Below are positions 1 to 32,000 of a stretch of 32,000 nucleotides of DNA, in pieces (within the stretch, counting starts at the first letter, position 1; each line of letters opens with the position of its first letter). The stretch is from Methanothermus fervidus DSM 2088 (GTDB lineage: Archaea; Methanobacteriota; Methanobacteria; DSM-2088; Methanothermaceae). The stretch lies in contig CP002278.1 in NCBI GenBank assembly GCA_000166095.1, positions 990,001 to 1,022,000 of the forward strand, written 5' to 3'. A program made the translations under genes and the position numbers. Below the pieces are notes generated by a model, which did no database searches, was not told the DNA's origin, and was given only the letters and a program-made list of their open reading frames with translations.

Positions 1-310
1 CCTTGTGATTCTAGATATTTTATTGTATAGGAAAGTGGAATGCTATGTGTAGAAGACATCTCATATTCTGCTATTTCTTTTTTATCAATGAATTCTATTT
101 TACCAGGTTTTTTGCCCATGTTTATAGCATCTATAATAAGTATATGACTAGGATCTTCAATCTTTATTTTCCATGTAAATTTATCAGGGGCTGTTCCAGC
201 ATTTAACAAAACAACTTTTTTGTTGTTTGGTAATCTTGAAACAATGTAGGGACCTATACCATCATCTGACCTCAATTCATTTCCAATGCCTAAAATTAAT
301 GCTTTTTCAT
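1..310 (-). CDS. Ni-Fe hydrogenase maturation endopeptidase (HycI/FrhD-like). The 3' end is cut by the window edge and there is an apparent frameshift just after the start codon.
   Basis: Minus-strand translation reads KDYEKALILGIGNELRSDDGIGPYIVSRLPNNKKVVLLNAGTAPDKF...IIDAINMGKKPGKIEF. The GIGNxLRxDDGxG motif is the signature of this protease family. The ATG at 308-310 is out of frame with the body (see finding). Confidence 0.7.
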
Positions 311-315
311 AGTCT

Positions 316-1098
316 TTAAAAAATCTTTTTAATTTTTGCTTTAATTGTATTTAAACCACCACCCATTCTATAAGAAAGAAAAAGTTTTATTGTATCTCCA
401 GCTCTTACTTCCTCATTTTCAACTGGAATAAAAATTGGTGTATTCATCATTGGTGTTGGTCCACAAATTATCTCCTCTGAAATAAGGGTAAAGGTGATTA
501 TCTTAATACCTCTCAAAATTCCACTATTTTTTATTTGCAACCTAATAGTATCTTTAAATTTTTCTTTATTTTTATTTAAAAAAAGTATTTCGTTGTATTT
601 TTTAATTTTTCCCAAACTTTTGTATTCCATACCTTTTCTTTCATAAATTATGTGGGGAATGTTTGCATCCACAGGTTCAACACAATTTATGACTCCTAGT
701 GGGATAACATTGCCATTTTCTTTTAGAAATGTTATAGCTTTGTTCATAACTGGAACTTGTTTTTCATCGATTAATGCAGTATCTAACATTTCACAGATAA
801 TTGTATCAGCATATTCTGGAAATTCAAACTCAAAAACATCTTTATTAATTACTTTAACATTTTTAAAATTATATAAATTCTTCTTTGCATAATTAGCTAT
901 TTTTTCATTTTTTTCTATTGCAAAAATAAATTTTGCGTGAGGCGCTGCAAAATATGAAAATATTCCACTACCTGTACCTAAATCATATACAATACCTTTT
1001 GCTAATTTCTTTATTGCTTCATAAAATGCTGACAATCTTTCAGTGTCTTTTAATAAATTATAATGATAGGGTGTAACAAAAAATTTACACTTCTTCAT
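316..1098 (-). CDS. Class I SAM-dependent methyltransferase with a PRMT-like (protein arginine methyltransferase-like) sequence pattern
   Basis: 260-aa ORF. N-terminal HYNLLKDTERLSAFYEAI resembles the PRMT pre-motif H..MLKD..R..Y. Motif I is VYDLGTGSGIFS. CEMLDTALIDE has two Glu spaced i/i+9, like the PRMT double-E loop. The start overlaps the nikR stop by 14 nt. Confidence 0.7.
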   Translation of the reverse strand: MKKCKFFVTPYHYNLLKDTERLSAFYEAIKKLAKGIVYDLGTGSGIFSYFAAPHAKFIFAIEKNEKIANYAKKNLYNFKNVKVINKDVFEFEFPEYADTIICEMLDTALIDEKQVPVMNKAITFLKENGNVIPLGVINCVEPVDANIPHIIYERKGMEYKSLGKIKKYNEILFLNKNKEKFKDTIRLQIKNSGILRGIKIITFTLISEEIICGPTPMMNTPIFIPVENEEVRAGDTIKLFLSYRMGGGLNTIKAKIKKIF

Positions 1099-1507
1099 CT
1101 ATTTCTTTTCCTGTTGAAGTACTTGTTAAGCGTACATGTTCAACGCCTTTTAATCGCATTAATTTCTCTGTTAGTTCCCTGATCTTTGCCACATCTCCTT
1201 TTGTAACAAGTACTTCAAGGCAATGTTTATCTGTCAAATGTACATGCATGCTAGCATTTATGTATTTTCTGTATTCATGTTGTACATCTGAGATTTCTTC
1301 AACAATGCCTTTATATTCTTTGTTGTAAATTACTGCAATAACACCAATTCTTTCTCCTTCCATCTCATGCATCCACTGATATCTTACTATATAATCTTTT
1401 ATTGCATCTCTTATTCCTTTTGATCTAGATTGGTATCCTCTATTTCTTAATATTTCATCAAACTCTTCTAACAATTTTTTAGGTAGAGACATACTAATCC
1501 TCATCAT
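1085..1507 (-). CDS. nikR: Nickel-responsive transcriptional regulator NikR (ribbon-helix-helix plus ACT-like Ni-binding domain)
   Basis: RISMSLPKKLLEEFDEIL...GYQSRSKGIRDAI is the RHH N-terminus. HVHLTDKHCLEV matches the NikR high-affinity Ni-site motif (H-x-H-x5-C). The start was moved to the ATG at 1507 because the track's GTG at 1516 lies inside the SD GGAGGTGAT (1512-1520). Confidence 0.9.
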   Translation of the reverse strand: MMRISMSLPKKLLEEFDEILRNRGYQSRSKGIRDAIKDYIVRYQWMHEMEGERIGVIAVIYNKEYKGIVEEISDVQHEYRKYINASMHVHLTDKHCLEVLVTKGDVAKIRELTEKLMRLKGVEHVRLTSTSTGKEIDEEV

Positions 1508-1511
1508 TAAT

Positions 1512-1520
1512 ATCACCTCC
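1512..1520 (-). promoter_or_regulatory. Shine-Dalgarno site of nikR (GGAGGTGAT)
   Basis: Plus strand atcacctcc is GGAGGTGAT on the minus strand, 4-5 nt upstream of the ATG at 1507. Confidence 0.7.
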
Positions 1521-1821
1521 CCTAATACAATAATAAGTTAATACTTATATTTAAATATTCATAATAAATTAATACTAGTTATTTTAATTAAATTAAAAAA
1601 TAGAATCAAATAATTATCTGTATGAATTAAAAAATTAATAGAAGCATGAAAACCGTTAAAAAAACAGCTTGATATGTTTTATTTTTTCTTTTACATTTAT
1701 CTCTAAAATTATTGTGTTATAATTAATACAATTATTAATATAATTAATATTTGTGTAATACTTAATTTTATATTTTTAATATCAGGAGAGATTAAAAGTA
1801 ATAAAAGAACAACAATATTCC

Positions 1822-3105
1822 TTATATTCTCTTAGCTAAAAACCTTAATAACTTATAAACAGAATCTGTAGAGGGATGAACTTCTATAAAATTGTCAAAA
1901 TCCTGAACTTTACTTCCAAGCCTCAATAAATGGGAAAGGTATGCTACATAATCTCTACCAATAGGTGATACTGCATATACTCGAGATATTTCTCCAGTAT
2001 TTAAATCTACAGAAACTTTACTTAACCCTGTATTTTTGTTTAAAACTTCCCAGAAGGATCCTGGACCAGCTGGTCCAGGCATTTTAGCATTTACAAGTTT
2101 TTTATTTTTATTTTCATCTATAAATGCTACATCATATTTGAGAGATATTGAGTTGGGTATATAATCATATCTCATCCTTGTTTCAATTCCAGCTGCATTT
2201 CTTGCAGCTACTATACCTTCCATCCTTGCAACAGGCGTATTTTTAGCTCTATTAGTTACAGCTCCAGCTGCATAAACATTTTTCATGCTTGTTTCCATTT
2301 TTTCATTGACTATTATATGTTCTTTAGAATCTTTTTTGACATTGACAATTTTTGAGTTAGGTGTTACGCCTGTAGCCAAAAATGTTTTACCTTCTATTTT
2401 TCCTTTGCTAGTTTCAATATATTCCTCACCTATTTTTAAGGTTTTTGTATTTTCATAAATTTTTACGTCATCTAAAAGCTTTTCAACCACATATTTTTTA
2501 ATTTCAGGGTCTAAATTTTTTAAAAATTTACTCCTGCAAATCACGTTAACTTTGCATCCAAACCTAGAAAAAATATAAGCAAATTCTGATGCAGTATGTC
2601 CTCCACCCACAATATTTATAACTTCTGGGAGTTCATCAATTTCAAGGACATCTCTGTAAGTTATTGCATTTTCAACGCCATCTATTGGAGGTATATGTGG
2701 TTTTATTCCAGTTGCAACTATCAATTTATCATAACTTATTTTTTCTCCATCTACTTGTACTTTGTCTTCAATAACTTTTGCTTCGCCATATATAATTTCT
2801 ACACCAGATTCTTTAGTTTCCTTCTCATTTATCTTCCTAATTGTCTTAATTGTCTTTTTTAATTTCTTCAATAGATGTTTGTATTTTATTTCACACTCAA
2901 AATCAATTATTCCATGATTTTTTAAATTTTTGGCGTTATCTATGAAACGTGCAATGTCATTTAAGCCACATACAACCATACATCCCTCATTTAGGCATGT
3001 ACCACCCATATATTTTTTTTCAATCAATAAGGTTTCCTTGTTAAGCGCTGCTAACTCCATTGCTGCAAATCTTCCTGCTGGTCCTCCTCCAATTATTACA
3101 TACAA
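1822..3105 (-). CDS. FAD-dependent pyridine nucleotide-disulfide oxidoreductase (class I, dihydrolipoamide dehydrogenase/glutathione reductase-like)
   Basis: The N-terminus VIIGGGPAGRFAA is a Rossmann GxGxxG. GGTCLNEGCMVVC is the redox-active CxxxxC. A second dinucleotide fold is INIVGGGHTASEFA. The C-terminal HPSTDS resembles the HPTxSE dimer-interface motif. Confidence 0.8.
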   Translation of the reverse strand: MYVIIGGGPAGRFAAMELAALNKETLLIEKKYMGGTCLNEGCMVVCGLNDIARFIDNAKNLKNHGIIDFECEIKYKHLLKKLKKTIKTIRKINEKETKESGVEIIYGEAKVIEDKVQVDGEKISYDKLIVATGIKPHIPPIDGVENAITYRDVLEIDELPEVINIVGGGHTASEFAYIFSRFGCKVNVICRSKFLKNLDPEIKKYVVEKLLDDVKIYENTKTLKIGEEYIETSKGKIEGKTFLATGVTPNSKIVNVKKDSKEHIIVNEKMETSMKNVYAAGAVTNRAKNTPVARMEGIVAARNAAGIETRMRYDYIPNSISLKYDVAFIDENKNKKLVNAKMPGPAGPGSFWEVLNKNTGLSKVSVDLNTGEISRVYAVSPIGRDYVAYLSHLLRLGSKVQDFDNFIEVHPSTDSVYKLLRFLAKRI

Positions 3106-3168
3106 TTCAATCCCTCACACGATAACTTAATAAACTTTAAGTATTTCTATACTCCAATAAATAAATAA

Positions 3169-3175
3169 GAGGTGA
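3169..3175 (+). promoter_or_regulatory. Shine-Dalgarno site of hypC (GAGGTGA)
   Basis: GAGGTGA lies 7 nt upstream of the ATG at 3183. Confidence 0.7.
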
Positions 3176-3182
3176 GAAAGTA

Positions 3183-3422
3183 ATGTGTATTGCGGCCCCT
3201 GCTAAAATTGTTGATATCAATAAAAATAAAAAGATGGCAACTGTTGATTTTGGCGGTGTAAAACAAAAAATAAGGATAGATCTAGTTGAAGATGAAGTAG
3301 ATATTGGAACTTATGTTCTAGTACATTCAGGATATGCCATTGAAGTTATGTCTGAAAAAGCTGCCAAAGAGTCACTTGAAGTATGGGAAGAAATGATGCA
3401 TCAACTTAATTCTAAAGAATAA
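3183..3422 (+). CDS. hypC: Hydrogenase assembly chaperone HypC/HupF
   Basis: 79 aa. The N-terminal MCIAAPAKIV (the essential Cys2 motif MC[IL]xxP) is followed by the typical GDYVLVHxGxAI-like segment (GTYVLVHSGYAI). Confidence 0.9.
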   Translation: MCIAAPAKIVDINKNKKMATVDFGGVKQKIRIDLVEDEVDIGTYVLVHSGYAIEVMSEKAAKESLEVWEEMMHQLNSKE

Positions 3423-3429
3423 TAATTTT

Positions 3430-3447
3430 AATCAAATATTTTTGATT
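3430..3447 (+). terminator. Hairpin plus T-rich tract just after the hypC stop (candidate terminator)
   Basis: AATCAAA-tatt-TTTGATT forms a 7-bp perfect stem, followed by ttatttaaaattt. It begins 8 nt after the hypC stop. Confidence 0.3.
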
Positions 3448-3649
3448 TTATTTAAAATTTCATCAAAAAATATATAATTTTAATTTTACAATTAAATATA
3501 TAAAAGGTAAAAATGTAAAATTCTAAAATTCTGATACCTATCATAGCAAAAAAGTAACTTTGCTATATTTTAAATCAAAATATTAAAATTTAATAATTAA
3601 AAAAATAATGAAAAATCATTAAGTAATTTTTTGTGCCAGGTGAAAGGCA

Positions 3650-4171
3650 ATGTTAGAAAAACATGGCATTATTGATGAATTACTAGAGGATCTAAGTGAA
3701 GAAGAAAAGAAAAATAGCTTATTAATAATAAAATGTTTGGAAAATGGCTTAACAACAGACGAGGAAATTGCAGAGAACATTGACATCAAGTTAAACAAAG
3801 TGCGAAAAATTCTTTACATGCTTTATGATAGAGGAATAGTTAGTTACAGACGTAGTAAGGATCCAAAAACACAATGGTACAGATATAGTTGGAAATTTGA
3901 GCCAGAGAAATTAGAAAGAATTATAAAAAGAAAGCATGAGAAAATTGTAAGAAGCCTTGAAAAAACATTAGAATTTGAGAAAAATAACATATTTTTTGAA
4001 TGTGAGAATGGAGATTTCAGATGTACTTTTGAAGAAGCAATGGAATATAATTTCCACTGTCCAAAATGTAATTCAAAGTTAGAATATATTGACAACTCTG
4101 AAATCATCAATGAAATCGAAAGAAAAATAAATTTTTACAGGAACAACGGGTCAAATAATGTCGAAGAATAA
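3650..4171 (+). CDS. tfe: Transcription factor E, alpha subunit (TFE, archaeal TFIIE-alpha homologue)
   Basis: A winged-helix N-terminal region (TDEEIAENIDIKLNKVRKILYMLYDRGIVSYRR...QWYRYSWKF) is followed by a Zn-ribbon-like CxxxxxxC...CPKC. The size of 173 aa is typical. Confidence 0.85.
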   Translation: MLEKHGIIDELLEDLSEEEKKNSLLIIKCLENGLTTDEEIAENIDIKLNKVRKILYMLYDRGIVSYRRSKDPKTQWYRYSWKFEPEKLERIIKRKHEKIVRSLEKTLEFEKNNIFFECENGDFRCTFEEAMEYNFHCPKCNSKLEYIDNSEIINEIERKINFYRNNGSNNVEE

Positions 4172-4664
4172 ATCTAAGATTTTTAAATTATACAAAGAAG
4201 TAAATTTACCAGAAAATGTAATTGAGCATTGTAAAGTCGTAGCTGAAAGGGCTCTTGAACTTTCAACAAGATTTAATAATGTAGATAGAGAGTTAGTATT
4301 GAGTGGTGCCCTATTACATGATATAGGTAGATCAAAAACACATGGAATTGACCATGGGATAGTAGGTGCTAAAATATTGCGAAAAAAAGGTTATCCTGAA
4401 GAGATTATTAGAATTGTTGAAAGACATATAGGTGCGGGTATACCTAAAAATGAAGCTATAAAACTTGGATTACCTCCTAAAGATTACATTCCAGAAACTC
4501 TTGAAGAAAAAATAGTTGCTCATGCAGATAATTTGGTTAATGGCAACAAAAAGGTAGATATTCATTATGTTTTAAAAAAATGGGAATCTAAATTTGGGAG
4601 AGATCATCCCGCAATAAAAAGATTAAAAAAATTACATAAAGAATTAACTGGTGAGGATGTTTAA
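4158..4664 (+). CDS. HD-domain metal-dependent phosphohydrolase (HDIG-type)
   Basis: Contains LLHDIGR, ERHIGAG and VAHADNL (the H...HD...H...D pattern). It overlaps the tfe stop by 14 nt, suggesting an operon. Confidence 0.75.
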   Translation: MSKNKSKIFKLYKEVNLPENVIEHCKVVAERALELSTRFNNVDRELVLSGALLHDIGRSKTHGIDHGIVGAKILRKKGYPEEIIRIVERHIGAGIPKNEAIKLGLPPKDYIPETLEEKIVAHADNLVNGNKKVDIHYVLKKWESKFGRDHPAIKRLKKLHKELTGEDV

Positions 4665-5582
4665 TTATTTTTTTAACCGTCTAATTTTCACAGCCACTCC
4701 ATAATCAGCTTTTACCATTTCATTTCCACTTAAGACGGCTTTTCCCACACCTACAATATCTCCTTTGTAAGTTACAATCACTTCATCTCTTGGTACTATT
4801 GACTCATCTGCTTCTATAACGCCTGGAGCAAATATTTTATTTGTTTTGGGTTTGAAATCAATTTCTACCTGTTTTGTTCCCAATTCTAGCAATCTTTTTC
4901 CACCTTCTAATGTAAGATTATATAATCCAAAATTCTTAGACAAAGTACAAATATGGTTTCTATTTTCATCTAGTATGATTTTATTTCTCCTACCTCTAAC
5001 TCTACAATTTTCTGGTATTAAAATCTCAGCTCCTTTTCCAAATTGATATATAGCTATAGATTTGAGTTTATGTAACAATAATTTTTTACGTGGAATTTTC
5101 TCATATTTAGACAATTCTGTTCTCAAATTATTCATCGATTCTTTAGATATAGGTGACTTATCTTCACAGGTGAATATACATTCATCTAAATACTCTTCAC
5201 ATACTTCTTTATATCCGCCTACAACATGTGCAATTACTTTTTTGTCTCCCACATATTTTTTTAATAATTCTCCAACAACCTTTTTCTCCTCGAAATACCA
5301 TTCCCCTGTGGTTGAAACATCATAAGCACGTATAGGATATGTTTCTTCCATTTCTCTTGGACAAATTCCAAAAGGAGATGTTAATATAAGCTCTTGATAA
5401 CCTTTAGTTACTCTTCTAAAAATTTGATGACTTAATGATCTCGAATATGGTTTTGTAGCACTACATGGCAATATAACTATTGGTTCATCAATTGGTTTTA
5501 ATAATTCCATTCTTTTTCTCCATCTTATAGCCTCAGGCCTATAAAGTGATTCTTCTATACTACATAAAATCAAATTCAACAC
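4665..5582 (-). CDS. DUF5591 plus C-terminal PUA-domain protein. It resembles the C-terminal half of archaeosine synthase ArcS and lacks the TGT-like catalytic half.
   Basis: VILPCSATKPYSRS matches the LLPCSxxKPY motif of the ArcS/DUF5591 region. The C-terminal APGVIEADESIVPRDEVIVTYKGDIVGVGKAVLSGNEM is PUA-like. It overlaps the upstream gene by 7 nt. Confidence 0.55.
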   Translation of the reverse strand: MLNLILCSIEESLYRPEAIRWRKRMELLKPIDEPIVILPCSATKPYSRSLSHQIFRRVTKGYQELILTSPFGICPREMEETYPIRAYDVSTTGEWYFEEKKVVGELLKKYVGDKKVIAHVVGGYKEVCEEYLDECIFTCEDKSPISKESMNNLRTELSKYEKIPRKKLLLHKLKSIAIYQFGKGAEILIPENCRVRGRRNKIILDENRNHICTLSKNFGLYNLTLEGGKRLLELGTKQVEIDFKPKTNKIFAPGVIEADESIVPRDEVIVTYKGDIVGVGKAVLSGNEMVKADYGVAVKIRRLKK

Positions 5583-6421
5583 CTTTCATTTACTTTCCTA
5601 ATAATAATTGCTGGTACATGTTTTATCGTGTTAAGCATCTTTATATCCACATTTTCTCTTCCAAAAAATTCTTCCATGTCATAAACAGTTTCAAATGTGT
5701 TGAATTTCTCTTGGATTTTTTCAGCTATTTTTGAAATTTTAATTAGTTTAGTTACAGGTAATTCTTTAGAGGAAGCTATTGGTGTAGGTCCTATCTTTTT
5801 CCCAAACCTTCCAAGTAAATAAGCTAAAAACCCTAAATTGGATTTTATGCCTCTAACAGCTATAGGTAACGATGTTATTAATTTTCCAAAAACTTTGTAT
5901 GTTGCATCAGTGTCAACGATTACAACAGTGACTTTTTTATTCCATCTCTCTAAAATTTCTTTAGAAATATATTTTGCAATATTCTTTGGATTTTTTGGTA
6001 AAGGTGCTACATAAGTGTCTGGAACATTGCTTAGATCAACTCCTGCTTCAGAACTTGGTTTTAATGCATGTAACCACCCATAATGTCTTAAAATAAATTC
6101 TTTAAGGTTTCTAGCTTCTGGTGGTAGTTTCCTCAAATTTTTTATGGTTCTAGATTTTATCCTAAATATCGGACCAAGAAAATACCCCCACAAAAATTTT
6201 GACCAAATTTCGGCAAGAAATATTGCACTTAAGGAAGGTTTATACTTCAAAATATCATAAATTCTTCCTTGAGCAATTGCAATCGGAGTCTCAGAAATTA
6301 CTAAAAAATCGTTGTTCTTAAGCAATGGTCCAGCACGCCTGATTATTACCTCAAAACCTTCGTTTGGCTTAATGTATCTAGTTTTCACAGGTATTGCTTC
6401 ATATTTCATAAGGGTCTCCAA
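5576..6421 (-). CDS. F420-0:gamma-glutamyl ligase (CofE) family protein, a divergent paralogue of unknown substrate
   Basis: [49 protein letters not shown] aligns with the CofE core as I recall it (NAGIDASNV...LLPP.DPD.SA..LR..I....G..VGVIITDT.GR). The N-terminal [17 protein letters not shown] resembles GDVLVV..K.VSKAEGR, and the C-terminal VPAIIIRK resembles IPAVVVRG. Confidence 0.75.
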
Positions 6422-7047
6422 ACCTTTAGATCAATGCTTTCTATTTTTGCTTTTCTACCTTCCATTTCTACAACTACTCCACTATGTACTTTTTGCATCA
6501 TACAATGCTTTGGTATAAATCTAACGGTTTTGCCAACTTTTGGTATTTTTCCATTAACTCTTCCTATAAACCCAAGCACTAAACACAAACCAATATCTTT
6601 AAATTTAAAATTTTTATCTCCTAAACGATGTTTAGGTCCAACTATATGTACAGTGATTAAGCCATTTTCTTCTTTTAATATCTCAGCAAAATGTGTAATT
6701 GGACATCCAAGAGGTCTATACCTTATAATATCTCCTTCTTTTAATTTTACATCAGAAAATGGATATAAAATTTCTCTACAAGATTTTTCGTTTTTCAAAG
6801 GTTCTAAAACAAAATCAGCCGTATAATTATCTATTAACCCAACTATTTCTTTTTCTATTTCTGGTTTTTCCTCAACTAATTTTTTTAGTTCATGTAATTT
6901 GTCTGTATCCAAAAAACGACATCTTTGAATGTCTAACCCCTGTTTGATCACTGCTTTTGCAAAATCTTCACATCTCTGAAATCCACATATCCCACAATTG
7001 TATCCTGGAAGAAGATTTACAATTTCTTCTAATTTTCTTGTTCCCAT
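6406..7047 (-). CDS. Fe-S cluster-binding protein with an RnfB-type N-terminal Cys motif. The C-terminal domain is uncharacterised.
   Basis: [21 protein letters not shown] is the CxxCxxxxC pattern of the putative Fe-S domain found at the RnfB N-terminus, followed by an additional QRCRF. The remaining roughly 160 aa have no motif I recognise. Confidence 0.5.
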
Positions 7048-7049
7048 GT

Positions 7050-7760
7050 TTATTCTCCCTCATATCTTTGGAAACCATCGATATTACGTAATACTCCACG
7101 ATGATATTTTTTTCCAATTCTTCTTTCACCAACGCAAAGTGTGCAAATAGCTAATGGAGCTGAGTATCTTAATTTTTCATTTTTTAACGATAAATCCTTT
7201 GTTTTTGTAATTTCAAATGCTAATTTTGCACATCCCTGTCCACTCAACCCATTAGCTTCAATTATTTTTGATTCTGGATTAACCTCAATTATCCTCTCTC
7301 TAAAAATCTCTCTTTCTGCCTGTGAAATTAAATCTCCTTTAGTTATCACAACAATGTCTGCAGTTGATAAAAAAGGACCTACTTTTAGTGGTGTATTTGG
7401 ACCTTGAGTAGCATCTATTACACAAACTCCCAAACAATTTTGAGTATATGGAGCACATCGATGACATAAACCAGCAGTCTCAACTATTAATAAATCAGAT
7501 TCATTTTCTCTTGCCCAATGAATCATTTCTTCAATATTAAAAATTGTAAAGTGATCTGGACACATGTCCATAGCAAGTCCTAGTTTTGTTGGAATATCTA
7601 ACTTCTTAAAAACTTTATCATCTTCGCTATGGAGACAATCTACCTTTACTACAGCAGGATTATATCCATTGTCTTTGAGAATTTTTAGAGTATGTGTTAA
7701 TATTGCTGTTTTCCCAGCCCCAGGAGTTCCAGCAACTATTACTAATTTCATTTTTATCAC
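7050..7760 (-). CDS. G3E-family P-loop NTPase (HypB/UreG/CobW-like) with extra Cys/His motifs
   Basis: The Walker A is [24 protein letters not shown] is positionally equivalent to HypB ENVGNLVCPA. The NKxD-like element is ITKGDL. A Cys-rich C-terminus reads [17 protein letters not shown]. The likely start is a few codons in (MKLVIV, around 7751). Confidence 0.7.
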
Positions 7761-8518
7761 ATTGGAACATTTTCTATTTTTTTACCTAGACGCACTTTTT
7801 CTCTTAAGTCCAGGAGTAATTCATCTATTTCATTCAATTTTTGAGAGATATTTTTTTCTTCTTTAGTTGTTTTGATAATTTTCTGCATCCCACCGTTTTT
7901 CATTACAATTCTTTTATCTGTGTTTAAAACCAATGTGGGATCATGTGTTACTATAAATATTATTTTTCCATGCTTAGTTAACACATTTAAAGCTTCATGT
8001 TTTTTAATACCTGCATTTTCAATTTCATCTATTACAACGATTGGAGATTTACTTATCAATGCAATATCAGCTACCATCAGGGCTCTAGATTGACCTCCAC
8101 TCAAAATTGTTAATTTATCTGTTTTTTTAATTGGTTCTCCAGTAAGTTTATTTGCAAGGTCTATAACTTCATCTACACGTTTTTCATCTACATTTCTACA
8201 TTTAGCATGTAATTTCAAAAATTCCTCCACACTCATGTCAGCCAAAAAATTCATGTGCTGTGATAGATGTGCAACTAATTTTTTCTTTGGATTTACACGA
8301 TACTCATAACTAGGCTTTTTATCATTCACTAAAATTTTTCTTTTTGAGAATGTATCTCCTTGTGCCAATTGTTCAATATCATAAATTAATGAGCTTTTTC
8401 CACTACCTGTTGGACCTACCACACCTACAATTTCTCCTTTTTTTACTTTAACTTTCCTAACAGGTTCTTTTTCACCAAATTTATCATATCCACCAATTAT
8501 TGTCAATGAATTTATCAT
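7757..8518 (-). CDS. Single-domain ABC-type ATPase with no cognate permease in the window
   Basis: The Walker A is GPTGSGKSS, the signature is LSGGQSRAL, the Walker B is VVIDEIEN and the H-loop is VTHD. It has 4-nt ATGA-type overlaps with both neighbours. Confidence 0.85.
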
Positions 8519-9294
8519 TCTAGCTTCACCTTCCCTATTGTATCTCCTCTAAGACCTCTCCTTATAGTTTCAACTGCAATTATGTCTTCTGGTGGAATAT
8601 TACCCAGATTTACATTTGGACCAAGCCTTATAATGAAATATGTTTGTTGATCTTTTTGTGGAGCTTCCCATATCACTTTTTTAACAGGTAATTTTGAAAT
8701 TAAATATTCTACTTCGCTCTTTTTCACATTTCCATTTTGATCATAAACACCTACATTTCTTCCACTTTCTCTAGCTTCAATTGTGACCATTTCTACTCCA
8801 GAATTTAGATCATGTTTTGCAATTTTCACTCTTTTTTCAGGTGTGAGTTTTTTATCAATTTCTGGATTTTTTTTACCAATTTCAGAAATTACTTTAAATC
8901 CTTCATCTATAGCATTTTCTATAATTTCAGATCTTTCATCTAAAGATAAATTTATACTTCCATCAGATATTTCAATAAATTCAAATCCTAAATCTTTTGC
9001 TTCCTCAAAATACTTATCTAATTTATTTTTTAAATATGCAACCTCAAACAATGTTCCACCAGGCATGACTTTTACATCATATGAATTGTAGATCTCTATT
9101 TTTTCTTTAATCAAATCACGATCACATAAAGTTGTAGTACACCATCCAAACTTTACAAAATCTACATATTCACTTCCAATTTCCATGAGATCTTTAACTG
9201 TCTCAGCTCCAATGCCTTTATCCAGCATTACAGTTATACCAAAATTTCTAGGCTTTTCTTGTCTTTTTGGTCTCAAAAATTCAAATGCTTTCAT
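8515..9294 (-). CDS. comA: (2R)-phospho-3-sulfolactate synthase ComA (first step of coenzyme M biosynthesis)
   Basis: MKAFEFL...GITVMLDKG...[12 protein letters not shown]...[13 protein letters not shown]...[12 protein letters not shown]...IIEARESG...[12 protein letters not shown]...G.NVNLGNI...[11 protein letters not shown] matches my recollection of the characterised ComA family (M. jannaschii MJ0255). The start was set at the ATG at 9294, preceded by the SD GGGGTGA (9299-9305), rather than the track's 9330. Confidence 0.9.
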
Positions 9295-9298
9295 GCGC

Positions 9299-9305
9299 TC
9301 ACCCC
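9299..9305 (-). promoter_or_regulatory. Shine-Dalgarno site of comA (GGGGTGA)
   Basis: Plus strand tcacccc, 4 nt upstream of the ATG at 9294 on the minus strand. Confidence 0.6.
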
Positions 9306-9403
9306 TTGAACATGAGTATTTTTTGAACATGGATACTTAAAAAATTAATTAATAAAAAATATTAACTAATTAATACAAAATTCGAAAAAAATAATGAGAT
9401 AAT

Positions 9404-10615
9404 TTACCAAATATCCACAGTTTTATCCTTATTTGTAAACCTAGTTACATGTTTAAATACAGATTTTGGAGCTATGTATTTACATATTTCCACTATTTGT
9501 GGGTTACAACCTTCAATACAATATTTTAACTGTAACTTAAGAAGTTTGTGATACCTCATAAAATTTGTAAAAATGAGAGTTGTACTTACTGCATATGTAT
9601 TTGGGTATTTACCTAAATTTAATGTTATTTCTTCACCAGGATCCAAAACTAGCGAATATTCTTTGTAAAATACTTTATTTCCTTTAACACTATCAGTGTA
9701 AATACTTACATAATATGAAATCTTTACAAAGCTGTTTCCTAAATTCTTTATTGTTATATTATAGAGATAAGGTGCAAAAAAATCAGGGTCTATCATACTA
9801 TACCTAAATATAGCAAATCCACTGGCACCATTCTCCAATGCAGCCCTGATATCTTGGACTAGTTCACTTGCTGGCAACTTAACAGGATTTTTATCTGATC
9901 TATATGCAAGTATTCCTGTGACAACTGGCTTTAATGAATGCTCAACAACATATCTAGTTACTTTCCCTATCCACTCAGTTGTTTCATTGTAGTTACCTTT
10001 GTAAGCCATTGGAACAATGAAGTCTAGATATCTTGACATATTTGTGTAATCTTGGCCATATATATAGTTAGCCCACATTTCTGGCATAACTGCTGCTGAA
10101 ACTAATGCATTTGGCTTTATCTTCTTCACTGATTCATATACATACTTAACTATATCTGCTATTATATCTGTACCATTCTTTGGTGCATTTCCTGGATATC
10201 TTATGTAATCTAGGTGTATTCCATCAACGTTGTATTCCTTTATATACTTAGTTGCCTTCTGAACTAGCACATCTTTGATTTCAGGGTGCTTAACTGGGTC
10301 TATCCATGTATTGTTTTGCCTTAAGCACATTATCCATGCATGGACTCTTATATTTTCATTCTTGGCCTTGTTTATGAATTCTTTTGTGGAGTTTTGAAGT
10401 GTTGGATCCTCAAAAGCCCTTTGAAATAAAAAAATATTAGTTATATCTCTACTTTTTAAATAACTAAAACTCACATTGTCCATTTCTGTGGACCAAACCC
10501 AAACACCATTTAAAGATGTAGAAGAAATATTTTGAGCATGAACACAATCTAAATTTAAAATTAAAGCTAAGCTAATGCTAATCAATATTAAAGCCATAGG
10601 AATGTGAGAATTCAC
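9404..10615 (-). CDS. Secreted glycoside-hydrolase-like TIM-barrel protein (GHL10/DUF4015-like) with a 119-aa C-terminal domain shared with the large surface protein
   Basis: The N-terminal signal-like segment is MALILISISLALILNLDCVHA. DGIHLDYIRYPGN resembles the D-Y-I-R-[FY]-P motif of the glycosyl-hydrolase-like TIM-barrel families. The C-terminal 119 aa (9404-9763) align gaplessly with the C-terminus of the 26249-29167 product. Confidence 0.55.
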   Translation of the reverse strand: MNSHIPMALILISISLALILNLDCVHAQNISSTSLNGVWVWSTEMDNVSFSYLKSRDITNIFLFQRAFEDPTLQNSTKEFINKAKNENIRVHAWIMCLRQNNTWIDPVKHPEIKDVLVQKATKYIKEYNVDGIHLDYIRYPGNAPKNGTDIIADIVKYVYESVKKIKPNALVSAAVMPEMWANYIYGQDYTNMSRYLDFIVPMAYKGNYNETTEWIGKVTRYVVEHSLKPVVTGILAYRSDKNPVKLPASELVQDIRAALENGASGFAIFRYSMIDPDFFAPYLYNITIKNLGNSFVKISYYVSIYTDSVKGNKVFYKEYSLVLDPGEEITLNLGKYPNTYAVSTTLIFTNFMRYHKLLKLQLKYCIEGCNPQIVEICKYIAPKSVFKHVTRFTNKDKTVDIW

Positions 10616-10646
10616 ATCAGTCCCTCCAATTCTTAATATTTTTAAA

Positions 10647-12182
10647 TCAACTTATAAATTTTTCCAATATGTTAGCTATTTTATCTATATATTTAGCTAG
10701 TGGCCCCATTTTCCTTCCGGCTTTTCTTATCAACTTTATGTCTTTTTCTTCAAAACCTTTTAAAACCATGAGGAAAATTGTATAGATTACAGGACTTATG
10801 AATACCATTAATATTAACATAAAGATTGTTTTTGGTAGGAATGACAAAATAATACCCAAAAGCAATGAAGCAATTATTATTTTTGTAAATGCAGAGAAAG
10901 GAGGTTTCACTCCAGTTACTTCAAATGTTTTAAACATTGATATTAGCATTATTATAAATGTTGCAGAACTTGTAGCTGTAGCAGCTCCAACCATTCCATA
11001 AATAGGAATTAAAAACCAGTTAAATATGAAATTCAATATCGTTCCAAAGAACAGAATATACATAGGAAGTGATGGACGTCCTACTCCCTGAATTATACTG
11101 GAAGATACAACAAAGAATGTATAAAATGTCATTCCCATAACCAATATTCTCAATGGTTCGGCTCCAGGAACATATTGGCTTCCAAAAAGCAATGAAATTA
11201 CAGGTGATGCAAATACAGCTATTCCAACACATATAGGCAGCACTGTTAACATCACAATTCTATATGATTGTGTCACATAGTCTTCTAAAAGTTTTTTATT
11301 TTTTAAAGAATAAGCTTCTGAAGCTGCTGGAAGCGCTGCTGTTGCAACTGAAATGGATATTACCAAAGGTAATCTTGCAATAGGATCTGCAGCAGAATAA
11401 TATCCAAGATATATCGTAGGTAAAAAGTGACCAATTAAAAATGTATCAATATCATATATAGCCATTTCAGATAAAGCTGCAAGAATAACAGGTATTGAAA
11501 AATTTAAAAGCATTTTAGCTATTTTAATTTCTTTTTTAAAATCTATTTTTGGATATGTGAAATCATCAGCTAAATATTTTTTAAATACAATTAATGATGC
11601 TATTAAAGACACTAAAAATCCTAAAGCAGTTCCAATTACAGCCCCAACAACATAAAAACCTAAAACGACCAATATTGCTGCAAAAATAATTATACCAACT
11701 TGTTCTACAAATCTTGTTACAACGATATATTCCATTTTATAAATTCCTTGAAATAAGCCTCTAAATACTCCAACAATCACGCTAAAAGGCAATATTAGAG
11801 CTACAGCTTGTAATGGAAGTATAGCGTTTGGTTTGTGAAAAAAGTTACAAGCTATCCATGGAGAAGTAAAAAATATTACTAATGAAAATATGAACGCTAA
11901 AAGTATCATTAGTTTCATTGATACATATAAAACAGCCCTTGCATCTTCTTTTTTATCCAATACCATATATTCGGCAACATATTTAGCAATGGCTGGTGGT
12001 AGCCCCCCAGCAGCCAATATCTGGAATATTCCTTGAAAAGGCATTGTAAGTCCTAGTATACCATAACCTTCTGGCCCAAGCATCCTACTCATTAGGAATC
12101 TATAAATATATCCTCCAATACGAAAAATAAAATTACCAATTATTATTAAAAATGTCCCTTTCACAAGCTTTGAAGTACTCAT
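10647..12182 (-). CDS. MOP-superfamily polysaccharide/oligosaccharide flippase (Wzx/MurJ-like)
   Basis: 511 aa with about 14 predicted hydrophobic helices. The N-terminal NFIFRIGGYIYRFLMSRMLGPEGYGILG is typical of the polysaccharide biosynthesis protein family. Confidence 0.8.
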   Translation of the reverse strand: MSTSKLVKGTFLIIIGNFIFRIGGYIYRFLMSRMLGPEGYGILGLTMPFQGIFQILAAGGLPPAIAKYVAEYMVLDKKEDARAVLYVSMKLMILLAFIFSLVIFFTSPWIACNFFHKPNAILPLQAVALILPFSVIVGVFRGLFQGIYKMEYIVVTRFVEQVGIIIFAAILVVLGFYVVGAVIGTALGFLVSLIASLIVFKKYLADDFTYPKIDFKKEIKIAKMLLNFSIPVILAALSEMAIYDIDTFLIGHFLPTIYLGYYSAADPIARLPLVISISVATAALPAASEAYSLKNKKLLEDYVTQSYRIVMLTVLPICVGIAVFASPVISLLFGSQYVPGAEPLRILVMGMTFYTFFVVSSSIIQGVGRPSLPMYILFFGTILNFIFNWFLIPIYGMVGAATATSSATFIIMLISMFKTFEVTGVKPPFSAFTKIIIASLLLGIILSFLPKTIFMLILMVFISPVIYTIFLMVLKGFEEKDIKLIRKAGRKMGPLAKYIDKIANILEKFIS

Positions 12183-12194
12183 TAAACCACCTTT

Positions 12195-13121
12195 TTACTC
12201 TGTCAATACTACACATGCATCCTTTTCTACAAGTACCGTATGTTCTGCCTGAGAAACCCATGAATCGCTTTTTTCTTTTAAAACATGATAGGGATAAATA
12301 ATTCGTGGTCTAATAAGAACTTTTAATGCATGTTTTAATCCTTTACTTCCAAGTTTTTTCTCTAACCATCTTTCTGCAAAAGGCAATGTCCTATATTCTT
12401 TTTTCACATGTCTTAAAACACGTAATGCATATGGATCTCTCACAGGCCTATCTCTCAAAAATCTAAATATATAAGTTTCTGGTTTGTCAACAACATAACC
12501 AACACCATCTGTTGCAAATGGTTCTATTGCAACCACATCTCCTTCCCTTAATTTATGAGAGTTTTGACCCTTAACATTTGGAATAGATAATCCTGAATGT
12601 AGGACCCATCTATCAATACTATGCCCTGTTAAATTACTGATGGGTTTAAATCCAAATTTATTTATTGTATTTTCAATTACTTCACCAATTTTACCTATTT
12701 CCACACCATCTCTTATTGTATTAATAGCATTTTCTAAGGCAGATTCTGCGGCTTCTATCATTTTTTTATTTTTTTCTGCCAATTCATCGTTATAATTTTT
12801 TAAATCTTCATAACCTTCCACAAGTACTGTAGTTGCAGTGTCTCCAATGAAACCATCTACATGGACGCCTATATCAATTTTGACTAAATCACCTGGCAGT
12901 ATTTTCCTATCATCATTACATGGTGGACTGTAATGTGCTGTAATTTCATTTACTGATATATTACATGGGAATGCTGGTTTTGCACCCATTTTTTCTATTT
13001 CATTTTCTATAAATTCTGCCAAATCCAATATTTTCATTTCGCCTTTTACAGCTTTAATTGCTTTTTTTCTAACTTTTGATGCAATTTTGCCAGCTTTCTT
13101 GAACTTTTCCATGATAACCAC
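12195..13121 (-). CDS. map: Methionine aminopeptidase, type 2 (archaeal)
   Basis: FPCNISVNEITAHYSP, GDLVKIDIGVHVDGFIGDTA, TGHSIDRWVLHSG, EGDVVAIEPFATDG and AEHTVLV are the metal-ligand motifs of MetAP2. Confidence 0.92.
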   Translation of the reverse strand: MVIMEKFKKAGKIASKVRKKAIKAVKGEMKILDLAEFIENEIEKMGAKPAFPCNISVNEITAHYSPPCNDDRKILPGDLVKIDIGVHVDGFIGDTATTVLVEGYEDLKNYNDELAEKNKKMIEAAESALENAINTIRDGVEIGKIGEVIENTINKFGFKPISNLTGHSIDRWVLHSGLSIPNVKGQNSHKLREGDVVAIEPFATDGVGYVVDKPETYIFRFLRDRPVRDPYALRVLRHVKKEYRTLPFAERWLEKKLGSKGLKHALKVLIRPRIIYPYHVLKEKSDSWVSQAEHTVLVEKDACVVLTE

Positions 13122-13328
13122 TCACTTAACATGCAATTAAAAGACATTTTATCCATGCTTTTTTACAATCAAAAATTTTATTATGGATATAACTTTTCAT
13201 CCAAAAAATCAATACTACTCTAGTAAATTTTGTTACTCAAAAATAAAAACCATAATTTGAAAATTATAAATTTTTTTACACTCCTTAAATTTATACATAA
13301 AATTCAAAAATTTTATTTGTCCGAAAAC

Positions 13329-13336
13329 TTTATATA
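13329..13336 (+). promoter_or_regulatory. Archaeal TATA box (TTTATATA) with an A-rich BRE-like upstream segment, the promoter of the tRNA cluster
   Basis: cgaaaacTTTATATAtg matches the methanogen stable-RNA box A consensus TTTATATA. It sits about 37 nt upstream of the mature tRNA-Asn 5' end, which would give a short leader. Confidence 0.55.
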
Positions 13337-13372
13337 TGAAAAATTCAAAGGTAAATTATAGCTAAGAAGAAT

Positions 13373-13445
13373 GCCGCCGTAGCTCAGTAGGTAGAGCGCT
13401 CGGCTGTTAACCGAGTGGTCGCAGGTTCGAGTCCTGCCGGCGGCG
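13373..13445 (+). tRNA. tRNA-Asn (GTT)
   Basis: Manual cloverleaf: acceptor GCCGCCG/CGGCGGC, anticodon arm CTCGG-CTGTTAA-CCGAG, T arm GCAGG-TTCGAGT-CCTGC, discriminator G. No encoded CCA. Confidence 0.93.
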
Positions 13446-13452
13446 TTATTTT

Positions 13453-13526
<74 letters not shown>

Positions 13527-13539
13527 TTTTTTTCCTAAT

Positions 13540-13614
13540 GCTCCGGTGGTGTAGCCCGGCCAATCATTTCGGCCTTTCGAGCCGAAGACTCGGGTTCAAA
13601 TCCCGACCGGAGCA
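13540..13614 (+). tRNA. tRNA-Glu (TTC)
   Basis: Acceptor GCTCCGG/CCGGAGC, anticodon arm TCGGC-CTTTCGA-GCCGA, T arm TCGGG-TTCAAAT-CCCGA. Confidence 0.92.
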
Positions 13615-13637
13615 TAATTTTTTTATTTTTATTCATA

Positions 13638-13721
13638 GCGGGGGTGCCCGAGTGGTCAAAGGGGACAGGCTTAGGACCTGTTGGCGTTAGGCCTTCCAGG
13701 GTTCGAATCCCTGCCCCCGCA
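13638..13721 (+). tRNA. tRNA-Leu (TAG), class II with a long variable arm
   Basis: Acceptor GCGGGGG/CCCCCGC, anticodon arm ACAGG-CTTAGGA-CCTGT, variable arm TGGCGTTAGGCCTTC, T arm CAGGG-TTCGAAT-CCCTG. Confidence 0.92.
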
Positions 13722-13737
13722 TGTAAGAAATCACAAT

Positions 13738-13811
13738 GGCCGGGGTGGGGTAGTTGGCCATCCTTCGGGACTGTGGATCCCGCGACTCGGGTTCAAATCC
13801 CGGCCCTGGCC
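13738..13811 (+). tRNA. tRNA-His (GTG) with a genomically encoded G-1
   Basis: Acceptor G(-1)+GCCGGGG/CCCTGGC+C73, so G-1 can pair with C73. Anticodon arm CGGGA-CTGTGGA-TCCCG, T arm TCGGG-TTCAAAT-CCCGG. Confidence 0.92.
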
Positions 13812-13846
13812 TTATTTTCATCCTTTAAAACTAATTTTGTGGTATA

Positions 13847-14263
13847 ATGTATAGAAAAGGTTATTGTAGAGAATTAGATCTTGTAAATCTTTTTTGGGAT
13901 AAAGGTTTTGCAGCTCTCAGAGTAGCAGGTTCCGGAAGTTCTTCAAAACCATTGCCAGATATTGTAGCAGGGAATGGAAAAAAATATTTAGCAATAGAGG
14001 TAAAGTACACATCAAAAGAAGTTCTATATATTAATTTCAGTAAAATCGAAGAGTTAATTAAATTTTCAAAACGATTTGGAGCTGAAGCATATATAGCAGT
14101 AAAATTTAGCCATAAAGATTGGCTGTTTTTATCACCAAAAGATCTAAAGAAGACTAGAAGTGGTAACTATCGTATTGATATTGATTTAGCAATGCTGAAA
14201 GGTAAGTTATTTGAAGAGATTATTGGGGAAGAAAAACAAATGAAACTTATTGATGATCACTGA
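13847..14263 (+). CDS. hjc: Holliday junction resolvase Hjc
   Basis: KGYCRELDLVNLFWDKGFAALRVAGSGS...PDIVAGNGKKYLAIEVKYTS matches the Hjc catalytic pattern (ERE..., GSG, PD...(E/D)xK). The size of 138 aa is typical. Confidence 0.9.
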   Translation: MYRKGYCRELDLVNLFWDKGFAALRVAGSGSSSKPLPDIVAGNGKKYLAIEVKYTSKEVLYINFSKIEELIKFSKRFGAEAYIAVKFSHKDWLFLSPKDLKKTRSGNYRIDIDLAMLKGKLFEEIIGEEKQMKLIDDH

Positions 14264-15201
14264 GAATTTTTTACCATATGGACAATTCCTACCTCTACAA
14301 TAGGACCTAAAAAATGTATCTCTGCCAGTTTTTTATGACTTTTAACTTTAAAACCTTGGTTTCTTAATTTATCAATTAAAATTTTAGGATTTTCAAAATT
14401 TTCATATCTGTGGTATTCAAATATTATTTCTTTAAACATTGAAAGATCAGAATTTTTTATTATTTCATATTCGCAACCTTCACAATCCATTTTTAATAAA
14501 TATGGCTTCACATTATATTCATCAATTATTTTTTCAATTGTCGTTGATTTAACTCTAATTTTCTTTTCACCATTTGTATATGCTGAAGCACCACCACTCA
14601 TTTCTAAACCATCATATGAAATTTTTATTTCTCCTTCACTACTACTAACAGCTTTATTTATAAATTTTATTCTATCTGCCAAATTTTTATTTAAATTTAT
14701 ATTTTTTAATGCAAGTTTATACACTTCTGGGATAGGTTCAAAAGCATAAACTTTATAGCCTTTTGATGCAAAATATAAAGCTGTATCACCTATGTTACCT
14801 CCAATATCTATCACCGTTTCATCATCTTTCGCTTTTCTAACTCTATATTGTTCTTCAACAAAAGTTTCATAAATTGAATAAACTACAGAATTCAAGAACC
14901 TTATACCATTGATTTCTATAATTTTGTTGTTTCTTTGGTTTAAGAATGCTTTTAAATTATTTATTCCTACTTTGGAAAGTTTTTGAGAGCATGCTAATAT
15001 CAAGTAATCAAAATATTCTCTCTCTATATCATTTTTATCCAATTCGATGTTTCCCAAATATTTAAATGCACATTTACATTTATCTTTCAATCCTAAACGG
15101 AACAACAAAACACTTAAAGCACTTAAAGGATCTTTAGTTGCTTTAAAAATTAATTTTGTCCACAAATATTTTGACTTCAAATTTTTAATCAATCCTTCCA
15201 C
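14257..15201 (-). CDS. FkbM-family SAM-dependent methyltransferase (likely sugar O-methyltransferase)
   Basis: VIDIGGNIGDTALYFASKGYKVYAFEPIPEVY...N and LLKMDCEGCEYEI are the hallmark FkbM (TIGR01444-type) motifs. Confidence 0.8.
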   Translation of the reverse strand: MEGLIKNLKSKYLWTKLIFKATKDPLSALSVLLFRLGLKDKCKCAFKYLGNIELDKNDIEREYFDYLILACSQKLSKVGINNLKAFLNQRNNKIIEINGIRFLNSVVYSIYETFVEEQYRVRKAKDDETVIDIGGNIGDTALYFASKGYKVYAFEPIPEVYKLALKNINLNKNLADRIKFINKAVSSSEGEIKISYDGLEMSGGASAYTNGEKKIRVKSTTIEKIIDEYNVKPYLLKMDCEGCEYEIIKNSDLSMFKEIIFEYHRYENFENPKILIDKLRNQGFKVKSHKKLAEIHFLGPIVEVGIVHMVKNSQ

Positions 15202-15216
15202 CTCTTTTTAAAATTC

Positions 15217-16371
15217 TCAACTCTTAAAAGCCTCAAAATTATTATACCATTCTTTTAATTTATTTTTTAATTTCTTTTTAAATACTTCAAAGTCAAATGG
15301 CTTTGCAAATTCTCTTATTTTTTCATTATCCCATTCTAAGTCATCAAGTATATTTATTGCCTTTGCAATTGAGTTTTCATCCCCTTTAGTCACTATTCCT
15401 CCATTATAAATATTTAAACCATTTTTGTTTTGTAAATAACCAGTTTTTTTTAGTAATATTGGTGGAAAACCAGTTTTATTTACAATGACTGGTTTTCCAG
15501 CTGCAAGAGCTTCGACAGGTACAATTCCAAAATCTTCATTTTTGGGGTTATAAATGACCGCCTTACATCTTGAAAGAAGATCTAATTTTTCTTTGTTATC
15601 AACATAGCCTTTAAACTCAATTAGCTTTCCTTCATAATTTTTAACATATTCATATGTTTTTTTATCATTTCCTTCCTCTCCAATTAAAACTAATTTACTT
15701 CTAGTTTTTTCACAGGCATTTATTACAGGCATTATTTGTTTTGCTTTATCAAATCTGCCTATATGGAGAAAGAAATCTTCATTGTCTTTAAATTTATAAT
15801 TTTTGAGTTTTAAAGGAGGATACAAAATTGTTGAATCTCTTTTTAAATATTTCCATAGCCGATGCTTTATCACTTCAGAATTTACAAAATAATGATCGAC
15901 TCTTGAATCAACAATACTATCAATGTATCTAAAAAAATTCGCAAAAAAGAAAGATAAAATTCCTTGATTATATGATTTCTTCCAATAATAATGCCATAAA
16001 TCATAAAAAAATCTCATTGTTGAGTGACAGTAATTTACATGCATTACATCCTGTGGTGTAATCAAAGCTCTTGGAGGATTTCCAGATGAAATAATAATAT
16101 CAAAATCATCAATTTCACCTATATCTATCATCTCATAATACAAATAAAGGAATGATGCAATTTTTGGTTTGAAAATTCTAGCCCAGCGAGGAATATATTC
16201 AAACAAATTAATTATCTTTATTTTTCTTGCTTCTGGTTCAATTAATTCCTCATTATCTTTAAAAGCAAATGTATATATCTCTTTTTTGTCTAAAGCTTCA
16301 GCTATATCTGCTACTAATTTTTCTCCACCACCTGATATCACAAAGCTTTCATGGAAGATCCCTACTTTCAT
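15217..16371 (-). CDS. Glycosyltransferase, GT4 (GT-B fold, retaining)
   Basis: The C-terminal half carries NPKNEDFGIVPVEALAAGKPVIV (the E-x7-E motif region). Confidence 0.85.
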   Translation of the reverse strand: MKVGIFHESFVISGGGEKLVADIAEALDKKEIYTFAFKDNEELIEPEARKIKIINLFEYIPRWARIFKPKIASFLYLYYEMIDIGEIDDFDIIISSGNPPRALITPQDVMHVNYCHSTMRFFYDLWHYYWKKSYNQGILSFFFANFFRYIDSIVDSRVDHYFVNSEVIKHRLWKYLKRDSTILYPPLKLKNYKFKDNEDFFLHIGRFDKAKQIMPVINACEKTRSKLVLIGEEGNDKKTYEYVKNYEGKLIEFKGYVDNKEKLDLLSRCKAVIYNPKNEDFGIVPVEALAAGKPVIVNKTGFPPILLKKTGYLQNKNGLNIYNGGIVTKGDENSIAKAINILDDLEWDNEKIREFAKPFDFEVFKKKLKNKLKEWYNNFEAFKS

Positions 16372-16454
16372 TTTTTTACCTCACATTATTTAATTCAACA
16401 TCTATATATTTAACCGAATTAATATTATTAATAAAATTTTGAGGTGTGAAATAT

Positions 16455-17467
16455 ATGCAATGTTTGTGCTGTTGCAGTTACTCATGGTGATAGATTTAGT
16501 ATTTACGTAAGTGTATTAGTGCGGCATTTAATGAAGGTGTTAATAAGGCTATAATTGTTGACAATAATTCAGATCCTAGAAGTAGAGAAAAATTACGTAA
16601 ATATGAAGAAAATAATGATAAAATAAAAGTTATTTATTTAAATGAAAATCATGGTACTGCTGGTTTTAAGACGGGAATGATGGAAGCATACAAAGATAAA
16701 GATTGTGAATTTATATGGTTACTAGATAGTGATAGTTTACCTTGTCCTGGATCCTTGGAAGCATTGAAAAAAACTTGGAAAAAGTATAACTGTAAAAATA
16801 AAGAAAAAAATTTAGTTTTATGTTCTCGAAGACCAAAACATGAACATATATATATACAAGAATTATTTGGAAGAATATCAAAAAAATGCCTTTTGTGGAT
16901 TTTCGGTGAGCAATATTTTAAAAAGTTACTTAAAGAAATTAAATATTAAAAATTCCAAGCCTAAACGTTTTGATTTTATTGAAGTTCCTGCAACTGGATT
17001 TGGTGGCATGTTTTTTCATAAAAAGCTGTTAGATGTTGTAGGATACCCAAAAGAAGAATTTTATCTTTATTTTGATGACACTGAATGGTCCTACAGAATT
17101 ACAAAAAATGGTGGCAAAATAATAATTGTTTGGGATAGTGTTGTAGAAGATTCATTAGAACCTGGTACTGAAAATGAAGATAAGAAAGAATTTTTATCTT
17201 TATATAAGCCATCTAACTTATATAGGGTTTATTATTTTGCTAGAAATGGAGAATACTTTTTTTAGGAAAATATATCCAGCAAAACGAAATAAATTACTGT
17301 ATTATATTAACATGTTTACATTTCTTTTTATTGTCTTGCTCCACGATATATTTATTAACCATTCTTTAATAGCCTTAAAAACTATTTTAAAAGCAAAAAA
17401 GGATGGGAAAAAAGGTAATTTAGGTAAAAATCCAAATTTTGAATACCAATCCACAAAAGTAAATTAA
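16455..17467 (+). pseudogene. Decayed GT2 glycosyltransferase (rhamnosyltransferase-like) broken by at least four frameshifts
   Basis: The SD GAGGTG (16441-16446) is followed by the ATG at 16455. Homologous protein segments lie in different frames in this order: NVCAVAVTHGDRF... ; AAFNEGVNKAIIVDNNSDPRS...GTAGFKTGMMEAYKDKDCEFIWLLDSD ; NAFCGFSV...GFGGMFFHKKLLDVVGYPKEEFYLYFDDTEWSYRI...YYFARNGEYFF ; RKIYPAKRNKLLYYINMF...KDGKKGNLGK. Confidence 0.75.
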
Positions 17468-19786
17468 CTATAGTGAAATTCGTCTTCTATCAAGTAACTC
17501 TTGTCTTTTACCTTTATTCCAACCTCCACTTGCTCTTTTTGCCCTACCAACCTGTTGTACATAACCTGTGATCCTATCATACCATTCAATCTCATCTTTT
17601 TCTCCACAGTTAATACATGAATCTTTTAATCCTCTCATCAAAGTCTTACATCTCAAACAGAAACTAAGTGCATTGCTATATGCCCAAAATCCTATCTCTG
17701 ATCGTTTACAAATTTTCTCTGTTAAACTCATCAAACCTTTTGGATTTGGCGCTGATTCACCTAGCCAAACATGGAAGATATGCCCGCCTTTTGTCAATGG
17801 ATGGAATTTCTGCTCTATTTTAAGTCTATCAATGATGTCAAGCTCAGAATCAACTGGTATATGACTTGAATTTGTGTAATAATATGCTCCTTCTGTGCCC
17901 TGAACTACAGCATCAAAACGTTCAATATCAAGCATTGCAAATCTATGTGCTGTAGATTCAGCAGGTGTCTGTAATACTGACCATCTCCAACCTGTTTCAT
18001 CCCTTAACTCCTGAGCTTTTTTGTTTATTTCTTCAATGATTTTAATTCCAAACCTCCTACTATATTTATCCTCTAATCCTTCTCCTGTATGTGCAATTAA
18101 CATTTCATTAAGTCCAACAAAACCAAAACTCATTGTTGCATTCTCAATTCTATAATACATCTCGCCATCGAATTTCTGTGATAGGAAAGGTAAAATATTG
18201 TATTGGTTCAAACATTTTAATGCATGCTCCCTTCGTATTTCAAGTACTTCTTTTGCCAATCTTAAATAATCATGTAAGTAGTCATATATTTCATCATCAT
18301 CTCTACTCCTGTAGGCGATTCTTGGCAAGTTTACAGTTACATAAGCTAAATTACCTGTCCTTAAACAATCAGCCTCCCAATTCCCTGTCCATTCTGTACC
18401 TAATCTAGTTCTACATCCCATTGCATTTACTAAAACATTATTATAGCTTGTTTCCATATTTAAGAAATAAGGAGTACCATATTTAGCTGATAACTCATGC
18501 ACCATCTCTAAAAGCTCAGGATCCCATGTTTCCTTTCTTAATACATAAATTGTATTTGGGAAGAGATGTGGTTTTCCATAAGCATCTCCTTCAAGTAAAA
18601 CTTCTGTGAAAGCTTTTGCTAAAAGTTTTGTCTCATCCTGATAATCCCCATAAACTCCTACTTTCTCACCACCAGGACCGTATGCTGTTTCATCCTGGAG
18701 GAATTCAGGGACTCCTAATTCTAAATTAATACTTGTGAATGGAACTTGACTTCCTCTAGCAGCGTAAGCCATATTAAGATTGAAAATAAACATTTGAACA
18801 GCTTGTTTAATGCGTTCATAGCTTAATCCCTCTACAAAAGGTGCAACAAATATATTCCATAGTGACATCGCCTGACCGCCAGACATATTTTGTTGTGCTG
18901 CTAGCATTATTTCTCCACAGTGATTCATCAATGTCTCTAGATGTTTAGGTTGTGCAGCAACACTTGTGTGATCTCCGGTTCCATCCACTTTGAGTCCAAA
19001 ACGAATAAAAAGCCTTAAATCATGTTGGAGACAATTTAGAGGTCTAGCAGGGAAAAATTCAAGGTCATGAATATGTATATCTCCACTCATGTGTGCATCT
19101 GCAAGATGAGAAGGAAGCAATCGTAATAATGCATATTGTTTGAATGCTTCATCAGCCACATACTTATGTATTGTTTCTGAGTTATGAACTATGTTTGCAT
19201 TATCTCTTGAACCTTCTTCTATCAATTTTTCAATATTATATACAGGAATTCCTAATCTTGTATGTCTCTTCCTCAAATCTTCAAGACCATACTCAACTAA
19301 TTTTACATTTACAAATTCTCTTATCATTGGGGAAGTTACATGGTCAATCCTAAGTTTTTTTAGTTCTTTCCAAATTTCAGATGCTATTTTTTTAGCTATA
19401 TGTTTTGGAGCTCCTGTTTCAACAATTAATGCTCGTTCTATTTTTTTCTTATCAAATTTTTCTATTTTATCTCTACTTGTTCTTACCTTTAATTCATTTG
19501 CAGCCAAATACTCATCTGCAGCCTTTTCATCAATTTTTTGTAATTCATTATATACCAACATTTTTATTTCACTTGTTGTCATTCCATCATATGCATTTGA
19601 AGCTACCTTTGATGCAATTTTTTTTGCCATTGACAATGAAACACCAATGTTTAACAATGATCTAATTATTTTTCCAGGTCTAAACTTTTCTTTAATCCCA
19701 CTGCTCTTTTTTATAGTAATGCCTGCTTTCGATGGAACATACATCTTTACATCTTTTTGCAATTGGATCACCACTAATAATTTCAA
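17468..19786 (-). CDS. nrdD: Anaerobic ribonucleoside-triphosphate reductase NrdD (class III, glycyl-radical)
   Basis: It has an N-terminal ATP-cone-like segment and a C-terminal Zn ribbon (CLRC...CINCG), followed by the glycyl-radical motif RITGY and WNKGKRQE. No intein insertion is evident. The real start may be the ATG at 19744 (MYVPSKAG...), because a strong SD GGTGATCC lies inside the first 14 codons of the longest ORF. Confidence 0.95.
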   Translation of the reverse strand: MKLLVVIQLQKDVKMYVPSKAGITIKKSSGIKEKFRPGKIIRSLLNIGVSLSMAKKIASKVASNAYDGMTTSEIKMLVYNELQKIDEKAADEYLAANELKVRTSRDKIEKFDKKKIERALIVETGAPKHIAKKIASEIWKELKKLRIDHVTSPMIREFVNVKLVEYGLEDLRKRHTRLGIPVYNIEKLIEEGSRDNANIVHNSETIHKYVADEAFKQYALLRLLPSHLADAHMSGDIHIHDLEFFPARPLNCLQHDLRLFIRFGLKVDGTGDHTSVAAQPKHLETLMNHCGEIMLAAQQNMSGGQAMSLWNIFVAPFVEGLSYERIKQAVQMFIFNLNMAYAARGSQVPFTSINLELGVPEFLQDETAYGPGGEKVGVYGDYQDETKLLAKAFTEVLLEGDAYGKPHLFPNTIYVLRKETWDPELLEMVHELSAKYGTPYFLNMETSYNNVLVNAMGCRTRLGTEWTGNWEADCLRTGNLAYVTVNLPRIAYRSRDDDEIYDYLHDYLRLAKEVLEIRREHALKCLNQYNILPFLSQKFDGEMYYRIENATMSFGFVGLNEMLIAHTGEGLEDKYSRRFGIKIIEEINKKAQELRDETGWRWSVLQTPAESTAHRFAMLDIERFDAVVQGTEGAYYYTNSSHIPVDSELDIIDRLKIEQKFHPLTKGGHIFHVWLGESAPNPKGLMSLTEKICKRSEIGFWAYSNALSFCLRCKTLMRGLKDSCINCGEKDEIEWYDRITGYVQQVGRAKRASGGWNKGKRQELLDRRRISL

Positions 19787-20060
19787 TTGAAAAATTATTA
19801 CTTAAAAACTTTGCATAACATGTTCCATTTCTAAAAACTTAAAAAACAAAAATGGAAACTTGCAAGTAATCATCTATATCAAATCTTATATAAAATTTTC
19901 CAATTGAAAAGCACAGGAAAAGGTTATAAAATGAAAAAAAGAAATATGGTGTTAAAAAAGTTGAAAATAATATATCTTTAATTTAAAAAACTAAAAAGAA
20001 GATGTTCAACAAAATTTAAAGTCTAAAAATAACATGTTCAAAAATTATTTTTAGGAATTT

Positions 20061-20786
20061 TTAGCTCCAAGAAAGTAATTTATCTGAAATAAATTCTGGA
20101 GGTACTGGATTTATATAAGCAAAAATTAAAATTAAAGTTAAAGAAAGGAATACAACCAATAAAATAAGTTTGTCCTCTCTATATGGGTATATTTTATAAA
20201 TCAGCATGCAAAATAGGAAAAACAAAACAATTATGGCTAAAGAATAATTTTTATTTGGATTTTCCACTTTTATTTTTTCTAAAGGTAATATCTTAACAAT
20301 CTTACATTCAACTATTAACCTTTTACTTGTTGAACCAAAAGGATAGCAAGTAACAAGTAACAATTTATTGCCTTGACGCAAAGGTATTTCATAGTCTGCA
20401 GGAACTACAAATGATTTATCAACTTTATATTCAATTTTTCCAACTTTTGGCCAATTAACATATACTACATCGCCTTTTTTCAATTTATCTAAATTCATAA
20501 ATGGAGATCCATAAAGCGTTCTATGTCCAAAGAGGACTGTAGTTCCAGACCCAGGAATGGACGATCTAGGATCATAGTATACACCATAAGATAGTGATTT
20601 GTTGTTAATTTCTTCTTTTAAGTTTATTGCAGGTATCTCTAAGGTGGCTGTGTATTTATTCTCTATAGTTATCTTTGAGGCATAATAACTTACCTCAATA
20701 AGTGCATAAAGAAAAATTATAAAAACTCCAACAATGATCATAACTGTAGATAATTTTACTTTCACATTTCCGCCCCCAGTACACAT
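20061..20786 (-). CDS. Sortase-family transpeptidase-like membrane protein
   Basis: TVLFGHRTLYGSPFMNLDKLKKGDVVYV is the sortase His motif with the downstream L..L..GD. LLLVTCYPFGS is the TLxTC-like catalytic Cys motif. SKRLIVECK supplies the conserved Arg. There is one N-terminal and two C-terminal hydrophobic helices. The longest ORF starts at a TTG (20864), but the ATG at 20786 is favoured. Confidence 0.7.
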   Translation of the reverse strand: MCTGGGNVKVKLSTVMIIVGVFIIFLYALIEVSYYASKITIENKYTATLEIPAINLKEEINNKSLSYGVYYDPRSSIPGSGTTVLFGHRTLYGSPFMNLDKLKKGDVVYVNWPKVGKIEYKVDKSFVVPADYEIPLRQGNKLLLVTCYPFGSTSKRLIVECKIVKILPLEKIKVENPNKNYSLAIIVLFFLFCMLIYKIYPYREDKLILLVVFLSLTLILIFAYINPVPPEFISDKLLSWS

Positions 20787-20817
20787 TGATATCTCTCTAC
20801 TATCTAAAAAAATTAAC

Positions 20818-20822
20818 GAGGT
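20818..20822 (+). promoter_or_regulatory. Shine-Dalgarno site (GAGGT) for the GT2 gene starting at the GTG at 20830
   Basis: GAGGT lies 7 nt upstream of the in-frame GTG. That GTG precedes KKNIIIIPAYNEE, the usual N-terminus of GT2 enzymes. Confidence 0.6.
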
Positions 20823-20829
20823 AAAAAAC

Positions 20830-21485
<656 letters not shown>

Positions 21486-21507
<22 letters not shown>

Positions 21508-22484
21508 TTTTTTCAATAAGTTTTTTATTAATATTATCGCTGATCTTGTGGATCGGACCATATAAACTTTATAAAACAGTGATTAAGGCAAATTGGAATT
21601 TATTAGTATTAGCAATGTTTACACACATCTTTGCAATTATCATTAGGTCTGTGAGATGGGGAATATTAACACAAAAAAATGATCTGAAAAAAAATTTTAT
21701 TGTGAAAACTATAGGTTTATTTGCAGGTAATATAACACCTTCAAGGGCTGGCGGTGAACCAATAACAGCCCTGGCAGGCAAAAGAATCAATAAAATATCT
21801 TTTTCATTAGGAATGTCCGCAGGATTAGTTGAAAGATTTTTTGATCTTGGTGTAGTTGGTATTATTTTGATTATAGTTGGGTTTTCAATGCCTAAACTAC
21901 GATTTATAGCTATTATTGGTGGTTTATTATCAATTTTAATCACTGCCCTCATCTATGTCTTTGCTTGGAATGCAAAAATAGGAACAATGTTGTATGTTAA
22001 ATTCCACAATATTTTAAAATTTTTACCATTAGATGAAGAAATATTGGATAATCTATATGTTAAAGCTATAAATACAATTGAAAAAATAGTTACAGAAACA
22101 AGAAAAATTTCTGTTTTTAGATTATTTTTAGTTTCATTGTTATCAATTTTGTCCTGGCTAACAGAATGTTTTAGATTGTATCTAGTGATACTTGCATTCA
22201 ACAAGTATATTGCCTTCCCACTTGTTGTCGTATTATTTTTAATTGTAAATGTAGTTGGCATTGTTTCTGCATTACCTGGCGGTATGGGCTCTATCGAAGT
22301 CTCATCTACAGGTTTATTGGTTTTATTTAAAATTCCAAGTTCTATAGCAGGTAGTATTGCATTTATGGACAGAGTTGTATCATTTTGGTTAGTAACAATA
22401 CTTGGATTGGCATTTTCAATATATTATGCACCAGATATACTAGATGAAACTAAGAAATATATTGAAACATTGAAAACTGAGTGA
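21486..22484 (+). CDS. Flippase-like integral membrane protein (LPG-synthase-TM / TIGR00374 family)
   Basis: About 8 hydrophobic helices. RSVRWGIL and PSRAGGEP motifs are typical of this family, which is commonly paired with polyprenyl-phosphate GT2 enzymes. The GTG start at 21486 is preceded by the SD AGGTGGA (21474-21480). Confidence 0.7.
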
Positions 22485-23368
22485 TTTTCATGGATGATGT
22501 GGCAATAATAATTCTGAATTGGAATGGATGGAAGGATACAATTGAATGTTTAAAATCTCTTAACAATTTAAATTATAAAAATTATGAAGTTATAGTGGTT
22601 GATAATGGATCCACAGACAATTCTGTTGAAAAAATCAAGGAATACATAGAAAATAAACCTAAATTTAAGTTAATAGCAAATGAAAAAAATCTTGGTTTTG
22701 CTGGTGGAAACAACATAGGAATTAGATATGCACTAAATAATGAATTTGAATATATTTTGCTTCTTAACAATGATACTGTAGTTGATGAAAATTTCTTAAA
22801 GCCTATGGTAGAATTATTGGAATCAAGTGATGATATAGGATTTGTTGGACCAAAAACTTATTTTTATGATAAAAAAAATGTAATTCAGGTTGCTGGCGGT
22901 GGATATGTAGATTTAACAACTGCCAGAGCTTATCTGTTAGGTTATATGGAAAATGATTCTAGTAAATACAATGAAGTAATTGAATTAGATTATGTAAGTG
23001 GTTCATGTATTTTAACTAAAAGGGATGTAATTGAGGAAATAGGATTGTTAGATGAAAGGTTTTTTATGTATTATGAAGATGTTGAATGGTGTTACAGAGG
23101 AAAAAAACATGGTTATAAGTCATTTTATCAGCCAGAGGCTGTGATATGGCATAAACATGGTGCATCCACAAATAAATGTTTTGAGTTGTATCATTTAAAC
23201 AAAAGTAGAATTTTGTTTATTAAAAAAACTGGAATGAAAAACTTCATTAAATTTGTTTTTAAATTTTTTTCAAATGTTTTTTGGCTGGAAAGTTACTATT
23301 ATATAAGAAAATATCCTCAAGCATATAAATGTTATTTAAAGGGATTGTTGGAGGGTTTTAAAGGATGA
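22481..23368 (+). CDS. GT2 glycosyltransferase
   Basis: AIIILNWNGWKDTIECLKSL...VIVVDNGSTDNS...NLGFAGGNNIG...LLLNNDT...EDVEWCYR. It has 4-nt overlaps with both neighbours. Confidence 0.85.
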   Translation: MIFMDDVAIIILNWNGWKDTIECLKSLNNLNYKNYEVIVVDNGSTDNSVEKIKEYIENKPKFKLIANEKNLGFAGGNNIGIRYALNNEFEYILLLNNDTVVDENFLKPMVELLESSDDIGFVGPKTYFYDKKNVIQVAGGGYVDLTTARAYLLGYMENDSSKYNEVIELDYVSGSCILTKRDVIEEIGLLDERFFMYYEDVEWCYRGKKHGYKSFYQPEAVIWHKHGASTNKCFELYHLNKSRILFIKKTGMKNFIKFVFKFFSNVFWLESYYYIRKYPQAYKCYLKGLLEGFKG

Positions 23369-24438
23369 AAATAAATTTTACAGTGAAATTAACAGCGATG
23401 ACAGGGGGTATAAGATTTGTATTTGAAATTGCAAATAGATTGGTCGAGAAGGGACACGATGTAACCATAACAGCATTAGGAGGAGATCACAGATGGTTTC
23501 CATTGAAAGCAGAAGTAAATTATGTATCTTTACCAAAATTCTTTAAATTTTTTGATTATGTGAAAAGACTTATTTTTAGAAGAAAGCTGTATTATTATGA
23601 ATTAAATACTCTCGCTAGAAAAATAGGTCTTAACATTGATATGATTAAAGTTTTGGCAAAATATACACCTGATTGTGATGTTAACATTGCAACAAGATTT
23701 TTAACAGCGTTTGCTGTATATAGAAGCAACAAAGGGATTCCTGTTTATCTCTGCCAAGATTTTGAGGAATCTGTTGCTGAAAAAGGCGACTACTACCTTA
23801 AAATGTTTTATGAATCTTTGAATCTTCCTATGCATTTTATAACCATATCTGAATGGATGAAAGAATGGTTGAGTGAGTATTCAAACAATGTTTTTTTAGT
23901 TAGGAATGGAATAAATCATGACATTTTTTATCCAAGAAATGTTGAAAAAGATGGAAAATATGTGATGGGTATATATAGGGATTTAGAATATAAAGGTGGA
24001 AAAGAACTTATAGAAGCATTGAAGATAATTAAAAGAAATAAAAATGATGTTAAAACAATAGTTTTAGGTAAAGACTTTGGAGATATTAGTTATAATAGAG
24101 TTAGTGATAAGAAATTATCAGAATTATATAATTTAGCTGATGTATTTATCTATACCTCAAAAGTAGAAGGTTTTGGATTACCTCCATTAGAAGCCATGGC
24201 TTGTGGAACAGCTGTTGTAACAACAGATTGTAAAGGTGTTAGAGAATATATAGAAGATGGAAAAAATGGATTCATAGTTCCAAGAAATCCTAAAAAAATT
24301 GCGGAAAAAAGCATTGAATTATTAGAGGATGAAAAGTTAAGAAGAAAAATTGCAAGAATGGGAATTAAAACAGCAAAAAAATATAATTGGGATAGAAGTG
24401 CTGATGAATTTGAAAAAATATTATACAAGATAGTATGA
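23365..24438 (+). CDS. GT4 glycosyltransferase
   Basis: SKVEGFGLPPLEAMACGTAVVTTD...GKNGFIV is the GT4 E-x7-E region. Confidence 0.85.
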   Translation: MKINFTVKLTAMTGGIRFVFEIANRLVEKGHDVTITALGGDHRWFPLKAEVNYVSLPKFFKFFDYVKRLIFRRKLYYYELNTLARKIGLNIDMIKVLAKYTPDCDVNIATRFLTAFAVYRSNKGIPVYLCQDFEESVAEKGDYYLKMFYESLNLPMHFITISEWMKEWLSEYSNNVFLVRNGINHDIFYPRNVEKDGKYVMGIYRDLEYKGGKELIEALKIIKRNKNDVKTIVLGKDFGDISYNRVSDKKLSELYNLADVFIYTSKVEGFGLPPLEAMACGTAVVTTDCKGVREYIEDGKNGFIVPRNPKKIAEKSIELLEDEKLRRKIARMGIKTAKKYNWDRSADEFEKILYKIV

Positions 24439-25196
24439 TATCGGTGATATGCGTATACAACAATGAAAAAATTTTAAATGATTATTTGTTAAGGTCCTTA
24501 GAAAAACAAGTTGACCATGAAAGAATACTAGTGGATAATAGATTCAATAAATTTAAATCTGCTGCTGAAGCCTTGAATTATGCTGGAAAGAAAGCAAAAG
24601 GAGATTATTTATTATTTTGTCATCAAGATGTTGAACTTCTAACAAAAGATTGGCTTAAAAAGGCTGAAGAAATTCTTGAGGATCTTGATAATTTAGGTGT
24701 TGCTGGAGTTGCTGGTGTAACTAAAGAAGGTGTAAAGAAAAATGTTATAATTCATGAATTTCCACCAAAAAGGTGGGGTACTCCAATAAATAAACCTGTT
24801 GAAGTAGAAACTGTTGATGAATGTTTATTTATAGTTCCAAGAGAAGTTTTTAAAAAATATAAATTTGATGAAAAAACTTGTCAAGGATGGCATCTTTATT
24901 GTGTTGATTATTGTTTAGATTTAAAAAAGAGAGGATTTAAAATATATACTCTTCCATTGAAAATATATCATCTCTCTAAACATTCTGAAGAAATGAATGC
25001 ATTGAAAACCATTTTAAATCTCGGATATCATCCTAGTGATTATTATGAAGAACTTAAGAAAATTTTAGAGAAACATAAAGATCTCAAGGAGATACATACT
25101 ACATGCGGTACCTGGAGAACAGATGAACCATTGCTATTACAAAGATTAAAACTTCTATTTTCATTGGCATTAAGAAAAATTCAAGGAAAATCATAA
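24435..25196 (+). CDS. Glycosyltransferase-like family protein (GT2-like, Glyco_tranf_2_5 type)
   Basis: ISVICVYNNEKILNDYLLRSL...SAAEALNYAGKKAKGDYLLFCHQDVELL resembles the 'glycosyltransferase like family' pattern (ICVNNE...GYN.G...A.G.Y..F.HQDV). Confidence 0.6.
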   Translation: MISVICVYNNEKILNDYLLRSLEKQVDHERILVDNRFNKFKSAAEALNYAGKKAKGDYLLFCHQDVELLTKDWLKKAEEILEDLDNLGVAGVAGVTKEGVKKNVIIHEFPPKRWGTPINKPVEVETVDECLFIVPREVFKKYKFDEKTCQGWHLYCVDYCLDLKKRGFKIYTLPLKIYHLSKHSEEMNALKTILNLGYHPSDYYEELKKILEKHKDLKEIHTTCGTWRTDEPLLLQRLKLLFSLALRKIQGKS

Positions 25197-25210
25197 GGGA
25201 AGTTGTTTAC

Positions 25211-26239
25211 ATGAAAGTATGTTATTTTGGTTCATATCCAGAATATTATCCAAGGCATAGAATTATAAAGAAAGGATTGGAAAAACATGGAGTTGAAGTT
25301 TGTGAAGTTGTTGATAGATCACATATATTGTTAAGGTATCCAAAACTTGCATTAAAATATTTTAAGGAGAAAAATTTTGATGTTATTCTTGTTGGTGAGG
25401 CAAGTAATTTTGTTCAGCCATTGGCATTACTTTTAAAAAAAATAACAAATAAGCCATTGATATTTGATACATATGTTTCTGTATATGATACAAATAAAGA
25501 TAGAGGTATTTACAAGAACATCAACAAAATATTCTATTTTTTAGATAAAATAAATTGCCAATTCTCAGACATTGTTTTACAAGATACAAAACAAAATTTA
25601 CAATATTTTCATGAAACATTTTCTATTCCAAAGGAAAAATTTAGGGTTGTATATATTGGTGCTGAGGAAGATGTTTTCTATCCAAGAGATTGTTGTGAAG
25701 ATAGATTTAATGTTTTATTTTATGGAACTTATATACCACTTCATGGTGTTGAATATATTGTTAAAGCAGCTAAATTACTTCCAAATGTTAAATTTACACT
25801 TATTGGAAGAGGTCAGACATATCCAAAGGTTAGAAGATTAAGTAAAAATTTAAATAATGTAATATTTAAAGATAAGGTTCCCTATTTTCAACTTCCTAAA
25901 TATATTGAGAGGGCTAGTGTTTGTTTAGGTATATTTGGAGGAACTGACAAGGCCATGCGGGTTATACCAACTAAAATTTACCAGTCAATAGCAATGAGAA
26001 AACCTGTTATAACTGGTGACTCACCAGCTATTAAAGAACTTTTTGAGGATAAAAAGAATATTTTATTGTGTAAAATGGCTGATGAAAATAGTTTGGCAGA
26101 AGCAATTGAATTACTTAAAGAGGATGAAAAATTACGTAATAAACTTTCAAAAAATTCATACAAATTATTTAAAAAGAATTTAACTTCTTACCATATTGGT
26201 AAAAAAATAAAAAAAATAATAAAGGAAGTAAGGTTTTAA
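25211..26239 (+). CDS. GT-B fold glycosyltransferase (GT1/GT4-like)
   Basis: KVCYFGSYPEYYPRHRIIKKGLEKHGVEV is the N-terminal pattern. The C-terminal segment is VIPTKIYQSIAMRKPVITGDSPAIKELF...NILLC. Confidence 0.7.
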   Translation: MKVCYFGSYPEYYPRHRIIKKGLEKHGVEVCEVVDRSHILLRYPKLALKYFKEKNFDVILVGEASNFVQPLALLLKKITNKPLIFDTYVSVYDTNKDRGIYKNINKIFYFLDKINCQFSDIVLQDTKQNLQYFHETFSIPKEKFRVVYIGAEEDVFYPRDCCEDRFNVLFYGTYIPLHGVEYIVKAAKLLPNVKFTLIGRGQTYPKVRRLSKNLNNVIFKDKVPYFQLPKYIERASVCLGIFGGTDKAMRVIPTKIYQSIAMRKPVITGDSPAIKELFEDKKNILLCKMADENSLAEAIELLKEDEKLRNKLSKNSYKLFKKNLTSYHIGKKIKKIIKEVRF

Positions 26240-26246
26240 TTTTTTT
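26240..26246 (+). terminator. Oligo-T tract (T7) directly after the stop of the plus-strand GT operon
   Basis: TAA (26237-26239) is followed by ttttttt. Archaeal RNA polymerase terminates at oligo-T runs. Confidence 0.35.
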
Positions 26247-26248
26247 AT

Positions 26249-29167
26249 TTACCAGATGTCTACTGTACCATTCTTGTTTGTGAATCTTGTTGTGTCTTTA
26301 ATTGTTGTTCTTGGTGGTATGTCTTTGGATATTATTTTGACTTGTGATGCACAACCTTCAATGTTGTATTTTGCATATAAATCAACTGACATGTAGTTTC
26401 TTCCTGTGTTTGTGAATACTGCTGTTGTTGATACTGCGTAGGTGTCTGGATATTTACCTAGATCTATTGTTGTTTCTTGTCCAGCATTCAATGTTATTGT
26501 TAATTCCTTGTAGTATACTTTAGTTCCATTAACTGGATTTGTGTAAACTGATATGTAGTATTTGAATGTTATTGTTGATGTTCCTGTATTTCTTAATATT
26601 ATTGAGAATGTCTTATTCTGGACTACAGGAGTTGGCGTTGGTACAACTGGTGTTGTTACATTCACTGTAACTGGTGTTAAGTTTCCTATTGTAACGTTGT
26701 AGGTTCCAGCTTGTGTTAAGGTGTAAGATAGGCTTACAGTTGTTGAGTTTCCTGGACCTACTGTTACTGTTGTTTGATTTACAGCATTGTTATTCACATA
26801 TAATGTTGCTGTGTAGTTTCCAGCTGTTCCTCCAGTGTTTGTAACTTTTGCTGTTGCAGTTATTGTTAGTGGTGCAACTCCAGATGTTGGAGTGACTGTT
26901 AAGTTGCTTAGTGTGAAGTTTGCTGGTGTTGTTACAGTTACTGTAACTGGTGGTAAGACATCTGTTACATTTGTTCCTATTGTAACGTTGTAGGTTCCTG
27001 CTTGTGTTAAGGTGTAAGTGAATGTTATTGGAACTGTTGTATTATTTCCAACTGTTAATGCCCGGCTTGCAACTGCAGCACCATTCACATATAATGTTGC
27101 TGTCACATTAACAGGTGTTGAGTATTTGTTTGTGAAGTTTGCTGTTGCTGTAATGTTTAATGGTGCAACTCCAGATGTTGGTGTAACTACTAAGTTGCTT
27201 AGGACATAGTTTGGATCGTAGACTTTAACTGTTACATTTGATGTTGGTAATATTGTTGTAACATTTGTACCCATCATTATTGTATGAGTTCCTACACCTA
27301 AGTTTGGATAGTTGAATGTTATTGGAAGTGTTGAATTTGCAGGAACTGTAATTGTTTGATTTGCAACTGCTGAACCATCAATGTAGAGTATAGCTGTCAC
27401 ATTAACAGGTGTTGAGTATTTGTTTGTGAAGTTTGCTGTTGCTGTAATGTTTAATGGTGCAACTCCAGATGTTGGTGTAACTACTAAGTTGCTTAGGACA
27501 TAGTTTGGATCGTAGACTGTTATATTCATTGTTTTATTCTGTATCATGTTTAGATTGTTATCTAACAATGTAACATTTAATGTGTAAGTACCTGGTGATT
27601 GTATGTATGGGTAGAAGTAATATGTAATTGTTTGTGGTGTTGGTGCATTTATATTCACTGTTGTATTTGCATTATATACTACATTAGTTGCATTAATAGT
27701 AACATTTAGATATCCTGTGAAGTTAGCACTTGTCACAGGAACTGCCACTGTAATTTGTCCAGGATATATTGTTGTTGGTGATACAGTGATGTCACCAAGT
27801 GCAACCATACCTACAGTTACTGGTACAATATTAGTTGTGCAGTTCCAAGGTTGACCAGCTATTGTTGCATTAACATATACATATATGTTGTAAGTTCCTG
27901 TTTGGTTTAATGTGTAAGTGAATGTTATTGGAAGTGTTGAATTTGCAGGAACTGTAATTGTTTGATTTGCAACAGGAGTACCGTTTACATTTAAGAATGC
28001 TGTGTAATTCCAGGCTAGACCACCAGTGTTTGTGATGTTACATGTTGCAGTTATTGTTAGTGGTGCAATTCCAGATGTTGGAGTGACTGTTAAGTTGCTT
28101 AAGGTAGCATATGGTGGATTTAAAACTGTGACTGTAACGGTGTTACCCTTCACAACTGTTGTACCATTTGTTGCCCAGACACTTACTGTATGATTACCTA
28201 CTTCTGAGAATTGATATGTTTGATTGTATGTCCATATTACTCCAGCAGTACTACAACCTTGTTGGAAAGCAGTTCCCCATAATGCATTACCGTCATACAC
28301 TAAAGTAGCATTTTTAGTGTCAGTTAGATCATTTGTTATAGTTGCACTGATGGTACATGTTGTATTCTTAAATACTGTAATAGTTGTGTTTGAACTTGTT
28401 GGCTGTCCTGTTTGAAGATTTGGAGCGGTAACTGTTACATTATAAACTTTTGTAGGTGGTGCACTTACAGTTACTGTCACATTATTGGTTGTGTAGGTGT
28501 AAGTTATACCAACTATTGTTGTAGTGACAGTTATATTTATGTTGTTAGTTCCTATTTGGCTTAATTGGTTTAATGTGTAAGTGAATGTTATTGGAAGTGT
28601 TGAATTTGCAGGAACTGTAATTGTTTGATTTGCAACAGGAGTACCGTTTACATTTAAGAATGCTGTGTAATTCCAGGCTAGACCACCAGTGTTTGTGATG
28701 TTACATGTTGCAGTTATTGTTAGTGGTGCAATTCCAGATGTTGGAGTGACTGTTAAGTTGCTTAAGGTAGCATATGGTGGATCTACAACTGTAACATTAA
28801 CGATGTTACCATATACGGTGTTTGTACTATTTGTTGCCATCACAGTTACTGTATGATTACCTGTTTGTGTGAATGTATAGTTATTGTATGTGTATGTGTA
28901 TGGGTATGTAGTAATGTTAGTTACAGTAGTAGTATTAACTGGACTATTATCCACTACTAAAGTAGCATTTGATACTTCATTTACTGTAGTATTTGTTATA
29001 GTTGCACTAATATTACATGGTGTATTCTTAAATACTGTAATACTTGTGTTTGAACTTGTTGGCTGTCCTGTTTGAAGATTTGGAGCGGCAACTGTTACAT
29101 TACTAACATTTACAGCAGAAGCTACGCCTGCTAGCGCAAATACTGCCAGCACCATTGCCAGCAGCAT
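26249..29167 (-). CDS. Large secreted surface (S-layer/adhesin-like) glycoprotein with repeated CARDB-like beta-sandwich domains, a Pro/Thr linker and a conserved C-terminal domain
   Basis: The signal peptide is MLLAMVLAVFALAGVASA. There are at least 5 copies of LSNL[TV]VTPTSG[IV]APL.ITAT...TN...Y.A.L.VNG..VANQTITVPANSTLPITF (CARDB-like). The linker is TTPVVPTPTPVV. I counted about 68 N-x-S/T sequons by hand. There is no C-terminal TM, LPXTG or PGF-CTERM. Confidence 0.8.
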   Translation of the reverse strand: MLLAMVLAVFALAGVASAVNVSNVTVAAPNLQTGQPTSSNTSITVFKNTPCNISATITNTTVNEVSNATLVVDNSPVNTTTVTNITTYPYTYTYNNYTFTQTGNHTVTVMATNSTNTVYGNIVNVTVVDPPYATLSNLTVTPTSGIAPLTITATCNITNTGGLAWNYTAFLNVNGTPVANQTITVPANSTLPITFTYTLNQLSQIGTNNINITVTTTIVGITYTYTTNNVTVTVSAPPTKVYNVTVTAPNLQTGQPTSSNTTITVFKNTTCTISATITNDLTDTKNATLVYDGNALWGTAFQQGCSTAGVIWTYNQTYQFSEVGNHTVSVWATNGTTVVKGNTVTVTVLNPPYATLSNLTVTPTSGIAPLTITATCNITNTGGLAWNYTAFLNVNGTPVANQTITVPANSTLPITFTYTLNQTGTYNIYVYVNATIAGQPWNCTTNIVPVTVGMVALGDITVSPTTIYPGQITVAVPVTSANFTGYLNVTINATNVVYNANTTVNINAPTPQTITYYFYPYIQSPGTYTLNVTLLDNNLNMIQNKTMNITVYDPNYVLSNLVVTPTSGVAPLNITATANFTNKYSTPVNVTAILYIDGSAVANQTITVPANSTLPITFNYPNLGVGTHTIMMGTNVTTILPTSNVTVKVYDPNYVLSNLVVTPTSGVAPLNITATANFTNKYSTPVNVTATLYVNGAAVASRALTVGNNTTVPITFTYTLTQAGTYNVTIGTNVTDVLPPVTVTVTTPANFTLSNLTVTPTSGVAPLTITATAKVTNTGGTAGNYTATLYVNNNAVNQTTVTVGPGNSTTVSLSYTLTQAGTYNVTIGNLTPVTVNVTTPVVPTPTPVVQNKTFSIILRNTGTSTITFKYYISVYTNPVNGTKVYYKELTITLNAGQETTIDLGKYPDTYAVSTTAVFTNTGRNYMSVDLYAKYNIEGCASQVKIISKDIPPRTTIKDTTRFTNKNGTVDIW
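27099..27224. repeat. 126-bp perfect intragenic direct repeat, copy A (partner 27393-27518)
   Basis: Compared base by base: gctgtcacattaacagg...ggatcgtagact is identical in both copies, at an offset of 294 bp (98 codons, one domain). Confidence 0.95.
27393..27518. repeat. 126-bp perfect intragenic direct repeat, copy B (partner 27099-27224)
   Basis: See copy A. Both encode VYDPNYVLSNLVVTPTSGVAPLNITATANFTNKYSTPVNVTA. Confidence 0.95.
27902..28119. repeat. 218-bp perfect intragenic direct repeat, copy A (partner 28565-28782)
   Basis: Compared base by base: ttggtttaatgtgtaagtgaatg...catatggtggat is identical, at an offset of 663 bp (221 codons, a two-domain unit). Confidence 0.95.
28565..28782. 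repeat. 218-bp perfect intragenic direct repeat, copy B (partner 27902-28119)
   Basis: See copy A. Both encode PPYATLSNLTVTPTSGIAPLTITATCNITNTGGLAWNYTAFLNVNGTPVANQTITVPANSTLPITFTYTLNQ. Confidence 0.95.
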
Positions 29168-29174
29168 TAAATTT

Positions 29175-29179
29175 CTCCT
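29175..29179 (-). promoter_or_regulatory. Shine-Dalgarno site (AGGAG) of the surface protein gene, with a second GGAGGTGA further upstream at 29187-29194
   Basis: The minus strand reads ...GGAGGTGAaaatattAGGAGaaatttaATG. AGGAG lies 7 nt before the ATG at 29167. A TATA-like TTTAAATATA (minus strand, 29237-29246) sits about 70 nt upstream. Confidence 0.5.
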
Positions 29180-29327
29180 AATATTTTCACCTCCAAATTC
29201 CCTTTTTATTCACAAGATAGCCTTATGAAAACTTCATATATTTAAAATTTTCGGTATTTTCACATTCTATACACTTTATATTTTAAAAAAATTGTTCAAA
29301 TTTTGTGAACACTACACATAATAAAAA

Positions 29328-30458
29328 CTAAATACATTGTTCATACACTTTCATAGTTTCCTTAACAACATTATCCCATGTAAATTTTGATAAAGCAAAT
29401 TTACGAACTTTAGATCTTGAATTATAACTAAGCAATTCTTTTAATGCCTTAACCAATTCATTGACATCATAATTAATTATCCTACCAACTTCATCATTTA
29501 TCCATTCTGAAATTCCACAATATTTTGTAACAATAACTGGAGTTCCGCATACCATAGCCTCAAGTACAACATTCCCAAAAGATTCATAATAATCCTTTGA
29601 TGGTAAAACAAAAACGTCCGCATCAGTATAAGCCTCAATTTTTTCCTTTCCATAAATAGGACCTGTTAAAACAACCTTCTTATCTATTTTTTTAATTAAT
29701 TTTTTTAGTTTTCCAAGATAATGATCATCAGGGCCTGCAATAACTAATGTTACATCTTCATTGTTAAGCTTGGAATAAGCCTTAATAAGTAAATCCAACC
29801 CTTTTCTTTCATGAATTCTTCCTAAATACAAAATCATTTTGCCTTCAATACCAAATTTTTTCTTAAATCTACCTTTTTTAGGTAATTCCCATGGATTAAT
29901 ACCATTAGGAATATGAACTACACGACTCATATTTACTTTTGGAAATACTTTCTTATATTGCCTAGATTCAATTTTAGATGATGCAATAATCCTACAAGCA
30001 TTATAGAATATCTTTGATCCAATAAAATCAAATATCTTTTTCCTAATTGTTTTTGAGAATCTTGGTGCTGAACCTCTTGGCTGCAATACATAAGGAACAT
30101 TATATTTTCTTGCATAATAATAAGCAACTAAAGCTAAGAAATTACGGAACTCATGTATATGAACAATATCATAATCCTTAATCTCTTTTCTAGCAACTAT
30201 TGGCATATAATAAGGTAGCGGGATGTTATGTGAAGATAAGAACATAGACAAATTTCTAAAATAATAAACATTGATGCCATCAACATTGATAGCTCTATTC
30301 TTAACAACATTAATTCTCCTCTTAAATCCGTCTGTTGTATAAACAGTTACATCATGACCTAATTTAGCTTGCCTATAACTTATTTCATATACAGATCTTG
30401 GAGGTCCTCCAGCTTCCCAAGATGGTTTAAAATATGGAACAACGTGAAGAATCTTCAT
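29328..30458 (-). CDS. GT4 glycosyltransferase
   Basis: MKILHVVPYFKPSWEAGGPP is the typical GT4 N-terminus, and ESFGNVVLEAMVCGTPVIVT is the E-x7-E region. The start was set at the ATG at 30458, which removes a 35-nt overlap with the upstream gene (track start 30494). Confidence 0.85.
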   Translation of the reverse strand: MKILHVVPYFKPSWEAGGPPRSVYEISYRQAKLGHDVTVYTTDGFKRRINVVKNRAINVDGINVYYFRNLSMFLSSHNIPLPYYMPIVARKEIKDYDIVHIHEFRNFLALVAYYYARKYNVPYVLQPRGSAPRFSKTIRKKIFDFIGSKIFYNACRIIASSKIESRQYKKVFPKVNMSRVVHIPNGINPWELPKKGRFKKKFGIEGKMILYLGRIHERKGLDLLIKAYSKLNNEDVTLVIAGPDDHYLGKLKKLIKKIDKKVVLTGPIYGKEKIEAYTDADVFVLPSKDYYESFGNVVLEAMVCGTPVIVTKYCGISEWINDEVGRIINYDVNELVKALKELLSYNSRSKVRKFALSKFTWDNVVKETMKVYEQCI

Positions 30459-30459
30459 T

Positions 30460-31620
30460 TTATCTTTCCAATAAATTTTTAAGTATTTTTTCAAATTTGT
30501 CAGTTATTTTTTCCCAATCTCTTTTCTCTACATACCTTCTAGCCTTAATTCCTTCTTTCTCAATATCTATCTTCCTTGCCAAATCAATTGTCTCCTCAGG
30601 TTTATCCACATAAAATACGCCATTCCCTTTGTTAAATTCCATGACTATTCCAGGTAACCTGGTTGCTATCACAGGCTTTGCCATTGCCATATATTCATAT
30701 ATTTTTATTGGGACTATATCTTGCATTATTTTATGTTTATGAGCTGGTAAAACACAAATATCAGCAGCAGCTAAAAATTTTGGTATCTCATCATATTTTT
30801 TCCTACCAGTGAGAATAATTTTGTTGCATTTATTAGCTATTTTCAAAAGATCATCATAGATATCTCCATCACCAACAATCATTAACTTCATATTTACATC
30901 TTTTTTACACAATTCTTCGGCTAACTCTTTTAAACCAGAAAATTCATAAAGATATCCCATAAAAAATAAAAGTAATTCATTATCTTTAATTCCATATTTC
31001 TTTCTTATCTCTCTACCATCTAAACTTAAATCAAATTTACTTAAGTCTATTCCTGCCCCCAATACTTTAGTTTTTTTAGGATTAGACCCTAAATCAATAG
31101 CAAATTGGGCTAAACGCTTGTTTATTGCTAAAACCAAATCTGACTCCTTAATAATTTTTTTCATCAATATTTTTCCAAAAAATTGTAAATAATTTTCAGG
31201 AATAAGCCTATATAAAACATCTATTAAGTAATAAACAAAAGGTATGTCATGTTTTTTAGCTTCATGAACTCCTAAAAAAGAATTTAAAATTCCAAAACCC
31301 AATATAACATCAGGATCAAATTCTTTAATTTGCCTTTTTATTTCCTTTTTGTGGAAATAAAGGATAGATATATAATCAAGAATTGGAATCTTTACAATGC
31401 TTGGCCTAATCACTGTAACATTAGCCTCAGGAATTACTTTATGTACATTCCTAAATATTTTCCTTTTTTCAAAAATTTTATATCCTTTCTTTCTATAATC
31501 TATTTCGTAATCAATTACTCTTATCTCATGACCTCTCACTGACAACCTATCAATTAGATGATGCTGTTGATGTGGGTTCCTAGTTATCCAATCTGACTCC
31601 TGTAATAGAAGTATTCTCAT
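30460..31620 (-). CDS. GT4-like glycosyltransferase
   Basis: MRILLLQESDWITRNPHQQHHL is the N-terminus. The C-terminal IVPIKIYEYMAMAKPVIATRLPG is a GT-B nucleotide-sugar binding region. Confidence 0.8.
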   Translation of the reverse strand: MRILLLQESDWITRNPHQQHHLIDRLSVRGHEIRVIDYEIDYRKKGYKIFEKRKIFRNVHKVIPEANVTVIRPSIVKIPILDYISILYFHKKEIKRQIKEFDPDVILGFGILNSFLGVHEAKKHDIPFVYYLIDVLYRLIPENYLQFFGKILMKKIIKESDLVLAINKRLAQFAIDLGSNPKKTKVLGAGIDLSKFDLSLDGREIRKKYGIKDNELLLFFMGYLYEFSGLKELAEELCKKDVNMKLMIVGDGDIYDDLLKIANKCNKIILTGRKKYDEIPKFLAAADICVLPAHKHKIMQDIVPIKIYEYMAMAKPVIATRLPGIVMEFNKGNGVFYVDKPEETIDLARKIDIEKEGIKARRYVEKRDWEKITDKFEKILKNLLER

Positions 31621-31628
31621 TTTTCACC

Positions 31629-32000
31629 TCAAAACTCTGCAGATCTCTTTATTTTATCCCAATTCTCAACAAACCATTTATATGTAATCTCAAGTCCTTC
31701 TCTAAATGAAACTTTTGGTTCATAATCTAGCAATTTCTTAGCTTTTTCAATTGATGACAATAATCTCGTTTTGACATCCCATTCTCTCCTTCCAACATAT
31801 ACAACGCCTGCTTCATTCCCTGTTAATTCATTGACAATTTTTGCTAATTCAATAACCTTATGTTCCTTCCCTGAACCCAGATTTATAGCTTCTCCAATTG
31901 CTTTTTTACGAACACCCATTTTTAATAATCCTCTGACTATATCACCAACAAAGGTCCAATCTCTTGTTTCATTTCCAGTGCCTGTTATTGGAAGTGGTTT
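31629..32000 (-). CDS. NAD-dependent sugar epimerase/dehydratase (SDR family). Only the C-terminal part is present and the 5' end lies beyond the window.
   Basis: The frame stays open upstream of the track's Met: KPLPITGTGNETRDWTFVGDIVRGLLKMGV...AINLGSGKEHKVIELAK...LLDYEPKVSFREGL. This is the typical G.G.QTRD[FW].[YF]V.D pattern of UDP-glucose 4-epimerase/dTDP-glucose dehydratase-like enzymes. Confidence 0.85.
   Translation of the reverse strand, partial: KPLPITGTGNETRDWTFVGDIVRGLLKMGVRKKAIGEAINLGSGKEHKVIELAKIVNELTGNEAGVVYVGRREWDVKTRLLSSIEKAKKLLDYEPKVSFREGLEITYKWFVENWDKIKRSAEF

Follow-up and report, generated by a model that had tools for sequence, protein, structure and literature searches.

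The segment between positions 4665 and 9403 of the window (the whole stretch of 32,000 nucleotides of the Methanothermus fervidus DSM 2088 genome that was analyzed) carries six open reading frames, all on the minus strand. An earlier sequence-only reading had described them as six tightly packed genes, and this description is borne out, as all six ORFs were found where it had placed them and their family assignments were upheld. No transmembrane-like segments were detected among the six products, and the claim that no membrane permease belongs to the module also holds for the window.

With the start codons revised to the most likely ones, all five junctions lie between -7 and +5 nt, compared with the -16 to +2 nt given previously. 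The same overlapping or nearly overlapping arrangement of six genes is present in a twin contig of 99% identity. However, tight spacing is ordinary for this genome: 13 of the 19 same-strand junctions in the window measure 15 nt or less, and some tightly spaced same-strand pairs are plainly unrelated genes. Spacing alone is therefore a weak guide to common function, and the informative signal is instead the conservation of the neighborhood across other genomes. Such comparison divides the six genes into three parts: comA plus the three genes that follow it, a CofE-like gene, and a gene with DUF5591 and PUA domains. The window also holds nikR and hypC nearby, as the twin contig does hycI.

Products of the six genes

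The first gene, comA (8515-9294), encodes phosphosulfolactate synthase, whose substrates are PEP and sulfite; the product matched PF02679 with 328 bits and TIGR03849 with 345 bits (cut-off 280). Its longest ORF extends to 9330, the most likely start being the ATG at 9294, because an SD-like GGGGTGA (9299-9305) precedes it and the twin contig was called with a protein of 259 aa. Direct reading of the 5' intergenic leader (9295-9403) revealed a run of seven T at 9385-9391, right after the stop of an upstream GH18-like gene, and an AT-rich, TATA-like sequence at about 9339-9360; these are putative terminator and promoter elements.

The comA stop is overlapped (ATGA) by the start of a gene (7757-8518) for an orphan ABC-type ATPase (PF00005) of 253 aa with a single cassette, in which the Walker motif, the LSQ loop, the LSGGQSR signature, the Walker B motif IDEIENAG and the H-loop VTHDP are conserved in archaea and bacteria. 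The next gene (7050-7751) encodes a HypB/UreG-like P-loop GTPase of the G3E family (PF02492, 56.5 bits), with HypB and UreG as its nearest named subfamilies and its best PDB relatives, and with the HypB, UreG and CobW equivalogs all below cut-off. Although its longest ORF extends to 7760, the ATG at 7751 is the most likely start since all orthologues begin with MKLV, so that the 4-nt overlap with the ABC gene formerly proposed at 7757-7760 gives way to a 5-nt gap. All subfamilies share, without variation, the motifs GKT, DxCPDH, E(T/S)AGLCxRC, SQAE(R/K)E and, near the C-terminus, CxxC...H...GE; the TKGD motif is variable.

The third partner (6406-7047) is an Fe-S protein of 213 aa with an N-terminal four-cysteine domain (PF04060, 46.5 bits) and an all-beta C-terminal domain, whose 2Cys-2His set (C115, H119, C182 and H188) is universally conserved in the alignments; besides these invariant Cys/His ligand sets there are many invariant Arg and Lys residues. 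Structure models reached a pLDDT of 78.6 at full length, and of 87.7 with a pTM of 0.83 for the C-terminal domain, which had no PDB fold match with E < 0.05 and no solved relative. Only 19 clusters were retrieved at E <= 1e-30 among the 1.84 billion representatives searched.

The fifth gene (5576-6409) encodes a paralogue with the F420-ligase fold of CofE (PF01996, 89 bits) that fails the CofE equivalog (TIGR01916, 55 bits, cut-off 181) and matches PDB CofE across about 75 residues only. Its longest ORF extends to 6421, and the ATG at 6409, in an ATGA overlap, is its most likely start. Among its best 120 matches, most of them unnamed, all named ones are of Methanobacteriaceae type; one MAG among them bears the label Methanomicrobiales.

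The last gene (4665-5582) encodes a short ArcS-like protein with DUF5591, TGT_C2 and PUA domains, matching positions 267-574 of the ArcS model NF040592 with 299 bits (cut-off 440) and PDB 2q07 (AF0587) at 6e-41. The ArcS signature PCX3KPYX2SX2H (PMC5699537) is found in it as PCSATKPYSRSLSH, which makes it a probable archaeosine tRNA-modification enzyme by sequence. Candidate starts are GTG 5582, TTG 5579 and TTG 5573, the upstream start region being real because homologues align from residue 5.

Neighborhoods of the trio in archaea and bacteria

We compared about 175 loci, from genomes and metagenomes, that carry the ABC-type ATPase, the G3E GTPase and the small Fe-S protein, hereafter termed the trio, on which no publications were found. 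Wherever a locus is of sufficient length, the three genes are neighbors. All 55 scorable Methanobacteriaceae loci have the order ComA-trio, with about 8 nt or less between ComA and the ABC gene, while insertions of up to 2 kb occur in this family between the ABC and G3E genes. Elsewhere the trio accompanies cysteate synthase (CS): ten Methanolobus species have CS-trio-ComD-ComE with a convergent MMP16, and four Methanothrix loci have CS upstream of the trio, with ComD-ComE visible as well in two of these. In one locus (L094) and 19 metagenome contigs the trio is followed by MMP16, CS and ComDE in varied combinations; in ANME-1 it faces MMP16, and a further locus (L104) displays the order ComA-ComB-trio.

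Four bacterial loci have the order trio-CS-AONS/SPT-like acyltransferase, CS followed by a cysteate acyltransferase being the opening of sulfonolipid synthesis (PMC11211663). The CS of the bacterial loci passes the cysteate synthase equivalog (446-515 bits, cut-off 325), and neither ComDE nor MMP16 is present in these clusters. In a more distant bacterial subfamily (C) a NifS/IscS-type cysteine desulfurase lies between the G3E and Fe-S genes (22 loci), CysK is found within or near the module (5 loci), CysD and CysN lie upstream (2 loci), Rrf2 regulators occur, and HdrC/HdrB-like genes adjoin the module in one locus; the family thus belongs to inorganic-sulfur metabolism in general. Solitary trios were seen as well: Methanopyrus-type genomes, Methanoregula and several bacteria have them. 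Conversely, M. acetivorans has CS-ComDE-MMP16 with no trio at that locus (PMC12068725), so that the module is either dispensable or replaced elsewhere.

The trio is thus a mobile, conserved module, and the functional unit is comA plus the trio, not the six genes. The proposed link to comA stands for the ABC, G3E and Fe-S genes, which are always together and occur in CoM or sulfonate clusters in at least five gene orders, and falls for the other two. The CofE-like gene is tied to the trio solely by a loose synteny specific to Methanobacteriaceae, with a gap to the Fe-S gene ranging from 50 nt to 5.6 kb; although probably co-transcribed here, it lies outside the conserved trio. The ArcS-like gene is adjacent in this lineage alone, lying 2.7-6.9 kb from the trio or outside the flank in relatives. 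Both look like unrelated passengers that are probably co-transcribed in this compact genome, with the ArcS-like gene closing the transcription unit at its 3' end.

Possible roles of the trio

What the trio neighborhoods have in common is the formation of C-S bonds from sulfite, and not the last step of CoM synthesis. ComA and CS are non-homologous and act on different carbon substrates, sulfite being their sole common substrate (PMC3087415, PMC12713407); because sulfite is the common denominator of its neighbors, we infer that the trio may be a sulfur-trafficking and redox module giving sulfite to ComA or to cysteate synthase, a proposal built on sequence comparison that we hold with moderate confidence. 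Where methanogens obtain the sulfite for CoM is an acknowledged gap (PMC6286981), and growth on sulfate is known from only one methanogen (PMC10322725). If this proposal is true, the trio could be the long-sought sulfite supplier in oxygen-free microbes.

The trio would then assist a sulfonate synthase that depends on sulfite, be it ComA (PEP and sulfite) or CS (phosphoserine and sulfite), making or handing over the S(IV) substrate in strict anaerobes that import sulfide or cysteine. Redox chemistry and catalysis would center on the Fe-S protein, with electrons carried by the N-terminal [4Fe-4S]-type domain and a metal or the sulfur species bound by the C-terminal beta domain at the invariant 2Cys-2His site, which the G3E GTPase, with its UreG-like CPxH and further invariant cysteines, might load or maintain. 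The ABC ATPase would contribute ATP-driven conformational work or gating; with low-potential acceptors, oxidizing sulfide or persulfide to sulfite is otherwise unfavorable. The reduced sulfur would enter as sulfide in methanogens, and in subfamily C as cysteine-derived persulfide from the desulfurase encoded inside the module. Against sulfite supply, no trio protein resembles a known sulfite-forming or sulfite-reducing enzyme, the window has no siroheme protein, APS/PAPS reductase or Hdr-like subunit, and solitary trios exist, as does the M. acetivorans locus that has the pathway genes but no trio.

The desulfurase, ABC ATPase, Cys-rich protein and Rrf2 regulator of subfamily C also resemble an Fe-S cluster assembly system. 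They would fit a trio dedicated to the assembly or maturation of the metal-sulfur cluster of a pathway metalloenzyme such as MMP16/ComF, with a SufC-like ABC ATPase, a G3E metal chaperone and the Fe-S protein as scaffold or carrier, rather than to substrate supply. G3E proteins such as UreG, HypB and MeaB are classically metallochaperones encoded next to their targets, the Rrf2 regulators adjoining the subfamily C modules are IscR/CymR-like, and the trio directly precedes or faces the metalloprotein MMP16 in L094, ANME-1 and many metagenome contigs. We nevertheless regard this role as unlikely, as Methanobacteriaceae tie the trio to ComA only and the four bacterial loci to CS and the acyltransferase with no MMP16 or ComDE nearby, while the Mg-dependent ComA and the PLP-dependent CS require no metal cluster and no SufB/SufD or IscU-like scaffold is present. 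Since adjacency gives no direction, the same neighborhoods serve equally a reading in which the Fe-S protein works between sulfite and sulfide in the reductive direction, as a small sulfite reductase or detoxifier without siroheme that shields cells and MCR from excess sulfite close to the enzymes using it, as do the CysD, CysN and CysK genes of subfamily C. Sulfite is toxic to methanogens. The "toxic intermediates" of the pathway have been noted in general terms (PMC10322725). Yet it would be futile to translate a sulfite destroyer together with a biosynthetic enzyme that consumes sulfite, the exergonic reduction of sulfite would not need two NTPases, and most carriers live on sulfide with no known sulfite input, making such a role quite improbable.

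The solitary trios, together with nikR and hypC in the window, hycI in the twin contig and the insertions between ABC and G3E genes, could also indicate a general system for metals (Ni, Co, Zn) or another cofactor whose adjacency to sulfonate genes is historical and functionless; but adjacency in at least five gene orders, with two non-homologous sulfite users and in two domains of life, is very unlikely to have arisen with no selection, and we find this highly improbable. In sequence the ABC protein is closest to transporter ATPases, and a divergent locus (L093) has a YeiH-family "putative sulfate exporter"-like membrane protein directly upstream of the Fe-S gene, as would suit the ATPase of a sulfite, sulfate or sulfonate transporter with its permease elsewhere and the G3E and Fe-S proteins as regulators or accessories. 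The prospect is very remote, since no permease or binding protein adjoins the trio in the roughly 90 loci from subfamilies A and B that were annotated or screened by tblastn, the ABC protein has only 253 aa, and both partners would be left unexplained. Scarcely credible, finally, is the original suggestion that all six products work as a single stoichiometric machine, driven by ATP/GTP, for the terminal CoM steps or another Ni or Fe-S cofactor: it draws on the tight junctions seen here and in the twin contig, which are the rule in this genome, and is largely contradicted by the comparative data, as the CofE-like gene keeps to Methanobacteriaceae neighborhoods at variable distances and the ArcS-like gene, a homologue of a tRNA-modification enzyme, is no neighbor in relatives. 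Moreover, the terminal step is now assigned to MMP16/ComF (PMC12068725), and the bacterial clusters that combine trio and CS with neither ComDE nor MMP16 point to the first, sulfite-dependent step and not the last. By the earlier reading's own yardstick, presence in organisms lacking CoM, a CoM-specific role is weakened, and one in sulfonate or sulfite chemistry gains strength.

Comparison with known systems

Orphan ABC ATPases working with no permease are known in SufC (SufBCD/SmsCB Fe-S assembly) and in component A2 (AtwA) of MCR activation. Like them, the trio ABC protein is soluble, has all catalytic motifs and is encoded with Fe-S or sulfur-handling partners, and subfamily C, in the manner of SUF and ISC operons, even includes a cysteine desulfurase together with an Rrf2 regulator. 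In contrast to these operons, the trio has no SufB/SufD or IscU homologue and includes a G3E partner, absent from SUF; its ABC protein has one cassette against the two of A2, and the SufC and A2 models are not among its best family matches.

The trio GTPase shares the P-loop fold (PF02492) with G3E chaperones of known target (UreG-urease, HypB-hydrogenase, MeaB, CobW/COG0523), its Cys-Pro-x-His occupies the place of the metal-binding CPH of UreG, and it is likewise encoded beside a possible target, the small Cys/His-rich protein. It differs in its scores, which fall far short of the cut-offs for the HypB, UreG and CobW equivalogs, in its additional invariant cysteines (GLCxRC and the C-terminal CxxC) and in being always paired with an ABC ATPase, with no urease, hydrogenase or B12 enzyme nearby. 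The first ~45 residues of the Fe-S protein, with their four cysteines, match the N-terminal [4Fe-4S] domain (PF04060) found in RnfB and in the large subunit of the corrinoid Fe-S protein, whereas the remainder is an unrelated tandem beta domain with the 2Cys-2His set; ferredoxin domains, TIM barrel and membrane anchor are lacking, and the RnfB equivalogs fall far below cut-off.

As for the passengers, the fifth gene shares the F420-ligase fold with CofE but not its equivalog, and the sixth has the C-terminal half, signature motif and PUA domain of archaeosine synthase ArcS, lacks its N-terminal half and resembles the stand-alone AF0587.

The known routes to sulfite are APS/PAPS reductases acting after ATP sulfurylase, sulfite reductases running in reverse (Fsr, alSir, Dsr-type) and the sulfur-oxidizing sHdr system; for CoM, a reverse sulfite reductase has been put forward as the origin of the sulfite (PMC6286981). 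The trio has no sequence or fold similarity to them, with no siroheme domain, PAPS-reductase fold or CCG domain, although one subfamily C locus has HdrC/HdrB-like genes beside the module; the provision of S(IV) would be the role that it has in common with all of them.

Identity, starts and spacing of the six genes

Six consecutive minus-strand ORFs lie at 4665-9330 of the window (junctions read base by base), and Pfam and NCBIfam scans confirmed the six family labels that the sequence-only reading had proposed. ComA, the first in order, matches PF02679 over its full length (positions 1-243 of 243) and passes TIGR03849 with 344.6 bits (cut-off 280). It is followed by a single-cassette ABC ATPase (PF00005, 58 bits), a G3E P-loop protein passing the superfamily domain PF02492 (56.5 bits, cut-off 20.7), a 213-aa Fe-S protein in which the PF04060 Fe-S domain makes up the first 45 residues (match 13-45), a CofE-like protein of the F420-ligase fold (Pfam match of 89 bits, cut-off 25), and an ArcS-like protein combining DUF5591, TGT_C2 and PUA domains (PUA, 51.5 bits). 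A membrane segment was found in none of the six products (0/6), in agreement with the earlier statement that no permease is encoded. The closest relatives of the window proteins, from Methanothermobacter and Methanobacterium, are ~60% identical, near-identical sequences being restricted to two Logan contigs.

On the basis of orthologue alignments and of the annotation of a 99%-identical contig, the starts of comA, the G3E GTPase and the CofE-like gene were shifted to ATG 9294, ATG 7751 and ATG 6409, respectively; homologues of the ArcS-like protein align from residue 5, thus supporting an upstream GTG or TTG start. After these corrections all junctions measure -7 to +5 nt. This tight spacing had been taken to imply co-function, a claim that we rejected: junctions of ≤15 nt are the norm in the window (13 of 19 same-strand pairs), so spacing alone is weak evidence of shared function.

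The CofE-like protein fails both equivalogs, TIGR01916 and PRK13293 (55 bits vs cut-offs of 181 and 274). Named sequences, a minority of its best 120 homologues, are all of Methanobacteriaceae type, one MAG being labelled Methanomicrobiales, and in the loci compared the gene stands beside the ABC ATPase, G3E GTPase and Fe-S genes in no lineage other than Methanobacteriaceae. Its synteny block includes the genes for TFE and an HD protein, both surely unrelated; judging from the fold only, our guess is a gamma-glutamyl ligase for a different methanogen cofactor. In gene 6 the ArcS signature PCX3KPYX2SX2H, as defined in PMC5699537, reads PCSATKPYSRSLSH and the C-terminal PUA is also present, while the ArcS equivalog NF040592 is failed (299 bits vs 440, covering model positions 267-574 only). 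Most simply, gene 6 would encode a tRNA archaeosine-pathway protein and would have come to lie beside the cluster, in this lineage, through a local rearrangement. The TFE-like and HD-domain genes (window 3650-4664, +) are inverted with respect to ~55 Methanobacteriaceae loci, in which they are on the same strand as, and after, the CofE-like gene; here the ArcS-like gene (4665-5582, -) sits between the CofE-like and TFE/HD genes and its stop abuts the HD stop (0 nt). This inversion and the ArcS-like placement are a lineage-specific rearrangement.

Elsewhere in the window, a 427-aa pyridine-nucleotide-disulfide oxidoreductase (1822-3105, -) lies between a NikR-type regulator (1085-1516) and hypC (3183-3422); its substrate may be a thiol or disulfide cofactor. 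A tRNA cluster of five genes (Asn, Met, Glu, Leu, His) at 13372-13812 (+) accounts for a local GC peak of 0.40 in an otherwise ~30% GC window. A sortase-domain ORF (20061-20864, -) and a glycosyltransferase ORF (20734-21507, +) are divergent with a 131-nt 5' overlap as listed; for one or both of them, translation probably starts further downstream. Finally, a large glycosyltransferase cluster contains an ORF of 972 aa (26249-29167, -) that matches no Pfam family; the GC content around it is raised (0.33-0.36) and the AT skew altered.

Gene neighbourhoods of the trio

Searches were anchored on the Fe-S protein, chosen for its unique C-terminal domain. Its word-indexed homologues number 668, the minority with a name among the best 120 belonging to Methanobacteriaceae and Methanopyrus, and its relatives occur in 297 GTDB species; only 19 clusters (50% identity) among 1.84 billion representatives reach E ≤ 1e-30, thus the family is small. 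Window proteins were compared by tblastn with 80 species loci with 10-kb flanks, co-occurrence being scored at the level of these loci. The ABC, G3E and Fe-S genes (genes 2-4, termed here the trio) were found together in every sufficiently long locus.

ComA is directly upstream of the ABC gene in all scorable Methanobacteriaceae loci (55/55), the gap being ≤8 nt once corrected, and the distance from the ABC to the G3E gene varies from 5 nt to 2 kb. A hidden fourth gene between these two was considered and rejected: in the 0.1-2 kb gaps of some Methanobacteriaceae no conserved fourth gene was found, their contents being unrelated insertions (genes for a TPR and a PAS protein, and small ORFs). 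The CofE-like gene comes 50-250 nt after the Fe-S gene, or up to 5.6 kb away, with the TFE and HD genes next, and the ArcS-like gene is 2.7-6.9 kb from the trio or beyond the flank. Counting from ComA (MTH1674 / MTBMA_c02530), we infer that the Methanothermobacter genes bear the tags MTH1670-1673 and MTBMA_c025xx.

In ten Methanolobus species the order is CS-ABC-G3E-FeS-ComD-ComE, where CS is cysteate synthase, with overlapping junctions and with MMP16 (ComF) convergent after ComE. CS is likewise upstream of the trio in 4/4 Methanothrix loci, two of which (L066, L069) have ComD-ComE downstream; of the remaining two, one ends at the contig end and the other is without ComD-ComE within 4.7 kb. 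Curated models back the identities of CS (554-597 bits vs a cut-off of 325), MMP16 (526 bits), ComD and ComE in these loci. M. acetivorans has a cs-comDE-MMP16 locus that does not include the trio (PMC12068725).

Four bacterial loci (a 3.2-Mb Spirochaetota contig, L060, L086 and L087) show the order ABC-G3E-FeS-CS followed by an AONS/serine-palmitoyltransferase-like acyltransferase, with CS scoring 446-515 bits against the curated model. The synthesis of capnine-type sulfonolipids begins with two steps, catalysed by cysteate synthase and cysteate fatty acyltransferase (PMC11211663). Both ComDE and MMP16 are absent from these four clusters, which ties the trio to the making of sulfonates and not to CoM as such. 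M. kandleri and its relatives, Methanoregula and three bacterial loci have the trio without pathway neighbours.

At two bacterial loci (L079, 13313-17554; L086, 12031-16747) a pst-phoU phosphate-uptake operon comes directly after the trio, CS and acyltransferase, an adjacency hinting that the putative sulfonolipid may replace phospholipid under phosphate limitation. The labels of three loci do not fit their gene content, likely through binning or naming errors: a 'Methanomicrobiales' MAG (L002) has Methanobacteriaceae-type sequences in the full ComA-trio-CofE-like order, a contig-end locus of a 'Methanosaeta' MAG (L048) shows only the G3E (72%) and Fe-S (60%) genes, at Methanobacteriaceae-level identity, and the trio-CS cluster of bacterial type is found on a contig labelled 'Anaerofustis' (L060).

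A divergent subfamily B was recovered by representative search and metagenome scan. On one strand of L094 the order is ABC-G3E-FeS-MMP16-CS-ComDE, by its predicted genes a full class II CoM operon minus the generic aminotransferase, and this order or sub-sets of it were found in 19 metagenome contigs. MMP16 and the trio face each other in ANME-1, and L104 has the order ComA-ComB-trio. Subfamily C, which is bacterial and more distant still, numbers 49 contigs. In 22 loci a NifS/IscS-type cysteine desulfurase is encoded between G3E and Fe-S, in 5 a true CysK is found within or near the module, and in 2 CysD and CysN are upstream; Rrf2-family regulators are also present. At a single locus (L139, 8865-10744) HdrC-like and HdrB (CCG-domain)-like genes come right after ABC-G3E-NifS-FeS. 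Such neighbours would place the trio family in cysteine, sulfide and sulfate metabolism, with a sulfur-mobilising enzyme of its own.

Another divergent module, at L093 (6398-11150), sits inside a nonulosonic-acid sugar cluster (PseG, NeuB) in the order YeiH-type 'putative sulfate exporter'-like membrane protein, Fe-S, SDR, ABC, G3E. Its SDR was ruled out as UDP-sulfoquinovose synthase, which would have been a fourth sulfite user (34 bits vs a cut-off of 575), and is a generic sugar 4,6-dehydratase/epimerase; a sulfo-sugar role for this module is conceivable.

Conserved features of the trio proteins

All three subfamilies of the Fe-S protein keep four N-terminal Cys, the C-terminal residues C115, H119, C182 and H188, and several Arg, Lys, Gly and Pro positions; in subfamily A, three more Cys/His residues add to this common set. 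The protein fails the RnfB models (33 bits vs cut-offs of 69-445). Its C-terminal domain is confidently modelled as two small beta barrels (pLDDT 87.7, pTM 0.83), and a fold search with this predicted model returned no significant PDB neighbour. No Pfam or NCBIfam match to the siroheme-binding NIR_SIR or the PAPS-reductase fold was obtained for any trio protein. In Methanoregula (L092, 8001-8861) the Fe-S protein carries a ~70-residue Gly/Arg/His-rich C-terminal extension, and a stand-alone TOBE (oxyanion-binding) domain protein is encoded 1.3 kb downstream of its gene (10138-10371).

The ABC protein has Walker A, Q-loop, LSGGQ signature, Walker B and H-loop VTHDP, all kept in 15 orthologues, and no cognate permease or binding protein is adjacent in the examined subfamily A or B loci. 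Family scans give no support for component A2 or SufC, the SufC model being absent from the best 25 of the 147 NCBIfam families matched.

The G3E protein fails the HypB (54 bits vs 121), UreG (36 vs 204) and CobW (18 vs 332) models; HypB and UreG are its nearest named subfamilies, both far below cut-off. It displays the P-loop GxxGxGKT, the Walker B ExxG, an NKxD-type guanine motif (NKGD in the Methanopyrus orthologue) and a Cys/His metal motif positioned between Walker A and Walker B, motifs that assign gene 3 to the G3E GTPase superfamily. Kept in all subfamilies are GKT, CPDH, GLCxRC, SQAE(R/K)E and a C-terminal CxxC...H...GE.

Possible sulfite supply or cluster assembly, and known systems

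Every molecule of biological methane passes through coenzyme M, whose sulfonate group derives from sulfite. Most methanogens live on sulfide and are incapable of sulfate reduction; the sulfite/sulfide couple has an E0' of ~-116 mV. ComA and CS are non-homologous and act on different carbon substrates, having sulfite in common (PMC3087415, PMC12713407). The origin of this sulfite in sulfide-grown methanogens is unresolved, the only published suggestion that we found being a reverse-acting small sulfite reductase (PMC6286981), and growth on sulfate is known for one methanogen only (PMC10322725). The role in the terminal CoM step raised by the sequence-only reading was not supported, the thiol-forming last step having been assigned to MMP16 (PMC12068725).

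The gene clusters of both known archaeal CoM pathways, as well as bacterial cysteate/sulfonolipid clusters, include the trio, which makes it a concrete candidate for the sulfite source, one that can be deleted and purified. From these gene neighbourhoods, the most economical reading is that of a sulfur-trafficking and redox module that would deliver S(IV) to the sulfonate synthase, either ComA or CS; two NTPases fit this reading because sulfide oxidation with the low-potential carriers of these organisms would be uphill. More specifically, and quite tentatively, the trio may be an NTP-driven, siroheme-independent system that works without oxygen, generating sulfite from sulfide or from a persulfide derived from cysteine and passing it on to ComA or CS. 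The main rival is that the trio constitutes a dedicated metal-sulfur cluster assembly system, since the combination of a desulfurase with an ABC ATPase, a Cys-rich protein and an Rrf2 regulator is reminiscent of SUF and ISC systems. This rival accounts well for subfamily C and the adjacency to MMP16, but not for the loci in which the trio is linked solely to ComA, or solely to CS plus acyltransferase.

Should the oxidation of sulfide or persulfide by the trio be true, the last open input of CoM biosynthesis would be closed, leaving the pathway complete for engineering and for the design of inhibitors in methane mitigation; the way in which strict anaerobic bacteria make cysteate-based sulfonolipids would be explained, a new kind of sulfur-redox enzyme would be added, and the trio would mark genomes making sulfonates anaerobically. 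If instead the cluster-assembly alternative were true, the trio would represent a novel way of assembling metal-sulfur clusters with the help of NTPases, still of interest.

No publication on the trio was found in a literature search whose coverage excluded most subscription journals; its parts belong to known superfamilies, while their combination and the link to sulfonate synthesis appear to be undescribed. The defining domains of Sir/Fsr/Dsr and of APS/PAPS reductases are absent from the trio proteins. SUF/SMS Fe-S assembly includes a SufB/SufD-type scaffold for the ABC ATPase, whereas none is present in the window or the annotated trio loci. RnfB and the CFeSP large subunit have only PF04060 in common with the Fe-S protein, and carry ferredoxin domains, or a TIM barrel plus corrinoid binding, unmatched in it. 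For the ArcS-like product the closest solved structure is AF0587, a stand-alone protein. The CPH metal motif of UreG aligns to DMCPDH of the trio G3E protein, and the HdrC/HdrB-like genes at L139 recall the sulfur-oxidising, sulfite-producing sHdr system.

Follow-up and report, generated by a model that had tools for sequence, protein, structure and literature searches.

Two otherwise unrelated exported proteins of Methanothermus fervidus DSM 2088 share a 119-residue C-terminal domain (CTD), which is a real, non-chance, modular domain and belongs to an uncurated, lineage-restricted family. We consider it about 50% probable that this domain serves as a non-covalent anchor to the cell envelope, most likely by binding pseudomurein or a wall-bound polymer, whereby we infer both the binding and the ligand. 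M. fervidus, a hyperthermophile within the Methanobacteriales, has an envelope made up of a pseudomurein sacculus under an S-layer.

Both copies of the domain lie within the stretch of DNA that was analysed here (the window, 32,000 nucleotides with a G+C content of 30.6%), and both carrier genes are read on the minus strand, that of a 403-aa protein at 9404-10615 and that of a 972-aa protein at 26249-29167. The positions assigned to the two tails in the sequence-only reading, a first inspection made without database searches, proved to be right. The CTD of the 403-aa protein (residues 285-403) is encoded at 9407..9763 (-), with the stop codon at 9404-9406, and that of the 972-aa protein (residues 854-972) at 26252..26608 (-), with the stop codon at 26249-26251. 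When the full proteins were compared by BLASTP, these two segments aligned without gaps, with 60 of 119 positions identical, in agreement with the earlier count of about 60, and 83 of 119 positive (E=1e-36). The first copy also matches the family profile over all profile positions (hmmsearch, E=1.5e-52), and the second is likewise matched by the family profile and was modelled by AlphaFold2. Both proteins do end in TVDIW directly before the stop, and they can be regarded as otherwise unrelated, because the second-best BLASTP segment reached only E=3.9. A tblastn search with the domain detected the two known copies and no third one in the window. At the DNA level the two CTDs are 61% identical in codon register, the second codon position being the most conserved (87/120) and the third the least (64/120), and the similarity ends at the borders of the domain, where the flanks become unrelated. 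This identity, the codon-position pattern and the confinement of the similarity to the domain fit an old duplication that would have been kept by selection on the protein. A recently copied cassette is ruled out by the 61% nucleotide identity and the dissimilar flanks.

The two carriers present very different passengers. In the 403-aa protein, whose recorded form has a GTG start, an N-terminal signal-like hydrophobic segment of about 28 residues (10532..10615, -; top hydropathy window starting at residue 7) with a putative cleavage site ...LDCVHA/Q precedes a glycoside-hydrolase-like TIM-barrel region of the GH18/DUF4015/GHL10 type (9764..10531, -), which was matched by Pfam PF00704 (E=2.8e-11), PF13200 (E=2.9e-9) and PF02638 (E=1.3e-7), each of which exceeded its gathering cut-off. 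The 972-aa protein starts with the signal-like segment MLLAMVLAVFALAGVASA (29114..29167, -; top hydropathy window at residue 1, cleavage site predicted), followed by an ectodomain of Ig-like repeats (26657..29113, -) that was recognised by repeats in the DNA and gave only weak Ig-like Pfam matches. The DNA of this ectodomain contains five copies of a repeat of about 206 nt and a duplication 663 nt apart that is 93% identical. As had been noticed before, and as the translation confirms, the Pro/Thr-rich linker TTPVVPTPTPVVQNKT (26609..26656, -) separates the repeat ectodomain from the CTD and stands directly before the latter. The idea that the CTD is one more internal Ig-like repeat of the 972-aa protein was rejected, with an hhalign probability of 0.4% and DNA repeats that end upstream of the domain.

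A profile built from the two tails was searched against 1.84 billion (1.84e9) representative proteins and retrieved ten proteins at E<=1e-3, four of them at E<=1e-10. The domain is thus not confined to the two tails of the window, a possibility that the sequence-only reading had kept in mind. The four strong matches were all assigned to M. fervidus DSM 2088 by exact look-up and comprise the 972-aa protein, Mfer_0615 (503 aa; a pseudomurein-binding repeat (PMBR), a BPL_N/GATase1-like domain and the CTD), ADP77947.1 (444 aa; Chlam_PMP beta-helix and CTD) and WP_052293464.1 (216 aa; beta-helix fragment and CTD). Together with the 403-aa protein they make up five paralogues in a genome of 1,243,342 bp. 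Three further proteins, P0007, P0008 and P0010, were matched at E values between 8e-5 and 8e-4, calculated for the whole library, in alignments that span profile positions 1 to about 100. In each case the matching part is the final ~128 residues of a large adhesin-like protein, and the other domains of these proteins are of the DUF11, SBBP, PMP, beta-helix and Big_1 types. The M. fervidus and the adhesin-type subfamilies align over 98 columns at an hhalign probability of 97.9% (E=3.9e-13), a score at which the two may be taken as homologous. A metagenome scan added two members, L001 and L002, which are DUF11-repeat proteins of 1,532 and 1,543 aa. N7, G9, Y17, Y18, Y22, L40, G51, S60, N67 and P99 are invariant across all members. 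The beta-helix proteins encoded next to P0010 were considered as additional members and discarded, the domain being absent from them.

The earlier description of a modular domain with an invariably terminal position was borne out by this larger set, since in all ten readable members no more than ~11 residues lie between the last profile position and the end of the protein. The passengers are also mutually unrelated, ranging from the TIM-barrel GH-like enzyme (GH18/DUF4015) and Ig-like repeats to PMBR with a BPL_N/GATase1-like domain, Chlam_PMP beta-helices, DUF11/SBBP repeats and Big_1. Signal-like N-termini were read from the sequences of eight of the ten members; ADP77947.1 and WP_052293464.1 have no signal peptide as annotated. 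The products of the genes on either side of L001 share at least 90% identity with proteins from Methanobacterium movens and M. alkalithermotolerans, and a neighbour gene of P0008 matches Methanobacteriaceae/Methanobacteriales metagenome-assembled genomes (MAGs), so that every member with an identified source (the five of M. fervidus, L001 and P0008) comes from the pseudomurein-walled order. The breadth of the family is a lower bound, because the single exhaustive search used a non-iterated profile of two sequences and the word-indexed searches missed members of their own query alignments. The latter searches (no match with the two-sequence profile, P0004 only with the eight-sequence profile, no match with the adhesin-type profile) consequently have no bearing on distribution. 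Two scans of genome contigs and a first scan of metagenome contigs, from which M. fervidus itself seemed to be absent or masked, gave no relative.

Scans of both window domains and eight members against Pfam and NCBIfam gave nothing above threshold, in line with the earlier impression that the domain belongs to no named family. Below threshold, the only similarities seen were to Ig-like families of a generic kind (Cep192_D4, HYDIN/VesB Ig and Transglut_C), and a PDB sequence-profile search returned RhoGDI only (E~0.8). Two independent AlphaFold2 models were obtained, one for the M. fervidus CTD of the 972-aa protein (3-sequence alignment, pLDDT 88.5, pTM 0.80) and one for the adhesin-type CTD of P0010 (8-sequence alignment, pLDDT 90.3, pTM 0.82), and both are all-beta with nine strands in the same order. 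Foldseek yielded no match at E<=1e-3 for either model against the PDB or for the M. fervidus model against BFVD. The top neighbours were transglutaminase C-terminal barrels, Ig/FnIII domains, PLAT and DUF4425 (PDB E>=5e-3, TM<=0.44), and no similarity to known wall-binding or carbohydrate-binding modules was found by Foldseek. The nine-strand models and the weak neighbours of Ig/FnIII type suggest that the CTD is an Ig-like beta-sandwich with no close solved relative.

Such a fold raises the question whether the CTD might simply be a generic structural end-cap or spacer without anchoring function, the carriers being retained, if at all, by other means such as an uncleaved N-terminal signal anchor. 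The similarity of the CTD to generic Ig-like Pfam families only, a weak match between the N-terminal half of the profile and DUF7507/DUF11-type repeats (P0005) and the view of N-terminal helices as membrane anchors of adhesin-like proteins (Gupta and Seedorf, 2024) would agree with this. A spacer, however, is not expected to be strictly terminal in ten of ten proteins, nor to remain conserved between families in which the passengers have been exchanged, and the CTD is not a copy of the repeats of the 972-aa protein. Its separation by the Pro/Thr linker would be equally unexpected, as would the sharp contrast in composition. The pI of the CTD was calculated for seven members and lies at 9.2-10.1, whereas the passengers of the two window proteins have values of 6.2 and 7.2, the former being that of the 972-aa ectodomain. 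The same ectodomain carries 66 N-x-S/T sequons in 853 residues (7.7 per 100 aa), in comparison to 1.7 per 100 aa in its CTD, and the CTD is rich in Tyr. We therefore regard a mere end-cap as rather unlikely.

Other known retention devices were looked for in the carriers. Over the last 130 aa of the two window proteins the top 19-residue Kyte-Doolittle means were 0.64 and 0.50, so that the proposed lack of a C-terminal hydrophobic helix was upheld, and the only signal-like hydrophobic segment of each protein is the N-terminal one. PGF and [LI]PxT[GAS] motifs are absent from both proteins, as had also been noted. Accordingly, neither protein has an LPXTG sorting signal, composed of motif, hydrophobic stretch and basic tail, and neither resembles a PGF-CTERM/archaeosortase substrate, as there is no PGF string, no C-terminal TM helix and no NCBIfam match. 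Since TM helix, PGF and LPXTG are all absent, the carriers would have no other retention device, and anchoring by sortase, PGF or TM segment was dismissed.

The sequence-only reading had proposed a module for either envelope attachment or secretion sorting. Its premises, a modular terminal domain with unrelated passengers and in no curated family, have held, and the attachment half is retained here; the sorting half has found hardly any support. As a C-terminal sorting or processing signal comparable to the T9SS CTD or to sortase signals, the domain would be read via its -DIW end and cleaved, the passenger becoming covalently attached, possibly by the sortase that is encoded at 20061-20864 (PF04203, E=2.8e-20). 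This sortase gene does lie between the two carrier genes, [VI]DIW ends four of the five M. fervidus copies, and T9SS CTDs are likewise terminal Ig-like sandwiches. Nevertheless, we consider such a signal very improbable. No ORF of the window contains a sortase-type signal, the LPXTG-like motif, hydrophobic tail and PGF motif are all missing, and no NCBIfam or Pfam match to a T9SS C-terminal sorting-domain profile was obtained in eight members at E<=10, NCBIfam being expected to hold a model of this kind. In the AlphaFold2 models the chain end forms the final strand of the sheet, for M. fervidus at low confidence (mean pLDDT of 54 over the last 9 residues), and is predicted to belong to the folded sandwich. 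Moreover, the remaining M. fervidus copy ends in ...IEVS, and the DIW end is not kept in the sister subfamily, where ...PALL, ...PRIK or ...PKLM is found. It would be just as surprising if the CTD were the recognition module of a dedicated novel archaeal surface-display pathway, in which proteins with the folded domain and its -DIW end undergo processing and are joined to pseudomurein by a covalent bond, perhaps through the intervening sortase. If true, this covalent pathway would constitute an archaeal counterpart of T9SS-CTD/sortase sorting, with a whole domain in place of a short motif.

The non-covalent anchor, in turn, would operate as follows. The CTD is predicted to fold independently into a basic, Tyr-rich, Ig-like sandwich, with which M. 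fervidus ends at least five presumably Sec-exported proteins. After export it might hold its carriers on the envelope by contact with the pseudomurein sacculus itself or with a polymer bound to the sacculus, so that the passenger, whether an enzyme, a beta-helix or an array of glycosylated Ig-like repeats, would extend to the outside, for the 972-aa protein by way of the Pro/Thr linker. A diverged version similarly terminates large adhesin-like proteins, two of which are found at loci assigned to Methanobacterium/Methanobacteriaceae. Several lines of evidence favour this function, namely the strictly terminal position combined with unrelated passengers, the presence of signal peptides in eight of ten carriers that have no TM, PGF or LPXTG device, and the basic, sequon-poor character of the CTD relative to its passengers. 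The restriction of the source-identified members to a pseudomurein-walled order, one of them possessing PMBR in addition, points in the same direction, as does the independent proposal for the C-terminal Ig-like domain of SlgA (Johnston et al., 2024). Against an anchor, a basic pI is common in M. fervidus, an AT-rich hyperthermophile, the Foldseek search gave no known wall-binding module, and two members are annotated without signal peptide. In Mfer_0615, which already possesses PMBR, the CTD would be a redundant additional binder of pseudomurein, and the family looks rare outside M. fervidus, as judged from a two-sequence, non-iterated profile, which would be odd for a general pseudomurein binder.

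The redundancy in Mfer_0615, whose wall binding would already be served by PMBR, can also be taken to indicate that the CTD is a protein-protein module, which dimerises or docks on the S-layer lattice formed by SlgA, accessory proteins thereby being integrated into or under the S-layer. Ig-like sandwiches commonly mediate contacts of this type, and the Foldseek neighbours of the CTD are of the Ig/FnIII type only. Methanobacterium and other Methanobacteriaceae normally have pseudomurein and are not generally known to carry an S-layer. The occurrence of the sister subfamily in these organisms speaks against docking on an S-layer, makes an ancestral S-layer-specific role unlikely and suggests that the ligand shared by both subfamilies would be the wall rather than the S-layer. 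The lattice model by which docking is suggested was called tentative by its own authors (Johnston et al., 2024; bioRxiv 10.1101/2024.05.28.596244). We thus hold a protein-protein module to be possible but doubtful, and prefer the wall anchor.

The idea of a wall anchor of this type has probably been raised before. On the basis of structure prediction, the C-terminal Ig-like domain of SlgA (P27373/P27374), the S-layer protein of M. fervidus, was proposed to bind pseudomurein (Johnston et al., 2024; bioRxiv 10.1101/2024.05.28.596244; PMC12175726). According to the same work, this domain is "found in many" of the genus's surface proteins and is best conserved at its extreme C-terminus (bioRxiv 10.1101/2024.05.28.596244). 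The CTD agrees with it in the organism, the terminal position, the Ig-like sandwich, the occurrence in several surface proteins other than the S-layer protein and the conserved extreme C-terminus: the profile match runs to the stop in the five M. fervidus members, the AlphaFold2 models are Ig-like beta-sandwiches, and four of the five paralogues end in [VI]DIW. In addition, the layout of SlgA, a beta-helix followed by the terminal domain, recurs in ADP77947.1 and WP_052293464.1. By description, then, the CTD is probably the same module as the SlgA domain, and it was very probably already noticed by Johnston et al. (2024) in their supplementary material. A protein of 593 aa, the length of SlgA, was not among the ten matches of the two-tail profile at E<=1e-3.

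A comparable proposal exists for M1-C, a conserved C-terminal region of ~200 aa that 44 of the adhesin-like proteins encoded by Methanobrevibacter ruminantium M1 have in common (Leahy et al., 2010; PMC2812497). M1-C was suggested to attach these proteins to pseudomurein or to wall glycopolymers, and part of it is Big_1-like (PMC2812497). As far as the description allows a comparison, both are C-terminal modules of adhesin-like proteins of Methanobacteriales, and P0008 shows a Big_1-like stretch directly before its CTD, whereas no identified CTD member stems from Methanobrevibacter. Among curated modules, PMBR (PF09373) alone is known to bind pseudomurein. Like the CTD it is present in Methanobacteriales, and Mfer_0615, which has PMBR in its N-terminal part, combines both modules in one protein; an identical role is proposed here for the CTD. 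Unlike the CTD, a 119-residue beta-sandwich, PMBR is a repeat of ~33 residues that is not confined to the C-terminus, and PF09373 gave no match in eight CTD sequences even at E<=10. The first ~55 residues of the CTD show the pattern x-I-x-N-x-G ... L-x-P-G-E, as in CARDB, DUF11 and DUF7507 repeats, to which a weak profile match was found in P0005. Nothing exceeded the Pfam gathering score for CARDB/DUF11, the weak partial matches being limited to its N-terminal half in the profile, and in contrast to these repeats the CTD is never repeated, is always terminal and has two extra C-terminal strands. SLH domains, the T9SS CTD and the LPXTG signal resemble the CTD in that one terminal module is common to enzymes and adhesins, but they differ from it in envelope chemistry, and neither sequence or Foldseek similarity nor a common motif was found.

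The significance of the family is limited by its narrow range, by a function that is deduced rather than measured and by the probable precedence of the SlgA proposal in a preprint supplement. On the other hand, the CTD is compact, with 119 residues and clear boundaries, has a confidently predicted fold and offers ten natural fusion partners, and these properties make the question of the anchor directly testable. Much of the secretome that is visible in this genome of 1.24 Mb bears the domain, which also links the surface proteins of Methanothermus to adhesin-like proteins of Methanobacteriaceae and, as an anchor, would serve as a surface-display tag for Methanobacteriales.

As to the surroundings of the two carrier genes in the window, a gene for a Wzx/MurJ-type flippase precedes that of the 403-aa protein, and glycosyltransferase genes of the GT2 and GT4 families form an island in which the gene of the 972-aa protein is situated.

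Both genes of the window that carry the CTD, the 119-residue C-terminal Ig-like domain regarded as a putative envelope anchor, are enclosed by genes of a large glycosylation island (10647-12182 (-), 14257-16371 (-), 20734-26239 (+) and 29328-31620 (-)). The island encodes a Wzx/MurJ-like flippase, whose gene lies immediately upstream of the GH-like+CTD gene, together with an FkbM methyltransferase, seven GT2/GT4 glycosyltransferases and an LPG_synthase_TM protein. Three short overlapping ORFs at 16677-17467 (+) had no Pfam match. One of them, of 141 aa, matches the GT2 at 22481-23368 over the latter's C-terminal half (BLASTP E=1e-7), and these ORFs are probably the leftover of a disrupted glycosyltransferase gene.

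No LPXTG-like signal was found in any ORF of the window, which includes an archaeal sortase-family gene at 20061-20864 (-) (PF04203, E=2.8e-20). Its product has hydrophobic segments at both the N- and the C-terminus and contains the TLxTC-like motif 'LLLVTCYP'.

The GH-like domain of the 403-aa protein (9764-10531 (-)) carries DGIHLDYIRYP at what we take, by eye and without an alignment, to be the position of the GH18 catalytic motif DxxDxDxE, with the glutamate absent. Possibly this protein is an enzyme of the DUF4015/GHL type whose catalytic arrangement differs, or it may be non-catalytic. The ectodomain of the 972-aa protein, the second carrier (26657-29113 (-)), contains a unit of about 206 nt five times and two further blocks spaced 663 nt apart with 93% nucleotide identity; the internal duplications forming it are recent. 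It also holds 66 N-glycosylation sequons.

Among the M. fervidus paralogues outside the window, Mfer_0615 (10001-11512 of sequence record L006) carries the CTD alongside a pseudomurein-binding repeat and a BPL_N/class-I glutamine-amidotransferase-like domain, which would place two putative wall-binding modules within a single protein. Two beta-helix+CTD proteins, ADP77947.1 and WP_052293464.1, are without a signal peptide as annotated and may represent truncated gene calls or pseudogenes. The C-terminal end of WP_052293464.1 reads ...GSIEVS in place of ...DIW.
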